From positions 62,001 to 126,000 of the IMG/VR virus record IMGVR_UViG_3300008259_005066: 64,000 bases of DNA; one strand, written 5' to 3'. A program made the translations under genes and the position numbers. This document shows, piece by piece, positions 1 through 64,000 of the stretch (within the stretch, counting starts at the first letter, position 1; each line of letters opens with the position of its first letter). Below the pieces are notes generated by a model. It was given only the letters and a program-made list of their open reading frames with translations, had not been told where the DNA came from and ran no database searches.

Positions 1-171
1 TGTTTGTTGAGCAATTCAACTGAAACTTTGGCATCACCTTTGCCGGATTCCCATGTATGGGAAAAATGGGTGGCTTTTTCGAGAGGGCCGGCCCAGCGCC
101 ATTCTGGGCCTATCTTCACGATTATCTCAGGCAGTTCCTCATGCCACACAGAATCGATTTCGATATCGATC

Positions 172-1494
172 TTAGTTCTGTAGGTAGCCATGCTTGTCAA
201 GTATGTGGGCAAATTCTGGATACAACACACGAGCGTCAAATCCAAACACACGATCCCAGCGATCGAGATGCTGTACCAATGCTGACCAACGACGATCTCG
301 ATCATCAGGTTCTGGTAGATCCAATATCCGCAGTATTTGTAATATCTGATTTTTGGCCACCCTGCGGAAGTTGTTGGGGTCACTTTCGTTATAGTCAGAC
401 CACACATCGGCTTCATCCAGTGCATATCTTGTCAACAAATCAAGATATGGCAGTCGATACTGATCTCTTATGTTTTTGGGTACCACAGTGATATCAAGGA
501 AATCTGGATCTGTGCAGAGATTGCTTTTGATCAACAACCCCTTTTGCAAAGCCAACTCAATGACTTGCCAATAACTGCGCACTGTCAGCAATCCCGGTGC
601 TGGTCTCAAGGTCACTGTGATCGTGGTGCCATTGCACTCATTGATGTAATTCTCGATGTTGGCCAGCACCATGCTATTATCTGTGCCCTGGCGAGTGTAT
701 TCATTGAGCGTGTCCAGAGTTTCTATGCTGATCTCAAGACCCACCCTGGGGAACCGTTTGAGTTTTTCGATGATCTTTTTGTCAAAGGAAGTGCCATTGG
801 TCACGAAACTCATGCACACATCTGTGCGACCATGATCGATCAGGAAATCCACTAGATCATGGAACCGAGGTTGTATTATGGTCTCCCCGCCCATGAAATG
901 TATGTTCTTGAGTTTGGATATTGATACTAACTCCTCGCGGAATCTATTCCATACTTCTGGATCAGCGGTCCAATCCTGTGATACAGCACTGATCATGTTC
1001 CATTGACGATGTTGGCTGGCGATGCGGCTGGATGCTGACGGGTTACACATCTTGCAGGCGAGATTGCAGTAGTTGCCAAGATCAATGTGCAGATCGATTG
1101 GCATGCCATCATATGCACCTGCGTTGGATCGACTGTGTTCAAATTTTTCGAACCCAGGACTTTGCTGGTAACTTTCTGCAAAATTCTGCTTGGTGAATAT
1201 CACTGATTTCTGATTGCTACGATGCCGACGACTGGTGTCACTGACCTGTTCTTCGTGCCAGCATCTAGCACAATGATTCCATTGCTGATCCCCTAGCACT
1301 TGTAATCTAGCTTCACGCATGGGCACAGAATCATACCACTCCTTTATGGACATGTTCCTGATGTTGTATCGCTGTTTCAGCGATGTATCATAGGGAACAT
1401 TGGGAGTGGCATGACAGCAAAACGCCAAAGCGCCGTCCCAGTAGATATGTAATTCATACCACGGGCTGTTGCAGAATATTCTTTGATTAGACAT
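172..1494 (-). CDS. Radical SAM protein with N-terminal SPASM/twitch-like Cys domain
   Basis: CNLACKMC (CxxxCxxC), FMGGE, VTNG motifs; N-terminal C..PW..CC..CARC. Confidence 0.85.
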
Positions 1495-2077
1495 CTCGTT
1501 GGGTGATGATGCGATCAGCTAGGCCATACTCCACGGCCTGTTGTGCTGTCATCCAGTTGTCTCGATCCATATCTTTCTCCAGAGTCGCATAGTCTTTGCC
1601 GGTGTGCTGGACATAGAGTTCAGTCAAGGTCTTCTTCCAGCGCATGAGTTCTTTGTAACGGATCTCCACTTCAGTGACCTGTCCTTCAGCTCCACCCAGA
1701 GGTTGATGGATCATGTGCTGGCTGTGTGGCAGGATGAACCGCTTGCCAGCAGTGCCGGCGCAGGCCAGCATGGAGCCCATCGACGCGGCCAATCCACACA
1801 CTATGGTAGAAACATCACACTTGATGAACTGCATGGTATCATAGATGCTCATGCCCGCTGTGATTGACCCGCCTGGTGAGTTGATATAGAACAAGATGTC
1901 TCTGTCAGGATTTTCCGCTTCTAGGAACAGCATCTGCGCCACTATGAGGCTGGCTGAATGTGAGTTTACGTCTGTATCCAGCATGATGATGCGATCTCTC
2001 AGCAGGCGGCTGTAGATGTCATAACTGCGTTCTCCACGGCTAGTCTGTTCCAGCACGATAGGCACTAGATTGGGCAT
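1487..2077 (-). CDS. clpP: ATP-dependent Clp protease proteolytic subunit
   Basis: [19 protein letters not shown], catalytic triad AASMG / MIHQP / MDRD; SD AAGGAG. Confidence 0.97.
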
Positions 2078-2111
2078 TGTTTCTCCTTGTTGTAAGTAAG
2101 TATCCTAGATA

Positions 2112-2140
2112 AGTATAGCATACACTGAAAATATCTGCAA
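2112..2140 (-). promoter_or_regulatory. sigma70-type promoter for clpP
   Basis: TTGCAG-N17-TATACT with TG extension. Confidence 0.55.
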
Positions 2141-3696
2141 TGAGAAACCTAATCGATATCATAGAAAACCTAGAAGAATCACGTGGACTCAGCGCCAGGA
2201 ATCCCGGTGAGGAATTCGTGCGCACCGGGAGCAAAGAGCAAGACGATCTCATAGTGTTCCAGGGCCTGCAATTCTATCCCGAATCTGGTGCCTATGACAG
2301 TTCTGAAGAAATGATGCAGGTTTTTGACAAACTCAAGGCCAAACTAAAACCCGGTGTAGAGCCCATAAATCGCCCCACAGCCGGCACCAAAGCATTTGGC
2401 TTGGCCACTTTTGATACAGCAGTGGGCCGCAGATACCTGGTAAAATTTGCCAAAGAGATCAACCCAATACGGACCAAGAACACATTTTTCCAGACCGCAG
2501 ACATACCTGGAGAGTTTACCTACAAGACAGCACGTGGCGAAAAAGAAACTGTGGGTTACAAGCCCAGCCAAGTGCTCACGGAATTCCGGAGCCAAACACC
2601 AGAATCTATCTATCAACAGATCATGGCCAAGTTCGGAGAAGACAGCCCCATTGGTCAAGCCACTCGCATATTCTACCAAGCCACAGACTTTCCCATCATC
2701 GTGCCCGGCGAAGGCATTGATTTCAACGGATTCCGGGACTACTTCTGCGAGATGCTACAGCCCGTGGCCTTGATCCAGGGCAAACCCATCACAGGCAACG
2801 CTGGCAAAGCCGCCGAAGTGTTCTTGGGTGGAAATTATTCTGATTGCGTGGTATCGTTCAACGAAGGCGTGAGTGGTGGCCTGTTTGACAGTCTGTTGAT
2901 CGCTCCCAATGGCAAGCAGATCAAACTCAGTTCCAAAGGCGCCAAAGGCGCCATGGCATCAGTGATCAACTTGTTGAAGTCTGCCCGAGAACTGCGCGAT
3001 GCAGGCCTTGGAGACATAGTGGATCAATATCAATCAGTGATAGATATCTTGGAAACCATAGAACAAGGCAATCACTGGAGCGGACCCATTGAACTGGCCA
3101 CACAGTTGGGTATCATCGACGAAGCCGAAGCCGGTGCCATCATACCCACGCTCACGCCTTTGACCCAGTCTGTGGACATCCGCAAGGTCCAAGGATTGAC
3201 TGACAATCTACGCCAGATCTACAATGACAGAACCGTCAAAGATGCCAGCAAGGTGGTTCCTTTGGAGCACATGGTGGCCAGCCTGGCATACAAAGTCTGC
3301 AACGAGATCAACACAAGAACCAATTTCTCTGACGCGGCCGCAGACATCCTCAACAATTCGGCCTTTGTGCAGATGTATACTGAAGCTGCCAAGAAAGGCA
3401 CGGACATCATCATCAAGGGTTTCCGCACTGTGTGGCCCAGCAAATTGTTCACACAAGTGACCATAGAAGCAGAGAAGAGTTACAGTTCTACTTCAAGTTC
3501 GGGTGGCAAGTTGGTGTTCAACATCAACAAAGAACCCAAGGCCGTGGCCAACGCAGACACATCAGGCGGCACTGAACCCGGTAGCGATCAGGACATCGCC
3601 GATTATCAAGCGCCAAGATCCGACATCAAAGCGTCAGACACAGTGGCAGTGGGTGATGAACGAGGTCTAGGAAGAAAACGCCGCAAGAACTTCTAA
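2140..3696 (+). CDS. Hypothetical protein, possible PD-(D/E)XK-like fold, possibly virion-internal
   Basis: 518-aa ORF; LFDSLL...KLSSK pattern; N-terminal IIENLEE. Confidence 0.6.
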   Translation: MRNLIDIIENLEESRGLSARNPGEEFVRTGSKEQDDLIVFQGLQFYPESGAYDSSEEMMQVFDKLKAKLKPGVEPINRPTAGTKAFGLATFDTAVGRRYLVKFAKEINPIRTKNTFFQTADIPGEFTYKTARGEKETVGYKPSQVLTEFRSQTPESIYQQIMAKFGEDSPIGQATRIFYQATDFPIIVPGEGIDFNGFRDYFCEMLQPVALIQGKPITGNAGKAAEVFLGGNYSDCVVSFNEGVSGGLFDSLLIAPNGKQIKLSSKGAKGAMASVINLLKSARELRDAGLGDIVDQYQSVIDILETIEQGNHWSGPIELATQLGIIDEAEAGAIIPTLTPLTQSVDIRKVQGLTDNLRQIYNDRTVKDASKVVPLEHMVASLAYKVCNEINTRTNFSDAAADILNNSAFVQMYTEAAKKGTDIIIKGFRTVWPSKLFTQVTIEAEKSYSSTSSSGGKLVFNINKEPKAVANADTSGGTEPGSDQDIADYQAPRSDIKASDTVAVGDERGLGRKRRKNF

Positions 3697-4274
3697 CGGC
3701 TGACGTTGGCTATGTGATCACAGATGCCCAGTGCCAGTGCTTCCTCGGCGCTGAGCCAAACATCATTGGCAGGCAACAATTTGGTTTTGATGGTATCTTC
3801 ATCCAGCCCAGTGGTAGCACTGTAGTGATCGATCATCCGTTGTTGGGCCAATCCAAATTCCTTGGTTATAGCAAACAGTTCGTGATGCTTGCCATCACTG
3901 CCCCATGAATACTGGTGGCTGAGTATGGAAGTGTTGGGCGTGAGCACTCTGCGAGTTTTGGTGCCTGCCAGGAATATCAACAGACCACAACTGGCTATCT
4001 GACCCAGGCCCACGGTTTTGATGGGGATCGAACTGCTGTTCATGACATCGATCAGCGCAAAGGCCTCTTCCATGTCTCCGCCACGACTGCAGATCATCAG
4101 TATGAGTTCTTTTTTCTTTTTCTTGACTATGTAGTTTTCATGCAAGATCCACTCAATGATGGGCAACATGGACTCAGCGTCTACTTCACCCATAAAAGTG
4201 TAGATGCCACTTTTTTTGAGATCGTCACCTGGCGAGTATGCAACATCGTCTTTGTCTTGGATCATGGTCGACAT
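3693..4274 (-). CDS. Second, divergent ClpP-family protease
   Basis: ICSRGGD, IASCG (Ser), ILSHQ (His), NDVWLSAEEAL (Asp). Confidence 0.88.
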   Translation of the reverse strand: MSTMIQDKDDVAYSPGDDLKKSGIYTFMGEVDAESMLPIIEWILHENYIVKKKKKELILMICSRGGDMEEAFALIDVMNSSSIPIKTVGLGQIASCGLLIFLAGTKTRRVLTPNTSILSHQYSWGSDGKHHELFAITKEFGLAQQRMIDHYSATTGLDEDTIKTKLLPANDVWLSAEEALALGICDHIANVSR

Positions 4275-4365
4275 ATTTTTGAGTAGTGAATTCGTTATAT
4301 ACGCATATTATAACAAATTTTTTTGGATTGCATACTACTTATGAGCAAATCCAAAATAGGCTAGT

Positions 4366-5465
4366 TTAATTAGGGCACTGATCTCCGCGCACCACTGCGA
4401 TTTCGTAGCGATCTAAAGCGGGTGGGTTGGCGCTGTCAAGGTTAAATCCTGCTCGGCCCGCCCATCCAATATAGGTATTGATCTGCACCCCTTGATCCGT
4501 GGGTTGCGCCAAGCGTTCATTGTTCAGCATGCCCGCTTGCTGATTGTCCAGATCCGAATAACGATGGCATCCACGCCAGATCATGTTGCGATTTTGGTCC
4601 CAAAAAGTAAACAACACCGCGGGTCTGCTGTGTATCAAGTGTTGGCGCACCAAGGCCAGCGTTATGGAATCATCAAAAGCCGCGGTCCGGCTCCATCCAT
4701 GTGTGCCCGGTCGGGCCTTGATAGTGACGTAGCCTTGATATTGGCAATCACGGCGATATCTGCCCAGGCAGTCTCCGGCATTGGGTTTTGGCTCACCTGG
4801 CCCAGTGCTTCGTTGAGGCTTTGCACATAGGTGGGGCGCCAGCGCACCACGAAATTCAACTCCAGTTTCTTCTGGCGATCGTCACTGTAATACACCCTGG
4901 ATGGCAGTTTTTCTATGTCATAGGCCCGGTGCGGAAAATCCACCAAGACCTGGCGCAACAGAGCATCGCCATTTTTGCGGCTGTGATCTAGAGTTTGGGC
5001 CTGGGCAGTCAAACGATCGTTGTCTATGTGTCCGGGTTTTCGATGTTCGCCCAACAAACGATCAGCCAATCGGCTGCGGCGCACCCACACATCCACGGTC
5101 ATGACCACTAGACCGTTTTGTTGCTCTACGCTTTTGACTTCATAACTGTCCACGAAACCGGCCGCATGGGCTACCACTTCAGATCTTGTCAGTGTTCGAT
5201 CTTGCACTTCGCGTTCGGATGCTATGACCGACCCCACTGCTTGATCCACCGCGGCTCTCAGGGCCTGTATGCGGGCTTCTTCTGTGGTGCGCCCATGCCC
5301 TCGTGCGGTCACGAAGTAATGTGGATGGCCATCTTTGAGCAACCAAGGAACCACCTGTATGATGATGCTGACAGGATTGGGCTTCAGCGAATCAGGGGCA
5401 CTCTGTGCCACCACTGGCGCACTGACCAACAAGGTAGTGGCCAGTGCTAGAGCGACAATACGCAT
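4366..5465 (-). pseudogene. Secreted FlgT/LPP20-like protein with a frameshift near 4783 (ORFs 4662-5465 and 4366-4653 are one gene)
   Basis: Signal peptide; ARIQALRAAVDQAVGS motif; adding 1 nt at CAAAACCCAAT gives a continuous frame ...NPNAGDCLGRYRRDCQYQ...LVRQHLIHSRP. Confidence 0.7.
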
Positions 5466-6145
5466 TATCGCATCATTTCATTGAGTATGATCCGGCGCTG
5501 GCTGTTGTCTTTCCTATCCCAACGCACTGTTACCTGCACGTTGCGACCATCATTGATGATGCGGCCTTCTTTGAATACCACACCGCCCAAGATACCTGAA
5601 CGCTGGATAGATACTGTTTTGCGTAGATTGCTCTGGATGTTCACAGCATCGTTGCGCACGGCTGTGTTCTCTTCGCGATTGATCTCGCCAGATCGAGCGG
5701 CTTCTTCATCAGATGTTTCAAAAGCGAAATCCTGATTCTTGTTTGTGGCGAACTTGTTGGTCTTGTTGTCGCGAGCCTTTTCTAAATTCTTGGTCACTGT
5801 GTCCAGGAACCTTTTGGAATTGATGGTCTCAGGATGCAAGAACGAACTCATGCGATCTTTGGCCAGCACATAGGCCGCTTCGGTGGCCGATTGCACTGCA
5901 CGTTCCGAGTTGCCTTGAACTGGAGCATAGCCAGTGGCTTCTACAGCATCCAGGTCACCCAACAGTGAATAGATGACTTTGACACCTTCACGTTTGAAGT
6001 CCGATGCGGCACGTTGCTCAGAGATAGCCTGTTGTGGGCCTGGGTTCACTGTGCGATTGGGACCTACGTCTGTGGTCTTGGTAGAACTACAGGCCGAAAG
6101 ACCCAGGGCGGCGATCAAGGCCATGGCTAGGATTGACTTGTTCAT
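5465..6145 (-). CDS. Lipoprotein (LPP20-like)
   Basis: Start MNKSILAMALIAALGLSAC with lipobox LSAC. Confidence 0.75.
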   Translation of the reverse strand: MNKSILAMALIAALGLSACSSTKTTDVGPNRTVNPGPQQAISEQRAASDFKREGVKVIYSLLGDLDAVEATGYAPVQGNSERAVQSATEAAYVLAKDRMSSFLHPETINSKRFLDTVTKNLEKARDNKTNKFATNKNQDFAFETSDEEAARSGEINREENTAVRNDAVNIQSNLRKTVSIQRSGILGGVVFKEGRIINDGRNVQVTVRWDRKDNSQRRIILNEMMR

Positions 6146-6267
6146 TTGTTTTTGATCCATTCTCCGGCTTTGGAAAGATCTTGGCCGGCGCCGGAAACCG
6201 CGCCACCGATCGTGCCACAACCAACCAAAAGGCTGGCCACCAATACTGCAAAAACCAAGTGCTTCAT
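6142..6267 (-). CDS. 41-aa entericidin EcnA/B-like lipoprotein (not in ORF track)
   Basis: MKHLVFAVLVASLLVGCGTIGGAVSGAGQDLSKAGEWIKNK; SD AAGGAG; ATGA overlap with next gene. Confidence 0.75.
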   Translation of the reverse strand: MKHLVFAVLVASLLVGCGTIGGAVSGAGQDLSKAGEWIKNK

Positions 6268-6291
6268 GCGAACTCCTTAAAGATTGGTCAT

Positions 6292-6341
6292 AAAAAATCC
6301 TACTATGTGTGTATTATTACACAAGTAGGATTTTTGGTCTA
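6292..6341 (-). terminator. Long hairpin with U-tract after phasin, overlapping a sigma70-like promoter
   Basis: AAAAATCCTACT...AGTAGGATTTTTT inverted repeat plus inner TGTGTA/TACACA; TAGACC...TAATAAT. Confidence 0.6.
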
Positions 6342-6369
6342 GTGACCGGTTAACCGTTTTTTTACCAAA

Positions 6370-6645
6370 TTACTTGGTTTTGGTCTGGGATGTGTAGGCT
6401 TTCATGATACCCTCACCGAATTTGACATAGTCAAATTTAGCGGCTTCCTGGGCATGCTTGATGGTTTCTTGCACAACCGTGGTGCCAGCATCCAAAGTGG
6501 CCTTGGCGGCTTTTTTGGTATATTCGGATTGGTTGTCAATGAACTCATTCAATGCTGTGGCAATCTTTTCGTCAGTTACGAAAGTCTTGACAAATTGCTT
6601 CTTGCCGGTCTGGACTGCATCGATGGTCGCGTCTAATGTAAACAT
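6370..6645 (-). CDS. Phasin-like PHA granule-associated protein
   Basis: 91-aa amphipathic helical protein (IDAVQTGKKQFVKTFV...FIDNQSEYTKKAAK); SD AAGGAG; PhaR-like box upstream. Confidence 0.65.
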   Translation of the reverse strand: MFTLDATIDAVQTGKKQFVKTFVTDEKIATALNEFIDNQSEYTKKAAKATLDAGTTVVQETIKHAQEAAKFDYVKFGEGIMKAYTSQTKTK

Positions 6646-6704
6646 AGTGTTTCTCCTTGAGTTAAGCGAGTTTACTGCTAGAGACCCGCCCCATGCGGCA
6701 TCTC
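6646..6704 (-). promoter_or_regulatory. ROSE-like RNA thermometer in the phasin 5' UTR
   Basis: CUC(G)CUU pairs with AAGGAG with a bulged G; upstream hairpin GAGAU(G)CCG...CGGGUCUC. Confidence 0.65.
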
Positions 6705-6724
6705 CTTTGAACTATTATATATGA

Positions 6725-6749
6725 TAATTATTGCACTGCACAATAATTA
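6725..6749. promoter_or_regulatory. Palindromic operator, PhaR-box-like
   Basis: TAATTATTG-cactgca-CAATAATTA, containing TGCACTGCACAA. Confidence 0.65.
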
Positions 6750-6804
6750 ATCTACCCAGATAATAGTGTTTTGGCTAAGTAATTTTATCAAAATGGAGGA
6801 CTGC

Positions 6805-7185
6805 ATGGCTTGGACTGCTACACTCAACATCGTCAACAACACCCAATATAACCTAACCGTTAACCACAACACAGTGGGTGATTTAACTACTATCGCACCT
6901 GGTCAGTCATGGTCCTGGACCACATCTGATCCAAACAATACCAACGCCTTGCGTTTTTGGACAGTTCCGGAACAGTGGTATATGCAAGGTTCAGTGGCCT
7001 ATGGTCCCATGGCCGGAGTATACATGGACCGTGGCTGGATGGCACCCACGGATCAGACCATCCGCTTGGATGCCGATGTCAATGGCACAGGATTCTCACA
7101 GACCCAAAACGGTGGAGCCACTGTGGTGCCTTGGAACGGATTTGAATCCGGTGGCACGATCAATATGAAGTTTTCTAAGACTTGA
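6805..7185 (+). CDS. Hypothetical beta-rich protein
   Basis: SD GGAGG before ATG 6805; 126 aa, Thr/Asn/Trp-rich. Confidence 0.7.
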   Translation: MAWTATLNIVNNTQYNLTVNHNTVGDLTTIAPGQSWSWTTSDPNNTNALRFWTVPEQWYMQGSVAYGPMAGVYMDRGWMAPTDQTIRLDADVNGTGFSQTQNGGATVVPWNGFESGGTINMKFSKT

Positions 7186-7885
7186 TGTTGTAGGCCAAAC
7201 CAAATCGTTCTAGCCCTTTGATATAAGTCCATCCTAGATCCCATTCCCAGGGTTTTTGGCTGAGTTTAGGCGAAGCTGGATCAGCATGATGATTGTTGTG
7301 TAGTTCTTCACCACCGATGAAGAATGCCCAGGGCACAATATTAGTGGAATAGTCTTTGGTTTGAGTGTTCCTATAACCCCACCAGTGTCCCAGGCCGTTT
7401 ATGACGCCGGCTGCCCACAGTGGGATCCAAATCATCTGCCATAGCCAAGGCAACCAACCCCAGTCCCAGCCCCAAATCATGCAGTTGATAAAGAACATCA
7501 AGGTCACCCCCAACCAGTTGAATGGTGCATAGATGTGACGCTCTACCCAGTCATCGGGCGTGCCCACACCATACTGGTTGACCATGGCTTTGTCTTTTGC
7601 GGCCCAGGCATAGTAAAAAGCACCGCCTAATAAAATCTGCCAAATTCCTTCATTTTGCGGACTGTGCGGATCACCTTCCGCGTCAGTGAATCTGTGATGT
7701 TTTCTGTGTGTGGCCACCCACTGTTTGGTGACCATGCCTGTGGTGAGCCACAGCCAAAATCTCATGAAATGTGCCACACGTGGATCAAATGTCACACCTC
7801 TATGTGCCTGGCTACGATGCAAGTAAAGTGTGACACAAGCTATGGTGATGTGTGTCATCACCAGGATGTATATGAATAGGAGCAT
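7175..7885 (-). CDS. Delta-9-type fatty acid desaturase
   Basis: His boxes HRSQAH, HRKHH, HNNHH; TM segments; start taken at MLLFIY. Confidence 0.93.
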   Translation of the reverse strand: MLLFIYILVMTHITIACVTLYLHRSQAHRGVTFDPRVAHFMRFWLWLTTGMVTKQWVATHRKHHRFTDAEGDPHSPQNEGIWQILLGGAFYYAWAAKDKAMVNQYGVGTPDDWVERHIYAPFNWLGVTLMFFINCMIWGWDWGWLPWLWQMIWIPLWAAGVINGLGHWWGYRNTQTKDYSTNIVPWAFFIGGEELHNNHHADPASPKLSQKPWEWDLGWTYIKGLERFGLAYNIKS

Positions 7886-7889
7886 CAAA

Positions 7890-8504
7890 TTACTTATCCT
7901 TGATCCAGAAGCCCAATCTACTACCAGCAGGGCTGTGATACCACTGTGTACCGGGAGGCTGTTGTTGGCTGGATTCGGGCCATACAGGCCAGATCTCATC
8001 ACTATCATGATTGGCGAAATCATCATTGTATCGTAGATGCACTTCGATCACTGTATCGCCGATGTATTCTACGTTGATCCATTCCTGATAATACTTGAGA
8101 TCGTGCAACATCCCAGGAAAAGGCCGATCTAAATCCGTTCGACACCACCGTGAAAAACGATCCAATCTCCGAGGATCATCTCTGAAACCTTGCACCGTGA
8201 GATGCTGTTGGCCCCAATGGTAGTCCACTGACACATGCGGACCTTCGAGCACCTGGGTCCAGAAAAATCCATCGGGCACTGTGTCACTGTCACCTTTTTC
8301 CATCCACACGATCTGCGCACCTCGACTCATCATGCGGATGTTGGTGATAGGTCTTATCACATATTCTCCGGACCATGGTACGGGAATACCAGCCGGTCCA
8401 GCGGCGATGCCCTGTCTTCGTGCCACTATGAGTTTGTCATAGACCCACAACCACTGTGGTGGGCATGAGTCATACACGTCGCGATCGCTGACGAACTGCA
8501 TCAC
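7890..8504 (-). CDS. Hypothetical protein, ATP-grasp-like
   Basis: YDKL, VIRPITN, INVEY..VIEVHLR pattern. Confidence 0.55.
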   Translation of the reverse strand: MMQFVSDRDVYDSCPPQWLWVYDKLIVARRQGIAAGPAGIPVPWSGEYVIRPITNIRMMSRGAQIVWMEKGDSDTVPDGFFWTQVLEGPHVSVDYHWGQQHLTVQGFRDDPRRLDRFSRWCRTDLDRPFPGMLHDLKYYQEWINVEYIGDTVIEVHLRYNDDFANHDSDEIWPVWPESSQQQPPGTQWYHSPAGSRLGFWIKDK

Positions 8505-9130
8505 GCTCCCGAGGCCAACACTATCTTGCAGATATGTTCCAGCCGTTCTATGTGTTCAAACGCACGCCACGGTGAGGTATCGATAGCAACCACACCATGT
8601 CCACGGATGCCCACGATGTCAAAGGCGATGTTGCCTTGTTGATCTAATTGTAAATTTTCGTGGCAACGATCTGCCAGTTCTTGGCTTATAGGCGGCACAT
8701 CTCCCACATTGGGTGCTACCTTGGTATATCTACTGAGTTCTGGAAAGTCCGCAACAATGTCGCCTAAATTGATGCCACGGTGCATGGCCGCCACACAGTA
8801 TGTTGGATGCAAGTGAACTACCACACGCACCTCCGAGGCATGTTGTCCCATGCGTCGTTGCAGTCCAAAGTGCAAAGGAATCTCGCCGCTGGGTTTGAGA
8901 TTGGCGCTGATGTCAGTGTAATAATCTTCTCGCCAGAGAGACACTGGACCATTTTCAAGAATCATGATCTTCTTGAACTGGTCTGGTTGTAGGGTCTGCT
9001 TTCTCACTCCTGATGGTGTGATGTAGAAATGATCTCGATCATGATGCCGAATGCTGACGTTGCCGTCTCGACTGGTGATCCAGTTGCGGCGGTATGCCTC
9101 TACTAATGTTTCACATATGGTTTCTAACAT
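8501..9130 (-). CDS. Class II aldolase/adducin family protein
   Basis: DGNVS, ITPSG, PSGE..LH, HLH, GHG motifs. Confidence 0.9.
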   Translation of the reverse strand: MLETICETLVEAYRRNWITSRDGNVSIRHHDRDHFYITPSGVRKQTLQPDQFKKIMILENGPVSLWREDYYTDISANLKPSGEIPLHFGLQRRMGQHASEVRVVVHLHPTYCVAAMHRGINLGDIVADFPELSRYTKVAPNVGDVPPISQELADRCHENLQLDQQGNIAFDIVGIRGHGVVAIDTSPWRAFEHIERLEHICKIVLASGA

Positions 9131-9131
9131 T

Positions 9132-9326
9132 TTACCAGTGCCTTATGACATTTGCTATTATGAATCCGCAAGTGATCACATGGATCACTATCCAGAACGT
9201 TTTGAGGCAGAGTGCTACCCTTGCTTCTCTCATGGTCAAGATGGGCACTCTAGGGCGGTCTTCGTCAGTGTTGCCCATGACATGACCTGTGGCTCGAGCC
9301 CAGATGCGTTCAATGCTACGCATCAT
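9132..9326 (-). CDS. Small membrane protein
   Basis: C-terminal hydrophobic helix; translationally coupled to neighbours. Confidence 0.6.
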   Translation of the reverse strand: MMRSIERIWARATGHVMGNTDEDRPRVPILTMREARVALCLKTFWIVIHVITCGFIIANVIRHW

Positions 9327-9433
9327 TGCAGATTGATCCATATCGCAATGGCCAGACCTGCACACCATAATACCGAGATCACAGCGTATTTGATCTTTTT
9401 GCGTCGAGATACTCTAGACCAAGTGCTTGCCAT
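9323..9433 (-). CDS. 36-aa membrane peptide (not in ORF track)
   Basis: [36 protein letters not shown]; stop/start overlaps on both sides. Confidence 0.5.
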   Translation of the reverse strand: MASTWSRVSRRKKIKYAVISVLWCAGLAIAIWINLQ

Positions 9434-10710
9434 CAGTGGAACTGTTCTTCTTCTGTTGAGCCTTTGAGAGCCTGGGTGGAAGCATCAGCCTCCACTGTGG
9501 TAGTCACGCGGTCAAAGTAACTGGTTCCTACTTCTCTCTGATGTTTGACAGCTTCGAAACCACGGCTCGCATCCGCGAACTCACGCTCTTGTAACTCCAC
9601 GAAAGCAGACATGCCGTCCCTAGCATAGCCATGAGCAAGGTCAAACATGCCATGATTAAGAGCATGGAATCCAGCAAGTGTGATGAATTGAAAACGGTAA
9701 CCCATTGCTCCAAGTTCACGTTGGAAACGGCCAATTGTGTCTGCATCTAGGTTCTTCCTCCAGTTGAATGATGGTGAGCAGTTGTAGGCTAACATCTTGC
9801 CCGGAAACTGTCGGTGTATGGCTTCGGCGAATCGCTTGGCGAAGTCGAGGTCGGGTTTGCCTGTTTCGCACCATACGAGATCTGCGTAAGGACAGTAGGC
9901 CAGGGCTCTACTGACTGCTTGGTCGAATCCTGCTCGGGTCCGATAGAAACCCTCCACAGTTCTTTCACCAGTAAGAAAAGGAACGTCGTTAGGATCAATA
10001 TCTGAAGTGATAAGATCGCCGGCTTCGGCATCTGTTCTAGCAATAACAAGACTAGGCACTCCCATAACATCAGAAGCGAGACGAGCGGCAATAAGTTTAT
10101 TGATGGCTTCTCGTGTTGGAACAAGGACTTTTCCTCCCATGTGTCCGCATTTCTTTACGGACGCTAATTGATCTTCAAAATGCACACCTGCGGCCCCGGC
10201 TTCGATCATGGCCTTCATGAGTTCGAACGCATTGAGCACACCACCAAATCCTGCCTCTGCGTCAGCCACGATGGGTGCGAAAAAATCTCGATCTTCTTGG
10301 TCTTCCATCCAGGCGATCTGATCTGCTCTGGTAAAAGCATTGTTGATCCTACGCACCACTGCTGGCACAGAGTCTGCGGGATACAGGCTCTGATCAGGAT
10401 ACATGGCGCCAGCCAAGTTGGCATCAGCGGCCACTTGCCACCCACTCAAATATATAGCCTTCAAACCGGCCTTGACCTGTTGCAGGGCTTGCATGCCCGT
10501 GAGTGCTCCCAGGGTGTTGACATAATCTTGTTCATGTAGCAAACGCCACAATTTTTCGGCGCCACGCCGTGCCAGACTGTATTCTATGGGGTTGGAACCT
10601 TGCAAACGCACCACGTCCTCGGCTGAATAATCACGTTTGATTCCGGTCCAGCGCGGGTTTTCTGTCCATTCTTGTTGCAGTTTGTATACCTTCCATCTAC
10701 GGTCTTGCAT
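9433..10710 (-). CDS. aceA: Isocitrate lyase
   Basis: KKCGHM signature, [19 protein letters not shown]-terminal STEEEQF; SD AGGAGG before ATG 10710. Confidence 0.97.
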
Positions 10711-10746
10711 GGTGTTTCCTCCTGTTGAGCCAGGATATTTAGTTAC

Positions 10747-10759
10747 ATTGCAGTGCAAT
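10747..10759. promoter_or_regulatory. Palindromic operator, PhaR-box-like, between divergent aceA and the KKPAAK gene
   Basis: ATTGCAGTGCAAT perfect palindrome, same core as 6731-6743. Confidence 0.6.
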
Positions 10760-10817
10760 ATGCTAGGTTTCGATAATATGCTGTGTAAATACACTATATA
10801 AAACAAAGGAGACTGCA

Positions 10818-11051
10818 ATGCTCGCATTTTTAAAAAAGTTTTTTGGTTCCAAGCCCACCGTAAGTCCTTGCCCAGAGGCCCCTTACAAAGTTGAAGCACC
10901 ACAGACCACACCTGGTGTGATACCTATGTCCACACAATACTCCGAGGCTGCGGCGCCTAAGAAAAAACCGGCTGCCAAAAAACCTGCTGGGGAAAAGAAA
11001 CCTGCTGTCCGTGCCAAAGCAGTGAGAGCCAAGAAACCTGCTGCCAAATGA
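10818..11051 (+). CDS. Small protein with N-terminal amphipathic helix and histone H1-like KKPAAK tail
   Basis: [10 protein letters not shown]...[30 protein letters not shown]; SD AAGGAG. Confidence 0.8.
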
Positions 11052-11410
11052 GTTCCCACTGGGGTTATCATCTGATGTTGGATTGTAGTGGTTGTGATAT
11101 TGAATCTATATCCAACCGCGACAACATCTATAGATTCGTCAAGGATCTAGTGGATCGTATCGATATGACAGCACACGGAGAACCCGTGATCGAACATCTC
11201 CTGCCCGGAGACCCCAAACAGGGCTACAGCCTCATGCAGTTGATCACCACATCAAATATCTGTGGCCATTTCATGGAACTAGATGGCACGGCCTATTTTG
11301 ATGTGTTCAGTTGCAGAACTTTTGATATTGAAACTGCCAAGGCCGTGGTCGATGAATATTTCCATCCCAGAAAGATGCGTGTCAATTTCCTGACTAGACA
11401 CGCCGATTAG
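11048..11410 (+). CDS. speD: S-adenosylmethionine decarboxylase proenzyme family protein
   Basis: GYHLMLDCSGC, G.S...LITTSNICGHF, DVFSC. Confidence 0.8.
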   Translation: MSSHWGYHLMLDCSGCDIESISNRDNIYRFVKDLVDRIDMTAHGEPVIEHLLPGDPKQGYSLMQLITTSNICGHFMELDGTAYFDVFSCRTFDIETAKAVVDEYFHPRKMRVNFLTRHAD

Positions 11411-12188
11411 CGAAATAACTCCGCAAGTATCCTAGGCCTTTGTATTCGATCACAGCATCAGTCATGCTCATCACACTGCTGATGATCCTTTGTTTTTTAT
11501 CTGCGTCTTGGAACACATCCCGTAGTGGTATCATGTAGACTCTGATCAAAAACAGCGCGGCTTGACTGTGTATGGGTATAGTGGTCTGGCGTTCCGATCT
11601 GAACCACATGTCATCTATTGTCTCCGTGGACCATGCTTCTACACCACTGGGATGTCTGCTCAACGCAGGACGGTTGGCTATACTCCACACTGATCTTATG
11701 AAAGGACCCCGGGTAGTGATCATACGTGCGATGTGTCCAGATGCCTTGTTGACTATGTCAAAGTCTGGCACGGGTTCATGTATTTCAAGGAAAGTCTTGT
11801 TGACTTTGGTTTGAGGATCCCACCCCGATGGCAAGCACACACTCAGTATCTGTGCAGAGAGTTCGCCGGCACGATTGGGTGCCCATATCACAAAGTCTTC
11901 CTGTAGTGCCCGAGTTAGTTGCCACACAGGAGCATCTCCTTGGATCACAGGTGCAGTGGGATCATATTTTCTCAGTGCATCTACGGCTTGATAAACCAGT
12001 TCACGACTGGCTGAATCTCCATATACCGGATTGTAGTTGTTGAGTTTGGCGTCTTGATATCGATCAAAATCCCTGTCCGTGGTCAGTATGGACTCACCGG
12101 GTTGCCAAGGTCGCATGTGCGGCCGCATGGCATAGGGAACTTCTACATCAAAAGGGATATCACACAGTGACGTGCTTGGCGAAACCAT
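11394..12188 (-). CDS. DUF3445 / heme-dependent oxidative N-demethylase alpha-like protein
   Basis: LQEDFVI, CLPSGWDP..K, IHEPVP, RSERQT motifs; start uncertain. Confidence 0.75.
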   Translation of the reverse strand: MVSPSTSLCDIPFDVEVPYAMRPHMRPWQPGESILTTDRDFDRYQDAKLNNYNPVYGDSASRELVYQAVDALRKYDPTAPVIQGDAPVWQLTRALQEDFVIWAPNRAGELSAQILSVCLPSGWDPQTKVNKTFLEIHEPVPDFDIVNKASGHIARMITTRGPFIRSVWSIANRPALSRHPSGVEAWSTETIDDMWFRSERQTTIPIHSQAALFLIRVYMIPLRDVFQDADKKQRIISSVMSMTDAVIEYKGLGYLRSYFANRRV

Positions 12189-13179
12189 CTCTTGCTAGAT
12201 TTTTACCTTTGGCCTCGCACTGGATGTCAAACTGATCGGAGAAACCAGCGGCCCAGTCGTTCACAGCCGAATTCCAATAGAAATCCGAGTGGGCGCGGAG
12301 TTGCTGTTTTTTATGACCTCGTGCAAGAAGTCCAGCAAGATCTGGGCGAACTCGGGGATCATGATCAACAAGAATATCTTCGCGACTAACACTGTAATGC
12401 ATAGCAGGGCGAACGTCACGCCAAGACTCAACCACACGCTGAACACGATCATCTTGGGGATCGATGTATTCTCCTGTTTTGACCCAATGGTGATGAATGT
12501 CCAGCACAAGAGCCACGTTATCAGCCACAAGCAAAGTAAGGTCCAAACCATTTGATATCTCGTCGTTTTCGATAGTTATGAGATTGCGTGCCTCGGGGCT
12601 AAGTTTGCCCAGGCTACGCAAGAATTTTTCAGGCCCACCCTTGCCCGACAGGTGAACATTGATCTTGAAGCCATGATCATGCCAGGTGGCGCCATAGCCC
12701 ATCCAGCGGGCCATGTCTGCATGATATTCAAACTCTTGGATGCTACGTTCCACGATGCCGTCGTTCTCTGATGCTAACACACAGAACTGTCCAGGATGGA
12801 ATGAAAGTCTTACTCCCAACTCTCGGGCACGGGCACCCACAGGAGCAAAGATCTTTTCTAGGTGTCGTTGGATGTCTGCTTGTTGCCACCAGTCAATCCA
12901 GTTGGGTTCTGTGTAGCCTTGTAGCATTTCAGACCCCAGTCGAACCATGCGTAGATGATGAGGTAGACTGCCCACACGTTCTACCATGTTGAGAGCGGCC
13001 TGTGCATTGTGATTCATGATGTCCCACTGGCGCTGTTCTGCTTGGTCTGCATGCTCACGCAACCAACGCATGGTAGTGCTCCGCCCATTGAGTTCACGAT
13101 TCTTGGCATTGACTTTCATGCCAGCAGTTTCACTGGGATCGTCTAACCATTTACAACAAAAACCAATTCGAGCAGTCAT
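12160..13179 (-). CDS. uvsE: UV-damage endonuclease
   Basis: RIGFCCK, RLSFHPGQF, IENDE, LDIHHH, AHSD, EAKGK. Confidence 0.93.
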   Translation of the reverse strand: MTARIGFCCKWLDDPSETAGMKVNAKNRELNGRSTTMRWLREHADQAEQRQWDIMNHNAQAALNMVERVGSLPHHLRMVRLGSEMLQGYTEPNWIDWWQQADIQRHLEKIFAPVGARARELGVRLSFHPGQFCVLASENDGIVERSIQEFEYHADMARWMGYGATWHDHGFKINVHLSGKGGPEKFLRSLGKLSPEARNLITIENDEISNGLDLTLLVADNVALVLDIHHHWVKTGEYIDPQDDRVQRVVESWRDVRPAMHYSVSREDILVDHDPRVRPDLAGLLARGHKKQQLRAHSDFYWNSAVNDWAAGFSDQFDIQCEAKGKNLARDGFAKHVTV

Positions 13180-13197
13180 GAAAGCCTAGAAGAGTTA

Positions 13198-13746
13198 TCA
13201 ATTAAGTAATTGTAACACGGCTTCAAATTTATCGCAAGTGAGATTGGGGATTTTGGTCAGGCTTGCATCCAAATCATTGGCATGATCAATCAAGACAAAT
13301 TGGGTTTGAGGATAGGTATTTAGGGTGGCCCGAAAAGCATTAAGGTAATTGGTTTTCTTATGCTTTTGGAACTTGTCTGTTTCGGTAATCTTGCTGACAT
13401 CGTAACCAAAAAGCAAAACCAAATCTGCGGAGTCAGCCACGAGATGCATGGACACGATCTCTTCAGGGTGGTCGAACTCTCCTGGAAAATCTCCATCATA
13501 TAGATTTACCTTGGAAGGTCTGTTCAACGCACCATAGTTCTTGTTGGGTATGTAGAGATTGCACACAGCATGGAACGCTCTTTTTATCAATTCGTCGGCC
13601 TTGGAAAAATCGTGGCACAGAACATTGTCTGTCTGCCAGGCACGCCATGTGCGCCAAGATCCCCAGAGAGCCCCTATGTCTTTGAGTTGCCCAGGCTCGA
13701 TATGAGTTGCCGAGAACTCGTCGGCCAGCACACACACTATCCTCAC
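13198..13746 (-). CDS. Hypothetical protein
   Basis: GTG start overlapping the upstream TGA; Rossmann-like LLFGYD segment. Confidence 0.6.
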   Translation of the reverse strand: MRIVCVLADEFSATHIEPGQLKDIGALWGSWRTWRAWQTDNVLCHDFSKADELIKRAFHAVCNLYIPNKNYGALNRPSKVNLYDGDFPGEFDHPEEIVSMHLVADSADLVLLFGYDVSKITETDKFQKHKKTNYLNAFRATLNTYPQTQFVLIDHANDLDASLTKIPNLTCDKFEAVLQLLN

Positions 13747-15035
13747 TGTGACATCCTCACAGTTTGCCAACGGAATGCACCAAGACATACCCATGCAAAG
13801 ATACCATCACTGGCATTGGTATTAAACACTATGTCACCCTTGGTGCCACTGTAACCGGGCACTTCAGTGCTCCATGACAAGCGATTACGTGCTATCCGCA
13901 GTTGTTGCACAGTGACCATGCCATCACTGTCTACTTCTATGTGATTCTGGCGATTGACACCGATCACCAAATTTTGTTTTCGATTGCTGCCAATGAAACT
14001 GGTGTTCTTGCTGTATTTGCCCAGAGCGAGATTGGTTTCTTCGTCCCATACGCTGAGTGCGCTGTCAGGTTCTTGTGTGTTGACGCCAACGCGATTTTTT
14101 TGCACAGTTAAAGTCTTGGCTAGATTTGTGGTCCCCGATACTTCGAGATTTTCCACTGTGCCTAGTTTCTTGATATTGCTATTGACCACTCCGGCACTGA
14201 GAGTGTTGCCCGTGACCAATGGGTGCCCATCCACTGTGATGTTTTCGATTTCAATGCCGGATTTGGTAGAATCAATCACTGTGGCGATCAATTCGCTGGC
14301 GAAATCCTGTTTGATGCGGTCATAGGTAACATTGCCCACATGGCGGCTGAGATCCTGCCAGGTTTGGTTGTCAGTGTTGATGCGACCTTGTATGCCCAGG
14401 TCACCTTGGACCAAGACATCTCCGTTGATCTTCACGTTATGTTCCACTGTGAGATCGTGTGTGACAGTTTCGTGCTCGATGACCACCACTCCGTCCATGA
14501 CTGTGAGTTGGGTGGAGCCGGATTGATCAACTATGCCCGCAGTGCGGAAATCTCTCTTGATAGCAGTGATCAACTGGTCTTTGTTTTCCATTATGGCCTG
14601 AGAAATCTTGGCATTTAGATCTATATCTCTCAAGAGATTGCGTAGGCGATCTTCTGTGCGCTGTGCTATCAGCGTTTCAATTTTGGTAACCCATTGCGGA
14701 TCCACAGACAGATTGTTGATGGTATTTTCAACAAAACGTTCTACGGCTAGATCCACTGTCTGGCGGATCTTGTCCTGATCAACATAGGAATTCAAATCAG
14801 GAACAAATCCGCTGGCAAACATTTCGCCTACTTTGTGTTCCACAGTGGTCACGAGATCAGGCAAGGTTCCGATATTGCTGAATCTAGCCGTGATACGATC
14901 CTGCACGAACCCAATGATCTGCTGTTCGAGATCCTGGAGCCATTCGGGTTGACTCACTGCCTGTTGCACCTGCAGTCGTGCTTCGTTGCGTATTTCTTGT
15001 TCGACTATGTGTGCCAGTTGTTGTGCGTCAAGCAT
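13743..15035 (-). CDS. Putative structural/fibre-like protein
   Basis: Helical N-terminus, beta-repeat C-terminus (RVGVNT..P, KGDIVFN..WVC). Confidence 0.55.
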   Translation of the reverse strand: MLDAQQLAHIVEQEIRNEARLQVQQAVSQPEWLQDLEQQIIGFVQDRITARFSNIGTLPDLVTTVEHKVGEMFASGFVPDLNSYVDQDKIRQTVDLAVERFVENTINNLSVDPQWVTKIETLIAQRTEDRLRNLLRDIDLNAKISQAIMENKDQLITAIKRDFRTAGIVDQSGSTQLTVMDGVVVIEHETVTHDLTVEHNVKINGDVLVQGDLGIQGRINTDNQTWQDLSRHVGNVTYDRIKQDFASELIATVIDSTKSGIEIENITVDGHPLVTGNTLSAGVVNSNIKKLGTVENLEVSGTTNLAKTLTVQKNRVGVNTQEPDSALSVWDEETNLALGKYSKNTSFIGSNRKQNLVIGVNRQNHIEVDSDGMVTVQQLRIARNRLSWSTEVPGYSGTKGDIVFNTNASDGIFAWVCLGAFRWQTVRMSQ

Positions 15036-15948
15036 GCTCTCTCCATAGGTCCAGCGTCACGCAATGGAAACCACCGCCCAAGGTGCGACTGTGACTCAAT
15101 CGGTGTCCTATCACTGTGATACCGTGTTTTTCTAACTCTCTTTGTAGCACCCGTTGATCACTGTCCATGATCACTGTGTTAGGATCTACCACGAGCATAT
15201 TTAAGGCTATCCATTTAGAAGCATAGGGGTATTGATAAAATCCCTGTTCTTTGACATAGTCAACGTAGAGCACTTCCCAATCTTTCAAGGCCCTAGGCAG
15301 ATTTTCTGGTGTGACTCGTGCGGCATTGACAATGACCAATCCTTCTCTGATCGGGACTATGGTAGAATCTATATGCACGCCAGAATAAAAATTGCAAAGT
15401 TCTATCGTGATATGTGGAAATTGTTCGCACAGCCATTCATAGGCTTTACGATTGCCCGATGCACTTTCTAGATATAGCCAAGTATCGCCAAGTCTGCACA
15501 CATTGGCTGCGTCCAATATCATGCCTTCGTTGCGCGGCATGTGCAGATATCTTTCACAAGAATCAACTACATCATGATAGGCCGCCAATTCCATGTCTCT
15601 GCAAGGATACATCATGGCAGGATCCACTATGGTTTCGCCGGCTACCAATAATCTATCTCTGGGGCAATAGTTATACATCCCTCCCAAGGCAACAAAATCT
15701 ATTTCTTGTGGACGGTATACTTCTACACCTAGCCCAGTGAGTTTGTGTGCGAGATCATCCAGTTCAGATTCTGCTTCATCCACTATCCATTGTGGCACAG
15801 GACCTGATGGAACTGGTGTTTCTTTCCACAAGGTCTTTTCACTTTCCAGGGCAAACACAGGATCTTGGCTAGGCCAATTGGCATGCTTGGCAGATCCTAT
15901 CACTATGGATCGCAAAGGATCCCATTCATTGTAGCTAGATATTTTCAC
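15028..15948 (-). CDS. Amidinotransferase (glycine/inosamine-phosphate amidinotransferase family)
   Basis: NEWDPL, CPRD, DAAN, HIDST, GGGFHCVT (catalytic Cys). Confidence 0.9.
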   Translation of the reverse strand: MKISSYNEWDPLRSIVIGSAKHANWPSQDPVFALESEKTLWKETPVPSGPVPQWIVDEAESELDDLAHKLTGLGVEVYRPQEIDFVALGGMYNYCPRDRLLVAGETIVDPAMMYPCRDMELAAYHDVVDSCERYLHMPRNEGMILDAANVCRLGDTWLYLESASGNRKAYEWLCEQFPHITIELCNFYSGVHIDSTIVPIREGLVIVNAARVTPENLPRALKDWEVLYVDYVKEQGFYQYPYASKWIALNMLVVDPNTVIMDSDQRVLQRELEKHGITVIGHRLSHSRTLGGGFHCVTLDLWREHA

Positions 15949-16478
15949 AGATGTCCTGTTATTTGTAGAGTGTAACGATCTTCAAGACCGATGTTGGCTG
16001 CCATGTGCGGCACATCATAAATCCATTCTGCCACTGTGCCTGCATGCCATTTGACCACAGGATCGCCCTGCACTTCTAGATAGTGTCCCGACTGCCAATC
16101 TTCCAACATCACCAATGCCCGGCGTATGTTGTATTCTTGACCTTCCAGTCCAAACAATTTTACATACTTTACATAACGATCTTGATGCACTGGCATCACT
16201 GTTCCGGAAGTCATTCTATAGTAAGATGTTCCAATATCTTTCCACCCCATGGCAGAAAAATAGTCTACGAAAAGATGATTCCAACTGGGTTGACGTCCTT
16301 TCATGTCTGCCATGGATCCACATATTTTGGGTTGATATCCTTGGGCCATCCATCGTCTCACATCTTCTGAATCGTTGAACGGCTCTTGGATGTAATCTAG
16401 ATGCTTGAATTCATCATCCCAAAAAACATCCAAACTGTAAATTTTATAATCCAGTCCGGCCATCTCGTGTGTTGCCAT
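15945..16478 (-). CDS. 2OG-Fe(II) oxygenase-like protein
   Basis: HQD (HxD), distal H in PHMAAN, R in DRYTLQITG. Confidence 0.75.
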   Translation of the reverse strand: MATHEMAGLDYKIYSLDVFWDDEFKHLDYIQEPFNDSEDVRRWMAQGYQPKICGSMADMKGRQPSWNHLFVDYFSAMGWKDIGTSYYRMTSGTVMPVHQDRYVKYVKLFGLEGQEYNIRRALVMLEDWQSGHYLEVQGDPVVKWHAGTVAEWIYDVPHMAANIGLEDRYTLQITGHL

Positions 16479-17688
16479 AATGGATCACATTATATTGTGG
16501 TGTAGAAGGCATTTTCCGCCAAGGATCAACAATGACAGAACCATAGGCTATGGGAGAATAGAACGTGTCATCTCTCACATCACCAGTGTATCCATAGGTG
16601 ATTTGTCGATTGTGTGCCAGCAACAATACACAAGGACCAGTGATCGATTGGACTACATCGTCGCTGTCATCTGCCAAGGGATCTAAGTATTTCACAGAAT
16701 AACCGGCCTCCTTGATATAGAATCCTATCAACGTGGAGTAGCTACCGATACAGTAGGCAACATCAGGCTTGTATGCCTTGCCATGTATGACTATAGGCAA
16801 ATTCTTTTCTTTGGCTTGGTCTACTAAAAAGTGTGCTAGATTTTTTGCTTGTATTTCTCGAGCATGCATGATGGTGTCAAACAAGTCATAGCCAATGTCA
16901 TACTCTTCGGCCAACCAACGCAAGGCGATGTTGTCTCGAGGATGGCAAGCACCTGCATCGCCCATGCCCGCGGTCATGTATTTGGGTCCCATGATACGCA
17001 TGGTTGATTGGGCAAGGGCATCGGTCACAACATCCACATTGATGTTGCCAATCTTCAGCGCAAAATCCTGTATCATGTTCACCAGTCCAACCTTGGCAGA
17101 AATGAATGTGTTGTAGAAAATCTTGATGGCTTCGCACTCGTCCCAGGTACCTGTGACATAACGGGGATTGTTTTTCATCAACGGGCGATATAGATCGATT
17201 AGATCACGCATCTCAGATGCATCACCAGTTTCTGTCCCGATCATGACCATTTCGGGATTGGCCATATCCCATTTGACCGAGCCCATGGCTATGAGGTAAG
17301 GATTATAAAGGAACTGATGCTGTGGACCCAACAAGTTGGCAAAATGTCTGCGTGTGGTTCCCGGCAACACTGTAGAGATCAATACCACACGCTTGGGTGT
17401 GTCAGCATGTTCATTGATCTGACTAATAGCGTCTTTCACCGCATCATGCCCAAAGTCTCGAGGCTCCATGTGCGAGCTGGGCACTGATCCATCATAGCCC
17501 TCGGCGTGTGGAGTTGGCACAGCGATAAAGATCCAGTCGCTTTTTTTGACCACTTCGTCAATGCCACAAACTTCAACGGTATCACTATACCTCGGATATA
17601 TATCATACCCTCGGACTGTGTAACGTTCAGCAAATACCTCTGCACAGTCTAGACCCAGTTTTCCTAGACCAATAAAACCTATATTCAT
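16444..17688 (-). CDS. UDP-glucose/GDP-mannose 6-dehydrogenase family
   Basis: GFIGLGKLG, AVPTP, STVLPGT, K..YN, GACHPRD; SD GGAGG before MNIGF. Confidence 0.92.
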   Translation of the reverse strand: MNIGFIGLGKLGLDCAEVFAERYTVRGYDIYPRYSDTVEVCGIDEVVKKSDWIFIAVPTPHAEGYDGSVPSSHMEPRDFGHDAVKDAISQINEHADTPKRVVLISTVLPGTTRRHFANLLGPQHQFLYNPYLIAMGSVKWDMANPEMVMIGTETGDASEMRDLIDLYRPLMKNNPRYVTGTWDECEAIKIFYNTFISAKVGLVNMIQDFALKIGNINVDVVTDALAQSTMRIMGPKYMTAGMGDAGACHPRDNIALRWLAEEYDIGYDLFDTIMHAREIQAKNLAHFLVDQAKEKNLPIVIHGKAYKPDVAYCIGSYSTLIGFYIKEAGYSVKYLDPLADDSDDVVQSITGPCVLLLAHNRQITYGYTGDVRDDTFYSPIAYGSVIVDPWRKMPSTPQYNVIHYGNTRDGRTGL

Positions 17689-17703
17689 TGTTTCCTCCAT
17701 TAA

Positions 17704-19005
17704 ATGACAGTGCCTGCTCATAATTTATACGATTTTATACATCAGGTCACAGAAAAACGTTTCTGGTTGTTGTATTTTTACCAATGGGGTAATAAAGATC
17801 TCAAGAACGTTTTGGACTACCAAAAGGACTATGAACACACAAAAGGACCCAATGGCATAGATAATCTGCTGGGAGAAACCTTCTTAGATCCAGATCAGAT
17901 AGGACTAAGCAGATTTTCATTGGCTAGGAATTTCCAACCGGTATTGTTTTGTCATGATCAAGAACCACTGAATTATGAACTGTATCAAGATGGACAGCCG
18001 TTGTTACACAAAACCGAAGAGTTCAATCGACAGGATTATAACTTTCCTGTGCAGGATCAAAATCTCAGAAACACCATAGTATGGTCTTGGCAAAAACAAT
18101 GGATCCTATTGCATTCTGAAATCAATTCCCCTCAACTGCAAAAATATGAATCCACTGGTCGTTATTGCGGCGCTTACTGGTGGAGCCATGCGTTGATTGC
18201 CCGTGATTGGTATAGATTTGCCCAACATGATCAAAGTCTCGAGAGAAAAAAGATCAAAAAAATATTTTTGATATATTGCAGAGATCAGACTGGTACCAGA
18301 CAATATCGCCAACAGGTCATGGATCATCTAAAACACAATGGACAATGTGATTTTGCAAATCCTACAACAGCAGATGCCATGGCCAGCGCCTATTATAACA
18401 GTGAAGATTTTTGCAAGACTGGTATAAGCCTGATCTTGGAAACTCTGTTTGAAGATCCAAGGATACACTTGACTGAGAAAACACTCAGGCCCATAGCCTG
18501 CGGACATCCATTTATCTTGGCTGCCGGACCCGGCGCCCTGGCAGTGTTAAAATACTATGGATTTGAGACTTTTAGCCCTTGGATTGATGAGTCATACGAT
18601 CATGAGTCCGATCATTCCACCCGCCTTGATCTCATACTCAAAGAGGTTGACAGGTTGTCTTCAATGGCTCCCGAACAACTCAATGAAATACTTGCTCATT
18701 GCTGGGCCGTGGCCCAGAGAAATAAACAACGGTTCTTTTCGGATAATTTCCTGAAATTCATAAAAGATGAACTTTACCATAACGTCATGCAAGCATATGG
18801 AAGGACCCAGAACAAATTGGATCCTTCATACTGGTGGTATGTGCGTCAATGGCGAAAGCAACACTTGCCTCAGAGTCCGCGATCTAACAAATACACCTTG
18901 CACCTGGTCAGACATCTACGACTCAACCAAGGGTCACTTGAACAATATCAGCGCCATGATCACAGCCTGGATGATGAATCCGGCACCAATTGTGACAATG
19001 TTTAA
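17704..19005 (+). CDS. Glycosyltransferase-like protein (GT10-like TEK motif)
   Basis: LILET...LTEKTLRPI..GHPF...GFETF..IDESYD. Confidence 0.6.
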   Translation: MTVPAHNLYDFIHQVTEKRFWLLYFYQWGNKDLKNVLDYQKDYEHTKGPNGIDNLLGETFLDPDQIGLSRFSLARNFQPVLFCHDQEPLNYELYQDGQPLLHKTEEFNRQDYNFPVQDQNLRNTIVWSWQKQWILLHSEINSPQLQKYESTGRYCGAYWWSHALIARDWYRFAQHDQSLERKKIKKIFLIYCRDQTGTRQYRQQVMDHLKHNGQCDFANPTTADAMASAYYNSEDFCKTGISLILETLFEDPRIHLTEKTLRPIACGHPFILAAGPGALAVLKYYGFETFSPWIDESYDHESDHSTRLDLILKEVDRLSSMAPEQLNEILAHCWAVAQRNKQRFFSDNFLKFIKDELYHNVMQAYGRTQNKLDPSYWWYVRQWRKQHLPQSPRSNKYTLHLVRHLRLNQGSLEQYQRHDHSLDDESGTNCDNV

Positions 19006-19257
19006 CGTATCCTTGAGCACCACTGCTCGTCCAAACAACAGCACCAGACCAGCCCACATAAACAGCACCACGTCTACAGAAGGAGTGCGATCACTGAGTC
19101 CCGTGAGTATGGCCAGCAATGTGGGTATGGTGGCCGAGTGGATCAGGATCACTGCCAGCCATCCCAGTGTTTCGGCTGAGACCGTGTGTAACTGATTGGC
19201 GAGATATTGGCTGAATCCTGCTCGGACATTTCCTATGAATTGGAAAAACTTGCTCAT
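18934..19257 (-). CDS. Multi-pass membrane protein, holin candidate
   Basis: About 3 TM helices; coupled (ATGA) to the cell-wall hydrolase. Confidence 0.6.
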   Translation of the reverse strand: MSKFFQFIGNVRAGFSQYLANQLHTVSAETLGWLAVILIHSATIPTLLAILTGLSDRTPSVDVVLFMWAGLVLLFGRAVVLKDTLNIVTIGAGFIIQAVIMALILFK

Positions 19258-19859
19258 GCGCCCTTCTCCTTCTTCTTGTAGAATCTGTGTGCTCCAAACT
19301 TGCCCACGTATTGCATGTTGGGCCAACCCGGATTTACATAGTCAGCATGGAAATACAGGGCCTCCTTGAGGCTGGGCAGTCGGAATCCCTCTAATAGGAC
19401 CTTCTTGGCCACTTCCATGCTCTCATCCCATAGTGCAGGGTGTATGGGTCGGACCTTGTGATGTGGTTCACAGTACCAAGAGAATTGGCATACGACCTTT
19501 TCGTATACCACGTTCTTTTGATAAACCACTCCACAGACGTCCTTGCCAAAACGACCGTCTTCTACGCGATTGATAGTGACTTGGGCCACACCCACTTTGC
19601 CTTCAAAAGGCTCAGAGGCGGCTTCCCAATAGATATTGCGGGCCAAGCATTCTAGTTGCTTGGAGCGATCCGCTGTGGACACGAAGCCTTGGCGCCATGA
19701 GGCCGCTTCGTTGTCAGATGCAAGAGCATCCAGACGCAAATTGGTGACTGTGATCAAGATCGATGCTACGATCATTAGGCCGATCACACGGGGCAGACTT
19801 ACAAAAAGTTTGGCCATGTCAACTTGGTGCGTTCTTGACTTTGATGTTGTCTCTGTCAT
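19254..19859 (-). CDS. SleB/Hydrolase_2 cell-wall hydrolase
   Basis: CLARNIYWEA..E..GK..VAQVTINRV, CQFSW, ALYFHA; N-terminal TM. Confidence 0.92.
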   Translation of the reverse strand: MTETTSKSRTHQVDMAKLFVSLPRVIGLMIVASILITVTNLRLDALASDNEAASWRQGFVSTADRSKQLECLARNIYWEAASEPFEGKVGVAQVTINRVEDGRFGKDVCGVVYQKNVVYEKVVCQFSWYCEPHHKVRPIHPALWDESMEVAKKVLLEGFRLPSLKEALYFHADYVNPGWPNMQYVGKFGAHRFYKKKEKGA

Positions 19860-19989
19860 AACTTCCTCCTTGTTTACAGGTTTCGAACCGTAGTAATATG
19901 TAAATCCAATATTACCACAGATATCGGCGTATATTACAAAATGGGCTATATTTAACCAACCGGCCCTGAATTTGTCTCATACAAGGTTT

Positions 19990-20018
19990 ATTTTATGGTA
20001 TTTTTTGGTGGTTGTCAA
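19990..20018 (-). promoter_or_regulatory. sigma70 promoter upstream of the cell-wall hydrolase
   Basis: TTGACA-N17-TAAAAT. Confidence 0.7.
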
Positions 20019-20035
20019 AAAAAGTTTCTTCAGAA

Positions 20036-20356
20036 TCAAAATCGCTGAGATTTTGGAAGAAAATTCCCATTTACGATGTCAGAGGATTCACCCACGCCCA
20101 AGATACAACCGGTGACGCGACCATACTGCACCAGAGTCCAGGCTCCGGTGGTTTCATTGAGAAAAAGACTGAATTGGCTGGTGTCTTGACTACTTTTTCC
20201 GATCCACAGTGGAAACTCTCGATACTTGTCTTTCATCAAAGTTTCCACTATCTCCCGGAATGGGCCGCAGGTCACTGGTTTGTCCCGCTCGGTCCACTCG
20301 CTCGCCATCGCTGAGATCGGTAGGATGGCGAGGATGAGGGCGATGATTTTTTTCAC
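20036..20356 (-). CDS. Secreted hypothetical protein
   Basis: Signal peptide MKKIIALILAILPISAMA; two Cys. Confidence 0.75.
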   Translation of the reverse strand: MKKIIALILAILPISAMASEWTERDKPVTCGPFREIVETLMKDKYREFPLWIGKSSQDTSQFSLFLNETTGAWTLVQYGRVTGCILGVGESSDIVNGNFLPKSQRF

Positions 20357-20897
20357 AGATCTCAGGGTGTGGATCCTGTGCTGGTCCCATCTTGCCCGAG
20401 GATGCTACAAATGGTGCAGGTGCTCCAAAACTGGGTGCTGTAGGTGCGGCACCGGGTGCGCCGAATCCGCCCATGGGCTTGTTAAAACTCATTGATGCTC
20501 CGCCAAAACTGGCAGATGCACTCAGGCCTCCCATGCCACTGGTGCCGCTGTTGCTGGGATTACCACTCACAGGAGTAGATCTCGTGGCCGCTTCCAGGGC
20601 TTTCATCTTGGCTTCTTTATCGTCTTTGCCGGCCAACATGATGCCCGACAGCGTACCGGTAAGGAACGTAGCAATGGGTATGATCAGTTCAAAAAACTTC
20701 TGATCTATGGGGCTCATAGCGTTGAGTGGCTGGGTGACGAATATGATTGAATACAGCACCACAAACACTATGCCTGTCAGTGTCAGCGCCAAGCAAACAC
20801 CTATGAAAAAACGCAGGCGGGCCATGAGCTGATCTTCGGTGTAGATAAATGGATCTTCTTGATCTTTTTCTTTGAAAAATTTAAAAATCATTTGCAA
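20190..20897 (-). CDS. Two-TM membrane protein; true stop probably near 20357
   Basis: Two TM helices and a G/A/P-rich tail; after HPEI the frame runs into the next gene. Confidence 0.65.
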   Translation of the reverse strand: MQMIFKFFKEKDQEDPFIYTEDQLMARLRFFIGVCLALTLTGIVFVVLYSIIFVTQPLNAMSPIDQKFFELIIPIATFLTGTLSGIMLAGKDDKEAKMKALEAATRSTPVSGNPSNSGTSGMGGLSASASFGGASMSFNKPMGGFGAPGAAPTAPSFGAPAPFVASSGKMGPAQDPHPEICEKNHRPHPRHPTDLSDGERVDRAGQTSDLRPIPGDSGNFDERQVSRVSTVDRKK

Positions 20898-21157
20898 TTC
20901 GCTCCTAGAGTTGTTTGGGGTGCCGATGCAGTCGTAGTTCCAGCACTGGGCGGGCCTAGACGTGGATCGCGGCCACCTTTGAATATGTGATCTGGGCAGG
21001 TCCTTGTGACATCACAAGCGGGTAACTTACACATGTCTTTGTCCCAGTTGGCAGGATCTTGGCAGGGATAGCGGAATCTATCACCGCCAAATATGGCCAG
21101 CATCAAGGGCATGAAAATCAGCAAGGCCAACCATTTGAACAGTTTACGATCGTTCAT
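20888..21157 (-). CDS. Small Cys-rich membrane-anchored protein
   Basis: SD AGGAG; TM followed by RYPCQDPANW..C..P.C....C. Confidence 0.7.
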   Translation of the reverse strand: MNDRKLFKWLALLIFMPLMLAIFGGDRFRYPCQDPANWDKDMCKLPACDVTRTCPDHIFKGGRDPRLGPPSAGTTTASAPQTTLGANCK

Positions 21158-21191
21158 TCGAGCTCCTAGTTTATTGTTTGCTGTATTTAAC

Positions 21192-21212
21192 AAAAAACCC
21201 GCCGAAGCGGGT
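21192..21212 (-). terminator. Rho-independent terminator with UUCG loop
   Basis: ACCCGC-TTCG-GCGGGT followed by a T run. Confidence 0.85.
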
Positions 21213-21219
21213 CGAGCGC

Positions 21220-21699
21220 TTATTTGCCTGCCAAGGGATTATCTAGGGCTTTTTTGATCTTGTCGTCTACTTCTCGTCGCAGTTCGCGCACATCTTTTTC
21301 AGTTTCGCGCTGGCTTTGTTTGCTACTGCGCTCTACTTGTTCTACCACATTTTCTAGCCTGCGGATATCTTGCTTGAGATCGTTCTTGATGTCTTGCGTA
21401 TACTGTGTGCCTTTTTCTGAACTCTGTTGCACCAGTTCCAGTTTCTTGTAAATTTCTGTTAGATCTGGCGTGACATACTCAGCGATCTTTTTCTTCATGC
21501 TCTGGTAGTCTTTGTATACTTCAAAAGCTCCATACAATCCGCCCAACACAGACGATACTATGGTGGCAGCCACCATGAGTTTAGCTGGCGTAAACTCATA
21601 ACCTCCAATGGAGATCACTGTGTCTTTGCTGGCGTATTTTTTCACCGCCGCATCCATGTCATCGATCTTTTTGTTTACGTCTTTGATTTCTTCTCCCAT
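21220..21699 (-). CDS. Membrane-anchored coiled-coil protein
   Basis: One TM, coiled coil, C-terminal LDNPL; SD AGGAG. Confidence 0.75.
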   Translation of the reverse strand: MGEEIKDVNKKIDDMDAAVKKYASKDTVISIGGYEFTPAKLMVAATIVSSVLGGLYGAFEVYKDYQSMKKKIAEYVTPDLTEIYKKLELVQQSSEKGTQYTQDIKNDLKQDIRRLENVVEQVERSSKQSQRETEKDVRELRREVDDKIKKALDNPLAGK

Positions 21700-21766
21700 T
21701 TCCTTCTCCTTTTATTGCACGCCTCGTTGGCGTTGTAATTTTTTAGCGACTTGATCAGACCTCTGT

Positions 21767-21883
21767 TCATTGAGATCTATTCTGTATCGTGCCTTGTTTT
21801 ATTGCTATGCTCTGATGCTCCAACCAGATGCCCAACAAACCCACTAGCACTGCTACCACGGCAAATAATTTGGCCACGATCAT
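21767..21883 (-). CDS. 38-aa membrane peptide (not in ORF track)
   Basis: MIVAKLFAVVAVLVGLLGIWLEH...; ATGA overlap. Confidence 0.35.
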   Translation of the reverse strand: MIVAKLFAVVAVLVGLLGIWLEHQSIAIKQGTIQNRSQ

Positions 21884-22323
21884 ACCTTATATAGTTTGAA
21901 AAAATATGTGAGCAAAGCAGCCACGCCCACGCAGTACCAGAACAGATCCTGCACCCGATGGCGATCTCTGTCAATAAACTTCATGTCTTGTGCATTCTGC
22001 GTCTGTATCTCCGTCTTGATCTTCTGCACTTGATTCCAAGCATCCTTGCCATGCTTCGCAGTCAAATCTGTTTTTAATTTTTTTACTAACTCTTCTCGTT
22101 GTAGTTCTTCTTCAAATTTACGTATGGCTGTGAGTTCTGCATTGATCAAGAGTTGTTCTTGTTGGCGCCGTTCCTGGACTCGCTTTTTCTGTTCATTCTG
22201 AACAGTTTTCTCCATGTCGCCTTGTATTTCGCCAACAAATTTACTGGTGTCATCTCCCAGTTTCTTGGCCTGTTTCAAGGCATTCAGGCCACCGGATAAA
22301 TCTTTGGGTATCTCCATGATCAT
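21880..22323 (-). CDS. Coiled-coil protein with C-terminal TM
   Basis: ORF coupled to neighbours; Q/E/K-rich helices. Confidence 0.7.
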   Translation of the reverse strand: MIMEIPKDLSGGLNALKQAKKLGDDTSKFVGEIQGDMEKTVQNEQKKRVQERRQQEQLLINAELTAIRKFEEELQREELVKKLKTDLTAKHGKDAWNQVQKIKTEIQTQNAQDMKFIDRDRHRVQDLFWYCVGVAALLTYFFKLYKV

Positions 22324-23861
22324 CTCGCATACTGTCTGTCGACCATGTCTGCATGGCGTCGGTCCGAAGCACCAGTGAGTCCCTGCAACAATCTGCGGTT
22401 ATCCACGTTCTGTTGTCCACGATAGATTTCTCTAGGTGCGTAAAATTGTGCATCTGGTAGGCGAGCCTGACCATAGGCTTCAAAGCCCGGCACAAAACTC
22501 ATGGTGGCCACTACATAAGATTGATTGGCCATCTGCTCATCCAAGGTCTTGGCCGAATCGGCTTCACGTATGGCTTCGCGACCACGTGCCACAGCATTTT
22601 CCATGGCAGCACGACGCTGGCGTTCGGCCAATTGTTTGCGTCGGTCGCTAGATTCTTCTTCGCGTTTCTTTTCTTCTTTCAGTGCGAGTTCACGCTCGGC
22701 CGCAGTGGCTTCTCGACCTTTTTTCTGCTGTTCTGACTCGGCAGAGGGTTTGGTCTGGATCTGTATGCTCAATGTGCCAGTAGGGCTGGCAGTGGTTTCA
22801 ACTTTCTTGGTAACCACAGTGTTGACTTGGCTGTCAGGTACAACTGCCACGCCGGTAGATACCGAGCCGTCAGTGGCTATGGTCAAGGTAGGTTCTGTGG
22901 TAGATACAGTTCCAGTCAATGATACCGAGCTGGTGGTCGTAGATGTGGTTGTCGTGGTCGTTGATGCGGCCTGTGTGTTTTGTTGCGTGACGTAGGCTGT
23001 GTTGTAACCAGGACAGGAACGATCATACAAGGGATTGGCCGTGCATTGTTGCGTAAAATAGGCCTGTTGATAGCCCGGACATGAAGGATCATACAAGGCA
23101 GAGATGCTACATTGTTGTGTGAGAAATGCCTGGGCATATCCCGGACAAGAAGCACTGAAAAGAGGATTGGCGCTACACATCGCAGTCTGGTAGCCAGGGC
23201 AAGTGGGATCACTGATGGGATTGATCGCACACTGGTCCGCATCATACAACAGTCTCACATCAGTGTTGCGCACACGCGGACCATAAAGACCCATCCAGAA
23301 AAGACTGTCCTTGCCAGTCCAGGTAACGTCGAGACTGGTTACCTGTCCGGTAGTATAGCCGCCGCTCTGAGAAAACAATTTGCGTCCTGAATCCAGCAAC
23401 CATGAGGATGCTGGTGTGATACCTTGCGGATAGTTGTAAGTATATGATTCCAAGGCCTTACCATTGTTGCCATTTAGCGAGATAGTGCTGAACAGAGTCC
23501 CTCCATACTGTCCCGGAGAATTTTGTATCTCCCAAGAATAGTCATAGCCCACCCATTTGATGCCGGTGCCGGCCAAAGCCGAGTTGATGGCAATGCTCTG
23601 TGCCACTGTGCCCATGATATAACTGAATCTAATGGTGTTGGTGTCACTGTTGTAGTAAGGACTGCCTGGCACATACACACCACCACCTTCCACAGCAGTG
23701 ATACCTGCTGTGTTCAGGACCTGGGCACTAGGTATACCCCAGGCTGTGCCCGCAGGATTGATCAGATTAGATGTAGCTGTTTGTGCCCGTGCCGGCTGGT
23801 GCAACCATAGCGCAAACGTGGCCACTGACCAGAAGATCCAGAACCGCAACCAGATGTTCAT
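22320..23861 (-). CDS. Secreted protein with Cys repeats, Thr-rich linker and coiled coil
   Basis: Signal peptide; four C-x9-CPGY repeats; poly-Thr. Confidence 0.8.
   Translation of the reverse strand: MNIWLRFWIFWSVATFALWLHQPARAQTATSNLINPAGTAWGIPSAQVLNTAGITAVEGGGVYVPGSPYYNSDTNTIRFSYIMGTVAQSIAINSALAGTGIKWVGYDYSWEIQNSPGQYGGTLFSTISLNGNNGKALESYTYNYPQGITPASSWLLDSGRKLFSQSGGYTTGQVTSLDVTWTGKDSLFWMGLYGPRVRNTDVRLLYDADQCAINPISDPTCPGYQTAMCSANPLFSASCPGYAQAFLTQQCSISALYDPSCPGYQQAYFTQQCTANPLYDRSCPGYNTAYVTQQNTQAASTTTTTTSTTTSSVSLTGTVSTTEPTLTIATDGSVSTGVAVVPDSQVNTVVTKKVETTASPTGTLSIQIQTKPSAESEQQKKGREATAAERELALKEEKKREEESSDRRKQLAERQRRAAMENAVARGREAIREADSAKTLDEQMANQSYVVATMSFVPGFEAYGQARLPDAQFYAPREIYRGQQNVDNRRLLQGLTGASDRRHADMVDRQYAR
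23004..23231 (-). repeat. Four tandem C..NP....CPGY coding repeats
   Basis: CAINPISDPTCPGY / CSANPLFSASCPGY / CSISALYDPSCPGY / CTANPLYDRSCPGY. Confidence 0.9.
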
Positions 23862-24479
23862 TTATTTGCAACCCATTCTTTCTTTGATTGTAGGGTCGTT
23901 ACCGGCGTAATCTTTACAGGCAAAATCGTCTCGGCGTGGAGATTTTTCTGCGGGCTTGCTCAAGTCAATCACGGGCGGCTTGGTAGCATAATGCCCCACG
24001 TTTTCTTTCTTGGTAGAATCTAGCACACCTCTACGTTCCCACTCAGCACGAGCATCGGCGCCAATTTTACCTTCTACTGGGCAGGGTGTGCCAGCGGCCA
24101 TCATGGCAGTAAATATACGTTCATCTTGACACAGCGTGGCCACTGCGGCGACCTTCATGCCCATGTCATATAAATTCTTTGACAGTTTGATGCGTTCGCA
24201 GTTCATGTCACGCATGGTTCCCCCCATGGAGATACCCAGGATCTGAGTCTGCACAGCACCTGACGCGGCCACGGCACACACATCATTGTTGATGGTGGTC
24301 ACAGCGGGTGCCACTGCCGTTGGTGGCGGACTTTTGATAGTGGTTGTAGAACTGGAATTGGTAGTCGACGTAGACCTGCTGGTGGAATCTGTGATGATTG
24401 GATCGGTCTGTGCAACTACTGCGGTCATAGATAGTGATAAAACTACGCCCGCCCAGAGTTTTTTATAGTTATAAAACAT
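23862..24479 (-). CDS. Secreted Cys-containing protein
   Basis: Signal peptide; six Cys; SPPPTAVAP; first gene of a late operon. Confidence 0.8.
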   Translation of the reverse strand: MFYNYKKLWAGVVLSLSMTAVVAQTDPIITDSTSRSTSTTNSSSTTTIKSPPPTAVAPAVTTINNDVCAVAASGAVQTQILGISMGGTMRDMNCERIKLSKNLYDMGMKVAAVATLCQDERIFTAMMAAGTPCPVEGKIGADARAEWERRGVLDSTKKENVGHYATKPPVIDLSKPAEKSPRRDDFACKDYAGNDPTIKERMGCK

Positions 24480-24480
24480 C

Positions 24481-24530
24481 TTTTGTCTAGCTCCTTAGGC
24501 GACATAATATTTAACGGAGCCAAGACAAAA
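24481..24530 (-). promoter_or_regulatory. SD-sequestering hairpin with a late promoter in its loop
   Basis: TTTTGTCTTGGCTCC / GGAGCTAGACAAAA stem; TAAATA at 24508-24513. Confidence 0.7.
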
Positions 24531-24554
24531 AATAAGCGGTAGTTTTATTTGTTA

Positions 24555-24797
24555 CTAAGAGATTGGTATATTTTTTAGCAGATTGATGCAGTCGTTGAAC
24601 AGTATCTGTTGATCCAGTTCATCTGCTGACAGTTGGATGTTGTCAAGGCGTTGCAGATCTTCCATGAGTTCCTGGAATTCTGCTGAGTTGACATCACCTC
24701 GCGACAATGCATCACGATATTCCAAGGCTTTTTGCACTCGATATCCCAAGGCATTGTTTTGTCTGCAGAAATTTTCTACCACTTGTTGAATGTTCAT
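24555..24797 (-). CDS. Hypothetical protein
   Basis: 80-aa ORF, ATGA overlap. Confidence 0.65.
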   Translation of the reverse strand: MNIQQVVENFCRQNNALGYRVQKALEYRDALSRGDVNSAEFQELMEDLQRLDNIQLSADELDQQILFNDCINLLKNIPIS

Positions 24798-25186
24798 GCT
24801 CGAGGTCTCCTTCCACTCACTGACAACATCTTGCGAGCGGCTTCGTTTATGTTTTTAATTTTGGCACTACAGAAAAATTTACTAGGTGGTCGGTCTCCAC
24901 GATAGCGTTGATCAAAATCTCCCACTATTTCACTGAGATTACGATTCATCTCTTGTATCTTGGAATTGTCAGGCAAGCTGGCACTGTATGTGGTCAGCCA
25001 ATCTACTTTGTGGCGTATATCTCTGCTCACTGTTCTGATTTCTTCAGTGGCACATACTGCATCTGTCTTGGTCAGTTCGATGATGTCTACCAAACGGGCT
25101 TGCTCATTATAGTCAAAATAACTAGGGAATAAAGCACAAGCCGACAGTAAAAAAGCGACACTAACGGTCGCTACTAAATTTTTCAT
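24794..25186 (-). CDS. Lipoprotein
   Basis: MKNLVATVSVAFLLSAC lipobox. Confidence 0.75.
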   Translation of the reverse strand: MKNLVATVSVAFLLSACALFPSYFDYNEQARLVDIIELTKTDAVCATEEIRTVSRDIRHKVDWLTTYSASLPDNSKIQEMNRNLSEIVGDFDQRYRGDRPPSKFFCSAKIKNINEAARKMLSVSGRRPRA

Positions 25187-25535
25187 ATACGCCGTTCCAA
25201 TCCGGACCTGGGTCCTTGTGTTTATACTTAGCGATTCTCTGAGAAATTTCATCATAGAAGCTGTTCAGCGTGCCGCCCCAGCGTCCGTGTAGGTGTTCTA
25301 TGGCCTGTTCGCAGAAACCCCAATTCCGCTTGCGATAGTTTTCCATGAGTTTGGCATGGAGATTGATGATATTAGGCATGGTACCTATTTCTTCCAATCT
25401 CACTGCATCAGTGTCCAACACACAGAAACTGTCCAAAATCGGACCATTGGATTGTATCTGTATCTGATCCAGTTCCAACACCGTGTATTTGTCCTTCAAC
25501 CCCTCTGCTGTTTCTTTGCCAAATATTATGTGCAT
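25161..25535 (-). CDS. Stand-alone protein resembling the C-terminal tail of class III nucleotide cyclases
   Basis: LELDQI...YRKRNW...Y..I..RI.....P..DWNGV pattern; no catalytic core. Confidence 0.5.
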   Translation of the reverse strand: MHIIFGKETAEGLKDKYTVLELDQIQIQSNGPILDSFCVLDTDAVRLEEIGTMPNIINLHAKLMENYRKRNWGFCEQAIEHLHGRWGGTLNSFYDEISQRIAKYKHKDPGPDWNGVYEKFSSDR

Positions 25536-25559
25536 AAAAAATCCTTTTAAATATGTATC

Positions 25560-26351
25560 ATGCCAATAGCATTTGATTTAATTTCAGACCTCCATGTGGA
25601 AACTTGGGATCAACCATTTGATTGGGAAGGACAGGCCACTGCTACTCTTTGTGTGGTGGCCGGAGATGTGTCTCGAGACCGTGCCTTGGTCAAAGATGCT
25701 TTGGAAAAACTCAGCCAACGATATCGTGCAGTGATGTTCATAGATGGCAACGACGAGCATCGATGGACCTTGAACGATCTTGGGGACAGTTATCGCAGTC
25801 TAGTGGAAGAAATAAGCGACATACCCAATGTTACCTATCTCCAAGACAATGTAGTCATCGTTGATGGTGTAGCATTCCTGGGTACCAATGGTTGGTGGAG
25901 TTTCGATTTTGAACCTGGAGTGGACTATGATCAGACGCGGTTGTGGTTCCAAGACAGATACCAAGTTGATAGGACAGTTTCGGATGCCATAGAATCCATG
26001 AGCATGCAGGATTTCGCTTATCTGGCCAGATCAGTGCGTAGATTGCAGACGCATCAAGACGTGAAAAAAATAGTGTTGATCACCCATACTCCACCGCGTT
26101 TGGATCTCATACATCATGACATCGAGATAGCCGACAGCTATAGGATCAACTGTTCAGGCAACAGTTATATGACGCAGGTATTGGGCGAGGACACCGAGAG
26201 CAAGATCTCTACTTGGTGTTTTGGACACTACCACGGCGATGTTGATACCACCATACAAGGCATCAGATATGTCAACAACTGTAGAGGAAGAGGCAACACA
26301 CCTTGGTGCAAGCCTGTGTATTACCCTCGTAGGATTGAAATAAGTCTCTAG
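25560..26351 (+). CDS. Calcineurin-like metallophosphoesterase
   Basis: SDLH, AGD, GNDE, THTPP, FGHYH. Confidence 0.9.
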   Translation: MPIAFDLISDLHVETWDQPFDWEGQATATLCVVAGDVSRDRALVKDALEKLSQRYRAVMFIDGNDEHRWTLNDLGDSYRSLVEEISDIPNVTYLQDNVVIVDGVAFLGTNGWWSFDFEPGVDYDQTRLWFQDRYQVDRTVSDAIESMSMQDFAYLARSVRRLQTHQDVKKIVLITHTPPRLDLIHHDIEIADSYRINCSGNSYMTQVLGEDTESKISTWCFGHYHGDVDTTIQGIRYVNNCRGRGNTPWCKPVYYPRRIEISL

Positions 26352-26668
26352 GCCGAATCTGGCTCTAGTTTGACCTGTAAAGGATACCCGGCACCACGTG
26401 CCATCACAGTGACTTCGATGCCTTTTTGTTCGGCTATCTCATAGGGCAACACGGCCACCACTGCAGATCCTGCTTCATGGATGTCGAAAGTGATTTTTTC
26501 TGCTGTTGAGGGGCTGTAATCAAAATGTTCTACCAGGCTTTCAATCACGAATTCCATGGCAGTTTTATTGTCATTGATGTAGATAACTTTGAACATGGGA
26601 GGTTCTTTGAGCACCTCTCTGGGCCTGACGGTTGTTTTAGTTTTGGGTTGTGTAGCAGTTTCTGACAT
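26348..26668 (-). CDS. clpS: Clp protease adaptor
   Basis: PPMFKVIYINDNKTAMEFVIESL, IHEAGSAVV, EIAEQK, YPL. Confidence 0.93.
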   Translation of the reverse strand: MSETATQPKTKTTVRPREVLKEPPMFKVIYINDNKTAMEFVIESLVEHFDYSPSTAEKITFDIHEAGSAVVAVLPYEIAEQKGIEVTVMARGAGYPLQVKLEPDSA

Positions 26669-26727
26669 GTCGTTCCCTTTGTCCTCAGTAGAGGGCGGGT
26701 GCCCTCCACTGTATTTACGCTATTATA

Positions 26728-27165
26728 TTATTTTGCGTATGAGATTGCAATACGCTTTGGCTTCATTTCTTCGGGCACGATGCGCTGTAGATGCACGTTC
26801 AAGATGCCGTCTTTCATCACAGCATCGCGAACCTCTACATAATCAGCCAGTTGGAATGTGCGCAGGAACTTGCGAGCCGAGATACCGCGATGTAGATAGT
26901 TCAATTCTGAGTCATCGGTGTTCTTTTCACCGGTGATCACCAACTGTCCTTCATGGAAATCTACATTCACTTCACCTTCGGCAAACCCAGCCACTGCCAC
27001 CTGGATTTCATAGGTGTCTTCTCCTGTTTTCAGGATGTTGTAAGGCGGGTAGTTCTGGCTTTGCGCGGCATGGTCAAACTGATCCATGATACGGTCGAAC
27101 AAGCGGTCGACGCCAATGGTATTACGATAGAAGGGGGTGAGATCAAAAGATGTGATTTTAGTCAT
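26728..27165 (-). CDS. Small heat-shock protein (Hsp20/IbpA family)
   Basis: NYPPYNI, AVAGF, YLHRGIS.R.F, DGIL, IAI C-terminal motif. Confidence 0.96.
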   Translation of the reverse strand: MTKITSFDLTPFYRNTIGVDRLFDRIMDQFDHAAQSQNYPPYNILKTGEDTYEIQVAVAGFAEGEVNVDFHEGQLVITGEKNTDDSELNYLHRGISARKFLRTFQLADYVEVRDAVMKDGILNVHLQRIVPEEMKPKRIAISYAK

Positions 27166-27221
27166 AACATTCTCCTTTTTTAAGCAAGTTGACTATGTAG
27201 GCCCGACCATCGGCACCTACA
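27166..27221 (-). promoter_or_regulatory. ROSE-like RNA thermometer in the hsp20 5' UTR
   Basis: CUU(G)CUU-AAAA-AAGGAG hairpin; upstream UGUAGGU(G)CCGA...UCGGGCCUACA hairpin. Confidence 0.75.
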
Positions 27222-27225
27222 AATA

Positions 27226-27256
27226 TATTTATACAGGATTTTTTGAGAGTTGTCAA
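27226..27256 (-). promoter_or_regulatory. Superimposed sigma70 and T4-type late promoter for hsp20
   Basis: TTGACA-N17-TATAAA, where the -10 is part of TATAAATA. Confidence 0.75.
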
Positions 27257-27504
27257 TATCGCTCGCCGGCCACATTAACCAATTCATATTCCAACCAGCG
27301 CCGGAACTGTTCTGGTGGGTTCCATGTCATGGCCCACATGGTATAGGTTTCGTCGTGATCAAAAGCCACACGATGTTCGTATTTTATGGTTTTTTGCGTG
27401 TATCTCACACCATATTGTTCAGCCCAACTTTGCACCTGCTGTTTGATGAATTCCAGGGTGCGGTGATAGTCGCCGTGTTGTGGCAACCGGAACCGGATAT
27501 ACAT
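27253..27504 (-). CDS. Hypothetical protein
   Basis: 83-aa ORF. Confidence 0.65.
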   Translation of the reverse strand: MYIRFRLPQHGDYHRTLEFIKQQVQSWAEQYGVRYTQKTIKYEHRVAFDHDETYTMWAMTWNPPEQFRRWLEYELVNVAGERY

Positions 27505-27556
27505 TAGAACTGGCCTTTTCTACATTGCCATCCGGAACGATCACTGTTTTACCCAA
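27504..27556 (-). pseudogene. rpsU: Internally deleted ribosomal protein bS21 remnant
   Basis: SD AAGGAGG, TTG-GKTVIVPDGNVEKA joined directly to CAG TTC TAA in another frame. Confidence 0.55.
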
Positions 27557-27557
27557 A

Positions 27558-28757
27558 CTATTCCTCCTTGTAAACGGGTTGTGGGTTATTTATTTGCTCT
27601 CGGTTAATAACTACGCGGTTTATCCCCCGATCACGATAGCGTTTGATAGCGAACATGTGTGGCATCAACACACGCTCAAGTTCGCTGTGCAAGGCGCGGG
27701 CACCAGTACCGAAATCTGCAGAACGCTGTGCTATGGTGGTCAAGGCCTCGTTCTCGAAATCAAGATCTATGCTGTCTGAAGCAAACAGGTGTTGATATTG
27801 ACGTATCAATGAATTCTTGGTATCTGTGAGCACATGCACCAGATCATCCGTGGTCAGTTCATCTAGGCTGACCCAACTAGGGAAACGGCCGACGAATTCA
27901 GGTATCAGACCAAATTTTACCAGATCATCGGGCATGGTCTTTTGTAGATCCACGTCACCTGATACTTTGACTTCAGCATTGAATCCCATGGAGGACCCGA
28001 ACAGTCGTTTCTTCACTATCTGGTCTAGGCCCACGAATGCGCCGCCGGCAATGAACAGTATATTGGCAGTGTCTATTTCGATCATTTCGCCACCAGGGTG
28101 TTTGCGGCCGCCACCAGCCGGAACTCGGCATACTGTGCCTTCTACCAGCTTCAACAGGGCCTGTTGCACACCTTCACCACTCACATCTCTGGTGATAGAT
28201 GTTGATTCGCTTTTTCGAGCGATCTTGTCAATTTCATCAACAAATATTATACCACGACGACATTTTTCCACATCGCCACCAGCGGCAGTGAGCAATCGCT
28301 GTATGAGACTTTCTACATCATCGCCCACATATCCGTCTTCGGTTATGCTAGTGGCATCTGCGATGGCAAAAGGCACGTCGAGATAACGTGCCACGGTGCG
28401 AGCCAGCAGGGTCTTGCCCGATCCTGTGGGGCCCAGCATCAGGATATTGGCCTTGTCTAGTTCTATTTCAGGATCGCGATTCTGTATGCGTTTGTAATGA
28501 TTGGCGATGGCCACTGCCAAGACAACCTTGGCACGGTCCTGCCCTATCACATACTGATCTAGATAACGTTTGAGTTCTTGAGGATCAATGTCTGTGTGAT
28601 TGTGTTCTCTCGTTACCGGATCCTCTTGCAAGAGTTTTTGGCAAAGATCCACGCAATCGTTGCAGATGGCCACATCATTGGCCACTATGAGTTTTTTAAC
28701 ATCGTCTTTGTGTTTGTTGCAGAAACTGCAAAGTTCGTATGAAGTATCTTCTTTCAT
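27558..28757 (-). CDS. clpX: Clp ATPase
   Basis: C4 zinc finger, GPTGSGKT, GYVG, DEIDK, RDVSGEGVQQALL, RKH, MGF loop, GARAL. Confidence 0.97.
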   Translation of the reverse strand: MKEDTSYELCSFCNKHKDDVKKLIVANDVAICNDCVDLCQKLLQEDPVTREHNHTDIDPQELKRYLDQYVIGQDRAKVVLAVAIANHYKRIQNRDPEIELDKANILMLGPTGSGKTLLARTVARYLDVPFAIADATSITEDGYVGDDVESLIQRLLTAAGGDVEKCRRGIIFVDEIDKIARKSESTSITRDVSGEGVQQALLKLVEGTVCRVPAGGGRKHPGGEMIEIDTANILFIAGGAFVGLDQIVKKRLFGSSMGFNAEVKVSGDVDLQKTMPDDLVKFGLIPEFVGRFPSWVSLDELTTDDLVHVLTDTKNSLIRQYQHLFASDSIDLDFENEALTTIAQRSADFGTGARALHSELERVLMPHMFAIKRYRDRGINRVVINREQINNPQPVYKEE

Positions 28758-30313
28758 GCTGGACCGTTGAATTTGGGATCATCTCGTAGCCTAGCTTCTA
28801 TTTGTTGTCTTTCGTTTTCGTTGAGCAGATCAGCATCATACTCACCAGAACCGATCTTGGCGATTAGATATTCGATATACTCATCATTGTAGGTGAATGA
28901 ATCAGTGATTTCTTTGTCCACTTCAATCCATTTCGCACCATTCCATTTGAACAGTTTAGTTGGCAGGAAATCTACACGGATAAACGCATCCCCACGACCG
29001 GGAGTTGTAGGGAATCGTGTTCCAAAATCAACATTGGCATATTGTTCTTGATCATCTGCCTGCAGTTGTAGACTCTGTTCCCATGGTAGTCGTTCTATCT
29101 TGCCCTGTGCCAACAATTTTTCGTGTCTGTGTAAAGTGTCATCAGGATTGTCCGCTTTCCATTGGCGCTTGGCCCTTTTTACAGGATCTTTTTCTTCAGG
29201 AGTTTCTTCTTCATCGGCATCACCTACATACTGCACATCCGGACGCACAGTGACAATGTCCGGCATGTCGACATAAACAGGTTCACCGGGCCGATTATTT
29301 TCAACGATTTGTTTTGTTAGATCTTGCCCGCCCCATTGCGTAGGTGGGATAGCCACCATCGGAGCGGTGGGTTGAACATCAGCATCATCTCTGTCAGGTT
29401 GTCTAGCCAGATCCTGGGCAATAGGTTGGCCATCATCAGCATTGGTACCATTGGGTTGCCTCCATTTTTTTATTTTGTCGCGCCATTCGTTTATGCGATC
29501 CATCACTGGGCTGTCAGGTGGCGGATTTTCTGGTTCATCGGGATCATCTCGAGCACCGTATTTTTCCCACTTGTAACTCTCAGTGGCGGCCAACAACATG
29601 AATATGGCCAAGGGATCAAACACTACCACAAGTATTATGATCACCCAACGCACGGCCTTTTCCAGTAAGTTGGCATCAGGATTGTCTCCATAGATCAAGG
29701 CCGCTATGTATTTGATTGGACCTACCTCGGCTTCTACTTTGCGTAGATTTGCGGCTATGGGTGCCCGTTGTTCGTTTAATTTTGCTATCTCGGTCTGTGC
29801 GCGAGAGATGTCTCCTTGCAGGTTGCCACGCTCACGGGCCTGAGCACGGCGCAGTGCCGCGGCTTTGTCAGCACCCTTCTCGTCAGATGATCTGCTGAGT
29901 GTTTGGTCCACAGCCGCATCCATCTGGGCCAGGGCACGTCGGGCGGCTTCGATGTTGTCTCGCTGTGTCTTTATCTTTTCGTCTAGCAAGGCCACTTGTG
30001 CGGCCACATCCCCAGTGGGAACTGCTTGATCTAGATGGGCCTTTGACAGGAAGCCAAAGATGCCCATGGAAGTGATCAACATCAGCATACCCACCGCAGG
30101 CACCAAGTATATTTTCATGGCTCGTTTACAACGATGCCAGTATTCATGCAACCATACAGTGACCGTTAGTTTGGCTATCTCCAATATGGTTCCCATGACG
30201 GCCACAGGAATCACAGCCGCGGCAAATATGGCAGTGAGACCTATGATCGAATAGAATGCGGCGATGGCGCTGAGGCACAGCGCCACAGCCAGCATCAAGT
30301 ATGTGAGAAACAT
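28754..30313 (-). CDS. Membrane protein with long coiled coil
   Basis: Three N-terminal TM helices, coiled coil, VVFDPLA TM; TAAATA upstream of ATG 30313. Confidence 0.8.
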   Translation of the reverse strand: MFLTYLMLAVALCLSAIAAFYSIIGLTAIFAAAVIPVAVMGTILEIAKLTVTVWLHEYWHRCKRAMKIYLVPAVGMLMLITSMGIFGFLSKAHLDQAVPTGDVAAQVALLDEKIKTQRDNIEAARRALAQMDAAVDQTLSRSSDEKGADKAAALRRAQARERGNLQGDISRAQTEIAKLNEQRAPIAANLRKVEAEVGPIKYIAALIYGDNPDANLLEKAVRWVIIILVVVFDPLAIFMLLAATESYKWEKYGARDDPDEPENPPPDSPVMDRINEWRDKIKKWRQPNGTNADDGQPIAQDLARQPDRDDADVQPTAPMVAIPPTQWGGQDLTKQIVENNRPGEPVYVDMPDIVTVRPDVQYVGDADEEETPEEKDPVKRAKRQWKADNPDDTLHRHEKLLAQGKIERLPWEQSLQLQADDQEQYANVDFGTRFPTTPGRGDAFIRVDFLPTKLFKWNGAKWIEVDKEITDSFTYNDEYIEYLIAKIGSGEYDADLLNENERQQIEARLRDDPKFNGPA

Positions 30314-30317
30314 AGAA

Positions 30318-30521
30318 CTATTTACCGGCTTCAGGCACTTCAAACCATACGGATACTCCAGGACGATTTTTCCCGTAGCGAGAGTTTTCCGTGAGTTTTC
30401 TCTTTACTCGAGGTTGTGTGCGCCAGTTTTTTCCAAACCAATCTCGGCACTCTCGCATGATCGAATACCATTGCTCTTGTGTGGTGACGCTGACGTAGAT
30501 TCGATGTAGTCCTGGTTCCAT
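30318..30521 (-). CDS. Hypothetical protein
   Basis: ATG 6 nt downstream of TGnTATAAT (30528-30533). Confidence 0.6.
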   Translation of the reverse strand: MEPGLHRIYVSVTTQEQWYSIMRECRDWFGKNWRTQPRVKRKLTENSRYGKNRPGVSVWFEVPEAGK

Positions 30522-30540
30522 GATATTATTATAGCACAAT

Positions 30541-31050
30541 TCAATCCCAAGTTCTATGCTTTTCGGCCACCCACTCCAGACCGTCGTATTCTTCTATTTG
30601 CCATTCTACATCGGCGGGGATCTCAACTACCTTTAATGCCGCAAATCTGCCACCGGCATCAGCGCCCATTTCCTGCACCACTTGCACCAGCACAGGGTCA
30701 TCTCTATCTACGTCACGATCAGAAAATACCTGTTGATCATAGAGTTGATTATGCTGTTGTCTTTGGGCCATGGTCATCGAATGCCAAGTTTCAGCATCAG
30801 GTTCTTGTAGTTGCTGTTGTTTGGGCACCAACCAGTGTTTGGGTCCTACGAGTCCACCAAATCGATCATTTTCCTCGACGTAGTATTCTATGCCCTTGAT
30901 TTCTAAATAGCGTTTGATAGCGTCTGGACTGAGACCAAAACCGCCATGTTGTTTGTTGATCACAACATAGCGGATGCCTTGTATTTCATTAAGTAACTGC
31001 TTTTGTTCAGCAGAGAGATCGGGATCTTCCAATGCTTTCATCAGGACCAT
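30541..31050 (-). CDS. Hypothetical phage protein
   Basis: VVINKQHGGFGLS...RDDPVLVQVV...IEEYDGLEWV.E pattern. Confidence 0.75.
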   Translation of the reverse strand: MVLMKALEDPDLSAEQKQLLNEIQGIRYVVINKQHGGFGLSPDAIKRYLEIKGIEYYVEENDRFGGLVGPKHWLVPKQQQLQEPDAETWHSMTMAQRQQHNQLYDQQVFSDRDVDRDDPVLVQVVQEMGADAGGRFAALKVVEIPADVEWQIEEYDGLEWVAEKHRTWD

Positions 31051-31259
31051 TTCAATTCAAACATAATTACATCCCGTTCGTCACGGAACAAATACCGAGC
31101 GATCAAATCATGGGTATGAGACACATCCGTCACGTCTACTACCTCATGTTTTTGATAACTGACACAATTTTTTTTGGCCCAGCGATGCGCTGATTCAAAA
31201 CGCTGTCCAGCCTGCTCGTATCCTATACCGCCGTCATCTAGCCAAACTTCTCGCATCAC
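31041..31259 (-). CDS. Hypothetical protein
   Basis: 72-aa coupled ORF. Confidence 0.6.
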   Translation of the reverse strand: MMREVWLDDGGIGYEQAGQRFESAHRWAKKNCVSYQKHEVVDVTDVSHTHDLIARYLFRDERDVIMFELKWS

Positions 31260-31546
31260 ACCGCTGTGCTGTTGCGATCATGGAATCGTTGGAACGTCAC
31301 TGCCATGTTCACGAAACGATCGCGATCTCGAGGATCCAAAGTGAAACAGTCAAAGTCACCATAGCGGCGATTGCGTCCAAACACATATTTCACAGCCAAC
31401 CACACACGCTGATACCAGGGTCTGTATGCAAGCAGATACACCGTGGTGTAGAGTTCACCATCATCAGGGTCATAGTCAAATCTCAAAGTGTGCTCGGCCG
31501 AATGGCACGAACAGGTATAATAGTCAGTTTTACAGGGTTGCATCAT
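31256..31546 (-). CDS. Hypothetical protein
   Basis: SD GGAG; CSCHSAEH motif. Confidence 0.6.
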   Translation of the reverse strand: MMQPCKTDYYTCSCHSAEHTLRFDYDPDDGELYTTVYLLAYRPWYQRVWLAVKYVFGRNRRYGDFDCFTLDPRDRDRFVNMAVTFQRFHDRNSTAV

Positions 31547-31820
31547 CTCTCCAGGTGTTGGTAACATCATCCCAATGACGACGATCATAGATCCTGACAT
31601 CCATGGTCCACCCAAAAACATTGATCATGAGCCACGGACCTGCATGATCAGTCTGTCGCCAGTTGAGATCTAGTTTGGCTTCTAGCCAATTAAATGCATA
31701 GTGGCTGAACTGCAATTCAAAGGTTTTATTGCGGAACATCTGCCAAGACCAACAGGCAATATTGCGGAAAGGCCTTGGCGGCCATGGATTGCGAAGCCGT
31801 ATATCGAGTTCTATCATCAA
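31530..31820 (-). CDS. Hypothetical Trp-rich protein
   Basis: 96-aa coupled ORF. Confidence 0.6.
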   Translation of the reverse strand: MMIELDIRLRNPWPPRPFRNIACWSWQMFRNKTFELQFSHYAFNWLEAKLDLNWRQTDHAGPWLMINVFGWTMDVRIYDRRHWDDVTNTWRDDATL

Positions 31821-31966
31821 TAGATTCCTTTGCCGTTACGCCATGCCTCAAAGCACTGACGGGGATGACGTATCCACATCCAGGCTACAATAACGGGAAC
31901 GGCCACCAAGGCCGCTGGAATCAATAACCACGGGCTCAGTATGCGCCAATAGATCCTAAACTTCAT
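31817..31966 (-). CDS. 49-aa membrane peptide (not in ORF track)
   Basis: MKFRIYWRILSPWLLIPAALVAVPVIVAWMW...; fills the gap between coupled genes. Confidence 0.5.
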   Translation of the reverse strand: MKFRIYWRILSPWLLIPAALVAVPVIVAWMWIRHPRQCFEAWRNGKGIY

Positions 31967-32195
31967 ATCTCTGTCGGGCAAACATTTTACGGATGCGCCA
32001 TTTGATGTAAGCCCACCACTCAGAACGGGGAATATGTCTCATGCTCGTCTTGCCTCCACGACAATACCAATTACAGCCAGTGTCAAACCGGCCACCAATG
32101 CCGCACCGTTGCCAGATATCAATGACTCCATTGATAATATGACCACTGCGAACCAAATCATCAGATTCAAATTTTTTCTCCAGGTTCAAACCCAC
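31956..32195 (-). CDS. Hypothetical protein (start uncertain)
   Basis: ORF filling the gap after the ligase. Confidence 0.4.
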   Translation of the reverse strand: MGLNLEKKFESDDLVRSGHIINGVIDIWQRCGIGGRFDTGCNWYCRGGKTSMRHIPRSEWWAYIKWRIRKMFARQRYEV

Positions 32196-33549
32196 GGAAT
32201 CTCACGAATCGTGGAAATCTCAGTGAGTATGATCCGTCTTGGTTTTGTGTGACTGCGTCCGCTTGGATTTCAACCAATCGACCAAGTAGGTCATCGCGAG
32301 CGGTCCAGAAGTCATCCCTATCGCTATCAGACAAACCACTGCCAACATTAACACGAATATTTCTGCCATTGTCATCTCCTTCACAAATTATAGCACCCAA
32401 TCGCTTTTCGTTGCGACCAGTTCCTTGTTCGAAACCCACGATTTCCAAATCCACTGTTATGGTGGGTTTCCACTTCATCCAAAAAGACGTTCGCTTGCAC
32501 TCATAGGGCGCATCCACCGACTTGATCATGATACCTTCATAGCCGGCCGTGACAGCATCTTGGGCGAATCGATCCATGATGTCATGACCTTCTCCGGTGT
32601 CGAGATCCACTTCCAGTCCGGGCATGATACGGAGGCAATCGGTCTGCTCTTGTAGCGGTTCCATTGCCCGGTTAAGTATGTCCAGTCTCTTGTGATGTTG
32701 TGCGTTCCAGAACCCACGCTCAAAATCTTCCAGAGGAATGATATCAAAGATATGATAAACCATGCCATCAGTTTGGGCATCGCTTTTACGATGTGCTTGA
32801 CGCATGAGTTTCTGGAATGACTCTCCCACGATCTCACCATCCAACACAAATCTACCACCTGAGTTCAGTCCGTGACGGAACACAGCCCTGCAATCTTCTA
32901 TGGCTTCAGCGATCTGCGGAAAGTTGTCAAAGGGTTTGCCGTTGCGGCTGTAGAGGTTCACTGTGCTACCGCTGACCACTGCCAGCACACGCACACCATC
33001 CAGTTTACATTCGATACGTTTTCGACCTTTCATCTTGGCCGGATGATCGCCCGAGTCTTGCGCCAGTTGGCAAGTGAACACCGGTATCTTCCATTCCGAG
33101 TTACCCAGCACTTTGTTTAAGGTCTTTTCTGAAATACCACAGCGGAGATCTTTGATCAGCACACGACGGGCCAGGCCGTTCCACTCGTCTGAGTCAAAAC
33201 GACCGGCCAGTTCGTCGATCCTATCACGTGCCTTGTTGCCAGTGATGCTACGGGTTCGGAGGCCTTCTGTGAGAGCCCAGAACTCAGTCCAGGGATTGTC
33301 TTTTCCTGTGAGTCCTTGGGTTTCTGGAACCTTCTTCACACCATAGACGAAATAAGGATTGTAGGTCAGGTAGCAGTTGTATAAAAAACACTGCGCCCCT
33401 GCCGACCCTAATCGAGCCGCTACCAGAGCCTTTTCGATCACTGCTTCTTTGTGTAGCCTAGAGTCTGAGCCTTCGAGATCTTGTATCCAATCTGCCGCCA
33501 CTTTTAATCCATTGAATTCATCATTGTGCCAATCGCGTGCCTGTGTCAT
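32167..33549 (-). CDS. ATP-dependent DNA ligase
   Basis: KLDGVR, LDGEI, FDII, EGIMIK, W.KWK, SLRFPRF. Confidence 0.96.
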   Translation of the reverse strand: MTQARDWHNDEFNGLKVAADWIQDLEGSDSRLHKEAVIEKALVAARLGSAGAQCFLYNCYLTYNPYFVYGVKKVPETQGLTGKDNPWTEFWALTEGLRTRSITGNKARDRIDELAGRFDSDEWNGLARRVLIKDLRCGISEKTLNKVLGNSEWKIPVFTCQLAQDSGDHPAKMKGRKRIECKLDGVRVLAVVSGSTVNLYSRNGKPFDNFPQIAEAIEDCRAVFRHGLNSGGRFVLDGEIVGESFQKLMRQAHRKSDAQTDGMVYHIFDIIPLEDFERGFWNAQHHKRLDILNRAMEPLQEQTDCLRIMPGLEVDLDTGEGHDIMDRFAQDAVTAGYEGIMIKSVDAPYECKRTSFWMKWKPTITVDLEIVGFEQGTGRNEKRLGAIICEGDDNGRNIRVNVGSGLSDSDRDDFWTARDDLLGRLVEIQADAVTQNQDGSYSLRFPRFVRFRGFEPGEKI

Positions 33550-33722
33550 GCCTTTACCTTTGTATTTAGACTGTCAGCAGTCTTCATTTCATATTCGTTT
33601 AATATGTGAGAGATGATGCCGGTCTCGTCCATGACATAACCATACCGATTCCAGATGCGCTGGAGCACCTCGATGTCATCCAGTGTGAACGTGATCGATA
33701 AGGTGACATCTCGTTGTGTCAT
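33546..33722 (-). CDS. 58-aa hypothetical protein (not in ORF track)
   Basis: MTQRDVTLSITF...; ATGA overlaps at both ends. Confidence 0.55.
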   Translation of the reverse strand: MTQRDVTLSITFTLDDIEVLQRIWNRYGYVMDETGIISHILNEYEMKTADSLNTKVKA

Positions 33723-33919
33723 GCCGCCACCTGATCAAAAATGCTTTGCTGTAATTCAGCGACTTCATCTCTTGGCACATAAAAATCTGTGCGTGGATCC
33801 CAGTATTCACCGGCCTTGGGATCATAATACAGCACCCGGCCATTGGGATAGTGGAACGGACCTTCCAGCCCCGATCGTGGACCATAGTCCTGGTTGTGTC
33901 GGAAAACGTGATAGGCCAT
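33719..33919 (-). CDS. Hypothetical early protein
   Basis: MAYHVF...GLEGPF..GRVLYYDPKAGEYWDP; SD GAGG. Confidence 0.7.
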   Translation of the reverse strand: MAYHVFRHNQDYGPRSGLEGPFHYPNGRVLYYDPKAGEYWDPRTDFYVPRDEVAELQQSIFDQVAA

Positions 33920-33920
33920 G

Positions 33921-34094
33921 TTATTTGACCTCGGCGGCGCCGATGTTGCAAGCGGCAAAGAATCGATCCGAGTCAAATCTGCGATTGGCTTCTTTACAAG
34001 CAGATGCCACCGCGATAGCCGCTTGCAAACGGCAATGCGGATCCATGATAGAATCGATGTATTTGGCGAGTAGTTCAAAGTGTTTCTTAGACAT
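33921..34094 (-). CDS. 57-aa early protein (not in ORF track)
   Basis: MSKKHFELLAKYI...NRRFDSDRFFAAC; SD GGAG; directly after a consensus promoter. Confidence 0.7.
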   Translation of the reverse strand: MSKKHFELLAKYIDSIMDPHCRLQAAIAVASACKEANRRFDSDRFFAACNIGAAEVK

Positions 34095-34126
34095 ACTGTG
34101 GCTCCAAGTTGTTTACTATAACTCAT

Positions 34127-34155
34127 ATTATAGCAAAATGGCGATTTTTGGTCAA
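34127..34155 (-). promoter_or_regulatory. Strong early sigma70 promoter
   Basis: TTGACC-N17-TATAAT with TG extension. Confidence 0.85.
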
Positions 34156-34159
34156 CCAC

Positions 34160-34187
34160 AAAAAAACCCTACTGTTTGTAGGGTTTT
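34160..34187 (-). terminator. Rho-independent terminator
   Basis: AAAACCCTAC-aaaca-GTAGGGTTTTTTT. Confidence 0.8.
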
Positions 34188-34208
34188 CGTAGGTTAGTGC
34201 CCACTGAC

Positions 34209-36413
34209 CTAGGAACGAATCACCAGGGCGTCGGCTTCTTCTTTGGTCAAAGTGTTCGGCGCCAGCGTTCCTGGGAACTGCGGTTGTTCTGTGGCCAGTG
34301 CTGTGTCCGTCTTGATGCCTGCATCATCCAATCTAGCTTGATTGCGACCCTCGCGCATGGCAGCGATCAAGGCCTGCCCTCCTAGGCTGTTGGCATTGGC
34401 CACACGCTCTAACCACATGGCCGGTCCGCCGAATTCAGTGTTTCTACCAAATTGAGGCAAGGACTGTCCAAAATTGATGGCAGTTGTGTCAGACGCTCTG
34501 AAATCTGTGACGATGAGATCTGCACGTTGTCTGTTGAGATATTCTCTGCCATACTGCTCTTGCCAGATTGTTTCGTTGGCGTTTACTGTTTGCGCATCTG
34601 GATAGTTTTCGTAGATGTCTGTTGACGCCACAGCGGTATAAGGAATGATTCCATTTAGCCATGCATCTTGAAAGGCAATATTGCCTGTAGCGCCATAATA
34701 AATGCCCGCGGCTGCCCATCCCACAGGGATCTCTATCTGGTAATCATCATTGGGCGGATCCACTGGTGTGGGGTTGGCAGTTGGACCAAATGTGCCTAGA
34801 CAGAATTGCTGGATGGTTTCGTAGATGCCCTGGCTTTGTGTGAATTCCGCAAAGGCACCATTGGCGTTGAGGCTGGTCAACAGCGGGCCATTGTCCTGGA
34901 GAGGCTGTCCTGAATTATAACCTGCGGCAAATCCCACGATGTCTGAAACTACATATGACCCATTGTTGCCAGTGGTCAACTGTATGCCAAAATCTTCGCC
35001 ATAGTAATTTTTCCAATAGTCAATCACCGGTTGGGTCACATATTCTTCCTGACCGGCTATCAAAGGCAAATCTCTGAGGTTTTCCAATTCCAGGACACTT
35101 GCGGCCAATGAATCACTGCTGGTATTTGAAATACCCTTGACCTGTAGGAAACTGCGGCCCAATGCGGAATTGGCCACTGCCAGGTCATCGGGTATGATAC
35201 CTTTGAGATTTTCTCCTAAGTCATTGAGTTCAGGATTGATGCTGCCACTTGCTTCATAGATACCACGGAAGCCAACAGACCCCACACGGATAGGCGTGGT
35301 CAGTGTGCTGGAGCTGGAGGCAAAAAGTTTTTGTGGATCAAGTAGGTCTTGACCTTTCTGCACAGCGACCTGTGTGTTGTTCAATATGCCTTTGACCTGT
35401 GTGACTTCAGTGGGCGTGAGTTTGGTCAGTTCTGTGTATATTTCTTTTTGTATGCCGGCGGGCAGATTTGCACCTTGTCGCGCTATCTGATTGAGATCAA
35501 TGCCGAGATCCTTGAGACGCAATTCTTCACGGCCCAATAAAGCATTGGTTATGTTCACTCCCAACTGCTGTGCGGTGCGGGGATCTACCTGGATGTTGCC
35601 CAGTTTGTCATAGAATGGGCCCAGTGTTCCACTGTTTTCAAGGTTGGCGATCAGTTGTCCTGGATAGCCAAGGAAATCAAGTTTGGCCCAGTCCACGGTG
35701 TTGCCTAGTTTGCTGATGTCATCGCCCAGACCTTCAAACCATTTGCTGACTCCATCCACGCCGGCAGTGATGGTATTTTCCATGTTGGTGAAGGTTTTGT
35801 TGAGATAGGTTCCGGCCGACTCGGCTGCGTTGATAAAGCCATTGGCTGTCTGCGCGAAAGAATTGGCAGCATTGAAAGCCTGACCTAGGATCTTGGGATC
35901 GCCAACCAACGCCCCTGCGACCAATGTACCAGTGCCCCCAAGAGTTTGGCTAGCCCAAGTGATACTTTCTTGGATAGCGGTCTTGAACACCCCTTCTGTG
36001 ACCGATGACAAAAATTGTGCTGTTTTTGGTCCCCAGGTTCCAGAAACTGAATTGAATACTTGTTTGCCGGCTGCGGCCGGGGCGGTGGCTAGATTGCTCC
36101 AGGCTTCTCTCATGGGCGCAGTGAATTCTAAAAAACTGTTGGTCATGGAATTGAGAGTGTCTCCCAGACCTCCGAGACCGCTGAACCACGATTGGCTCGC
36201 AGTATTTTCAATGATGCCCGACGCCACTGCTTCAGCAGTGCTCATGGAAAAGATTTCACCCGATGGAGTATACACAGTGACTAAACCTTCGGCCGCACTA
36301 CCGGCTGCGCCGGCCACAGGTGCTCCACCAAACACTTCTGCGAGGCCTCCGTTGGCGATAAATGCGCCAACCGCAGTCATTATGATCGAGGTGAGTGCGC
36401 CTGCGCAGGCCAT
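34209..36413 (-). CDS. Putative tail/baseplate-associated protein
   Basis: 734 aa, G/A-rich, directly after PAAR. Confidence 0.6.
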   Translation of the reverse strand: MACAGALTSIIMTAVGAFIANGGLAEVFGGAPVAGAAGSAAEGLVTVYTPSGEIFSMSTAEAVASGIIENTASQSWFSGLGGLGDTLNSMTNSFLEFTAPMREAWSNLATAPAAAGKQVFNSVSGTWGPKTAQFLSSVTEGVFKTAIQESITWASQTLGGTGTLVAGALVGDPKILGQAFNAANSFAQTANGFINAAESAGTYLNKTFTNMENTITAGVDGVSKWFEGLGDDISKLGNTVDWAKLDFLGYPGQLIANLENSGTLGPFYDKLGNIQVDPRTAQQLGVNITNALLGREELRLKDLGIDLNQIARQGANLPAGIQKEIYTELTKLTPTEVTQVKGILNNTQVAVQKGQDLLDPQKLFASSSSTLTTPIRVGSVGFRGIYEASGSINPELNDLGENLKGIIPDDLAVANSALGRSFLQVKGISNTSSDSLAASVLELENLRDLPLIAGQEEYVTQPVIDYWKNYYGEDFGIQLTTGNNGSYVVSDIVGFAAGYNSGQPLQDNGPLLTSLNANGAFAEFTQSQGIYETIQQFCLGTFGPTANPTPVDPPNDDYQIEIPVGWAAAGIYYGATGNIAFQDAWLNGIIPYTAVASTDIYENYPDAQTVNANETIWQEQYGREYLNRQRADLIVTDFRASDTTAINFGQSLPQFGRNTEFGGPAMWLERVANANSLGGQALIAAMREGRNQARLDDAGIKTDTALATEQPQFPGTLAPNTLTKEEADALVIRS

Positions 36414-36704
36414 TTAGATTCCTACTATAACATCGAGACTTCCAAATGCCCGAGGATGAAAACAGGTGTCAGGTGACCCAACATAAACAATGGGTTTGCC
36501 TTCGGCCAGCACAGAAAGACTGCCCAGTGTGGTCAAAGCGGCGCAATGAATCTCGCAACCAGGTGCACCGCAACAAGGATGAGGTGTGACTAAAGTGCCT
36601 GTGGTGCAGGCCGGACGACCGTTGATCAGCACGCTGAGAGCGCCGGGGAATACTGCGAGACCCCCGGCTATGTTTGGGTCTCCGATTCTTACTGATGGTG
36701 GCAT
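36414..36704 (-). CDS. PAAR-domain spike-tip protein
   Basis: RIGD, VLINGRPAC, H/C zinc ligands, GS..V.AEGKP. Confidence 0.88.
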   Translation of the reverse strand: MPPSVRIGDPNIAGGLAVFPGALSVLINGRPACTTGTLVTPHPCCGAPGCEIHCAALTTLGSLSVLAEGKPIVYVGSPDTCFHPRAFGSLDVIVGI

Positions 36705-36708
36705 GATG

Positions 36709-37014
36709 TTATCCTGTTATGATTTGTTTAGCAGGCGGAGTGGCGATTCCTGTGGTAGCCTCAATGTATTTGGACTTGACGTCTTCGCGTGTTTCTGCCT
36801 GCATCACTATCGTAGCAGTATTTATATGCACAGTTTTGTCCTGATTTGCTGAAAACAAACTGGGCATCATCTGAAGCCCTTGTGGGCCCAGGACCATGCT
36901 GATGGGTTGGGTAACTTCTATCACATCGCCGCAGATTTCTACGACTTTGGCGGTGATTTCTTCACCGCTGATTAATTTTAGAGTGTATATTTGGCTTCTT
37001 TGGAATACGTTCAT
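36709..37014 (-). CDS. Hypothetical protein (Sm-like fold candidate)
   Basis: TLKLISGEEITAKV...Y..ATTGI. Confidence 0.65.
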   Translation of the reverse strand: MNVFQRSQIYTLKLISGEEITAKVVEICGDVIEVTQPISMVLGPQGLQMMPSLFSANQDKTVHINTATIVMQAETREDVKSKYIEATTGIATPPAKQIITG

Positions 37015-37280
37015 ATGGTTCCTAGGTCTGTAAGATTCATGCGCTCGCGGATGTCCGTTCGCGTCAACTTACTTAAACCTTGGAACCCACCTTCCACAAA
37101 TAATTTGCCTTCAAAATAGATCTGCGGCACCGTGCGATGACCTTTTTCCTGGATGAACTGGCGTGCTTGCTCATCCTTTTCGATGTTGATTTCTTCGAAG
37201 GGTATGTCTTTGCTTTTCAAGTAATTTTTAGCATTGACACAAAACGGGCAAACGGTTTTTGAATACACAGTCAACATCAT
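37011..37280 (-). CDS. Glutaredoxin
   Basis: CPFC, TVPQI, GG. Confidence 0.95.
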   Translation of the reverse strand: MMLTVYSKTVCPFCVNAKNYLKSKDIPFEEINIEKDEQARQFIQEKGHRTVPQIYFEGKLFVEGGFQGLSKLTRTDIRERMNLTDLGTI

Positions 37281-38404
37281 AGACTCATACCAGAAAAAGT
37301 AGCATCTGTGACATCCTGTTTGGTGCCGCCGATCACATAGGAAGTGATCTCAGTTTCTTGAGGTGCTACCTGCACTTCAGCACCTGCGATCCATTTGGCC
37401 GTCCATGGCAAAGGGTTGGATCCGCCGCGATAGCGATTGGGCAAACCAATGGCTGTCATGCGCTTGTGGGCGATCCACTCTACGTAATCGCACAACAACT
37501 GTTTGTTGAGACCGATCATGCTTCCGTCACGGAAAAGATACTCAGCCCACCGTTCTTCTTGTTCTACAGCTGACTCATACATGGTGATCATGTCGGCCTG
37601 TGTTTCTTGTTTGATTTTCACGTAATCTGGATCGTCTTGTGGCAACAGTTTAAGCAGAGTCTGTGTGAATCCTAGATGGACGTTTTCATCACGTGCGATC
37701 AGTTTGATGATCTTGGCATTGCCTTCCATCTTTTTCAACTCAGCAAATGCCCACGAGCAAGCGAACGAAACATAAAATCTTATGCCTTCCAACACATTGA
37801 CCGAGGCCACAGCCAACCATAGTCGTTTCTTCAGTTCATATTCAGTGATTTCCAGTGTCTTGCCGTTGACAGTGTGCCGGCCAACTCCCAACAGTTGATA
37901 GGCAGTGGAGTATTGTATGAGGTCATCATAGTATTTGGAACAGTCTGTTCCGCAGGTCACGATATCTTCGATGTCCAACATCTCATCAAATATCTTGCCG
38001 GGGTCGGAATAGATGTTGCGGATGATGTGTGTGTAACTACGGCTGTGTATGGTCTCATTGAAAGCCCAGGTCTCTATCCAGGTTTCTAATTCAGGCAGTG
38101 TAACCAAAGGCAAGAAGGCCAGATTGGGTGAACGACCTTGCACAGAATCCAGCAATATCTGGCGTTTGAGATTGCTGGTAAAGATGTGCTGTTCCCATGG
38201 TGTGAGATCCTTGAAATCCTTGGAGTCACGTAGCACATCTATTTCTTCTGGACGCCAGAAAAATCCCAACTGCTTGTCGGTGAGTTTGTCAAACTGACGA
38301 TACTTCAGTGTGTCATATCTTTGCATGCCTAGTCCGCCTTGAGGATCAAGAAAAGCCAAGCTCTTGGTGTGGTCACGATTCTTTTTTAGATTCAATACGC
38401 TCAT
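37277..38404 (-). CDS. nrdB: Ribonucleotide reductase class Ia beta subunit
   Basis: FFWRPEE, DSVQGR, ETIHSRSY, EGIRFY, DENVH. Confidence 0.98.
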   Translation of the reverse strand: MSVLNLKKNRDHTKSLAFLDPQGGLGMQRYDTLKYRQFDKLTDKQLGFFWRPEEIDVLRDSKDFKDLTPWEQHIFTSNLKRQILLDSVQGRSPNLAFLPLVTLPELETWIETWAFNETIHSRSYTHIIRNIYSDPGKIFDEMLDIEDIVTCGTDCSKYYDDLIQYSTAYQLLGVGRHTVNGKTLEITEYELKKRLWLAVASVNVLEGIRFYVSFACSWAFAELKKMEGNAKIIKLIARDENVHLGFTQTLLKLLPQDDPDYVKIKQETQADMITMYESAVEQEERWAEYLFRDGSMIGLNKQLLCDYVEWIAHKRMTAIGLPNRYRGGSNPLPWTAKWIAGAEVQVAPQETEITSYVIGGTKQDVTDATFSGMSL

Positions 38405-38416
38405 TTATTATTCTCT

Positions 38417-40726
38417 TTATATTTTGCAACTGTCGCAGTCTTCATCTGCTTGTATCGAAGTGTCGGGGGCTTCGATCAGGATTTCCTGTCTGTTCATCCG
38501 ATCTGCGTCGATCTCCCCCGAGCCATCATAGGTGTTGAAATAATACAACTGCTTGCCACCATACTTATAGAACATGATCATGTGCTTGAGCATGTCACTC
38601 ATAGGGATCTTCTCATCTTCAAAGTGCTGTGGATTGTATGATGTATTCACAGAGATGCCTTGGTCGATATACTTCTGCAAGATAGCCATGATGCGTAGAT
38701 AGCCTTCGGGGCTTTTCTGATCCCACAGCAGTTCATACTTATTTTTGAGTTTGCGATATTCGGGCACTACTTGTTTGAGCACACCATCTTTGCTCTGCTT
38801 GATGGAAACATAACTGCGAGGAGGTTCCACACCATTGGTAGAGTTAGATATCTGTGCTGACGTCTCTGCTGGCATCAAGGCCATCAAGGTAGAATTCCGG
38901 ATGCCGTGTTTTTGTAACTGCTGACGCAGACCTTTCCAGTCCACTAGATCTCGATGCGGCACCAACTCGTCCACATCACGTTTGTAGGTATCCACGGGCA
39001 AGATGCCATCGTGATATCGGGTTTCAGGACTGCGAGGACAGGCGCCAAACTCTTGTGCTAGATCCGCTGATGCTTTGATGAGATAGTATGACCAGTGTTG
39101 CGCCCAACGATCCACTTCAGGCAGTGCTCCGGGGTCACTGTAACTTAGATCGTTCTTGGCCAACCAATAGGCCAGGTTGATGATGCCCACTCCTAGAGGT
39201 CTGCGATTTTCTGTGGCGATCTGCGCGGCCAGGATAGGATAGTTCTGATAACTCAACAATGCATCCAGACCTCGCACAGCCAAAGTGCAGGCACGTTCCA
39301 TGTCTTCGGGATCACGGAACACACCCCAGTTGATGGCGCTGAGTGTGCATAACGCGATCTCGCCGTCCTTGTCATGCACATCATTGAGTGGTTTGGTAGG
39401 TAAGGTGATCTCACAGCAGAGATTGCTCATTTTAATAGGCGCCAAGTCTGGCTTGAACGAGCCGTGAGTGTTGGCGTGATCAACGTTCTGGAGATAGATG
39501 CGTCCGGTATCTTTGCGCTCTTGCATGAATGCCGTGAACAGGTCGATGGCCTTGAGCTTTTTCTTACGGAGTTTGGTGTTGCGTTCGGCTGTTTCATACA
39601 GTTCACGGAAACGTTCCACATCAGTGAAGAAGGCTTCATACATCTCGGGCACATCATGCGGTGAGAACAGCGTGATATCCCCACCAGTCAACAGTCGCTC
39701 ATACATGACTTTGTTGAATTGCACACCATAGTCCATGTGGCGCACACGATTGTCTTCAGTGCCTTTGTTGTTCTTTAGCACCAGGAGATCTTCTACTTCG
39801 TAGTGCCAGATGGGATAATAAAGAGTGGCGGCTCCATTGCGCACGCCGCCTTGGCTACACGAGCGGGTAGCCGCCTGAAACATTTTGTAAAAAGGAATAA
39901 CACCTGTGTGATAAGCATCTCCATTGCGGATGGGTGACCCCAACGCACGTATGCGTCCTCCGCCGATGCCAATACCGGCTTTTTGGCTCACATACTTGAC
40001 CACGCTGGAAGAAGTGGCATTGATTGAATCAAGGCTGTCAGCGGTCTCGATCAGCACACATGATGAGAATTGACGGATAGGAGTGCGCACGCCGGCCATG
40101 ACCGGAGTGGGCAGTGATACCTGATGTGTGGAAATAGCGTCATAATAATCTCGCACCCACATCATGCGGCTTTCTCTTGGATAGTGTTGGAACAGCGTGG
40201 CCGCTATCAACACATAGGCCATCTGCGGAGTTTCAAACAGCTCCTTGGTCACACGATTCTGCACCAGATACTTGCCACGGAACTGTTCCATGGCCGCATA
40301 GGTCAGTTGTTCATCACGATCATGTCGAATGAATGAGTTGATGCGATCCCACTCATCATCGTTGTAGGCAGTGAGCAGTTCCGCGTCATAGAATCCTGCG
40401 GTGACATTTTTCTCGACCAGCTGCCGGATTGGCCAAGGTTGGAACTGGCCGTATACTTGTTTGCGTATATGGTAGCAGATCAGTCGGCCGGCCACAAACT
40501 GATAGTTGGGAGTGTCTTCAGTGATGAGATCCGCGGCGCTCTTGATCAGAGTCTCCTGGATGTCTGCGGTTTTCATTCCATTGTAAAACTGTATGTGACT
40601 TTTAATTTCTACTTCGCTGGCGCTTACGCCTGTGATGCCTTCTGTGGCCCAAAATACTACTTTATGCAACTTCTCGAGATCCAGAGGCTCCTTGCTTCCG
40701 TCTCTCTTTGTGATTTGTATGCTCAT
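38417..40726 (-). CDS. nrdA: Ribonucleotide reductase class Ia alpha subunit
   Basis: ATP cone, SSCVL, SNLCCEI, LYY, C-terminal CDSC. Confidence 0.98.
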   Translation of the reverse strand: MSIQITKRDGSKEPLDLEKLHKVVFWATEGITGVSASEVEIKSHIQFYNGMKTADIQETLIKSAADLITEDTPNYQFVAGRLICYHIRKQVYGQFQPWPIRQLVEKNVTAGFYDAELLTAYNDDEWDRINSFIRHDRDEQLTYAAMEQFRGKYLVQNRVTKELFETPQMAYVLIAATLFQHYPRESRMMWVRDYYDAISTHQVSLPTPVMAGVRTPIRQFSSCVLIETADSLDSINATSSSVVKYVSQKAGIGIGGGRIRALGSPIRNGDAYHTGVIPFYKMFQAATRSCSQGGVRNGAATLYYPIWHYEVEDLLVLKNNKGTEDNRVRHMDYGVQFNKVMYERLLTGGDITLFSPHDVPEMYEAFFTDVERFRELYETAERNTKLRKKKLKAIDLFTAFMQERKDTGRIYLQNVDHANTHGSFKPDLAPIKMSNLCCEITLPTKPLNDVHDKDGEIALCTLSAINWGVFRDPEDMERACTLAVRGLDALLSYQNYPILAAQIATENRRPLGVGIINLAYWLAKNDLSYSDPGALPEVDRWAQHWSYYLIKASADLAQEFGACPRSPETRYHDGILPVDTYKRDVDELVPHRDLVDWKGLRQQLQKHGIRNSTLMALMPAETSAQISNSTNGVEPPRSYVSIKQSKDGVLKQVVPEYRKLKNKYELLWDQKSPEGYLRIMAILQKYIDQGISVNTSYNPQHFEDEKIPMSDMLKHMIMFYKYGGKQLYYFNTYDGSGEIDADRMNRQEILIEAPDTSIQADEDCDSCKI

Positions 40727-40733
40727 CGCTACC

Positions 40734-41165
40734 TCAATTGATTTTTTTTGTGACTGCTCGTGAATCCACGCTCTTCTTGATATTGACTGCTGGTGATGTG
40801 ATATTTAACAACTGCCCGGCTTCCCAATTCAGTATATATTTTCCCTCATTGACCAGGACTAAATTGTCCGCTGATTCGCCATTTACGGCTATTTCCACCT
40901 GGGTTATGTCTGATCTTGCCATCATATGTAGAGTATACACTATGCCCAGTGCTTTTGCAAGACTGCAGAAATGATTATCGGACAAAAGATCCCAGGGGTC
41001 CGGCCAATCGGCCATGTCATCCCAGTGGAGGTAATACGGAACCCATGGGCACTGTTGCCACCAATCATTCACTGCCAATAGGCATTGATCTAAGTCATTG
41101 CTGAGGTTGGCCTCTCTCAGTTGATACCAAGAAGCCAATCGGTCTTCATACCGGTTGGGCCACAC
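40734..41165 (-). CDS. Hypothetical protein, transglutaminase-like Cys peptidase fold candidate
   Basis: VNDWW...WPDPWDL...FCSLAKAL. Confidence 0.55.
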   Translation of the reverse strand: MWPNRYEDRLASWYQLREANLSNDLDQCLLAVNDWWQQCPWVPYYLHWDDMADWPDPWDLLSDNHFCSLAKALGIVYTLHMMARSDITQVEIAVNGESADNLVLVNEGKYILNWEAGQLLNITSPAVNIKKSVDSRAVTKKIN

Positions 41166-41167
41166 AG

Positions 41168-42778
41168 TTATCCTAGAGTGCTAACAGCGTATCGGAAACG
41201 GCCATTGGCCGTGATGGTGTAAGAGACTTCGATGTCAGAACCTACCTGGCTCACAGAAAGCGTGAGTCCGACAGGACCATTTTCAGTATAGTCATCAGTG
41301 AAAGACACAGGAAAAGTAGAACTGTCATCTATGTCTTCAGATACAATGACCAAGGTGCCGTAACGGACCTGAGTGGTTACTAGATCTTTGAAATTGTATC
41401 GCACTTCAAATGCTGAACCCAGCGCGGCAGGCAATGTCAACAAGGTGCCACTACCAACAGTTTTGTCTACCAGCACACCAGCTTCTTGTACCAAGGTGCC
41501 AAAGCGATATCTCTCGCCGGCTTCCATGGCAAAGACTTTTTTGTTGTCGATATTGATACGTGCTTTTAATTCATCTGCTGAAGAATCACGCTCAAACATA
41601 TCGCCAAAACTTACATTGTTGTCTGTGTCGATCAGTATGACGTTGAAATTGTCGGCGGCAGGATAGGCGCCGCCACGGAATTTGGTGGCCACGTCCAGGA
41701 ACATGTTGAATCCAGACATGTTGTTTTGCGCACCATCGATCTCGATGCCTTCGGCATAGATAGCGTCGAACAAGTTCTGTGTGATGCGGAAACCCTGCGG
41801 TCCTATATAGCCCGCAGTACCAGCACCAGTTCCTGTCAACAGCACACCTTGATACAGCGTGTTGAATTTGCTGTCAGTGACAGTGATACCAGAGATGGCA
41901 GCATCGCTGGATAAACCATAGGTCAGTCCTGAAAATTCGCAGGCCGTGAACGAAATATTCTCTGTGGGATAAGTTGTCGTGGATCCGAATGTGGCACCTG
42001 AGATGTCGTCTACATCGGTGTCAAGTTCGGCCTGCACCAATGGTCCAATGAATGCCACGTCTTGGAACAACACATTGGTGGCTTCCTGGATCGACACTAT
42101 GTTGAGTGTTTCTGCGGACTGGAAGCCCATGTCATAGATTTCTATGTTGGTAGGTGCAGTGGCATTGTTGTTGCCGATGTTGGGATAGACCTGCTGTAGA
42201 CTGTCTGCGGTCTGGGCCACATAAGTAGCAGTCAACGTGCTGTCACCAGTGGTGTCCAAGAATATGACCGAACTGCGGGCACCTTCGCCGTATAATTTAC
42301 AGAACGGGGGGATCTTTATGGTGGAAGTCACACGATACACACCAGCAGGGAAGAATATGCTACGTCTCACCTGTGGATTCTGTTCGCGGCAGAACATCTG
42401 GAACAGGGCACGGTTGATAGCATCAGTGTCGTCGCTGTCTCCGTCGCCCGTGGCACCAAAATCTTTGATCGATGCCATGTCATCCAGTTTGGATTGCAGT
42501 GTGCGCTCGATGGGGTCACCTGGTGTGGGGCCGGTCTGCACAGTGTATCCACCGGCTTCACCTTTGTAGGTGTAGGCTCCAGCTATGGCGAATATGTCAG
42601 AATATTGGGTGAGGATTTCAGTGTTGCCAATGGCAGGAGCACCTTCTTGTATGGTGCCATTGCCGATGAACAATCTGCGCTGGTCGATGACCCAGCCAAA
42701 CTCTGCGCCCGCTAGTTGCGGTAGATTTTCACTTAGACCTTTGCGTTGCGTGATACGCGATATCTGAACTATTGCCAT
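41168..42778 (-). CDS. Tail fibre/spike protein with pectate-lyase-like beta-helix
   Basis: SIKDFGATGDG..DDTDAINRA, FFPAGVY; N-terminal LPQLAGAEFGW. Confidence 0.82.
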   Translation of the reverse strand: MAIVQISRITQRKGLSENLPQLAGAEFGWVIDQRRLFIGNGTIQEGAPAIGNTEILTQYSDIFAIAGAYTYKGEAGGYTVQTGPTPGDPIERTLQSKLDDMASIKDFGATGDGDSDDTDAINRALFQMFCREQNPQVRRSIFFPAGVYRVTSTIKIPPFCKLYGEGARSSVIFLDTTGDSTLTATYVAQTADSLQQVYPNIGNNNATAPTNIEIYDMGFQSAETLNIVSIQEATNVLFQDVAFIGPLVQAELDTDVDDISGATFGSTTTYPTENISFTACEFSGLTYGLSSDAAISGITVTDSKFNTLYQGVLLTGTGAGTAGYIGPQGFRITQNLFDAIYAEGIEIDGAQNNMSGFNMFLDVATKFRGGAYPAADNFNVILIDTDNNVSFGDMFERDSSADELKARINIDNKKVFAMEAGERYRFGTLVQEAGVLVDKTVGSGTLLTLPAALGSAFEVRYNFKDLVTTQVRYGTLVIVSEDIDDSSTFPVSFTDDYTENGPVGLTLSVSQVGSDIEVSYTITANGRFRYAVSTLG

Positions 42779-42798
42779 TCCACTCTCCGATTACCTAT

Positions 42799-43512
42799 TT
42801 ATGCGGTCAAGTAATAGAGCTCCAGGCGCCGCCACCACTGCTGTTCCCAATAATCAAAATCCGCCTCTTCCAGCACGAATTCCTGATATTCTGGGGGTTT
42901 TGTGATAGTAAACTGTGTGTCTATTTCAGGTTTTACACACATCAGCACCACGCCCTTGCGTATGCGGGTGCCATGCACTTCGTTGTGGGCCAGGGCATAG
43001 GCCACCAGTTGCAGGAAGTAATCTTCGATCCACTCCCGGCGCTTGGGTTTGTTGGTTTGTTTGTAATCTAGGATGCTTTGGCTGCCAAGATGGATTCCAG
43101 CACCGTCCGAAGTTCCTGCATAGAGATTGGGAAAGTAAAGCGGTATTTCCACACCCCAAAATTCTTCAACATTTTTAAGTCCTTGTTCAATCACTGTCAT
43201 GGCCATGGCATGACTGCTCCAGGCATAGGGATTAGTGCCCGCTGGTTTTATTTCACCGGTCTTGACATAGTGCTCAAGATATGTATGCATACGGGTTCCG
43301 CGATTGGCGGCCTCCGTGGTAATTTGCTGTGCTTGGGCCTCACCCACACGCTTTTTCCAATTGGCCAAAGCCTGTTTCTTTTCTTCGGGCTTGGTACGGT
43401 CAAGTATGGTAGTAACTGATGGTAACTTTTTACCATCGGGAGTGAGATACAGTCGTCGCCCATCTTCGCTGGTGCGATTCAAGGGCTCGTAGTTAAATTT
43501 TTGAATATACAA
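42799..43512 (-). CDS. PD-(D/E)XK exonuclease
   Basis: PSVTTIL, RGT.MH, AGTSD, LDYK, QL.AY; probable TTG start. Confidence 0.88.
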   Translation of the reverse strand: MYIQKFNYEPLNRTSEDGRRLYLTPDGKKLPSVTTILDRTKPEEKKQALANWKKRVGEAQAQQITTEAANRGTRMHTYLEHYVKTGEIKPAGTNPYAWSSHAMAMTVIEQGLKNVEEFWGVEIPLYFPNLYAGTSDGAGIHLGSQSILDYKQTNKPKRREWIEDYFLQLVAYALAHNEVHGTRIRKGVVLMCVKPEIDTQFTITKPPEYQEFVLEEADFDYWEQQWWRRLELYYLTA

Positions 43513-43514
43513 TA

Positions 43515-43844
43515 TTAGACTCGGAAACTTTCTCCGCAACCACAGCGGTCGCGTTCGTTAGGGTTGATGAAATCAAATCCTTCGTTGAGGCCGTTTTTGA
43601 CCCATGCCATGGTCATGCCTTCGAGATAAGGACGATGCTTGGGATCCACATATATGCGCACACCGTTGATGTCATAGTGTGCCACGCAGTGCTCTCGCCC
43701 TTGATCCGTATCCACGTATTCCAGGGTATAGGCCAGACCCGAACAGCCTGTGGTGCGCACACCAATCTTGATGCCTAGGCCGCGTCCACGTCGGGCGATG
43801 TTTTCCTTAACGCGGCAGGCCGCTTCATCAGTGACTGTGATCAT
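43515..43844 (-). CDS. iscA: Fe-S cluster A-type carrier
   Basis: GCSGLAY, NPN, CGCGESF. Confidence 0.96.
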   Translation of the reverse strand: MITVTDEAACRVKENIARRGRGLGIKIGVRTTGCSGLAYTLEYVDTDQGREHCVAHYDINGVRIYVDPKHRPYLEGMTMAWVKNGLNEGFDFINPNERDRCGCGESFRV

Positions 43845-44220
43845 GTTTTTTGCGATAGTCTTCTATGGCAGCCTTGATGGCATCCTCGGCCAAGATGGAG
43901 CAGTGGATCTTGACTGGTGGCAATGCTAGTTCTTCTGCGATTTGGCTGTTTCGGATTGTTCCTGCTTCATCAAGGGTTTTGCCTTTGACCCATTCTGTGA
44001 CCAGGCTCGAGCTCGCGATAGCCGATCCGCAGCCATACGTTTTAAAGCGTGCATCTGTAATAATACCTGTATCATCGTCCACCTTGATCTGTAATTTCAT
44101 TACATCCCCGCAAGCAGGTGCCCCAACCATACCAGTGCCAACGGTAGGATCAGACTTATCAAGAGCACCAACATTACGGGGGTTTTCATAGTGATCAATG
44201 ACCTTTTCTGAATAAGCCAT
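43828..44220 (-). CDS. iscU: Fe-S cluster scaffold
   Basis: MAYSEKVIDHYENPRNVG, ACGD, GCGSA, LPPVKIHC. Confidence 0.98.
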   Translation of the reverse strand: MAYSEKVIDHYENPRNVGALDKSDPTVGTGMVGAPACGDVMKLQIKVDDDTGIITDARFKTYGCGSAIASSSLVTEWVKGKTLDEAGTIRNSQIAEELALPPVKIHCSILAEDAIKAAIEDYRKKHDHSH

Positions 44221-44251
44221 ATCTACCTCCTATGTTAGTATACAGTAGTAT

Positions 44252-44587
44252 TTACTTGATGTCAATGGCCCGTTTGGCCATTTGGTTGACTTTTTTGCGG
44301 GCTTGATCCACTGACATGGTTTCGCCATCTGGTGTGATGGTTTGGGAACCTTTCCAGATGATATCATCACCCTGGATATTGGCGATGATATTGTTGAGTG
44401 GTGGTTGCGTAGACAAGGTCATCAAGCGTTCCCGATCCATGTTGATACCATTTTCTCTGGCTAGATCTATAAAGGCATCTACATTGTAAGGTTTGACCGC
44501 GGCTGTGTCCTGGGCTCGTTTGAGCAAAAACTGGCCTATGGCGGCCAGTCTCTGCACTGAGGGATCCTGGAACTCTCGGATCAGCAT
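44252..44587 (-). CDS. Hypothetical protein
   Basis: 111-aa ORF starting MLIREF. Confidence 0.7.
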   Translation of the reverse strand: MLIREFQDPSVQRLAAIGQFLLKRAQDTAAVKPYNVDAFIDLARENGINMDRERLMTLSTQPPLNNIIANIQGDDIIWKGSQTITPDGETMSVDQARKKVNQMAKRAIDIK

Positions 44588-44588
44588 G

Positions 44589-45596
44589 TTATCTACGCTC
44601 GCGGCCTAATGCTCGGGCTGGTAGTTCTTCAGCATCTACATCGAGATTGGCATCTAGGCTGAGGTCTGGAGTTTCACCGGTGTCAGCACCGGATACATCT
44701 CCGGTAGGAAGGGTAGCGGCTCCTGCGGCGCCAGCATCTTGTCCGGGAACCACTGGGGCTTGACCTGTGAGCACACCTTGTGCGGTTTCCAGCTGGGTCT
44801 TGGAACCCTGGAGGCCCTGGATGAGACCTTGTAGTGCGGCTGTGCAATCATTGTTAAACTGTTGTGCTTGATCCATACCAAGATCGTTACGGATCGAATC
44901 TACAAGTGCTGGCAAATCTTTGAACTGCATGGCCGAAACTTGTTCAATCATTTTTTGAACTTGGTCAACCATGTCTTGTGCGGCCAATACCACTTGAGCC
45001 TGTTGTATCTCGCTGGCTTCTTTGAGCCGGCGTGCTCGTTTGCCTTCCATGGCTGATGCCGTGGCTGTTTTCAACATCTGTTGTAGACGTGTGGCCTGCT
45101 GAGGATCTTTCATGGCAGCACCAATGCCAGCGGCAAAACCTGCCATGGCTTTCTTTTGGGTCTGATCCAAGGTCTTGCCCAGGGCGGCCTGTGATACTGC
45201 GCGAGCCAAAGGATTGGCCTGCGTGCCAGTGGCGGCAGCGGCTTTGCGTATTCCGCCCGACATAGATTTGGCGTCTGCTTGTGCGGCGGCAGCGGCCTGT
45301 CGTGGATCTTGTTGTGCCATGGCCATGCCAGGAGCGGCACCAGGTTGAGATTCTCGTATCCTGGACTCTAGAGCCTGTTCCATGACCACCATCTTTAGAT
45401 AAGCAGGATTCTTTTCACTGCGATGGAATTGTGGTGTGCCACGATGCTCACGGATCAGCCCGCGGATTTTTTTCAACATCTCTTTGGCCGTCTTGACGCT
45501 GACAGCGCCGACGTCTAACTGTTGACCAAAGTAACTTTCAAGCACTTTGCGTGTTTGTTGTGTTTTGGTTTTTGAGTCCAATTCTTGCAGTTTCAT
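44589..45596 (-). CDS. Helical protein, putative head scaffold/internal protein
   Basis: A/Q-rich helices, L-x-E sites, TAAATA upstream. Confidence 0.6.
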   Translation of the reverse strand: MKLQELDSKTKTQQTRKVLESYFGQQLDVGAVSVKTAKEMLKKIRGLIREHRGTPQFHRSEKNPAYLKMVVMEQALESRIRESQPGAAPGMAMAQQDPRQAAAAAQADAKSMSGGIRKAAAATGTQANPLARAVSQAALGKTLDQTQKKAMAGFAAGIGAAMKDPQQATRLQQMLKTATASAMEGKRARRLKEASEIQQAQVVLAAQDMVDQVQKMIEQVSAMQFKDLPALVDSIRNDLGMDQAQQFNNDCTAALQGLIQGLQGSKTQLETAQGVLTGQAPVVPGQDAGAAGAATLPTGDVSGADTGETPDLSLDANLDVDAEELPARALGRERR

Positions 45597-46029
45597 CTTT
45601 GAATCCTTTTTGTTGCCAGTATTTAGCCAGATTTACGCATTTGTCCAAGTGTTCTTGCAACCACTTCAAGCGTGTGTGGCTGTGTTGCAATCTGTCTTCC
45701 AGCACATATTTACGCTCAGTGTCTGTGGTGGTTTCTATCATGTGCCGGAAATATCTGATCTCATCTCTGCGGCGTTCTATTTCTTGATCAAACAGCATGA
45801 TCTCTTGTGTGAGGGTGAATTTGCCCAGTTTGTCGGCTATGCACCATGCCAGGGCCAGGCGTGCAGAACTGGGGCATGCGGCCAATGTGGCTCCACGATA
45901 CACTTCAAAATACTGGGCCTGTTTGACGATAGTATAGCGTCCAAATGCTTGATACCCATCGTTGACTGGCAGTATTGAGTTGGGATTGGCAAATACCTGT
46001 CTTGCTATGCGATCCAGCGTGGATTCCAC
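45538..46029 (-). CDS. Hypothetical protein (start uncertain)
   Basis: 3' part of ORF 45538-46344; the 5' part overlaps a better gene. Confidence 0.55.
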   Translation of the reverse strand: MESTLDRIARQVFANPNSILPVNDGYQAFGRYTIVKQAQYFEVYRGATLAACPSSARLALAWCIADKLGKFTLTQEIMLFDQEIERRRDEIRYFRHMIETTTDTERKYVLEDRLQHSHTRLKWLQEHLDKCVNLAKYWQQKGFKDETARIGLKNQNTTNTQSA

Positions 46030-46040
46030 GCGGTCTATGA

Positions 46041-46304
46041 TTATTTGATCACGTATGTGGTTATCATCCAGCCCAGGCTGGCCAGCAGGAACCCGATTAT
46101 TCCTATGCCCCACGATATGATCTGATCCGTGCGCTTGTCGGCCATTCTTTGCATCATGTCGTGAATCTCTCTGATCACGGTTTCGGTCTGTGTTACCTTT
46201 TGCTCCACGTTTTCCAGTTTTTCTTCCAGAAACTTGTATCTCTCCGCGCACAGTTCCACGTGAGTTTCTAGGCTTTTCTTTTCGATGTCCGTGGTCGTGA
46301 CCAT
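46041..46304 (-). CDS. Coiled-coil protein with C-terminal TM
   Basis: TATAAATA upstream; LETHVELCAERY; TM. Confidence 0.75.
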   Translation of the reverse strand: MVTTTDIEKKSLETHVELCAERYKFLEEKLENVEQKVTQTETVIREIHDMMQRMADKRTDQIISWGIGIIGFLLASLGWMITTYVIK

Positions 46305-46336
46305 GATCTTCCTTCGTTATGGATTTATTTATAGAT

Positions 46337-46768
46337 TTAGGCATGATATATGGTGTTGGGGCTGTCCCCTAATGTTATGATCCTGGGTTCGAGATCAGAT
46401 GTTTCTTCTAGATCAATGATCATGGGTGTGCTGTCACTGTCCTGTTTAAGCACCCAAAATTCATCACCATCCACCAACCATTGCGCCTGCGGTTCTATCT
46501 CAAAATCAAAGTGCCAGGTTCGTTGATTGCCAAAGGGCCCTGTGTCCTGCACAGTGGGATCGCTGACATTGAACATTTGGGTGCGCAGTCCGATCAACTG
46601 CAATAAGGTGTCAAAATTCCTTTGTTGATTGCGTGCTCGTGCCAAGGACGCTGGGTCTGCCATGGTCAGTCCGTTGCGACTCACATAAGGAAACTGTGCG
46701 GCTTTGACGTGCCCATTTATCCCAGTAGCAGTGATATCAAACAAGGTATAGCATTCAATCTTTTGCAT
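46337..46768 (-). CDS. Hypothetical protein
   Basis: 143-aa ORF. Confidence 0.7.
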   Translation of the reverse strand: MQKIECYTLFDITATGINGHVKAAQFPYVSRNGLTMADPASLARARNQQRNFDTLLQLIGLRTQMFNVSDPTVQDTGPFGNQRTWHFDFEIEPQAQWLVDGDEFWVLKQDSDSTPMIIDLEETSDLEPRIITLGDSPNTIYHA

Positions 46769-46997
46769 ACTTGAGACTGTAGTAGATCCGTAGTTGATCC
46801 AACATCTGCTGTAGGGCAGGATCTTGCTGGGCTCTGCGCCGTATATCGCCCCACAGTTTGTCTTCTTTCAAGGCAGCCAGTTTGTCCTGGGTTTCCTGAT
46901 CGATGGATACCAATTCTCTATCCAGTTTGCCAGGATGCCTGCGATAGATAGTGTGTCCACCATCAGGACTTTCATATACGTATCGTTGATCTGCCAT
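46755..46997 (-). CDS. Hypothetical protein
   Basis: YVYESPDGG.TIYRR; TAAATA 5 nt upstream. Confidence 0.7.
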   Translation of the reverse strand: MADQRYVYESPDGGHTIYRRHPGKLDRELVSIDQETQDKLAALKEDKLWGDIRRRAQQDPALQQMLDQLRIYYSLKYAKD

Positions 46998-47014
46998 GCG
47001 GGTATTTAAGCCAC

Positions 47015-47044
47015 AAAAAAACCCTAGTTAAAGAACTAGGGTTT
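47015..47044 (-). terminator. Rho-independent terminator
   Basis: AAACCCTAGTT-cttt-AACTAGGGTTTTTTT. Confidence 0.85.
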
Positions 47045-47065
47045 CTTCTATACCAAAACTACAGA

Positions 47066-47449
47066 TTAGGTTGTGAGTTTGAAACCAGCGTTTGTGGCTG
47101 AGTCTAACTGGAAACCTGTGTAGGTGATGTTGGCTGCTGACAAGAAAGCGGCAGCGTTTGCGAATGCGCCTGTAGGATATACAGCCACTGACAATGCTAC
47201 GCCGTCAACTTGATACATAGCAACTGTGGATGTTTGCTGGATAGCCTGGATCACGTTTGCAACGTATTCTGCTACACCGCCTTCGCCGTTGATGCTGTTG
47301 TTAGCAACTGCACGGAAGAAGTCAAGTTTTGGACCTTGAGGCTGGACAGGAACACCGGCCAACGAAGTGGAAGGTGCGACTGGACCATTCTGTGTGTCTA
47401 GCGCGAATACTGGTTGCGAATCACCATTGGTGCGTGTAAATTGTGCCAT
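47066..47449 (-). CDS. Putative abundant virion structural protein
   Basis: Own TATAAATA promoter, strong SD and terminator; small A/G/T-rich protein. Confidence 0.65.
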   Translation of the reverse strand: MAQFTRTNGDSQPVFALDTQNGPVAPSTSLAGVPVQPQGPKLDFFRAVANNSINGEGGVAEYVANVIQAIQQTSTVAMYQVDGVALSVAVYPTGAFANAAAFLSAANITYTGFQLDSATNAGFKLTT

Positions 47450-47520
47450 TTTAAATCTCCTAATAAGTGGCCTTAGCGGGCCTACTTTTATTTATACCGA
47501 AATGGTGAAATCGGGGGCTA

Positions 47521-49398
47521 TCAGGCTAGATCAGGATTGTTGCGGGCAAAGTTGGCTTGGCTGAAACGCATGCGATCCACGTATTTCATGCCCTGGCCCA
47601 CATAACCTTCGTGTCCGGGCTCGTCGTTGATGGATGCCTGCACATCATGTGCTTGGCTGTCTAACTGTCGCACCACTTGATTCTTCAAGGCGCTGAGATC
47701 CAAGAATGTCTGGAACACAGCGGCCACGCCCTGTTTGTTGAGATTGGCCCACTCAAATATGCGCGGTGCCTTGGCTGGTTCTCGTTCCTGCACCCAGGGA
47801 CCAAATCCCTGTATCAAGTTATCATAACTGCCAGCACGCACACGGGTGTTGATATACTGTTTCATCAACTGTGGTAAGTTGGTGATCTTGCGGGCACGCA
47901 GTTCTGCAGGGTTGAACAGCGCATCTATGGCCGCACCTTTGGATTTCAGTAGATCCTGTGTTTTCTTTACGGTCTTGGCGTCGAGTTTTATTTGCTGTGG
48001 TTCTCGCAGGCTGGGGTCCAAGATCAACAGGCCCGGAACCGGCTTCAGTGCCGCCGCACGTATGGGAGTGGCTGCCGCACCTGGCGCATCTAACTGTGTG
48101 TGGACGACCACTGCGGCATCACTGGCCGCGATCTGGCGACCAAGATCGCTGTCAGCATCCACTGAATATTTCACTGTGTTGGGCTGGAACACCCATTTGC
48201 CATTCTCTTGTTGAGGTTGTGCGCTGTAGAGCAAGTCTCCTTGAACATAGCCTCTGAAATCTGGAGGTGTGGCTGCTCTCAACAACGGAAACAGTTTTTG
48301 ATATAGTCCTATGAGTTCGCCACGCTCGCCGCCTCTGGCAGTCATGATGCGGGCGATCATATCAGGCGAAGTGGCCAGACCATCATAGCCCTTGGCCAGG
48401 AAACCGGCCTTGTCAGTGAGCACAAAATCACCGTTGGATTTGCGACCAAAGATGATAGCGGGTTTGCCATCCCATTTCACAGTGGCAGTGTCTGGTTGCT
48501 GTGCGGTATTTACAATGCCTGTGAGTGCTTGTTGTGCGCCGCGACTGCCCATGTCAAATACCATGTCTTCGGGATGCTCGATGCGCACACCTTCAGCGAT
48601 GATTTGCATGCCCTGATTCACGATCCTGTCGCGCAGGCGAGCCAAGAAATGCACTTCGGCTTCTTCTAAATTTTCATCAAAGGGCTGGCCTTCACGTTCC
48701 ATGTGCGCACGGAAGTCTGCTATCTTGCTGTCTTTGTTTGGATCCATTTTGAGAGCACGCATGATGCTCTCCACGGAATAGAGGTCTTTGGCCGATGCGG
48801 TGGGATTCAGCAACAGTTTGGCCACCGCGTCTGGATCGTCGGTGACAATGTCATTGGTGTTGCGATTTGCGATACCATCATTCTGATTGAGTTTGAAACC
48901 CATGGATTTGGCCATGGAGTTGATCATGATGTTGCGCAGGGCACCTTTGTAGGCACTGGCCGGATCGCTACGCAACACGAACTGATTCCAGCGTGGTTTA
49001 TTTGCGAACATGAAATCGGTCTGCACAAACCCACGACGTGGGTCACCACCAATGGCAGTGAGGAAATGCACAGATATTCCGGACTTCTTGATGTAGCGTT
49101 GTGGATCCACTCCTTGCTGTTTGGCCCAATCTCGCAGTCGATCTATCAATTGTTCTTTGGAGATTTTTGTGGCATCTATCTGCAGATCCAGATCACCTGA
49201 TGATTCCTTGCGACCGGTGGAACCCAACCAGCGTGCCGGTTGTCCATCTATGGAGTCTTTTTCTGTGGTAAAGTCAATGCCAGTGATGGGTTCTAGCCAC
49301 TGCACAGTGGGCATGATGTCGGCTTGCGCTATGCGTTGCGTGATGACCTGTCCTTGATCATCCTTGAATACGTTGCCACCTTCTAGTAATCTCATCAT
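47521..49398 (-). CDS. Fusion of a Pol-beta-type nucleotidyltransferase domain and a ligase-like KxDG domain
   Basis: LGSTG...SGDLD...QTD; TVKWDG.P...QGDLL; ATGA-coupled start 49398. Confidence 0.7.
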   Translation of the reverse strand: MMRLLEGGNVFKDDQGQVITQRIAQADIMPTVQWLEPITGIDFTTEKDSIDGQPARWLGSTGRKESSGDLDLQIDATKISKEQLIDRLRDWAKQQGVDPQRYIKKSGISVHFLTAIGGDPRRGFVQTDFMFANKPRWNQFVLRSDPASAYKGALRNIMINSMAKSMGFKLNQNDGIANRNTNDIVTDDPDAVAKLLLNPTASAKDLYSVESIMRALKMDPNKDSKIADFRAHMEREGQPFDENLEEAEVHFLARLRDRIVNQGMQIIAEGVRIEHPEDMVFDMGSRGAQQALTGIVNTAQQPDTATVKWDGKPAIIFGRKSNGDFVLTDKAGFLAKGYDGLATSPDMIARIMTARGGERGELIGLYQKLFPLLRAATPPDFRGYVQGDLLYSAQPQQENGKWVFQPNTVKYSVDADSDLGRQIAASDAAVVVHTQLDAPGAAATPIRAAALKPVPGLLILDPSLREPQQIKLDAKTVKKTQDLLKSKGAAIDALFNPAELRARKITNLPQLMKQYINTRVRAGSYDNLIQGFGPWVQEREPAKAPRIFEWANLNKQGVAAVFQTFLDLSALKNQVVRQLDSQAHDVQASINDEPGHEGYVGQGMKYVDRMRFSQANFARNNPDLA

Positions 49399-49978
49399 AT
49401 GGCCTGCGAAACTGTGGTGGACTTGATTTTGCCTGCGGCATCCTGTGAAAGACTGTTGTGCAATGGTGTGCCGGCGATGACCTGTTGGCCGCTGGCACTG
49501 GTCCAACGACCATTGGCCCAGGTGTAGATTTCGTCAGGAATCTCGGTAGTTCCTGCCCTGCCGCCACGCACCATCACATTGTATCCGTTAGGTATTTCCG
49601 GAGCCACTGCGGTTTTGCTGACTTTGTAGGCGGGCAAAAAATGCTTGGCCAGATATTCACGCATCTGTTCTATGGCTGGTTGGGTGATATACTTGTCCAT
49701 GTTGCGCTCATCCACAGCGACCTGTCCTTGCATGGCTTGCTCTAACCAGGCAGCCGCTCGTTTTTTGTATTCATCCGCATCCATGACCTGTCCAGCAGTC
49801 TTGCCAGCGTTTATTTTCTTGGCCTGACGCCGGGTATTTTGCCCATGGCGCCTTTGATCGCGGCTCCGGCCTTGCCCATCATGGCCGAACGGCTTTGGGC
49901 CATGCGATCTTGCTCGGCACGCCCAATGGTGGCCAAATCTTGGAAAATACCTTCGTTAGTGACCTGTTTAACTTTCAT
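49395..49978 (-). pseudogene. Hypothetical gene broken by a frameshift/deletion near 49827
   Basis: MKVKQVTNEG...KIPGV switches frame to QAKKINAGK...MDADEY. Confidence 0.6.
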
Positions 49979-50213
49979 CGGTGCGTCTCACGGTCCTCGT
50001 GAATTTTGACGCATCCCGCATGCGTATGGCGTTGAGTAGCTTGCGCTGGAGATTTTCTGCCTGCTCTGGATCATAAGTGGCATCGATCTGCTCCATGAGC
50101 CTGATGGCGCCGGCAATGATGTTTGAAGCACGATTTTCTATCACGTGCCTGCGATCACGCTCGATATACATAGCATCGAGTTCTTCTAATATACTGCGGG
50201 TCTTTTTGTGCAT
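49968..50213 (-). CDS. Hypothetical protein
   Basis: 81-aa ORF, TAAATA upstream. Confidence 0.75.
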   Translation of the reverse strand: MHKKTRSILEELDAMYIERDRRHVIENRASNIIAGAIRLMEQIDATYDPEQAENLQRKLLNAIRMRDASKFTRTVRRTDES

Positions 50214-50267
50214 GATCCGAACCTTTAAATTATTTAGTAGATTTTACGTATCTGTAAATATCCTTAT

Positions 50268-51320
50268 ATGATAAGTCAACGTAAAGTTTCAAGTCACAGC
50301 CAATGGCAACCATTGAAAGAAGTATGGGTAGGTGGCACTTATCCTGCAGATTTTTACCAGCATCTTGGCAACAAATCCCACGATATTTTTGCAAAAATCA
50401 CTGAAATTACCAACAAAGATTTTGACAATCTAACAGACACATTGGAAAAATTAGGTGTCACAGTAGTCAGGCCTCAATTCGATCGTATAGACGACTTTTT
50501 AGACGAACATGATCATTTGCTTAAACCACCGGTAAGTCCATGCGACATAGCACTGACACTAGGAGATACTTTGCATCTCATGCCTCAATACACGTCCGAA
50601 GTAAATCCCTATCAACGTGCTGTAGATGATTATCGCCAAGCAGGACAAAAAATACATGTCATTGACCGTGCTACACCAGAACCATGGGCCTGGATGATTT
50701 TTGCCAGCGTGGTGCGGGCCGGAAAAGATATACTGATAGATTATCAGCCAAATATACCAGAATCAAAAAAATACACGTATCTGGTAGCACAGGAATTAGC
50801 CAAAGATTATAGAGTGCATCTCAGTGGCACTGGAGATCATAACGACGGAGTTTTTTGTCCGATTAGGCCAGGGCATATTTTTACGTCTCATTATAGAAAG
50901 GTCTATGACTCAAGTTTTCCAGGATGGTCTGTGTTCCATCTGCCAGACACCACATATAAAAATCTCCAACACGTTGGTATAGCCGACAAGTGGTATCTAC
51001 CCGGAGTAGACTACGGGCATTTCAACGCAGATATAATGGCCGTGGCAGAACAATGGTTAGGCAATCCGCAAGAAACTGTTTTTGAAGTCAATATGTTGGT
51101 AGTAGACGAAAAAAATATCATATGTGGCGCTTACGATGAAATGGCTTTTCAATATTTTGAATCTCTAGGTATCACTCCGCATTTGGTAGAATTTCAATCT
51201 AGATATTTTTGGGATGCCGGAATACACTGCGTTTGTAGTGATATACATCGATCAGGGGGCCGGGAGGATTATTGGCCTGAGCGCGGGGACAGCGGCATCT
51301 ATTATATAACGGAGTGGTAA
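50268..51320 (+). CDS. Second amidinotransferase-family protein (divergent)
   Basis: SQWQPLKEVWVG, SPCD, HNDG, EVNML, DAGIHCV. Confidence 0.82.
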   Translation: MISQRKVSSHSQWQPLKEVWVGGTYPADFYQHLGNKSHDIFAKITEITNKDFDNLTDTLEKLGVTVVRPQFDRIDDFLDEHDHLLKPPVSPCDIALTLGDTLHLMPQYTSEVNPYQRAVDDYRQAGQKIHVIDRATPEPWAWMIFASVVRAGKDILIDYQPNIPESKKYTYLVAQELAKDYRVHLSGTGDHNDGVFCPIRPGHIFTSHYRKVYDSSFPGWSVFHLPDTTYKNLQHVGIADKWYLPGVDYGHFNADIMAVAEQWLGNPQETVFEVNMLVVDEKNIICGAYDEMAFQYFESLGITPHLVEFQSRYFWDAGIHCVCSDIHRSGGREDYWPERGDSGIYYITEW

Positions 51321-51791
51321 ATGAAAGAACGAATACGTTTTGAATTCGACATAAGATCAGAATTTTGGGATAAATTTCCCATGATAGAAATTTCCGTTGA
51401 TGATCGTATCAAATGCACAAAAACTCTAGATCAAAAGCAATGCAAATTATCCTTTGAGGATGATCTAGAATTTGATCGCCCACACACAGTATCTTTAAAG
51501 AGATTTAACAAAACAGATGATCAATGCGTGATTGATAACAATGGATCTCGGTTCGATCAATATGTTATCTTGAATCAAGTTTGTATTGATGGTATCGATG
51601 TGCAGAATCTCATCTGGCACCGCAGTTGGTTTGAACCTATCTATTCCACAGTATGGAAACAACAACAGATAGATGCTGGAGTTGCGTTGGAAGAAAAAAT
51701 CATCGGAGAAACTTGGTTAAGTCACAATGGGACATGGAAGTTTGAATTTTTCAGTCCTTTTTATAAATTTATTATCTCACAATTTGAGTAA
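51321..51791 (+). CDS. Hypothetical protein
   Basis: 156-aa ORF in operon. Confidence 0.7.
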   Translation: MKERIRFEFDIRSEFWDKFPMIEISVDDRIKCTKTLDQKQCKLSFEDDLEFDRPHTVSLKRFNKTDDQCVIDNNGSRFDQYVILNQVCIDGIDVQNLIWHRSWFEPIYSTVWKQQQIDAGVALEEKIIGETWLSHNGTWKFEFFSPFYKFIISQFE

Positions 51792-51797
51792 ATCATC

Positions 51798-52628
51798 ATG
51801 ACATGGCAATTAACTAAAACAACAAAAACTCTCTTTCCTGTGAAAGATCAAAAAATGATATCATTGCGACAGTCATGGTATCACGATGCTCAAAGACAAA
51901 GCACCTATCAAGACTTTTTCCCGATGGCAAAAGAATGGTTCACATCAACCAAGATCAACGATATACAAGGGTGGGACGCTTTCCCTCATGTGGACGTGAC
52001 CATGGGATGCACACATTATATAGAAAGTTTTGTCCAAAAGCATGGATGGAATGGATTTCAGATACTCAAGAACGAATATGCTTATTATACCCTAATGGGC
52101 AAACATGGAGTAGAAGTCAATGACCTTGAGCCCAACAAGCCATTGATCATCACCATGCCCCATTGGACTTTTTGCGATGTCAGACCGGAGTGGGAGGATG
52201 TTCTAAGAATCTGCGAACAGAGGATGATTGATATCCACATCGATATGGCATGGATTGTCACTGCCAAAGATATCCATCTAGATCTCAATCATCCCTGCAT
52301 CAAAAGCATTGGTGTGAGTCTCAGCAAATTGAGCCTACAATGGAATCGAGTAGGACTACGATTCAGCAGGCAAAAATCCATGGATTCTGTGACAATATTC
52401 AACGACTACTACAAAGATACCAACACAGTGATCACTTCTATCGGTTGCTATTGGATTGATAATTTTGAAAGAGATTATCTATGGAATTCCTATGGCGGTC
52501 AACATCAAGAAATTTGTAGGACTTTAGATATCTTGCCAACAAAAATAATACATGTGGCCAAAGATAAAACAGGACAATCGTTAGGTATCGGTAAGATGCT
52601 TGGAGATGCGACTCCACACAGCGTATAA
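51798..52628 (+). CDS. PLP-dependent fold-type-I-like enzyme (truncated aminotransferase-like)
   Basis: IDMAW, SLSK, RVG motifs. Confidence 0.6.
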   Translation: MTWQLTKTTKTLFPVKDQKMISLRQSWYHDAQRQSTYQDFFPMAKEWFTSTKINDIQGWDAFPHVDVTMGCTHYIESFVQKHGWNGFQILKNEYAYYTLMGKHGVEVNDLEPNKPLIITMPHWTFCDVRPEWEDVLRICEQRMIDIHIDMAWIVTAKDIHLDLNHPCIKSIGVSLSKLSLQWNRVGLRFSRQKSMDSVTIFNDYYKDTNTVITSIGCYWIDNFERDYLWNSYGGQHQEICRTLDILPTKIIHVAKDKTGQSLGIGKMLGDATPHSV

Positions 52629-53189
52629 GATGTAGCGGGTAGTTCCGGCTGAAACTACACTCTCTGACCTATGAGAGATTTTGTCTGTTCTATCATGTTG
52701 GATTAGATACCCTGAGTTGTGCTCACTGGGTATCAGGATCGGAGTGTGTTCCGATCCAAAGATTGTTCCCACCCCAGATGAAGTGTAGAGATATATTTGC
52801 ATGGCAACATCGATGTCAGGATTATCAGTGTGCCAACCAATTTCATATCCCGCTTCATCTTTCCAGAGCGATACTCCCCAGAAATGTTTATAGGGGTCTG
52901 TAAACGTTTCATTGATCAGATCTGTCGCAGAATCAAATATTTCATGCAACTCTTCTATCACTGTATCAAAATCCCAAGTGATTTTTTGTCTAGGAAGAGT
53001 TTCTTGACCTTCCACTGTTTGCCATTTGTCATTGGAAACCGATGAAACATACTGATTGAGTTTTTGTAATATCGCAAGATCTAAGACATCTGTTATCTGA
53101 TACAAATCTGCTATAGGGGTAGACAGTCTGTTGGAGATGCAAGACGCTAGATGTTTCTTGTTGTTCTCGATCAAATCCTGATCTATCAT
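52581..53189 (-). CDS. 2OG-Fe(II) oxygenase-like protein
   Basis: WHTDN, QIYL, NSGY, distal H, R. Confidence 0.72.
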   Translation of the reverse strand: MIDQDLIENNKKHLASCISNRLSTPIADLYQITDVLDLAILQKLNQYVSSVSNDKWQTVEGQETLPRQKITWDFDTVIEELHEIFDSATDLINETFTDPYKHFWGVSLWKDEAGYEIGWHTDNPDIDVAMQIYLYTSSGVGTIFGSEHTPILIPSEHNSGYLIQHDRTDKISHRSESVVSAGTTRYILYAVWSRISKHLTDT

Positions 53190-54583
53190 GACTGTTTGAT
53201 TTGTCCTAATAACTGTTTGAGTTTGTTTGATTGCACATCGGCTGTGACCTTGCCAACATCTTCAGCTGGTTCACTGTTGTCATCCTTCATAGTAGACTTG
53301 GCCTTGATTGATTCGTAGATGTTGGGTTTCTTGACAAATCCAGAACTTTGCTGTTGGTCTTCGCCTAAATCTCTGATACGCAGGCTTTCAATGTCAAACT
53401 CTAAATCTACCTTCTGTCCCACTCCACTCGATGAACGAGTCTTCATCAACTGTATCTGATAGCGACCACGTTCACGCATGGCTCGACTTGTGAAGATACC
53501 AAACACATTATCTGCTGTGTTGATCTTGGAAATACCACCCGATATATGGCTATGATCGAACTCAATCTCTTCCACTGCCGCACGATTCAACTGCGAAGCA
53601 GTGACAAACAATACATTGAGTTCTTTAGCCAAGTTGCGCAGTTCTTCTGAAACATACTTGTCTTTGACGAATAAATCATTGGGGCTAACTTTGGCACTCA
53701 CCGGCATGATCAAGTCTAGATAATCTACGCATAAAAAATCCACACGTTTCTTTGTCTTCACTTGCAGTTCTTTGAGATATGCACGGATATCATTCACTGT
53801 GCTCTGTGCTGGCATGTATTTGATCTGCAAGGCGCCGGCCTTCTTCTGCATCATCTTGACTTTCATTTCCACTGTATCGATATCTCGAAAAATTTCTTTG
53901 CTAGACGTATTGGTCATCATGGAGTCGATGCGCATGGAACAAAGACCTTCTGACAGTTCCAGCGTGATGTAACAACCGTTGAGCCCGGCCTGTGCCCAGT
54001 TCACTGCCAAGTTCTGCATGAACAAACTCTTGCCAGAACCTGAACCTCCTGCGAAAATCTGCAATTCACCTCGGTTGAATCCACCATACAGCAATTTGTC
54101 CAGGGCAGGCCATCCAGTAGAGTTCTGTCCATTATTATTTTTCAAGGCCAGCAGTCTCGATCGCGGATCTTCAAAGTAATCTGTGCCCAGATCCTTGGTC
54201 AATGATATTTGCACGGCATCCTTAATCAACTTCTCCACAGGATCAAAATTGCCCTTTTCCAAAAGGTCCGCCGACTTAAGGATCGCACGTTCCAATTCTT
54301 GTCGACGAGTGAATGATTCAAACTCTTCCATGAACCAGTCGAGATGCCCTTCATTGATATCGGGTATTTCTTGTAGGTCAACATTGGTCACTGCTCGAAC
54401 CTGTTTGCGATCAGGCAAAGTTTTGTGTTGATCACAGTGTTCTCGGATAAACTTCGCGGCACTACGCAGGCTGCGATCAAAGTTTTCTTCATTGAATATG
54501 TTCTGCACTCGCACGTAACTCTGTGCGTCCTGCATCATAAACTCCAGGAACAACTTTTGGACTTCTACGGAATAATCTTTCAT
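53186..54583 (-). CDS. Replicative helicase (DnaB/T4 gp41-like)
   Basis: GGSGSGKS, LELSE, VDYLD, TASQLNR, KTR. Confidence 0.95.
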   Translation of the reverse strand: MKDYSVEVQKLFLEFMMQDAQSYVRVQNIFNEENFDRSLRSAAKFIREHCDQHKTLPDRKQVRAVTNVDLQEIPDINEGHLDWFMEEFESFTRRQELERAILKSADLLEKGNFDPVEKLIKDAVQISLTKDLGTDYFEDPRSRLLALKNNNGQNSTGWPALDKLLYGGFNRGELQIFAGGSGSGKSLFMQNLAVNWAQAGLNGCYITLELSEGLCSMRIDSMMTNTSSKEIFRDIDTVEMKVKMMQKKAGALQIKYMPAQSTVNDIRAYLKELQVKTKKRVDFLCVDYLDLIMPVSAKVSPNDLFVKDKYVSEELRNLAKELNVLFVTASQLNRAAVEEIEFDHSHISGGISKINTADNVFGIFTSRAMRERGRYQIQLMKTRSSSGVGQKVDLEFDIESLRIRDLGEDQQQSSGFVKKPNIYESIKAKSTMKDDNSEPAEDVGKVTADVQSNKLKQLLGQIKQS

Positions 54584-55269
54584 TGGGTTTCTCTCGATGT
54601 ATCTATGTGTTGTTGTATCATGTCAGCGATTTTTCTATGCGTGGCAGCGCCCGGATGATCATCCAACGGTGCATGGTCCAGTTTGAGATCCACGATGCTG
54701 TGCCACGGGTTTACCCATTGTGTCCAGTCTATCAATTCAAGATTATTGCGCAACCGTTCACTGAAATCTCGAGTTTGATCATCATCTAGATCTTGATATA
54801 AGGTCTTGGCATAGTCACTGTGAGATTGATTGGTCAACATGTCTTGGGTCCAAGGAATCATGCCATTGATAAACCATATATCTTTTCCAGCATCATCGGA
54901 CATCTGTTGCAGTATCCTGGTATAGTCTATCAATGACATTATATTACTATAATCGTGATTAAGCAATTGATATTGGGCCACAAACTTTTTATCTATTAGA
55001 TTGCTATCAGTGTCGGCACCGATATAAAATCCCTGGTTGGCGCTGGGGTAAACCCAGTGTCTGTGCAAAGCACTCCATTGCACAAAATATCGATCATGTC
55101 GACGATCCAATAAAGCCTTGGCTGCTCGGGTAAAAATTTTTAGATTGCTGGATCCACCTTCGGCATCGTTGTCTGCATGGCCAATGAGATTGGGATAGAT
55201 CCTGGGATCATTTTGTTGGCTCTCGAAACCTGCACCCATGGTGATGCTACAGCCGCCAAAATAATTCAT
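54580..55269 (-). CDS. SGNH-like hydrolase
   Basis: GGCSIT.G, GGSSN, DDHPG. Confidence 0.7.
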   Translation of the reverse strand: MNYFGGCSITMGAGFESQQNDPRIYPNLIGHADNDAEGGSSNLKIFTRAAKALLDRRHDRYFVQWSALHRHWVYPSANQGFYIGADTDSNLIDKKFVAQYQLLNHDYSNIMSLIDYTRILQQMSDDAGKDIWFINGMIPWTQDMLTNQSHSDYAKTLYQDLDDDQTRDFSERLRNNLELIDWTQWVNPWHSIVDLKLDHAPLDDHPGAATHRKIADMIQQHIDTSRETQ

Positions 55270-55973
55270 AGCCATCCTAACTCCTGCATGCGAGGACACA
55301 ATACTTTTTCATACCAATGATGATTGCCCGCAGATCCATAGTGACCGTGCCATCCGTGAGTATCAAAGTCCACGGGACGATGGACATTTTTGTTAGTGCT
55401 GAAGTAGGTATCTTCAAACAGGATACTGTGCGGATCTGCTAAAAATCTTCTCTGTATACTGGCCAGTGTTGGCCACTCGGTCTTGGGCTGGAATGGTTCG
55501 GCGAGATTCACGATGAGATAATTGCTAGTCCATCCTTGGATATATCTAGTCAATAAAAATAATTCTCTAAGAGCCTGTGCTTCTTGCCAACTACGATTCC
55601 ATGACATTACATAGCCTTGGCCCAGCTGATGAGTAGTGACTTGCCTGAGCCCATCATGTTCTCGTAAGCATGGTTGATCTATGGGTTCTAGATTGCCAAA
55701 AAATCTATGATAACTAGGAGCCATACCATCATAATCATACACAGTAAATCTCTCGATAGGGGGCACACCCACTATTACATAATCGTTAGGACTAAATCCA
55801 GAACCAGCCACTATGAGATGTGATATGCTATCTACGTTGTTTCCTGGCCAACTGTAGTTTTCTACACTATCAACTTGCAAGGCAGCAGCCATTAAGCCCC
55901 ACCAAGAATCCTTGACATCTACACAGAATCCTGGTGTGCTATAACTGTCGCCATACACGATCAATCTAGACAT
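55266..55973 (-). CDS. SGNH-like hydrolase
   Basis: YGDSYS, NYSWPGNN, HGHY. Confidence 0.7.
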   Translation of the reverse strand: MSRLIVYGDSYSTPGFCVDVKDSWWGLMAAALQVDSVENYSWPGNNVDSISHLIVAGSGFSPNDYVIVGVPPIERFTVYDYDGMAPSYHRFFGNLEPIDQPCLREHDGLRQVTTHQLGQGYVMSWNRSWQEAQALRELFLLTRYIQGWTSNYLIVNLAEPFQPKTEWPTLASIQRRFLADPHSILFEDTYFSTNKNVHRPVDFDTHGWHGHYGSAGNHHWYEKVLCPRMQELGWL

Positions 55974-56955
55974 GGAGTTTCCTCATGAGATTCTTCCGAG
56001 CCATTTCAATTTTTATTTTACTGGTGCATCGATGCTGGAAAATATTCAACAGCGTGGCCAATCGTCCTTGGCGTATCACTGCATCGTTAACGTCCTTGAC
56101 ATCCGCTGGCCAGTCTGGTATGCTCACTGCCCAACCCAGTTCTATAGCACAATCTATCAACTTGAGACCGGCCTTGTCTTGATCGGGCACCACTGTGACT
56201 TCTCGACCAATACTGCGTATCAGTCTCGCTTGGGTATCATTGATTTCAGCATGCAATACTGCCAATCCACCGATGCTGAGAGCATCAAATATGCCTTCCA
56301 CCACGATCACATGCTGCCAATCTGGTCGCTGTAGATCTGTGCCAAACACATAGCCCTGTTGCATGTCGTGGACGTAGCGAGGATTATGATCATCAAAAAA
56401 TCTACGTGTGTGTCCTACTATGCGTCCATCATAGGTAAACGGTATGATCACACCTTGCCTACGACTGAATTTGTCATCAGGCCGGCCATGGATCATACCT
56501 ATGGGATAATCCTCGGGCACACAACGATCTCTGAGATACTGCCAATGCACTGACATGTCGCGATCCACCAATGCGAATTCTTCCGGCAGTTCTCGATCTT
56601 CAAACTCGATGCCCTGCACCACATTGGCAGTGCGCTGTCGATCATCCAGTATGCCTTGGATGTTTCGATGTTTGAGGCTTTCGAGATTTATATATTCTAT
56701 TTCTTGTTGTGGAACATTAAGCCATTGCAACAGTCTGCGAGCCTTGAATGAAAGATTGCGACCCAGGATGAAGCTGGCAGTGAATCCGCAATTGAAACAG
56801 TGGAAACTCCAACCTTGGTCAGTGGCCTTGATTCCACCGCGCTGTCGTCGATCCTGGCTTTCACCATTGTGAACACAACACGGAGCATTGAATGAAATCC
56901 AGCCAGAACTTGTGCTTTTGCGTTTGGCTGGTAGATAAGAAAATATGTCGATCAC
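55966..56955 (-). CDS. DNA primase (zinc finger + TOPRIM)
   Basis: CCVH...CFNC, VEGIFDA, PDQDKAG, KDVND. Confidence 0.92.
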   Translation of the reverse strand: MIDIFSYLPAKRKSTSSGWISFNAPCCVHNGESQDRRQRGGIKATDQGWSFHCFNCGFTASFILGRNLSFKARRLLQWLNVPQQEIEYINLESLKHRNIQGILDDRQRTANVVQGIEFEDRELPEEFALVDRDMSVHWQYLRDRCVPEDYPIGMIHGRPDDKFSRRQGVIIPFTYDGRIVGHTRRFFDDHNPRYVHDMQQGYVFGTDLQRPDWQHVIVVEGIFDALSIGGLAVLHAEINDTQARLIRSIGREVTVVPDQDKAGLKLIDCAIELGWAVSIPDWPADVKDVNDAVIRQGRLATLLNIFQHRCTSKIKIEMARKNLMRKLHV

Positions 56956-57692
56956 TCTAACATTTTACTATGTTTTATGTGTTCGATCAAGTGGTCTGCA
57001 ATGATTTTATGACCCAATTCATTGGGATGTCCGCCGCGAGCAAACGGTTCTATGCCCAATTCTTTCTTTTTGTTGTATAATATTTCTTTGAAACTCAGTC
57101 CTGGATAGATCAGACTGGGCACTCGTAGAGAATAAGGATTGGGCAATGCGCTGACCTGTATTATCGGAATGCCATACCTGCTCTCGGCCTGATCAAATAG
57201 ATTGATGGATGTTTGGAAATTGTATTCTGCCCATTCTCTATGATAACTCATGCCCAGCCATAATCGTTGCAAAGAGAACCAGTTGTCATCTATGTCGGGG
57301 TTGGGTTGGAGCAACCAAGTTCCGTGCATGTGTCGATTCCATTGCGGATCCTTCATGCTAATTTGATGCTGTGGGTTAAACCAGCTTTGCCGTGTGCTAT
57401 CAGTGTGTGCCACGATAAACAGAACATCGTCGGTGCTCTGACCGTTGCGCAGATACCACATGAAGTTCCAGCGCATGCTTTCAAGGCTGGATCCCGGAAA
57501 AGCCATGTTGTCTAGTTCAAGATCAAATTCTTTGGCAATACGACCCGCAAAGCCATTGGCCAGCCTGTAAGGACGATTTTGATCGTAGTGATCTCGGAAT
57601 GCTTCTTCAGACAAGTCTCGGAATTCAGGAGCGATGAGTTCATCGCCATAGGTCCAACTACAGCCAAATGCCACTAACTTCCTAATCTTCAT
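56952..57692 (-). CDS. SGNH-like hydrolase
   Basis: FGCSWTYG, NMAFPGSS, GGHPNELGH. Confidence 0.75.
   Translation of the reverse strand: MKIRKLVAFGCSWTYGDELIAPEFRDLSEEAFRDHYDQNRPYRLANGFAGRIAKEFDLELDNMAFPGSSLESMRWNFMWYLRNGQSTDDVLFIVAHTDSTRQSWFNPQHQISMKDPQWNRHMHGTWLLQPNPDIDDNWFSLQRLWLGMSYHREWAEYNFQTSINLFDQAESRYGIPIIQVSALPNPYSLRVPSLIYPGLSFKEILYNKKKELGIEPFARGGHPNELGHKIIADHLIEHIKHSKMLE
56962..56990 (-). promoter_or_regulatory. sigma70 promoter giving a leaderless primase mRNA
   Basis: TTGATC-N17-TAAAAT, 6 nt before GTG 56955. Confidence 0.55.
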
Positions 57693-58631
57693 CTATAGGC
57701 GATGGATGTAATGAATCCGTTGTTGATTTTGGCATTGGGATTATTGACGTATCCTGCGCCACCGGCTGTGACTATCACAGCATTGACATTGCCACCTGCA
57801 GTGGCCACGGCATATCCTTCAGCACCTGTGCCTTCGCCCACAAAGTCTACATTAGGGAATGGCGTGGAAATCCACTGACTACCAGAATTGTTCATGGTAA
57901 CATTGGTCACGGTGCCACCACTGACCACTGCATTGCCAATTTTGGCCTTGTAGCCATATTGATTTACTTCGAAACGACTGTCGCTGGCTGCCAACATCAT
58001 ACCATGGCCCCAATTGTGTGCTGGAACCCTGCGCCTTGACGTTGCCCGAGAAATTGTCAAAGTCCATCTGGAAGGTTACAAGATCGCGACCTTGTGTATA
58101 CACCGCAGATGTATGATTGCGATTGGGATTGCTCTGGCTGATTTCCGGGTTGGTAGGAACAGTCATTATCTCACTGGGCACAAATGCAGGATACACTGAA
58201 TCTACTACATCGGCTGTGCCGCGGCCGCCGGAGTAGGCATTGGTAAACACAGGCTCGTAGAGTTCGCTGGTGGCTGAGTTACGTTCAAGGCTCCAGCCCA
58301 CGGGCTGTGCATCAACTTCGTCTAGATCGGTGCTGAGCAGAGTGACCTTGGCCCGGCCGTAAGCGGCACTGAGTATTTCTAGGTCTTTGCTCAACAAAAG
58401 TATATCACCATTGGTCGAGATCAATCGGAAAGTGATGGTAGACCCAGTGATGTTCACGGGTTTCTGATCTTGATTGACGAATTCAAACAGTATGACGTTG
58501 TCTACGCCACGATGGATTTTTAAATTTTTAGCATACACGGGTTGCCACCTCCGGTCAAAATAGGCACCACTGGTGTCGATCAAAATGACCTGCTGTCGCT
58601 GTTGATATAAATAGGCAGTGGTTGAATACAT
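57689..58631 (-). pseudogene. Structural (baseplate/tail-like) gene with a frameshift/deletion near 57977
   Basis: Frame ...WYDVGSQRQ joins RFEVNQYG... in another frame; the two ORFs overlap with nonsense ends. Confidence 0.65.
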
Positions 58632-58652
58632 AAGGTTTTCCTAACGATATTT

Positions 58653-59030
58653 ATGGGCTCTGAAATCTTCGCTAAAATAGCCGAACGCTACCCTTTCATA
58701 ACATTTTGCACCTATGCTGGCAATGAATACATCGGTGTGATACAGAACCGCGATGATGCTGTGACCACCATCTATGATTTTGGCAATATTCCCCACGCAG
58801 ATCTCAAGAAACTGTTCTTAGAATTGGCCAATACTTGGTGGTGGGAAAGCAATCGTAGCATACCTATCAATATATTCCTCAAGCAAGATTGGGAAGTATT
58901 CCGCCCTTATCTCAGGACATTTACCAACAAAGATCTGGAAATAGTGCATGGACCATGCACCAGCCTCACCGACATAGCCCGCAAAAAATCCAAACGCAAA
59001 TCAATCACCCTGGTTCGCAGGATCGATTAA
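58653..59030 (+). CDS. Hypothetical protein
   Basis: 125-aa ORF (WWWESNR.IPINIF); TATAAATA at 58606. Confidence 0.75.
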   Translation: MGSEIFAKIAERYPFITFCTYAGNEYIGVIQNRDDAVTTIYDFGNIPHADLKKLFLELANTWWWESNRSIPINIFLKQDWEVFRPYLRTFTNKDLEIVHGPCTSLTDIARKKSKRKSITLVRRID

Positions 59031-59579
59031 GTTCATGTGCAGTGCTACCAAAGCCGCATAACTGATAGCATGGCTTTTCTTGAAAGTATAACCACGGCTG
59101 TCGTCACCATCCCACACTGACTCAAACACTTCGGCCCATGGGAGATTTTGTAGATGGGCCTTGCCAGGGCGTATGATAGATATAAAAGCTGCCATCCTGG
59201 GTATAGAATCGGGTCTCATGATTGAGAGCAGGCCAGTGTAATTGCCCACATGCACCAATCGGCTGGCCCAGTCTGTATCAGTCCATAATTTTGTCCAAGG
59301 GGGCGATCGATCCAACATGTCTTTGTAATGATCCGGGCCCCGGACCAAAGAATACACGCTCATATTTAAAAAATCCAGTTTGAAGTAACCCCTAGATTCG
59401 GCTTCTTGATAGTCTATGGACGCACATTGATTGATAGGATCCCAAGGTATATCCGTGACATATACTCCGGAGTTGTGTCGTCGCACTTGAGATTCTACAT
59501 GTTGTCTCGCAGATCTGTGCTGTATCAGCGACAGGATCTTTTCTCTATCAGCGAAATCTATGTCAATGTCTGCGCTCAT
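59001..59579 (-). CDS. Miniature DNA polymerase III alpha (family C) catalytic-core homologue
   Basis: DIDIDF, HNSGVY, GYFKLDFL, IRPG, YTFKKSHAISYA in DnaE order within 192 aa. Confidence 0.85.
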   Translation of the reverse strand: MSADIDIDFADREKILSLIQHRSARQHVESQVRRHNSGVYVTDIPWDPINQCASIDYQEAESRGYFKLDFLNMSVYSLVRGPDHYKDMLDRSPPWTKLWTDTDWASRLVHVGNYTGLLSIMRPDSIPRMAAFISIIRPGKAHLQNLPWAEVFESVWDGDDSRGYTFKKSHAISYAALVALHMNLIDPANQGD

Positions 59580-60271
59580 CACCAACCTGCCTGTCGTAAC
59601 ATTTCGCGGGCATACTCTTGATCTGCCGGATAATCGCGGAATTTGCGTTGCCAGAATTCAGGATCGATCCAAGGCCATACTATGGCGATCTGCTCTTGGT
59701 CTAGATCATCCAGCAATTTTTGTCCGCTGTCGCAGTTATACAATACCCAAGCACTGATGCGGCCGGTGGACACAGCATAGGCCACGGCATTGCTGTTGCC
59801 ATATCTCAAACAATCCTGTGCCGGGTGCCCATGGGTTTCACTCCAGTCGATAGAATATTCTATGGCCCGAGCCAAGGCATCATTTACGCTTTCCTTGCGC
59901 ATGTATTCTGCGAGGTATTCTGCATACACGCTGTCTCTACACCAATGATCGATCTTTTTGTTTTTCTCTACCACCCAATCAATGAATCTGGCAGTGTTCA
60001 CAGCACGGATGGCCACACAATGACGGCCAAACTTTACAAAGGCTCGATAGTAAGGACTCTTGGCAAAATCATCAAAGGTTTTGAGTTTGGCAGAACCTTG
60101 CGTCATTTCGTAGAAACGCAGATAGGCCTGTAACCCCAACCGCACACCGGGCTCCTCTCGATCTTGATAACGGCGTTTTTGTTCGCACACATGCACAGCC
60201 AGGCTCTCGGGCCTGGCAAAAGTTTTTTCACAATATCTACAGACGTGGTCAGTCTTTGTTTCCGTGCTCAC
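59579..60271 (-). CDS. Zinc-finger protein
   Basis: CRYCEKTF....LAVHVC. Confidence 0.75.
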   Translation of the reverse strand: MSTETKTDHVCRYCEKTFARPESLAVHVCEQKRRYQDREEPGVRLGLQAYLRFYEMTQGSAKLKTFDDFAKSPYYRAFVKFGRHCVAIRAVNTARFIDWVVEKNKKIDHWCRDSVYAEYLAEYMRKESVNDALARAIEYSIDWSETHGHPAQDCLRYGNSNAVAYAVSTGRISAWVLYNCDSGQKLLDDLDQEQIAIVWPWIDPEFWQRKFRDYPADQEYAREMLRQAGW

Positions 60272-60689
60272 GTAGATACTCTTGTAGTTCTTTTTTGGTG
60301 ACCAACTTGGCCATGACTTCTATGTCAGACATCTTCCAGTTAGGATAGAGGTCTGTCAACGTTTTCTTTACTTCGCTGTTGCCGGCTTCTTTCTTCTTGG
60401 GAGCGATCCACTGATGCCGTTGTGTGCCCAGACCAGGACTCACTGCCGTGGCACATAACCATTGTAGTTTGGGGTGACGATTGATGGCAAAGAAGTTTTT
60501 GTTGAGATAGTGATTGGTGCTCTGCACATAGTATTCCTGCAATTCCTGACCGCCTTGTATGGCAGATCCCCAACGTATCATGAGATAGTTTGAAAACTTC
60601 TTGCGTTCTTCGTCAGTGAGTTCATCATAGAATGATCTGTTTTTACGATCAAACTCGGACATTTCGTTGCCGATGCTTAACTTATCCAT
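60249..60689 (-). CDS. Clamp-loader small subunit-like protein (T4 gp62-like)
   Basis: KKFSNYLMIRWGS...HQWI..KKK pattern; replication context. Confidence 0.55.
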   Translation of the reverse strand: MDKLSIGNEMSEFDRKNRSFYDELTDEERKKFSNYLMIRWGSAIQGGQELQEYYVQSTNHYLNKNFFAINRHPKLQWLCATAVSPGLGTQRHQWIAPKKKEAGNSEVKKTLTDLYPNWKMSDIEVMAKLVTKKELQEYLREHGNKD

Positions 60690-61189
60690 CACCAAGCCTT
60701 GTTGTAGTCAACGATCTCACAGTTCCTGGAGATGTCCTTGACAAAATACACACAATCAGGTTCTGGATCCTCTGTGAGTGGCACACACAGCATCTGACCA
60801 TTTTTTAGTTTAGGGCAATACCATGCCACGTCGTGATAGACATCCACGATCTCTATGTCCAGGAAACTGGGGCGGAATGACGTCAGTGGATTGAACTGGA
60901 ACACTTTGAATCCGCGATCATTGATCGACGTCAACGGCAACATCTCTAGATCGCCCAAGTCGGGCTCACCTATCAGCACTTGCCAGTCTATGGGCATTTT
61001 GATCCTGTGGGATCCGATCTGTAGCACCAAGGCCGGTGAGTTGAAACTCTCAAGGAAGATCAGAGGAATATAGTGATAGTCTGGATCTGCGGGATCTGAG
61101 TTATCTAATATCGCGAAACGCATGTCATCCACTTCTTCGGGTAGCGCATCCAGATCATAGGCTGTGTTGTCTAGTGTGAGTATCTTCAT
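60689..61189 (-). CDS. Hypothetical protein
   Basis: 166 aa, beta-rich; TATAAT 7 nt upstream. Confidence 0.7.
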   Translation of the reverse strand: MKILTLDNTAYDLDALPEEVDDMRFAILDNSDPADPDYHYIPLIFLESFNSPALVLQIGSHRIKMPIDWQVLIGEPDLGDLEMLPLTSINDRGFKVFQFNPLTSFRPSFLDIEIVDVYHDVAWYCPKLKNGQMLCVPLTEDPEPDCVYFVKDISRNCEIVDYNKAW

Positions 61190-61197
61190 AGTATCCA

Positions 61198-61803
61198 TTA
61201 TACGATATAATTTCTGTATCCGCGACCGAGTATGACTCCATAATCTCTCGCGACAAGGACCCCAAATCCTTGCCCCAAAAGATAAGGAACCACGGCGCCA
61301 CCCTTGCCAATAAACACGCCATTGTATTCATAGGTATCATCAACACATATCACACATCGATCACTCATATGCGGCAATAGATTGACCATTTGAGTGACAT
61401 GTGCTGTTTGGCAGTTGATGTTGGTCATGATCAAGCCTTGCTGACTATACCAAGCGATTTGATCCTGGATCATTTGTTGCTGTCTATCAGTGCGCCAATC
61501 CCAGTCGAAGTTATCCAGATACAGCACCCGTATTTTTGACCCGGAATATTGAGCTGTCCATTGGGTGCCTTCGGCTTGCACAAATTCAGCAAGATGGCTG
61601 TGCTCCGGAGCGATAGTTTTGCGCAATCTATGTCTGGCATCTTGATCGAGATCCACAGACACAAATCTCATGTCATGTGTGTGGGCCAGATCTGCGAAAT
61701 AGGCACTGCTGCCTTCCCATCTATCCGACCCAATCTCTACGATAACCTCACCAGAGAACTTGCCCAATAGGTGTTCTCCCACTTGTTGATACAGTTTACC
61801 CAA
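61198..61803 (-). CDS. Class I SAM-dependent methyltransferase-like protein
   Basis: IVEIGS, SVD, LYLD, VDD, GKG. Confidence 0.75.
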   Translation of the reverse strand: MGKLYQQVGEHLLGKFSGEVIVEIGSDRWEGSSAYFADLAHTHDMRFVSVDLDQDARHRLRKTIAPEHSHLAEFVQAEGTQWTAQYSGSKIRVLYLDNFDWDWRTDRQQQMIQDQIAWYSQQGLIMTNINCQTAHVTQMVNLLPHMSDRCVICVDDTYEYNGVFIGKGGAVVPYLLGQGFGVLVARDYGVILGRGYRNYIV

Positions 61804-63265
61804 TGGTCATCCACTCCAGTTTCTCGTGCGTGAAAGGATAACGGGCTTCTTTGTAGAACTGTTTGCGCTTGGTCAAGTGCCTTTTGGCGAATCGGCAGGT
61901 GGAGGTGATGTCCCAGATTTGGACGAAGTCTTTGTCCTCAGCTTTTCTAATGCCGCGCCCAATTGATTGTATAACTCGGACAAAGCTCTTTCCGGGTTCC
62001 ACAAGCACCAGATTGAAAATACGAGGAATATTGATACCAACAGCAGCCACGCCATAGGTAGCAACAATAATTTTATCGGTAGCTTCAGCCACTTCGTCAT
62101 ATTCATCCTGTCTGTCCTTTGCTTTGGTGGCGCCTGAAACAAACACAGCACGGTCGCCCAGTCGTTTTACTAGTTCTTGTCCGGCTGTGATACGATCTAC
62201 CAGCACGAGAGTGTTGCCTGTTTCGTTAACTTGCCGTATCAAACTGGCCATGGTATCCAACCGCCCTGATTCCTCTAAAAGATATTTCAGTTCGCTTTGA
62301 TAGTTGTTGTATTCCACATGGTCTACTAGTTGCACGATGTTGACATGGCACTGCGCCAGCACTCCTCTATCCTGCAGTTCAGCGGCGGCCAGTCGAGATA
62401 TCACTGGTCCTAGACTCACATGCAAGGCCTGGAATTCAAAATCTTCTTTGGGTATGGTTCCTGTCAATCCCCAACGGATTGGCACTTGCGCCATCACGCC
62501 TGTGAGCAGAGTTTTCAGTGCATCGGCCTTGGCCATGTGCACCTCGTCCACTATCACGCACACTACGCCTTCGATAAATTCACCAATGGTGATTTCTGCT
62601 GATTGATTTTTGGTGTTCTTTAACAGCACATTGAGACTCTGCCATGTGCAGATGGTGTGTGTGCGTCCAAACTCTTTGCGGTCTCCGAAGAACACACCCA
62701 CGTCCAGACCCATGTTGATGTAGTCTTTTTCTGTCTGTGTCACAAGACTTTTGTTAGGAACTATCACTATGCTACGACCATAAGGTGTCACAGCATGGCT
62801 CAGGGCGGCAGTCATGATTGTTTTGCCGGCGCCAGTGGCCACTTCTTGCAGGCATTGAGGGTTGGCAAGAAAGTTGTTGACTATGTCAACTTGGTAGTCT
62901 CGCATCATGACAGGTTCGCCGGCATTGGGATGTCCTTTGGGCCAAGAGATGTTAGAGAAAGTGTCTTCTTGCACTTGCTCAAACTCAAAGGTGGTGCGAT
63001 ACTCTCTTTGATCGTCCAGTTCTATGTCGTAACCATATTCTTCCAGCACTGGTATGATTTCAGGCAAGAGGTTTACGTAGGTGCTACCACCCAGTTGGAA
63101 AAAGGAGACCTTGCCATCCCATCGCCCCAATCTTACCGCTGGTAGGTATCTGGCGTAAGGAACATCATATTTGAACTTGTTGACTAGAGTGCGACGTGCA
63201 TCCAGTTCTAGCCCTTCTATCTTGACGTTGACTTCATCTCGTATGCTTAGTCGTGCAGTTCTCAT
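61796..63265 (-). CDS. uvsW: UvsW-like SF2 helicase
   Basis: WDGK, RDYQ, TGAGKT, DEVH, GLTGT, QSIGRGIR. Confidence 0.92.
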   Translation of the reverse strand: MRTARLSIRDEVNVKIEGLELDARRTLVNKFKYDVPYARYLPAVRLGRWDGKVSFFQLGGSTYVNLLPEIIPVLEEYGYDIELDDQREYRTTFEFEQVQEDTFSNISWPKGHPNAGEPVMMRDYQVDIVNNFLANPQCLQEVATGAGKTIMTAALSHAVTPYGRSIVIVPNKSLVTQTEKDYINMGLDVGVFFGDRKEFGRTHTICTWQSLNVLLKNTKNQSAEITIGEFIEGVVCVIVDEVHMAKADALKTLLTGVMAQVPIRWGLTGTIPKEDFEFQALHVSLGPVISRLAAAELQDRGVLAQCHVNIVQLVDHVEYNNYQSELKYLLEESGRLDTMASLIRQVNETGNTLVLVDRITAGQELVKRLGDRAVFVSGATKAKDRQDEYDEVAEATDKIIVATYGVAAVGINIPRIFNLVLVEPGKSFVRVIQSIGRGIRKAEDKDFVQIWDITSTCRFAKRHLTKRKQFYKEARYPFTHEKLEWMTIG

Positions 63266-63271
63266 TGTGAT

Positions 63272-63299
63272 ATTATACACTAATTTTGACGTGTGTCAA
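63272..63299 (-). promoter_or_regulatory. sigma70 promoter giving a leaderless uvsW mRNA
   Basis: TTGACA-N16-TATAAT, 6 nt before ATG; -35 lies in the palindrome ATTTTGAC-n4-GTCAAAAT. Confidence 0.75.
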
Positions 63300-63309
63300 A
63301 ATAATTTGA

Positions 63310-64000
63310 TTAATGTGCATCCATTGCCGTTAGGACCTCGTCAAACAGGCTACGGAAAATACCCAAATGTTTTTGGATTTGCGGTATATCAACTTTCCTA
63401 TGTTTCATAAGTTTGGAAAATCTATCCACAAACTGTTGCCGCCATTGCGGACTGAATTTAACCTTGTCTAACCCATCAATCAGATCTTGTATCCACTGCG
63501 TCTGCTTGGATATCAATCTAAATCTTTGATTGCAATCCTGTAGATACTGTTTCAGTTCGATTTTTTCAGAAACGGTAAGTATGTCCCAAGACCAGCATCC
63601 GGGCGATAGATTGTGCAAAGAAATTGGTGTGCGTTCTCGATTGGCCCAGTCCAAAGTGGCATGCAGATTTTGAATATTAAGCACCTGTGTGACCACATGA
63701 AAATTGAGTTTGATGTTTGATAGTTGTTTCAGTTTTTGGTAATTGCCGATCAAGGTATCCCAGGTGTAAGGGTAACGCATAAGAGCATAGGTTTCTTCTA
63801 TAGCATCTATGCTGATTTGCATTTCAATTGCTTTGATCTCTGTAAGCTTTTTCCAAAGTTCATCAGTCAATACGCTGGCATTGGTTACGATCCTGGCTTC
63901 GAGATTTTTTTCAATGATCTTGTTGCAAATTTTGACGTTGTTTTTGAATAAGAAAAATTCCCCGCCTATGAAACTGACCTGCTCGAGATCAGGTAGCAGA
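63310..64000 (-). CDS. Radical SAM protein, C-terminal part (continues beyond the window)
   Basis: Open frame to the window edge with FIGGEF, VTNAS, ISIDA. Confidence 0.75.
   Translation of the reverse strand, partial: LLPDLEQVSFIGGEFFLFKNNVKICNKIIEKNLEARIVTNASVLTDELWKKLTEIKAIEMQISIDAIEETYALMRYPYTWDTLIGNYQKLKQLSNIKLNFHVVTQVLNIQNLHATLDWANRERTPISLHNLSPGCWSWDILTVSEKIELKQYLQDCNQRFRLISKQTQWIQDLIDGLDKVKFSPQWRQQFVDRFSKLMKHRKVDIPQIQKHLGIFRSLFDEVLTAMDAH

What the first reader, a model, noticed from the sequence alone, without database searches (positions are those of the whole stretch)
6370..11051. Candidate PHA-granule hijacking regulon: phasin, isocitrate lyase and a granule-DNA linker behind PhaR-type operators
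Seen: the palindromic core TTGCA(C/G)TGCA lies in two intergenic regions, upstream of the phasin-like gene (6725-6749, inside a 9-bp perfect inverted repeat) and between divergent aceA and the KKPAAK gene (10747-10759, 5 nt from the aceA TAAATA promoter). Known: proteobacterial PhaR represses phasin genes through TGC-rich boxes and is titrated off DNA by PHB. The 6732-6743 sequence TGCACTGCACAA fits the TGCRNYGCASMA consensus I recall for Bradyrhizobium PhaR. PHB breakdown yields acetyl-CoA, whose assimilation needs the glyoxylate shunt. Inference: the phage senses host carbon stores through host PhaR and then turns on genes that coat granules and route the carbon into biosynthesis. Caveats: a third copy of the core lies inside a CDS (5891-5902), and no malate synthase or depolymerase is in this window.
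Basis: partly seen in the sequence, partly recalled or inferred. Interest (0 to 1): 0.88.

Follow-up and report, generated by a model that had tools for sequence, protein, structure and literature searches.

The report
Host PhaR operators on phage genes
A clade of uncultured freshwater jumbo phages carries, in front of a very conserved small helical-protein gene and of its isocitrate lyase gene, the same DNA box that Burkholderiales bacteria use to switch on storage-granule (PHB) genes. These phages therefore probably read the host's carbon-store sensor PhaR. The small protein itself is not a demonstrable phasin.

Summary
The TGCA(C/G)TGCA core lies at 5891, 6731 and 10748, and the 9-bp inverted repeat is at 6725-6733/6741-6749.

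One genome alone gives only marginal statistics. Comparison with relatives decides it:
- 43 of 71 distinct relatives of the 91-aa gene carry TGC-N3-GCA about 90 nt upstream of the ATG.
- Their consensus TATGTTGC-RNY-GCAACATA matches the boxes upstream of all 32 sampled Burkholderiaceae phasin genes.
- It also matches the footprinted Herbaspirillum PhbF site TG[N]TGC[N]3GCAA.
- 11 of 19 phage aceA promoters carry the box directly upstream of a TAAATA element.
- Five near-complete relatives encode no PhaR.

Four lake metatranscriptomes each hold a perfect-identity contig of 6291-6706 at most. That places the transcription start near 6706 and the box centre at -30.

Not supported:
- Phasin homology. 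All hits are sub-threshold and no better than reversed-sequence controls.
- The KKPAAK gene as an operator target. Its closest relatives lack the box.
- The third copy at 5891, which is not conserved.

Most likely mechanism: host PhaR represses both genes until PHB titrates it. This is a new variant of phage genes wired to a host nutrient regulator. The gene's leader also resembles a ROSE thermometer.

The parts
6725..6749 (.). Operator 1. A 9-bp perfect inverted repeat with AT-rich arms around the core TGCACTGCA (6732-6740). It overlaps the -35 regions of both divergent promoters.
   Evidence: Homologous boxes lie at -86..-110 from the ATG in 43 of 71 relatives.
6714..6743 (-). Sigma-70-type promoter of the 91-aa gene: -35-like TTGTGC (6743-6738), 18-nt spacer, -10 TATAAT (6719-6714). 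The start site is about 6706-6708.
   Evidence: Sequence. The same architecture recurs in relatives. RNA contigs end at 6698, 6698, 6699 and 6706 in four metatranscriptomes.
6646..6707 (-). Structured 5' leader. It has a 5'-proximal hairpin, then a weak hairpin CUC(G)CUU/AAGGAG that sequesters the Shine-Dalgarno sequence, as in ROSE thermometers.
   Evidence: Rfam ROSE_3 full-length match at 26.9 bits, E 5e-4, below the gathering score of 43. The same hit occurs in 4 of 5 relatives. MFE structure. 8 of 10 pairs of hairpin 1 show compensatory changes.
6370..6645 (-). 91-aa all-helical protein. It belongs to a large conserved family seen only in viral or unassigned metagenomic records, the long ones being freshwater jumbo-phage contigs. 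Function unknown; phasin-like in composition only.
   Evidence: family. (three helices, pLDDT 82). (no significant phasin homology).
6293..6335 (.). Bidirectional intrinsic terminator: 12-bp perfect stem flanked by A and T runs. It ends the monocistronic mRNA.
   Evidence: The longest RNA contig stops at 6291.
10747..10759 (.). Operator 2, the perfect palindrome ATTGCAGTGCAAT. It lies 5 nt upstream of the aceA TAAATA element.
   Evidence: An equivalent box lies at -38..-47 in 11 of 19 distinct phage aceA promoters.
10736..10741 (-). TAAATA promoter element of aceA, the phage-wide T4-late-like -10 class.
   Evidence: This is the most enriched non-SD motif upstream of genes in the genome, present at 41 of 287 genes.
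9433..10710 (-). aceA, isocitrate lyase, 425 aa, with the KKCGH motif.
   Evidence: Pfam ICL E 1.8e-107. 74-81% identity to Burkholderiales ICLs. 58 viral loci.
10818..11051 (+). 77-aa protein with an N-terminal amphipathic helix and a KKPAAK lysine-rich tail. It is a conserved phage family with its own TAAATA element at 10786-10791, and is probably not an operator target.
5890..5901 (.). Third copy, ATTGCACTGCAC, inside the 226-aa lipoprotein ORF. Probably chance or lineage-specific.
   Evidence: There is no positional enrichment in relatives' downstream genes.
6737..6764 (+). Promoter-like site TGCACA-16-GATAAT for the divergent 126-aa ORF (6805-7185). Its -35 lies inside operator 1.
   Evidence: The ORF has no family hit.

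Best explanation
The two intergenic palindromes are operators of the PhaR (PhbF/AniA) type, read by the PhaR protein of a Burkholderiales-like host.

Operator 1 is centred about 30 nt upstream of the start site of a sigma-70-type promoter and overlaps its -35 region. That promoter drives a monocistronic, abundant mRNA for a 91-aa helical protein. Operator 2 abuts the upstream edge of the phage-type TAAATA promoter of aceA.

In a host without free PHB surface, PhaR sits on both boxes and blocks RNA polymerase. In a host holding PHB granules, PhaR is titrated onto the polymer and both genes are expressed. The phage thus makes isocitrate lyase, and a very abundant small protein of unknown activity, only in cells with a carbon store whose breakdown yields acetyl-CoA.

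Shown here: the boxes, their conservation and position, their identity in form with host phasin operators, the transcript boundaries, and the lack of a phage PhaR.

Inferred: PhaR binding, release by PHB, the metabolic benefit, and any granule binding by the 91-aa protein. Translation of that protein is probably gated further by a ROSE-like leader that hides the ribosome-binding site.
For: 1. Conservation. TTGC-N3-GCAA is perfect in 27 of 71 distinct loci, and TGC-N3-GCA in 43 of 71, within the 100 nt before the ATG. About 0.1 (8 fixed bases) and 1.7 (6 fixed bases) per bin are expected, and no other bin is enriched.
2. Identity with host operators. All 32 Burkholderiaceae Phasin_2 genes have such boxes, usually two about 56 bp apart, with consensus TTTGTTGC-RNY-GCAACAAA. 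The phage consensus is TATGTTGC-RNY-GCAACATA. The R-N-Y spacer holds in 45 of 47 phage sites and 55 of 56 host sites. Base frequencies in the columns not used for selection correlate at r = 0.77.
3. Published footprints: Herbaspirillum PhbF TG[N]TGC[N]3GCAA (PMC3206438); Bradyrhizobium TGCRNYGCASMA, overlapping or flanking the -35 (PMC6201568); Sinorhizobium YGCRNYGCR with AT-rich arms, and an ICL-family protein in the PhaR-repressed module (PMC12542648).
4. aceA. The box is exact in 11 of 19 distinct phage aceA promoters and within one mismatch in 15 of 19, always directly upstream of TAAATA. Bacterial aceA upstream regions carry the box in 31 of 61 loci, about 2.5-fold over their flanks.
5. 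Host. aceA's best bacterial hits are Burkholderiales. PhaR is found in 55 of 61 and Phasin_2 in 58 of 61 genomes of that family.
6. No PHB_acc_N domain in five relatives that are 91-100% complete.
7. RNA contigs at 100% identity span only 6291-6706, in four lake metatranscriptomes.
Against: - No binding data exist.
- In the window itself site 1 has one degenerate half (GTGC on the gene strand). Site 2 has non-consensus flanks and scores poorly with the host matrix.
- Several relatives carry GCC instead of the invariant GCA, or a 3-nt insertion. That fits a promoter element or a different protein as well as a weakened PhaR site.
- About half of the aceA boxes break the R-N-Y rule.
- The host is inferred only from aceA similarity; Xanthomonadales score equally at 78%.
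- The regulated 91-aa protein shows no real phasin homology.
- The phages carry no depolymerase or malate synthase, so the PHB-to-biosynthesis route would depend on host enzymes.
- The RNA libraries could contain DNA, although the sharp ends at the predicted start and terminator argue against it.
Confidence: 0.62

Rival explanations
1. The box is the operator of a phage-encoded regulator unrelated to PhaR, which controls a small set of phage genes. The likeness to PhaR sites is convergent.
For: GCC variants and 3-nt insertions occur in some relatives, and R-N-Y is broken at about half of the aceA boxes. Extra box-like sites lie upstream of unrelated genes in relatives. Many relatives have a second conserved palindrome, TTAGTGA-N4-TCACTAA, nearby, so phage- or host-specific regulators clearly act here.
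Against: Core, spacer rule and flanks all coincide with host phasin operators. No PhaR-type DNA-binding domain is present in five near-complete genomes. The same box is enriched upstream of bacterial aceA. The promoter of the 91-aa gene is of host sigma-70 type.
Confidence: 0.15
2. The palindrome is mainly a promoter element: a -35-like TTGC plus an upstream or spacer element for host RNA polymerase or a phage sigma factor. It is not a repressor site.
For: The left half supplies TTGCNN at the right distance (17-18 nt) from TATAAT or TACAAT. In aceA promoters it is fused to TAAATA. TAAATA is a genome-wide phage promoter element.
Against: Only two intergenic boxes exist in 209 kb, against 41 TAAATA promoters, so the box is not part of the general promoter. 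Dyad symmetry and the R-N-Y rule are not expected of a -35 element.
Confidence: 0.08
3. The boxes are inert relics, captured together with host genes or promoters (aceA from a Burkholderiales host) and not used by the phage.
For: Host aceA upstream regions carry similar boxes, so aceA may have arrived with one.
Against: The box is kept at a fixed position across lineages whose proteins have diverged to about 58% identity and whose flanking intergenic sequence has changed. The 91-aa gene has no detectable host homologue from which a promoter could have come.
Confidence: 0.07

Closest known systems
PhaR/PhbF/AniA-phaP operator system of PHB-accumulating proteobacteria (Herbaspirillum seropedicae, Cupriavidus necator, Bradyrhizobium, Sinorhizobium)
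   Same: TGC-RNY-GCA core with TG(T)T...A(C)A flanks. The position overlaps or flanks the -35. The downstream gene encodes a small, abundant, all-helical protein. An isocitrate-lyase-family gene lies in the PhaR-repressed set of S. meliloti.
   Different: It sits on a lytic jumbo-phage genome. There is a single box per promoter instead of the usual two flanking the -35/-10. At aceA it is combined with a phage-type TAAATA promoter. The regulator is not encoded by the same genome. The regulated protein is not a Phasin_2 member.
Cyanophage genes under host nutrient regulators: Pho boxes/PhoB at pstS and phoA, and NtcA sites in cyanophage promoters (from my own knowledge, not checked in papers here)
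   Same: A lytic phage places auxiliary metabolic genes under a host stress or nutrient transcription factor, so expression follows host physiology.
   Different: The sensor here is a repressor titrated by an intracellular storage polymer, not an activator of a two-component or 2-oxoglutarate system. The host group is freshwater Betaproteobacteria-like. The main target is a protein of unknown function.
Phasins (Pfam Phasin_2 PF09361, TIGR01841; PhaP1)
   Same: Small, alanine/lysine/threonine-rich, all alpha-helical, very highly expressed, behind a PhaR box. Phasin is the commonest sub-threshold family among members: 12 of 48 in Pfam and 6 of 48 in NCBIfam.
   Different: About half the length. 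No hit reaches a curated cut-off. hhalign probability is 0.5%. The host-phasin HMM scores no better than on reversed sequences.
ROSE RNA thermometers (Rfam ROSE_3, RF02523)
   Same: A full-length alignment covers exactly the mapped leader. There is a 5' hairpin of near-identical sequence, a UYGCU stretch pairing with the Shine-Dalgarno sequence, and a bulged G.
   Different: Scores of 27-36.5 bits fall below the gathering score of 43. The downstream gene is not a small heat-shock protein. The family was not found in the 41 host-like genomes searched, though that search was under-powered.
PhaM / PhaF granule-nucleoid linkers (from my own knowledge)
   Same: The KKPAAK protein has a lysine/proline/alanine-rich histone-H1-like tail.
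   Different: It is only 77 aa. It has no phasin or PhaC-binding domain, only an N-terminal amphipathic helix. The box is not conserved upstream of it.

Membership tests
PhaR-type operator | Dyad core TGC-N3-GCA | tested here: met
   Sites 6732-6740 and 10749-10757. 43 of 71 relatives of the 91-aa gene and 11 of 19 phage aceA promoters.
PhaR-type operator | R-N-Y in the 3-nt spacer, and TG(N) / (N)CA flanks as in TG[N]TGC[N]3GCAA and TGCRNYGCASMA | tested here: met
   R-N-Y in 45 of 47 phage sites and 55 of 56 host sites. Flanks T .96, G .80, T .80. r = 0.77 with host columns. Window site 1 fits TGCRNYGCASMA. Window site 2 flanks are non-consensus. aceA boxes keep R-N-Y in only 6 of 11.
PhaR-type operator | Overlaps or flanks the -35/-10 of the regulated promoter | tested here: met
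   The box centre at 6736 is about 30 nt upstream of the RNA 5' ends at 6698-6706. It overlaps the -35 of both divergent promoters. At aceA it lies 5 nt from TAAATA.
PhaR-type operator | Bound by PhaR and released when PhaR binds PHB | not testable with these tools
   Needs EMSA or footprinting and reporters in phaR and phaC backgrounds.
Phasin (Pfam Phasin_2 / TIGR01841) | Score over the curated cut-off, or significant profile-profile match | tested here: not met
   The window protein has no hit. Best member E 8e-4, below the cut-off. hhalign probability 0.5%. HMM 12.2 bits against 9.6 for reversed sequences. Foldseek uninformative.
Phasin (Pfam Phasin_2 / TIGR01841) | Binds PHB granules | not testable with these tools
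   Needs localisation or granule pull-down.
Isocitrate lyase (PF00463) | Family score and catalytic KKCGH motif | tested here: met
   E 1.8e-107 and 360 bits. KKCGH is in the translation.
PhaM/PhaF-type granule-DNA linker | Granule- or synthase-binding domain plus lysine-rich DNA-binding tail | tested here: not met
   The tail is present, but there is no domain hit. The protein is 77 aa with only an amphipathic N-terminal helix. The box is absent upstream in the close relatives L277-L280.
ROSE RNA thermometer (RF02523) | Rfam gathering score | tested here: not met
   26.9 bits in the window and 28.1-36.5 in relatives, against 43.
ROSE RNA thermometer (RF02523) | UYGCU opposite the Shine-Dalgarno sequence with a bulged G, preceded by a 5' hairpin | tested here: met
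   Hairpin 1 covaries at 8 of 10 pairs.
ROSE RNA thermometer (RF02523) | Temperature-dependent translation | not testable with these tools
   Needs reporter assays at different temperatures.

The most novel reading that the evidence does not exclude
A whole clade of 200-365-kb freshwater phages senses the host's PHB store through host PhaR. It uses that signal to time two things: a glyoxylate-shunt enzyme, and a very abundant new small granule-associated protein that works as a non-homologous 'phage phasin'. Translation of that protein is gated further by a ROSE-like RNA thermometer. This would be the first case of a virus reading a bacterial storage-polymer sensor.
Probability: 0.25. Interest if true: 0.88.

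Novelty: new variant of a known kind. Interest (0 to 1): 0.72.

Why it matters
Lytic phages are known to wire auxiliary metabolic genes to host phosphate and nitrogen regulators. A link to the carbon-storage sensor PhaR has not turned up in the literature I could search.

If PhaR control is real, infection outcome in abundant freshwater Betaproteobacteria would depend on whether the cell holds PHB. Phage isocitrate lyase would then be an inducible way to turn stored carbon into biosynthetic precursors.

The finding also gives a directly testable handle on one of the most conserved genes in this uncultured jumbo-phage clade, and the only one in this 5.9-kb stretch recovered as a full-length RNA contig. 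The promoter, operator, structured leader and terminator are all mapped. It also offers a sequence-based host predictor for these phages, namely PhaR-box promoters.

Tried and rejected
- INPHARED searches. Megablast of 5400-11500 and tblastn of the 91-aa protein found no isolate relative. Only Phage C48C1 has a phage aceA, at 59% identity.
- Phasin homology. Tested with Pfam, PHROGs and NCBIfam scans, hhalign against 32 host phasins, HMM searches with shuffled and reversed controls, a PDB profile search that hit only designed helical bundles, Foldseek against AFDB clusters with E no better than 0.26, and the ESM Atlas, where a phasin cluster appeared only at rank 95 with score 0.88. All were rejected as evidence of homology.
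- Single-genome statistics. The host-matrix scan of the genome is not significant on its own. TTGC-N3-GCAA with up to one mismatch gives 122 hits, mostly coding.
- The 15-mer TGTTGCNNNGCAACA with up to 2 mismatches in five complete relatives gave 24-42 hits against 10-29 for the reversed control. That is too noisy to define a regulon. A few extra intergenic boxes were looked at but not resolved.
- KKPAAK as a regulon member was rejected after reading four close and four distant relatives.
- A phage-encoded PhaR, malate synthase or PHB depolymerase: none found in five near-complete relatives, and no PhaR or Phasin_2 in the window's own record.
- ROSE_3 in 41 host-like genomes: nothing, but the search scored only 92 candidates per genome and rang in no control. 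The origin of ROSE_3 could not be traced in papers.

Full report
**What the window is**

The window is bases 62,001-126,000 of a 209,518-bp linear IMG/VR virus record, 48% G+C and about 60% complete. A near-identical record is 315,778 bp and 91% complete. Relatives reach 331-353 kb, and two of them have terminal repeats. No isolate in INPHARED is related.

The neighbourhood is rich in metabolic genes:
- ClpP and a radical SAM protein
- fatty-acid desaturase
- class II aldolase
- isocitrate lyase
- AdoMet decarboxylase
- a HODM-like protein
- UvdE

**Checking the observation**

- The 11-mer ATTGCACTGCA occurs three times in the whole record, all within 4.9 kb. By my calculation about 0.1 copies of a given 11-mer are expected.
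- TGCRNYGCASMA occurs once, at 6732-6743.

Taken alone this is only marginal. Two of 100 window shuffles reach the count of the 10-mer. A matrix trained on host operators does not lift the sites above shuffled genomes.

**Comparative evidence for the 91-aa gene**

The 91-aa protein belongs to a large, strongly conserved family. There are 892 clusters at 90% identity and 188 at 50%. All members are about 70-115 aa and none has a name. The Atlas clusters nearest the protein are 100% viral, and the long contigs that carry it (157-365 kb) are freshwater jumbo-phage contigs.

In 71 distinct loci the 100 nt before the ATG hold a perfect TTGC-N3-GCAA in 27 and TGC-N3-GCA in 43. No other 100-nt bin within 6 kb either side is enriched.

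The aligned upstream regions share one architecture:
- the box, with consensus TATGTTGC-RNY-GCAACATA
- a -10 hexamer (TATAAT or TACAAT) placed so that the left half of the box is the -35
- a conserved leader
- a strong Shine-Dalgarno sequence

**Is it a PhaR box?**

Published footprints give three related motifs:
- TG[N]TGC[N]3GCAA for Herbaspirillum PhbF (PMC3206438).
- TGCRNYGCASMA for Bradyrhizobium PhaR, overlapping or flanking the -35 (PMC6201568).
- YGCRNYGCR with AT-rich arms for Sinorhizobium (PMC12542648).

As an independent test I took the genomes whose aceA is closest to the phage's, which are Burkholderiales at 74-81% identity. I then sampled 61 genomes of that family.
- 58 have Phasin_2 and 55 have PhaR.
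- All 32 phasin genes examined carry TGC-N3-GCA upstream, usually two boxes about 56 bp apart, with consensus TTTGTTGC-RNY-GCAACAAA.
- Phage and host boxes agree in the columns that were not used to find them. The R-N-Y spacer holds in 45 of 47 phage sites and 55 of 56 host sites, the flanking T-G-T matches, and r = 0.77.

Five near-complete phage relatives encode no PHB_acc_N domain. Any PhaR acting here must therefore be the host's.

**aceA**

Fifty-eight viral loci encode a relative. Nineteen distinct loci have aceA behind its own intergenic region.
- 11 carry an exact TGC-N3-GCA at -38..-47, mostly with TGTTGC/GCAACA flanks and directly upstream of TAAATA.
- 4 more differ by one base, GCC in place of GCA.

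TAAATA is the most enriched non-SD motif upstream of genes in this genome. It is present at 41 of 287 genes, 20-40 nt before the ATG. aceA therefore uses the phage's own T4-late-like promoter class with the box fused to its upstream edge.

Bacterial aceA upstream regions carry the box in 31 of 61 loci, about 2.5-fold over their flanks. That includes TTGTTGCGACGCAC at -108 in the best-matching genome. In S. meliloti an ICL-family protein lies in the PhaR-repressed module. The PhaR-aceA link thus looks like a host trait that the phage retained.

**RNA evidence**

Five lake metatranscriptomes hold 5-7% of the words of 5400-11300. In the four that I laid on the stretch, each run gave one long contig with zero differences, running from 6291, 6339, 6355 or 6395 up to 6698-6706, plus a single 172-nt piece at 8728-8899. 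Everything else was short pieces with mismatches, from relatives or other organisms.

The upper ends sit 8-16 nt below the TATAAT at 6714-6719. The lowest end sits at the foot of the perfect 12-bp terminator stem at 6293-6335.

The gene is therefore a monocistronic, well-represented transcript starting near 6706, and the box centre (6736) lies at about -30. Caveats: these are assembled contigs, the runs were chosen with this stretch, and DNA carry-over cannot be formally excluded.

**The 91-aa protein**

AlphaFold predicts three helices (2-22, 26-70, 73-89) with mean pLDDT 82.

Phasin is the most frequent sub-threshold family among members, at 12 of 48 in Pfam and 6 of 48 in NCBIfam. But:
- no hit reaches a cut-off
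- hits fall on different parts of the profile
- hhalign against host phasins gives 0.5% probability
- a host-phasin HMM scores 12.2 bits on real sequences, 9.6 on reversed and 7.8 on shuffled
- structure and PDB searches return only generic helical hairpins

So the protein is phasin-like in composition and in regulation, not by demonstrable descent. Granule binding is a hypothesis.

**The KKPAAK protein**

This is a conserved phage family with 131 hits. It has an N-terminal amphipathic helix, a conserved EAPYKVE stretch and a lysine-rich tail.

In relatives it lies divergent from the desaturase and 91-aa gene cluster. In the four closest contexts it has only a TAAATAG element and no box. A distant subgroup has decayed box-like sequences.

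In the window it sits beside the box because the aceA block is inserted there. It also has its own TAAATA at 10786-10791. I therefore assign operator 2 to aceA.

**The third copy**

The copy at 5890-5901 encodes part of a lipoprotein. It has no counterpart in relatives. It is treated as chance or lineage-specific.

**The leader**

The 61-nt leader matches Rfam ROSE_3 over the model's full length at 26.9 bits, E 5e-4, against a gathering score of 43. The same hit appears at the same place in 4 of 5 relatives, at 28-36.5 bits.

The fold is a 5' hairpin plus a weak hairpin in which CUC(G)CUU pairs with AAGGAG and leaves a bulged G. Hairpin 1 has compensatory changes at 8 of 10 pairs. This looks like a ROSE-type translational gate, but that is untested, and the downstream gene is not a heat-shock protein.

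**Verdict**

That core is host PhaR operators on a phage small-protein gene and on aceA. The 'phasin' and 'granule-DNA linker' labels are not supported. The metabolic story remains inference, because the phages carry no depolymerase or malate synthase.

Noticed in passing
window 6646-6707 (-): The leader of the 91-aa gene resembles a ROSE_3 RNA thermometer. The hits are sub-threshold but full-length and recur in relatives. The Shine-Dalgarno sequence pairs with a UYGCU stretch and leaves a bulged G. The 5' hairpin covaries.
   Followed up: partly
L018, L020, L021, L027, L033 and many others, about 20-40 nt upstream of the box (for example L018:5880-5900); absent from the window: A second conserved palindrome, TTAGTGA-N4-TCACTAA (FNR-like spacing), accompanies the PhaR-like box in many relatives. 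It also lies beside extra boxes in L271, L270, L150 and L281. It may be the site of another regulator.
   Followed up: no
whole genome; for example window 10736-10741 (-) and 10786-10791 (+): (C/A)TAAATA(C/T) is the most enriched non-SD motif upstream of genes: 41 of 287 genes, 20-40 nt before the ATG. It looks like a phage-wide T4-late-like promoter element.
   Followed up: partly
window 6142-6267 (-): A 41-aa lipoprotein ORF just downstream of the terminator matches the entericidin EcnA/B family (E 1.2e-4, 22.4 bits against a cut-off of 23.3). Two further secreted or lipoprotein ORFs follow it (5465-6145 and 4662-5465). The block is syntenic in relatives.
   Followed up: no
window 7175-9368 and 11048-13179: A dense cluster of metabolic genes surrounds aceA: fatty-acid desaturase, a phrog_3577 protein, class II aldolase, AdoMet decarboxylase, a haem-dependent oxidative N-demethylase-like protein and UvdE. 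Compared with relatives, the block from 6805 to 10710 looks like an insertion between the 91-aa gene and the KKPAAK gene.
   Followed up: partly
genome 126445-126463 (445 nt beyond the window end; L276:1646-1664): The third-best hit of the host PhaR matrix in the genome is AATGGTGCCGTGCAAAATA at 15.5 bits. It lies at the start of a 390-aa ORF.
   Followed up: no
L270:1283-1297 and L271:1504-1518: Near-consensus boxes (TGTTGCATTGCAATA and TGTTGCACTGCAAAA) lie in other intergenic regions of complete relatives. One is downstream of ClpP. The other is upstream of a 136-aa ORF that looks to me like a gamma-glutamyl cyclotransferase (by eye, no family search). The regulon may be larger in some phages.
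   Followed up: partly

What the first reader, a model, noticed from the sequence alone, without database searches (positions are those of the whole stretch)
6646..6704. Phasin and hsp20 share a two-hairpin ROSE-like RNA thermometer
Seen: both leaders (6646-6704 and 27166-27221, minus strand) have a 5' hairpin with core U(G)CCG...CGGG (bulged G) and a 3' hairpin in which CUY(G)CUU pairs with the SD AAGGAG around a bulged G. The flanking stem sequences differ but keep pairing. Known: U(U/C)GCU opposite the SD defines ROSE elements of small heat-shock genes, and some phasins have chaperone-like activity. Inference: heat or sHSP-mediated translational co-regulation of a phage phasin, which I do not know to be described.
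Basis: partly seen in the sequence, partly recalled or inferred. Interest (0 to 1): 0.72.

Follow-up and report, generated by a model that had tools for sequence, protein, structure and literature searches.

The report
Phage ROSE-like RNA thermometers on two genes
An uncultured freshwater jumbo phage puts the same short two-hairpin, ribosome-site-masking leader (the kind bacteria use as a heat sensor for small heat-shock genes) on its own hsp20 gene and on a small, highly transcribed helical protein of unknown function. Hundreds of related phages keep this leader through compensating mutations.

Summary
Both minus-strand leaders (about 6643-6707 and 27160-27221) fold into a stable 5' hairpin with a bulged G, followed by a weak hairpin. 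In the weak hairpin CUYGCU pairs with AGGAG around a second bulged G.

- **Specificity.** A covariance model built from related leaders finds exactly these two sites in the 64-kb window (50.8 and 48.2 bits; next best 12.9). It finds only these two in the 209-kb phage record.
- **Conservation.** The leader is kept upstream of 61/80 related hsp20 loci and 77/80 loci of the 91-aa gene, with 99-100% pairing and many compensatory changes.
- **Family.** Rfam ROSE_3 matches both leaders full-length but below its threshold. The phage model in turn finds the experimentally studied ibpA thermometers of Pseudomonas and Stutzerimonas.
- **Other genes.** In related phages the same leader precedes groES and an AhpC peroxiredoxin.
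- **Transcript.** Metatranscriptome contigs delimit a monocistronic mRNA of about 415 nt that starts at the base of hairpin I.

The 'phasin' label is only weakly supported (recurrent sub-threshold Phasin_2 hits; hhalign probability 46%). Temperature response is inferred, not shown.

Verdict: a real, divergent, phage-borne branch of the short ROSE-like thermometers that serves a small viral stress regulon. Moderately interesting.

The parts
6731..6743 (-). Imperfect palindrome (TTGTGCA-G-TGCAA) over the -35 region of the promoter of the 91-aa gene. It is a candidate operator or gene-specific promoter element.
   Evidence: It occurs once in the 209-kb record. Relatives carry TGTTGCA-N-TGCAACA at the same place. 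TTGC-N3-7-GCAR is found in 37/66 unique upstream regions of this gene and in 0/43 hsp20 upstream regions.
6714..6719 (-). -10 hexamer TATAAT of the 91-aa gene. The predicted transcription start is A6707/A6706.
   Evidence: Sequence. TATAAT or TACAAT is conserved at this distance in relatives. The longest metatranscriptome contig ends at 6706.
6680..6705 (-). Leader 1, hairpin I: 6-bp outer stem, bulged G6699, 4-bp G+C inner stem, 5-nt loop. It sits at the very 5' end of the mRNA.
   Evidence: RNAfold; R1 alignment; covariation in 7 of 9 pairs across relatives; RNA contig ends at 6698, 6699 and 6706.
6638..6675 (-). Leader 1, hairpin II. Upper stem: anti-SD CUC[G]CUU (6664-6670) pairs with SD AAGGAG (6653-6658), with G6667 bulged. 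Lower stem: GUAAA (6671-6675) pairs with UUUAC (6638-6642), just after the AUG at 6643-6645.
   Evidence: The SD/anti-SD pair changes CG to UA in 6 relatives that have AGGAA. Lower stem: own versus swapped-class duplex energy; it appears in the predicted MFE from 20 C upward.
6370..6645 (-). ORF of 91 aa ('p91'): three predicted helices. Function unknown; weakly phasin-like.
   Evidence: ORF list. 892 homologues, all unnamed. AlphaFold2 pLDDT 83.6, helices 2-22, 26-70 and 73-88. Phasin_2 leads.
6292..6335 (-). Intrinsic terminator of the 91-aa gene: a long hairpin followed by six U.
   Evidence: Sequence. The metatranscriptome contig of run X2 ends at 6291.
27228..27256 (-). hsp20 promoter: TTGACA (27251-27256), 17-nt spacer, TATAAA (27228-27233).
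   Evidence: Sequence. TTGACW-N16-18-TAWAA is found in 23/43 unique hsp20 upstream regions and 2/66 of the other gene. The consensus scan did not flag it because position 6 of the -10 hexamer is A.
27196..27221 (-). Leader 2, hairpin I: 7-bp outer stem, bulged G27214, inner stem CCGA/UCGG, 3-nt loop.
   Evidence: RNAfold z = -2.3; R1; 7 of 9 pairs covary in 43 distinct hsp20 leaders.
27160..27194 (-). Leader 2, hairpin II. Upper stem: CUU[G]CUU (27182-27188) pairs with AAGGAG (27172-27177), with G27185 bulged. Lower stem: AGUCA (27190-27194) pairs with UGACU (27160-27164), which covers the UG of the AUG (27163-27165) and codon 2.
   Evidence: Lower stem: own duplex -4.78 versus -0.60 kcal/mol for swapped-class, better in 39/45. 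One relative has a compensatory GGUCA/UGACC.
26728..27165 (-). hsp20: an IbpA-like small heat-shock protein of 145 aa.
   Evidence: Pfam HSP20 65.5 bits. NCBIfam IbpA 132.6 bits, below the equivalog cut-off of 212. It keeps the equivalents of IbpA Y34, R93 and R97.
26348..26668 (-). clpS homologue directly downstream of hsp20. Context: part of a proteostasis gene cluster.
   Evidence: Pfam ClpS 82 bits.
27558..28757 (-). clpX-like AAA+ unfoldase upstream of hsp20. Context: same proteostasis cluster.
   Evidence: Pfam AAA_2, zf-C4_ClpX and ClpB_D2-small.

Best explanation
Both leaders are divergent, phage-borne members of the short two-hairpin ROSE-like RNA thermometers. The type example is the ibpA leader of Pseudomonas (Rfam ROSE_3).

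Each mRNA starts at or next to a stable G+C hairpin I with a conserved bulged G. Hairpin I probably nucleates folding and protects the 5' end. It is followed by a weak hairpin II. In the upper stem of hairpin II, CUYGCU pairs with the Shine-Dalgarno AGGAG around a bulged G. In its lower stem, a gene-specific linker pairs with the start codon and the next codons.

At low temperature the ribosome site is occluded; warming melts hairpin II and allows initiation.

The phage puts this one leader behind two different promoters. The result is a small post-transcriptional stress regulon: hsp20 and a 91-aa helical protein here, plus groES and a peroxiredoxin in relatives.

Shown: the structures, their conservation and covariation, the family resemblance, the genes served, and the transcript boundaries of the 91-aa gene. 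Inferred: temperature-dependent melting and its effect on translation.
For: 1. **Specific and non-random.** R1 gives 50.8 and 48.2 bits; the next best hit in 64 kb is 12.9 bits. There are only two copies in each of G000, G001 and G002.

2. **Covariation.**
- Seed alignment made by MAFFT, not fitted to structure: 100% paired, 52 double-change cells, 0/500 shuffles reach this, slid controls 35-59% paired.
- hsp20 leaders, found by a model built almost entirely from the other gene's leaders: 99.8% paired, 105 double-change cells, 7 of 9 hairpin I pairs covary.
- Leaders of the 91-aa gene: 99% paired. The outermost SD/anti-SD pair switches CG to UA in 6 sequences whose SD is AGGAA.

3. **Family resemblance.**
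- ROSE_3 aligns end to end with both leaders.
- One related phage hsp20 leader reaches the gathering score, 43.4 versus 43.
- R1 finds the ibpA leaders of Stutzerimonas and Pseudomonas at up to 39.7 bits, 39 loci at E<0.01. The same loci score 57-64 bits with ROSE_3.
- That bacterial class was shown by reporter assays, toeprinting and structure probing to be a thermometer. Hairpin II is the sensor; hairpin I is stable and conserved (PMC3669281).

4. **Start-codon masking is class-specific.** The linker is AGUCA against AUGACU in hsp20 and GUAAA against UUUAC in the 91-aa gene.

5. **Genes served are stress genes.** In a random sample of viral contigs, 26 hits precede hsp20, 4 precede p91-like genes and 1 precedes AhpC. 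groES carries it in G003 and G004.

6. **Promoters differ while leaders agree**.

7. **Transcript.** Four freshwater metatranscriptomes hold 100%-identical contigs covering only 6291..6706, with no coverage of the flanks.
Against: - No temperature data exist for these leaders.
- Nearest-neighbour folding gives only partial SD occlusion with little temperature dependence. Mean unpaired probability of AGGAG is 0.16 to 0.35 for leader 1 and about 0.40 for leader 2 between 5 and 42 C. The Stutzerimonas ibpA leader gives 0.02.
- For leader 2 the MFE structure does not contain the full ROSE-type upper stem.
- Hairpin II pairs are almost invariant in hsp20 leaders, so they give no covariation. Their conservation could reflect the SD itself.
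- Both leaders score below Rfam's gathering threshold.
- The alignments from the covariance model lean towards the model's structure.
Confidence: 0.7

Rival explanations
1. The leader is mainly a binding site for a small heat-shock protein (the phage Hsp20 or host IbpA). The protein represses translation until it is titrated away by aggregated proteins. On this reading the regulon senses protein damage rather than temperature. It could also work together with thermosensing.
For: - E. coli, Cedecea and Vibrio IbpA repress their own translation by binding the structured ibpA 5' UTR. This needs R93 and positive charge at 97/98 (PMC10474464).
- The phage Hsp20 keeps R98 (=R93, at least 90% conserved among phage homologues), Y39 (=Y34) and R102 (=R97).
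- Hairpin I keeps specific bases, not only pairing: the bulged G, the C-G pair after it and the Y-G pair before it. These bases are kept across all four gene classes and in bacterial ibpA leaders. A plain stabilising stem would not need that.
Against: - The K98 equivalent is T103 in the phage protein, and K98A abolished repression in E. coli.
- The arginine is a general sHSP feature.
- No binding was tested.
- In Pseudomonas, hairpin II alone still gave thermoregulation.
Confidence: 0.15
2. The leader is a constitutive expression module, not a sensor. Hairpin I protects the 5' end from RNase E, and the weak SD pairing only sets a fixed translation rate.
For: - The transcript starts at the base of hairpin I.
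- The transcript is seen in at least 20 metatranscriptome runs, which fits an abundant, stable mRNA.
- Predicted SD occlusion is partial and nearly temperature-independent in the nearest-neighbour model.
- A stabilising role for hairpin I was proposed for Pseudomonas ibpA.
Against: - The exact ROSE signature is kept over hundreds of diverged phages: the U(U/C)GCU anti-SD, the bulged G and the start-codon masking. When the SD changes, the anti-SD changes with it.
- The leader is restricted to stress genes: hsp20, groES, ahpC.
- Bacterial relatives of the element are proven thermometers.
Confidence: 0.12
3. The two leaders look alike by chance, or only because both carry a strong SD and a G+C hairpin.
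For: Rfam E-values are modest and would not be significant for a 64-kb search.
Against: - R1 E-values are about 1e-11 to 1e-10, and there is no other hit in 209 kb.
- The leader is conserved at the same position in 138 of 160 related loci, with compensatory changes.
Confidence: 0.01

Closest known systems
Short ROSE-like RNA thermometer of Pseudomonas ibpA (Rfam ROSE_3, RF02523; Krajewski et al. 2013, PMC3669281)
   Same: - Leader of about 60 nt with two hairpins.
- Hairpin I is G+C-rich, with the same GAUG-CCG...CGG-GUC core and a 5' bulged G.
- Hairpin II pairs U(U/C)GCU with AGGAG around a bulged G.
- It lies upstream of an IbpA-type sHSP gene.
- Detection is reciprocal.
   Different: - It scores below the family's gathering threshold (26.9 and 24.7 versus 43).
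- The upper stem of hairpin II is shorter and A+U-richer, lacks the flanking G-C clamps, and is predicted to be much weaker.
- A lower stem is predicted to mask the start codon. In Pseudomonas the start-codon G was accessible at all temperatures.
- It is carried by a virus.
- It also serves non-sHSP genes.
Classical ROSE elements of rhizobia and enterobacteria (Rfam ROSE RF00435, ROSE_2)
   Same: - U(U/C)GCU anti-SD with a bulged G.
- Both the SD and the start codon are masked in the last hairpin.
- They control heat-shock genes.
   Different: - Classical ROSE has three or four hairpins and about 70-120 nt.
- RF00435 scores only 13.1 bits on leader 2 and gives nothing on leader 1.
ROSE-like elements upstream of ABC transporter genes (PMC11342760, PMC12857270)
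   Same: They set a precedent for ROSE-like thermometers on genes other than sHSP genes.
   Different: - They are bacterial, not viral, and serve different target genes.
- The first paper does not mention phage, virus or chaperone.
Known phage RNA thermometers: lambda cIII (from my own knowledge) and the SPbeta blyA fourU element (PMC10586365, listed)
   Same: They are temperature-responsive leaders in phage or prophage genes.
   Different: They belong to different structural classes (alternative structures in cIII; fourU in blyA), are single genes, and do not control chaperones.
IbpA self-repression through its own 5' UTR (PMC10474464)
   Same: A structured ROSE-type leader upstream of an IbpA-like gene. 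The phage Hsp20 keeps the critical arginine.
   Different: It is not tested here. The K98 equivalent is not basic. Here the leader also sits on other genes.

Membership tests
ROSE_3 / short ROSE-like RNA thermometer | Reaches the Rfam RF02523 gathering score (43 bits) | tested here: not met
   26.9 bits (leader 1) and 24.7 bits (leader 2), both full-length 1-69; nothing at gathering level. Related phage leaders score 25.7-43.4; bacterial controls score 57-64.
ROSE_3 / short ROSE-like RNA thermometer | Two hairpins only, in a 5' UTR of about 60 nt | tested here: met
   The 5' end of the RNA contigs lies at the base of hairpin I.
ROSE_3 / short ROSE-like RNA thermometer | U(U/C)GCU motif paired with the SD, with a bulged G opposite the SD | tested here: met
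   CUC[G]CUU/AAGGAG and CUU[G]CUU/AAGGAG. 98-100% paired in 102 distinct related leaders.
ROSE_3 / short ROSE-like RNA thermometer | Stable, conserved G+C hairpin I upstream of the sensor hairpin | tested here: met
   Predicted in all folds from 5 to 42 C. 7 of 9 pairs covary. It has the same core as the ROSE_3 consensus.
ROSE_3 / short ROSE-like RNA thermometer | Located upstream of a small heat-shock gene | tested here: met
   Met for leader 2 (Pfam HSP20). Leader 1 precedes a 91-aa protein that is not an sHSP, so it does not meet this feature.
ROSE_3 / short ROSE-like RNA thermometer | [quoted passage not shown] | not testable with these tools
   Only nearest-neighbour predictions are possible. 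They show weak, partial occlusion.
Classical ROSE (RF00435) | Three to four hairpins; matches the covariance model | tested here: not met
   13.1 bits, E 8.9 on leader 2; no match on leader 1. Only two hairpins are present.
FourU thermometer | Four consecutive U paired with the SD | tested here: not met
   The anti-SD is CUYGCUU with a bulged G, not UUUU.
Phasin_2 (PF09361), for the 91-aa protein | Reaches the Pfam gathering score | tested here: not met
   No Phasin_2 hit for the protein even at E<=10. 11/44 relatives hit at E<=0.1 (best 8e-4) and 4/55 at E<=0.01 (best 1.6e-4).
Phasin_2 (PF09361), for the 91-aa protein | Profile-profile homology to bona fide phasin domains | tested here: inconclusive
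   hhalign against 8 Phasin_2 domains (63-100 bits each): probability 46%, pairwise E 2e-4, 41 columns. In the Atlas a phasin cluster appears only at rank 95, score 0.88.
Phasin_2 (PF09361), for the 91-aa protein | Binds polyhydroxyalkanoate granules | not testable with these tools
   This needs biochemistry. The host is unknown.
IbpA-type small heat-shock protein, for the hsp20 gene | Alpha-crystallin domain (PF00011) above threshold | tested here: met
   65.5 bits against a cut-off of 20.8.
IbpA-type small heat-shock protein, for the hsp20 gene | NCBIfam IbpA equivalog cut-off (212 bits) | tested here: not met
   132.6 bits. IbpA is the best family, ahead of IbpB at 110.4. Identity to bacterial IbpA is 42-48%.
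IbpA-type small heat-shock protein, for the hsp20 gene | Arg93 (E. coli numbering), needed for binding its own mRNA | tested here: met
   R98 aligns with R93 of Salmonella IbpA, Y39 with Y34, R102 with R97. K98 is replaced by T103.

The most novel reading that the evidence does not exclude
A large clade of uncultured jumbo phages runs its own post-transcriptional proteostasis regulon. One ROSE-type leader, copied onto hsp20, a new small helical (possibly phasin-like, holdase-type) protein, groES and a peroxiredoxin, is read out by temperature and also by the phage's own Hsp20. On this reading Hsp20 binds the sequence-conserved bulged-G hairpin I and is titrated away by misfolded proteins. The virus would then sense the folding load of the infected cell and adjust chaperone supply independently of the host's sigma-32 response.
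Probability: 0.15. Interest if true: 0.8.

Novelty: new member of a known kind. Interest (0 to 1): 0.5.

Why it matters
**What is new.**
- RNA thermometers of the ROSE type have been treated as bacterial devices for sHSP genes, and lately for ABC transporter genes.
- Here the same device is carried by viruses, is widespread in phage hsp20 genes, and within one phage lineage has been placed on several unrelated stress genes behind different promoters.
- I found no paper in the held library that describes ROSE-like elements in phages.

**What it gives.**
- A compact, naturally diversified set of more than 100 sequence variants of a minimal thermometer. Hairpin II is much weaker than in Pseudomonas, which would fit cold freshwater hosts.
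- A functional lead for an abundant, highly transcribed orphan phage protein family: it is co-regulated with chaperones.
- A concrete test of whether sHSP-mediated translational feedback extends to viruses.

**Practical point.** Rfam's ROSE_3 threshold misses almost all of these elements.

Tried and rejected
- **Rfam at gathering thresholds on the whole window:** no hit.
- **The genome search with RF02523 on the phage record:** its first-look filter missed both real leaders. It listed a 17.8-bit site at G000:144663-144719 that has no SD or gene start and looks spurious.
- **MAFFT alignment of all 102 leaders:** too misregistered for RNAalifold, which found only 5 pairs. I replaced it with a trimmed, homogeneous 38-sequence seed.
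- **megablast of 12 kb and tblastn of the 91-aa protein against GenBank phages:** no match. The lineage has no cultured representative in that collection.
- **Fold search of the 91-aa model against PDB and AlphaFold clusters:** only non-specific helical matches, E >= 0.15. A PDB profile search hit only designed helical bundles.
- **P0149 (760 aa, '6 stretches'):** it looked like a repeat protein of this domain, but it is a PPC-domain protein and a false lead.
- **Relatives-based genome search:** not available for virus records.
- **uORF in leader 1:** the AAGGAG-AUG at the 5' end of leader 1 opens a 7-codon frame. There is no SD-AUG spacing, and the AUG is absent in relatives that have C instead of U, so I rejected it.
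- **Hairpin I as a terminator or attenuator:** rejected, because no U-run follows it.
- **Complex prediction of Hsp20 with the 91-aa protein:** not run, because I do not claim that they bind.

Full report
**What is in the sequence.**
- Both features lie on the minus strand, immediately upstream of start codons.
- Leader 1 precedes a 91-aa ORF (6370-6645). Leader 2 precedes a 145-aa Hsp20/alpha-crystallin protein (26728-27165; Pfam HSP20 65.5 bits, best NCBIfam family IbpA).
- In each leader a G+C-rich hairpin I (6680-6705; 27196-27221) has an outer stem, a bulged G on the 5' side (G6699; G27214) and an inner stem CCG(N)/(N)CGG.
- A short linker follows, and then hairpin II.
- In hairpin II, CUC[G]CUU or CUU[G]CUU pairs with AAGGAG around a second bulged G (G6667; G27185).
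- RNAfold recovers hairpin I in both leaders and the SD hairpin in leader 1.

**Context.**
- The window is bases 62001-126000 of a 209,518-bp IMG/VR virus record, estimated about 60% complete.
- Near-identical and related records are 315-352 kb, so this is an uncultured jumbo phage.
- Phage-type genes are present: ribonucleotide reductase, DNA ligase, tail-spike-like and tape-measure-like proteins.
- There is no match to GenBank phages at the DNA level, and none for the 91-aa protein.
- hsp20 sits in a proteostasis cluster: clpX-like (27558-28757), an 83-aa ORF, hsp20, clpS (26348-26668).

**Is it more than chance?**
- Only these two places in the 209-kb record combine both hairpin motifs.
- I built covariance model R1 from 38 homologous leaders: 36 from the 91-aa gene of other phages and 2 from distant hsp20 genes. 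Neither window sequence was included.
- With filters off, R1 scores 50.8 bits (E 2e-11) at 6643-6704 and 48.2 bits (E 9e-11) at 27163-27219. The next best site in the window scores 12.9 bits.
- Whole-record searches give two copies in this phage and in two relatives, and three copies in two more distant relatives.

**Comparative evidence.**
- Searches of viral contigs returned 80 loci for each protein.
- Reading the 100 nt upstream of each gene shows the same design nearly everywhere, down to about 44% protein identity for Hsp20.
- A simple parser found a bulged-G hairpin I in 94 of 105 distinct leaders.
- R1 detects the leader in 61/80 hsp20 loci and 77/80 loci of the 91-aa gene. In every case it lies directly before the start codon on the coding strand, and nowhere else in about 510 kb.
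- Seed alignment, made by MAFFT and not fitted to structure: my structure is 100% paired with 52 double-change cells. No shuffle of 500 reaches this, and slid controls are 35-59% paired.
- hsp20 set, essentially independent of the model's seed: 99.8% of cells pair, 105 cells have changes on both sides, and 7 of 9 hairpin I pairs covary.
- Set of the 91-aa gene: 99% paired.
- In that set the outermost SD/anti-SD pair changes from C-G to U-A in six leaders whose SD is AGGAA. This is the one place where hairpin II can covary.
- Otherwise hairpin II is nearly invariant. That says nothing either way about pairing.

- The linker just 5' of the anti-SD is complementary to each gene's own start region. 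In hsp20, AGUCA faces (A)UGACU. In the 91-aa gene, GUAAA faces UUUAC after the AUG.
- hsp20 leaders: duplex energies of each linker with its own start region average -4.78 kcal/mol. With the other class's start they average -0.60, and with shuffled linkers -0.78. The own pairing is better in 39/45.
- Leaders of the 91-aa gene: the effect is weaker, at -1.93 versus -1.41 kcal/mol, better in 47/60.
- One hsp20 relative has the compensatory pair GGUCA/UGACC.
- Hairpin II is therefore a composite stem. It masks both the SD and the start codon, as in classical ROSE elements.

**Family assignment.**
- Rfam ROSE_3 (RF02523) aligns over its whole length to both leaders, including the GAUGCCG...CGGGUC core of hairpin I. 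The scores are 26.9 and 24.7 bits against a gathering score of 43.
- In a panel, bacterial ibpA leaders score 57-64 bits, one phage hsp20 leader reaches 43.4, and other phage leaders score 25.7-37.5.
- Conversely, the phage-derived R1 finds the ibpA leaders of Stutzerimonas and Pseudomonas at up to 39.7 bits (E 3e-8), 39 loci at E<0.01. These loci were fetched as the nearest bacterial Hsp20 homologues, at 42-48% identity.
- The classical ROSE model gives 13.1 bits on leader 2 only.
- The Pseudomonas elements are experimentally established thermometers.
  - Hairpin II melts between 25 and 42 C and suffices for regulation.
  - Hairpin I is stable, conserved, and proposed to aid folding or mRNA stability (PMC3669281).
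- The phage leaders are thus a divergent branch of that class: they work like it and resemble it reciprocally, but fail the curated score threshold.

**Transcript evidence.**
- The stretch holding the 91-aa gene is held by at least 20 mostly freshwater metatranscriptome runs. The hsp20 stretch is held by five.
- Contigs from four runs in four studies are 100% identical to the window. They cover only 6291/6339/6355 to 6698/6699/6706, with zero coverage elsewhere in 6100-7000.
- The upstream end lies 7-8 nt after the TATAAT at 6714-6719, at the base of hairpin I.
- The downstream end coincides with an intrinsic terminator at 6292-6335.
- The gene is therefore an autonomous monocistronic unit of about 415 nt whose mRNA begins with hairpin I.
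- Caveat: contigs carry no strand, and their ends are approximate.

**Promoters differ.**
- The 91-aa gene has a palindrome over its -35 region. It is TGTTGCA-N-TGCAACA in relatives and imperfect here at 6731-6743, and it is unique in the record.
- hsp20 has TTGACA-N17-TATAAA (27228-27256).
- The palindrome type occurs in 37/66 upstream regions of the 91-aa gene and 0/43 hsp20 upstream regions. The TTGACW type occurs in 2/66 and 23/43.
- Neither resembles a sigma-32 promoter (my own knowledge of that consensus). Any heat control would therefore be post-transcriptional.

**Which genes carry the leader.**
- The third copy in two relatives precedes a GroES homologue (Cpn10, 1.9e-32).
- I took a random sample of viral contigs selected only for GCTTAA..AGGAGAA..ATG. 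R1 hits at E<0.01 numbered 32.
- Of these, 26 precede diverse hsp20 genes, 4 precede relatives of the 91-aa protein, 1 precedes an AhpC/TSA peroxiredoxin (4e-30), and 1 has no readable downstream ORF (a stop directly follows the start codon).
- The leader is thus common on phage hsp20 genes and has spread to a few other stress genes.

**The 91-aa protein.**
- It has 892 homologues at E<=1e-3, all unnamed and without Pfam domains. An exhaustive search finds 188 representative clusters.
- It has no hit of its own in Pfam, NCBIfam or PHROGs.
- AlphaFold2 with 44 sequences gives three helices, pLDDT 83.6. Fold and PDB searches are uninformative.
- Phasin_2 is the only Pfam family that recurs among relatives, always weakly. 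It appears at rank 95 in the Atlas.
- hhalign against eight bona fide Phasin_2 domains, taken from five alpha- and gammaproteobacterial genomes, gives 46% probability over 41 columns.
- I therefore treat 'phasin-like' as a lead, not a finding.
- What can be said is limited to four points.
  - It is a small, all-helical protein.
  - It is widespread in this phage group.
  - It is among the phage transcripts most often seen in lake metatranscriptomes.
  - It shares its translational control element with chaperone genes.

**Mechanism and rivals.**
- The best explanation is SD and start-codon masking that is relieved by warming (confidence 0.7). Structure, family and context are shown; the temperature response is inferred.
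- Against it, nearest-neighbour folding predicts only partial, weakly temperature-dependent occlusion, and a much weaker hairpin II than in Stutzerimonas.
- Two points soften that objection.
  - ROSE sensors rely on non-canonical pairs that such models ignore (my own knowledge).
  - A weaker stem would suit cold freshwater hosts.
- Rival 1 (0.15), which may co-exist with thermosensing: sHSP-mediated feedback as in E. coli IbpA.
  - The phage Hsp20 keeps the R93, Y34 and R97 equivalents but not K98.
  - Hairpin I conserves specific bases beyond its pairing.
- Rival 2 (0.12): a constitutive stability and tuning module.
- Rival 3: chance, which is excluded.

**Novelty and score.**
- I found no paper on ROSE-like thermometers in phages.
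- Known phage thermometers are of other classes.
- The architecture and presumed mechanism are those of a known family, so I file this as a new member of a known kind. It has three unusual aspects: a viral carrier, a multi-gene regulon, and an orphan-protein target.
- Interest 0.5.

Noticed in passing
window 27419-27556 (junction 27511/27512); L006 995-1154: A ribosomal protein bS21 gene (70 aa, Pfam Ribosomal_S21 63 bits) lies between clpX and hsp20 in the otherwise 99.9-100% identical 315-kb record G001. In this window a clean 160-bp deletion removes most of it, leaving a 45-aa fusion ORF. This may be a strain variant or an assembly artefact. bS21-hsp20-Clp adjacency in phages is mentioned in PMC9723584.
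   Followed up: yes
window 6731-6743 (-) and the same position in L088-L165: A 15-bp palindrome (TGTTGCA-N-TGCAACA in relatives, imperfect here) overlaps the -35 region of the promoter of the 91-aa gene. It is unique in the 209-kb record, conserved across relatives and absent from hsp20 promoters. It looks like an operator for a dimeric regulator; the regulator is unknown.
   Followed up: partly
L177 1490-1843 (G004:120780-...), L176 (G003): In two more distant jumbo phages a third copy of the leader precedes a GroES homologue (Cpn10, E 1.9e-32).
   Followed up: yes
L266 1910-2523 (-): In another viral contig a weaker copy of the leader (22.5 bits) precedes an AhpC/TSA peroxiredoxin (Pfam 4e-30).
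   Followed up: partly
window 6142-6267 (-): A 41-aa lipoprotein-like ORF just downstream of the terminator of the 91-aa gene resembles entericidin EcnA/B (22.4 bits against a gathering score of 23.3). It has its own SD (AAGGAG).
   Followed up: partly
window 7175-8026 (-): A fatty-acid desaturase homologue (PF00487, 53.6 bits) lies about 0.5 kb from the leader-controlled gene. It is another gene with a possible link to temperature adaptation through membrane fluidity.
   Followed up: no
window 6292-6335 (-): A long hairpin followed by six U acts as the intrinsic terminator of the 91-aa gene. The tool's terminator scan missed it because the stem is A+U-rich. A metatranscriptome contig ends at 6291.
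   Followed up: yes
window 6680-6708 (-): In this phage the 5' arm of hairpin I reads AAGGAG-AUG and opens a 7-codon frame ending in UAG. There is no SD-AUG spacing and the AUG is not conserved in relatives, so it is probably meaningless.
   Followed up: partly
L121, L131, L162: Three relatives of the 91-aa gene lack the thermometer. They have a short leader, or a different hairpin without an anti-SD, while keeping the palindromic promoter. They are natural 'leader-less' controls.
   Followed up: no
L069-L085: A more distant group of phage hsp20 genes (about 43% identity) has a different leader: a hairpin AGGUCGCUUUAGGAGGGCCU, then CUGUCU...AGGAGG. R1 did not detect it at E<=0.01. It may be another thermometer variant.
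   Followed up: no

What the first reader, a model, noticed from the sequence alone, without database searches (positions are those of the whole stretch)
10818..11051. 77-aa possible mini PhaM/PhaF analogue
Seen: an amphipathic N-terminus ([10 protein letters not shown]), a Pro-rich linker and a KKPAAK-repeat tail; the gene shares the palindromic operator with aceA. Known: PhaF (Pseudomonas) and PhaM (Cupriavidus) tether PHA granules to DNA through a granule-binding N-terminus and Ala/Lys/Pro-rich tails. Inference: it tethers granules or membrane to phage or host DNA. It could instead be a generic histone-like protein.
Basis: inference. Interest (0 to 1): 0.6.

Follow-up and report, generated by a model that had tools for sequence, protein, structure and literature searches.

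The report
Small late phage membrane/DNA-binding tail protein
The 77-residue gene is real and belongs to a large, unnamed family found only in uncultured freshwater jumbo phages: a late-expressed, mostly disordered protein with a MinD-like membrane-binding helix at one end and a histone-H1-like lysine tail at the other, and no detectable tie to PHA granules, phasins or aceA.

Summary
The ORF at 10818..11051 (+) is a real gene. It has an N-terminal amphipathic helix, a Pro-rich disordered linker and a KKPA-repeat tail with net charge about +12.

It founds a virus-only family. A profile search found 676 clusters at 50% identity, all 50-134 aa. There is no Pfam or PHROG hit, no relative in 185,579 species-representative cellular genomes, and none in GenBank phages.

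Family hallmarks:
- An N-terminus of the form M-[LI]-x-x-[LI]-K-K-[LF]-F-G, nearly the E. coli MinD membrane-targeting sequence.
- An invariant PYKVE motif at residues 22-26.
- A variable neutral-to-acidic linker.
- A K/A/P/R tail.

Expression signals point to an abundant late protein. 55 of 57 distinct loci carry a T4-type late-promoter core, TAAATA, within 60 nt upstream (about 1.2 expected), and all carry a Shine-Dalgarno site.

The host genome is a T4-like jumbo phage with a Gp23 capsid and an S77 prohead protease. aceA and speD flank the gene only in this phage. The conserved neighbour elsewhere is UvdE. No phasin domain exists in the record. The "operator" palindrome is real, but it is neither unusual nor conserved.

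Best reading (about 0.35): a bipartite tether of membrane helix plus polycationic DNA-binding tail, working on the Noc principle, with PYKVE docking an unknown partner. Rivals are a packaged internal polycation and a lysis accessory. The PhaM/PhaF analogy is not supported as family membership.

The parts
10736..10741 (-). TAAATA late-promoter-like box for the divergent aceA gene, 25 nt upstream of its ATG at 10710
   Evidence: Read from the sequence. The motif is enriched upstream of genes across the genome.
10747..10759 (.).
   Evidence: Exact match. It is not enriched and not conserved in relatives.
10786..10791 (+). TAAATA box (T4-type late-promoter core, in the context TGTAAATA), 26 nt upstream of the ATG
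   Evidence: In the genome, 49 genes carry the box within 50 nt upstream (2.6 expected), including tail-fibre and portal genes. 55 of 57 distinct family loci have it within 60 nt upstream (1.2 expected).
10806..10812 (+). Shine-Dalgarno site AAGGAGA, with 5 nt between it and the ATG
   Evidence: Only 11 of 272 genes in the genome have this perfect site, the major capsid gene among them. All 57 distinct family loci have an SD-like site.
10818..11051 (+). 77-aa ORF (family 'FAM'); pI 10.3, net charge +12.5
10818..10847 (+). Residues 1-10: amphipathic helix resembling the MinD membrane-targeting sequence
   Evidence: AF2 predicts a helix at residues 2-9. The E. coli MinD C-terminus ends in GFLKRLFGG. 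Ten of 44 members give sub-threshold hits to PSM-epsilon.
10881..10895 (+). Residues 22-26: the PYKVE motif, whose function is unknown
   Evidence: P22, Y23, K24 and E26 are invariant and V25 nearly so in alignments A1 and A3. The motif is present in all 73 loci.
10956..11048 (+). Residues 47-77: K/A/P polycationic tail of the histone-H1 type, with four KKPA units
   Evidence: Composition and charge. Sub-threshold HC2 and Rv3852 hits in family members. The family-wide median charge of the C-terminal half is +9.9.
11048..11410 (+). AdoMet decarboxylase (speD); its start overlaps the FAM stop (ATGA). It is an accessory neighbour seen only in this phage.
   Evidence: PF02675, E 2.8e-19. It is absent next to FAM in other phages.

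Best explanation
The gene encodes an abundant, late-expressed, intrinsically disordered adaptor of a freshwater T4-like jumbo phage.

Proposed mechanism:
- Its first roughly 10 residues form a short cationic amphipathic helix of the MinD, Noc or SepF kind. This helix lies on the cytoplasmic face of the inner membrane (inferred).
- Its C-terminal K/A/P tail (+12) binds DNA or another polyanion non-specifically, as histone-H1-like tails do (inferred).
- Many copies bound along DNA would cluster the weak helices and pull the DNA to the membrane, which is the principle shown for Noc.
- The invariant PYKVE motif, and a second semi-conserved linker motif, are short linear docking sites for a partner that is still unknown (inferred).

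Shown here: the architecture, its family-wide conservation, its restriction to viruses, and the late-promoter and strong ribosome-binding signals.

Not shown: membrane binding, DNA binding, and the partner.
For: - The ORF is real and has homologues: 273 clusters at 90% identity, and 676 clusters at 50% identity, all 50-134 aa with no fusions.
- M1, F9, P22, Y23, K24 and E26 are invariant.
- AF2 predicts a helix only at residues 2-9; the rest is coil.
- The family N-terminal consensus FLKKLFG matches the MinD membrane-targeting sequence FLKRLFG, read from E. coli minD.
- Ten of 44 members give sub-threshold hits to amphipathic PSM-epsilon peptides.
- The Noc precedent shows a weak N-terminal amphipathic helix activated by clustering on DNA (PMC4331003).
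- The tail is 35% K, 29% A and 16% P with net charge +12, and gives sub-threshold HC2 and Rv3852 hits.
- Late-gene signal: TAAATA lies upstream in 55 of 57 loci against 1.2 expected. The same box precedes tail-fibre and portal genes in this genome.
- Strong SD: the site is shared with only 10 other genes, including the capsid gene.
Against: - No experiment or RNA data are available.
- The hydrophobic moment of the helix is only modest.
- Strict invariance of M1, F9 and PYKVE suggests protein recognition rather than simple lipid or DNA binding.
- A late role for tethering DNA to the membrane is not obvious.
- The MinD similarity is a 7-residue motif found by recall, not a statistical search.
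- The polybasic tail could bind anionic lipid instead of DNA.
Confidence: 0.35

Rival explanations
1. It is a packaged internal head protein acting as a DNA counter-ion, comparable to T4 IPI-III. The N-terminal module would target it to the prohead core, it might be trimmed after PYKVE, and the lysine tail would neutralise packaged DNA.
For: - The phage has a T4-type head module: Gp23 capsid protein, S77 protease, a scaffold and a very acidic 287-aa core-like protein.
- The gene has a late promoter and the strongest class of SD site.
- In T4, internal-protein lysines and polyamines balance the DNA charge (PMC3012670).
- In this phage the gene is translationally coupled to speD, a polyamine-synthesis gene.
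Against: - The inferred capsid propeptide site in this clade is an invariant L-x-E. PYKVE has K at P3, and no conserved L/I-x-E exists in the family.
- The N-terminus resembles a membrane-targeting sequence, not the acidic T4 capsid-targeting sequence.
- There are no fusions to other cargo.
- The family is absent from five isolates with related capsids, PA5oct among them.
- speD adjacency is unique to this phage.
- The protease-substrate complex test gave no answer.
Confidence: 0.2
2. It is a lysis accessory: a cationic, membrane-active peptide that helps disrupt a membrane at the end of infection, comparable to the disruptin gp28 of phage phiKT.
For: - It is small, has net charge +12, carries an amphipathic N-terminus and is expressed late.
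- In 6 of 73 loci it lies directly downstream of a 408-aa protein with a GH19 domain that matches an endolysin PHROG.
- Disruptins are cationic peptides under 80 aa (bioRxiv 10.1101/515445).
- Members give sub-threshold hits to PSM-epsilon, an amphipathic peptide family.
Against: - Only 9 residues are helical. The Pro-rich tail is not amphipathic, unlike gp28 or LL-37.
- In most loci the gene sits in an auxiliary-metabolism island next to UvdE.
- The GH19 endolysin of this genome lies 57 kb away.
- The invariant PYKVE motif is not explained by this role.
Confidence: 0.12
3. It is a PhaM/PhaF-like tether between PHA granules and DNA.
For: - The bipartite shape matches: an amphipathic head and an AKP-type tail.
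- A conserved 91-aa all-helical ORF lies 4 kb upstream in the closest relatives.
Against: - No phasin domain in the protein or in family members.
- No Phasin or Phasin_2 match in the phage record.
- The 91-aa ORF has no phasin hit by Pfam, source names or fold.
- aceA is adjacent only in this phage.
- A 9-residue helix is far shorter than a phasin domain.
- The host and its PHA status are unknown.
Confidence: 0.05
4. It is a generic nucleoid-associated or histone-like protein with no membrane role. The N-terminus and PYKVE would be protein-docking motifs, for example for a replication, transcription or packaging factor.
For: - The composition resembles an H1-like tail.
- The short invariant linear motifs are typical of docking sites in disordered proteins.
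Against: - The N-terminal motif matches membrane-targeting sequences best.
- No partner was identified.
- No homology to HU, IHF, H-NS or Hc1/Hc2 reaches threshold.
Confidence: 0.15

Closest known systems
MinD C-terminal membrane-targeting sequence, and the N-terminal amphipathic helices of Noc, SepF and MreB
   Same: - It is a terminal cationic amphipathic helix of about 10 residues.
- The family consensus FLKKLFG is close to the E. coli MinD sequence FLKRLFG.
- Noc combines such a helix with DNA binding to bring DNA to the membrane (PMC4331003).
   Different: - There is no ATPase or ParB-like domain.
- DNA binding, if any, would come from a disordered polybasic tail.
- The helix is N-terminal, whereas in MinD it is C-terminal.
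- Membrane binding is untested.
- The SepF and MreB comparison rests on my own knowledge, not on a tool result.
PhaF (Pseudomonas) and PhaM (Cupriavidus/Ralstonia)
   Same: An Ala/Lys/Pro-rich tail of the kind that binds DNA is joined to a hydrophobic-surface-binding N-terminus. This description of PhaF and PhaM is from established knowledge.
   Different: - No phasin domain and no PhaM-like region.
- It is 77 aa, against roughly 260 aa for those proteins.
- There is no pha gene context.
- The family is found only in viruses.
Histone H1-like bacterial proteins (Chlamydia Hc2, PF07382; Rv3852 family)
   Same: The K/A/P low-complexity tail gives sub-threshold profile hits in a few members.
   Different: - Scores are 18-20 bits against a 40-bit cut-off.
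- Those families lack the conserved N-terminal helix and the PYKVE motif.
T4 internal proteins IPI-III, with their capsid-targeting sequence
   Same: They are also small, lysine-rich, late proteins of a T4-type phage, with a conserved roughly 10-residue N-terminal module (PMC3012670).
   Different: - There is no L/I-x-E protease site.
- The N-terminus is basic and resembles a membrane-targeting sequence.
- There is a single copy per genome and no cargo diversity.
phiKT gp28 'disruptin'
   Same: It is also a small cationic phage peptide with an amphipathic element, made late.
   Different: gp28 is predicted to be mostly alpha-helical. This protein is about 88% disordered and Pro-rich.

Membership tests
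PhaF (phasin with histone-like tail) | N-terminal phasin domain (Pfam Phasin PF05597 or Phasin_2 PF09361) | tested here: not met
   No Pfam hit for the protein at E<=0.01. No phasin family appeared among the hits of 44 members at E<=1.
PhaF (phasin with histone-like tail) | C-terminal AAKP-type Ala/Lys/Pro repeats | tested here: met
   Four KKPA units; the tail is 35% K, 29% A and 16% P.
PhaF / PhaM | Genomic association with pha genes or phasins | tested here: not met
   No Phasin or Phasin_2 match in the 209.5-kb record. The conserved neighbours are UvdE and auxiliary metabolic genes. The record is only about 60% complete.
PhaM | Sequence homology to PhaM, and activation of PhaC | tested here: inconclusive
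   No PhaM-named model appeared among the NCBIfam hits of 44 members. I did not verify that the library holds a PhaM model. PhaC activation cannot be tested here.
PhaF / PhaM | Binding to PHA granules | not testable with these tools
   Needs localisation experiments in PHB-positive and PHB-negative cells.
MinD/Noc-type membrane-targeting amphipathic helix (a functional class, not a homology family) | A short helix at the extreme terminus, with a hydrophobic face flanked by basic residues | tested here: met
   AF2 helix at residues 2-9. Positions 2, 5, 8 and 9 are conserved hydrophobic and positions 6-7 are K. Six of 7 residues are identical to the MinD sequence. The hydrophobic moment alone is not significant.
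MinD/Noc-type membrane-targeting amphipathic helix | Actual membrane binding that is sensitive to membrane potential | not testable with these tools
   Needs microscopy or liposome assays.
T4 internal proteins (capsid-targeting sequence) | An N-terminal targeting peptide ending in an L/I-x-E prohead-protease site | tested here: not met
   The capsid protein of this clade keeps an invariant L-x-E. The only universal Glu motif in the family is K-V-E.
T4 internal proteins (capsid-targeting sequence) | Presence in the virion | not testable with these tools
   No isolate carries the gene.
Histone H1-like Hc2 (PF07382) | A score above the Pfam gathering threshold | tested here: not met
   The best score is 20.2 bits against a 40-bit cut-off, in 3 of 44 members.
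Disruptin (phiKT gp28-like) | A small cationic peptide dominated by amphipathic helix | tested here: not met
   It is cationic (+12.5), but only residues 2-9 are helical.
Disruptin (phiKT gp28-like) | Location in a lysis cassette | tested here: inconclusive
   It lies next to a GH19 lysin-domain gene in 6 of 73 loci, but not in the window or in most loci.

The most novel reading that the evidence does not exclude
This is a previously undescribed, virus-only family of late, abundant, disordered proteins. It joins a MinD-like membrane-targeting helix to a histone-H1-like polycation through an invariant PYKVE docking motif. It would be a phage-encoded, Noc-like DNA-to-membrane tether acting during virion assembly, packaging or lysis in freshwater jumbo phages. 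If instead the protein is packaged, it would be a new class of internal DNA counter-ion.
Probability: 0.3. Interest if true: 0.65.

Novelty: new variant of a known kind. Interest (0 to 1): 0.45.

Why it matters
The family is widespread: 676 clusters at 50% identity, and near-identical DNA of this region occurs in lake metagenomes from at least 17 studies. It is conserved in a clade of uncultured jumbo phages of roughly 330-345 kb, and it is probably highly expressed late. It still has no Pfam, PHROG or literature description.

If the MinD-like helix and the H1-like tail work as proposed, this would be a minimal viral solution for coupling DNA, or another polyanion, to the membrane. It would also be a compact two-module tag of possible use in synthetic biology.

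The result also corrects a tempting over-reading. The aceA, speD and 'phasin' neighbourhood is an accessory island, not a functional PHA module.

Tried and rejected
- Searches of GenBank phages: tblastn with the window protein and two divergent members found no match.
- Search of five related isolates: the profile search of PA5oct, Phosso, Vibrio 2.275.O, fHe-Yen9-04 and AD1 found nothing.
- Scan of 185,579 species-representative cellular genomes: no relative.
- PDB profile search: only a chance histone H2B tail, E 2.3.
- ESM Atlas: only unnamed viral clusters.
- Tandem Repeats Finder: no DNA repeat in the tail.
- Sequencing runs: only DNA contigs from freshwater and lake samples, with no RNA.
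- Complex prediction on the prohead protease plus residues 1-45: no answer, which is not evidence either way.
- DUF6620: one member gave a sub-threshold N-terminal hit (E 0.0067). I could not follow it up, and it is not in this genome.
- A multi-member family sharing the N-terminal module, which a capsid-targeting sequence would predict: a six-frame motif scan found only this one gene.
- Operator hypothesis for the palindrome: rejected as not enriched and not conserved.
- The 91-aa ORF as a phasin: no Pfam hit, no name from any source, and no fold match (best Foldseek E 1.5).

Full report
**Observation**

The window holds an ATG ORF at 10818..11051 (+) of 77 aa. Its stop overlaps the start of a 120-aa AdoMet decarboxylase gene (ATGA; PF02675, E 2.8e-19). 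Isocitrate lyase (aceA, 9433..10710, minus strand; PF00463, E 1.8e-107) diverges upstream.

The protein has pI 10.3 and net charge +12.5, and divides into three parts:
- Residues 1-26 are mildly basic.
- Residues 27-46 are slightly acidic and rich in A, P and T.
- Residues 47-77 are 35% K, 29% A and 16% P, with net charge +12 and four KKPA units.

AlphaFold2, run with a 44-sequence alignment, predicts a single helix at residues 2-9 (pLDDT about 79) and coil elsewhere (pLDDT 59-66). The amphipathic moment of the helix is modest by itself (0.40; 21% of shuffles reach it).

**The 'operator'**

ATTGCAGTGCAAT sits at 10747-10759. Three results count against an operator role:
- Palindromes with 6-nt arms occur 305 times in the genome, against about 205 expected.
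- The pattern, allowing 2 mismatches, is not enriched in the window: 4 matches found against 3.8 expected.
- The upstream regions of three relatives do not keep it.

The intergenic region does hold two back-to-back TAAATA boxes. One lies on the minus strand 25 nt before the aceA start (10736-10741). The other lies on the plus strand 26 nt before this gene (10786-10791), followed by a perfect AAGGAGA ribosome-binding site.

**What genome this is**

The window is part of a 209,518-bp IMG/VR virus record estimated to be 60% complete. The record encodes a T4-type major capsid protein (PF07068, E 2.9e-100) and an S77 prohead protease (PF03420, E 3.2e-28), together with a scaffold and a very acidic 287-aa protein.

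By capsid protein, the closest isolates are Pseudomonas phage PA5oct, Sinorhizobium phage Phosso, Vibrio phage 2.275.O and Yersinia phage fHe-Yen9-04, at 63-67% identity. Relatives that carry the gene lie on contigs of 316-345 kb. Near-identical DNA of this region is found in freshwater and lake metagenomes from at least 17 studies. No RNA run holds it.

**A T4-like late promoter**

TAAATA occurs only 90 times on both strands of the genome. Yet 49 of 272 called genes have it within 50 nt upstream, against 2.6 expected. These include the large tail-fibre-like genes and the portal region.

Across 57 distinct family loci from IMG/VR, 55 have TAAATA within 60 nt upstream of the gene, against 1.2 expected. 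The box usually lies 16-30 nt from the ATG. All 57 have a Shine-Dalgarno site.

In this genome only 11 genes have the perfect AAGGAGA site, the capsid gene among them. This gene is the only one that combines that site with a late box. I infer an abundant late protein. This inference rests on motifs, not on RNA.

**The family**

The word-based search gave 273 clusters at E<=1, all unnamed metagenomic proteins of 56-114 aa. The exhaustive profile search gave 676 representatives at 50% identity with E<=1e-3. The best 150 were all 50-134 aa and matched end to end, with no fusion to other domains.

Alignments A1 and A3 show invariant M1, F9, P22, Y23, K24 and E26, and near-invariant K6 and V25. The architecture is constant across 73 loci:
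1. M-[LIF]-x-x-[LIF]-K-[KS]-[LFI]-F-G.
2. A spacer of 8-10 residues.
3. (A/V)PYKVE(A/T)P.
4. A linker of variable length, neutral to acidic and rich in A, V, P, T and E. It often carries a second motif resembling AEQATQAVVESIAP.
5. A K/A/P/R tail. The median net charge of the C-terminal half is +9.9.

Two sub-lineages carry a Cys-rich insertion in the linker (L024, L071).

The family has no Pfam or PHROG hit. It has no relative in one genome for each of 185,579 prokaryote species. It is absent from GenBank phages and from five related isolates searched with the profile. ESM Atlas neighbours are all viral and unnamed.

**Context**

In 58 of 73 loci the gene is followed convergently by UvdE, sometimes with a small ORF in between. 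Upstream lie auxiliary metabolic genes: Fe/Mn superoxide dismutase, IscA, IscU, QueD, a glycosyltransferase and a fatty-acid desaturase.

aceA, speD and the HODM-like gene flank it only in L008-L010, which are copies of the window's own phage. Any functional link to aceA is therefore not conserved.

A second context group of six loci places the gene directly downstream of a 408-aa protein with a GH19 domain that matches an endolysin PHROG. In that group it lies upstream of a 271-aa gene, a 515-aa gene, and CsgF, CsgG and curlin-repeat genes. The GH19 endolysin of this genome is 57 kb away and has its own late box.

**Testing the PHA idea**

- Neither Phasin_2 nor Phasin matches anywhere in the record.
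- No family member hits a phasin model.
It is a conserved three-helix protein with 892 homologues, all named hypothetical.
- That ORF has no Pfam phasin hit, no sequence match in the PDB and no fold match (best Foldseek E 1.5).

The PhaM/PhaF analogy is therefore left with the tail composition alone.

**What the N-terminus looks like**

The C-terminus of E. coli MinD, read from the genome, ends in GFLKRLFGG. The FLKRLFG part of it is identical at six of seven positions to the family consensus FLKKLFG. From established knowledge, this stretch of MinD is its membrane-targeting amphipathic helix.

Noc uses an N-terminal helix of the same kind. That helix binds membrane only weakly until many copies are clustered on DNA, which brings the DNA to the membrane (PMC4331003).

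Ten of 44 family members also give sub-threshold hits to PSM-epsilon, an amphipathic peptide family of staphylococci. The tails hit Hc2, Rv3852 and the low-complexity regions of TonB and ValRS, all below threshold.

These results point to function by analogy. They do not show homology.

**Testing the internal-protein idea**

T4 internal proteins carry a 10-residue capsid-targeting sequence. Their lysines, together with polyamines, balance the charge of the packaged DNA (PMC3012670). From established knowledge, that targeting sequence is removed at an L/I-x-E site.

For the idea:
- Late, strong expression fits.
- The polycationic tail fits.
- The speD coupling in this phage fits.

Against it:
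- The capsid propeptide junction in this clade keeps an invariant L-x-E, while the only universal Glu motif in the family is K-V-E.
- There is one such gene per genome.
- There is no cargo diversity.

A complex prediction of the protease with residues 1-45 returned no answer, which counts neither way.

**Verdict**

The feature is real and conserved.

My ranking of the explanations is:
- About 0.35: a late membrane-helix plus polycation tether, with a PYKVE docking site for an unknown partner.
- 0.20: a packaged internal counter-ion.
- 0.15: a histone-like protein with no membrane role.
- 0.12: a lysis accessory.
- 0.05: a PHA-granule tether.

It is a new, unnamed phage family assembled from known kinds of modules. 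Interest is moderate.

Noticed in passing
window 7175-13179: An island of auxiliary genes surrounds the finding: fatty-acid desaturase, class II aldolase, isocitrate lyase, AdoMet decarboxylase, a HODM-like protein and the UvdE endonuclease. aceA has its own TAAATA box and an AGGAGG ribosome-binding site. Relatives carry different cargo at the same place (SOD, IscA, IscU, QueD, a glycosyltransferase, an acetyltransferase).
   Followed up: partly
window 6373-6645 (-): A conserved 91-aa ORF with a perfect AAGGAGA ribosome-binding site. It has 892 homologues, all named hypothetical. AF2 predicts three helices (pLDDT 81). It has no Pfam, PDB or fold match.
   Followed up: yes
G000 C1, whole record (window = C1:62001-126000): TAAATA behaves as a T4-type late-promoter core. 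There are 90 copies in 209.5 kb, and 49 genes have one within 50 nt upstream. Nearly all genes lie on the minus strand, with scattered single plus-strand genes that often have their own box.
   Followed up: partly
L013, L050 and L052 (for example L052:8628-13149): Related phage contigs carry a curli-type secretion set (CsgF, CsgG and proteins with curlin-like repeats), plus TctABC-like transporter genes, next to the family gene. This is unusual cargo for a phage.
   Followed up: no
G000 C1:191140-192003 (-) = L006:2005-2868: An extremely acidic 287-aa Asp/Glu-rich protein with a late box lies between the portal region and the prohead protease. It is a possible prohead-core component and a conceivable electrostatic partner for polycations.
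   Followed up: no
window 1487-4274: Two ClpP-like protease genes on the minus strand flank a conserved 518-aa plus-strand gene of unknown function. The same 515-aa family follows the finding's family in the second context group.
   Followed up: no
L024:8001-8363 and L071:4565-4915: Family variants of 117-121 aa carry a Cys-rich insertion in the linker, CGCGRS...G.CVGLHKL..EEW.AHPDN. It may be a small metal-binding module.
   Followed up: no
window 10746-10754 and 10812-10820: A 9-nt inverted repeat, CATTGCAGT / ACTGCAATG, has its second arm over the start codon of the gene. The first arm lies upstream of the late box, so it would probably not be in the late transcript. It is likely chance.
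   Followed up: no
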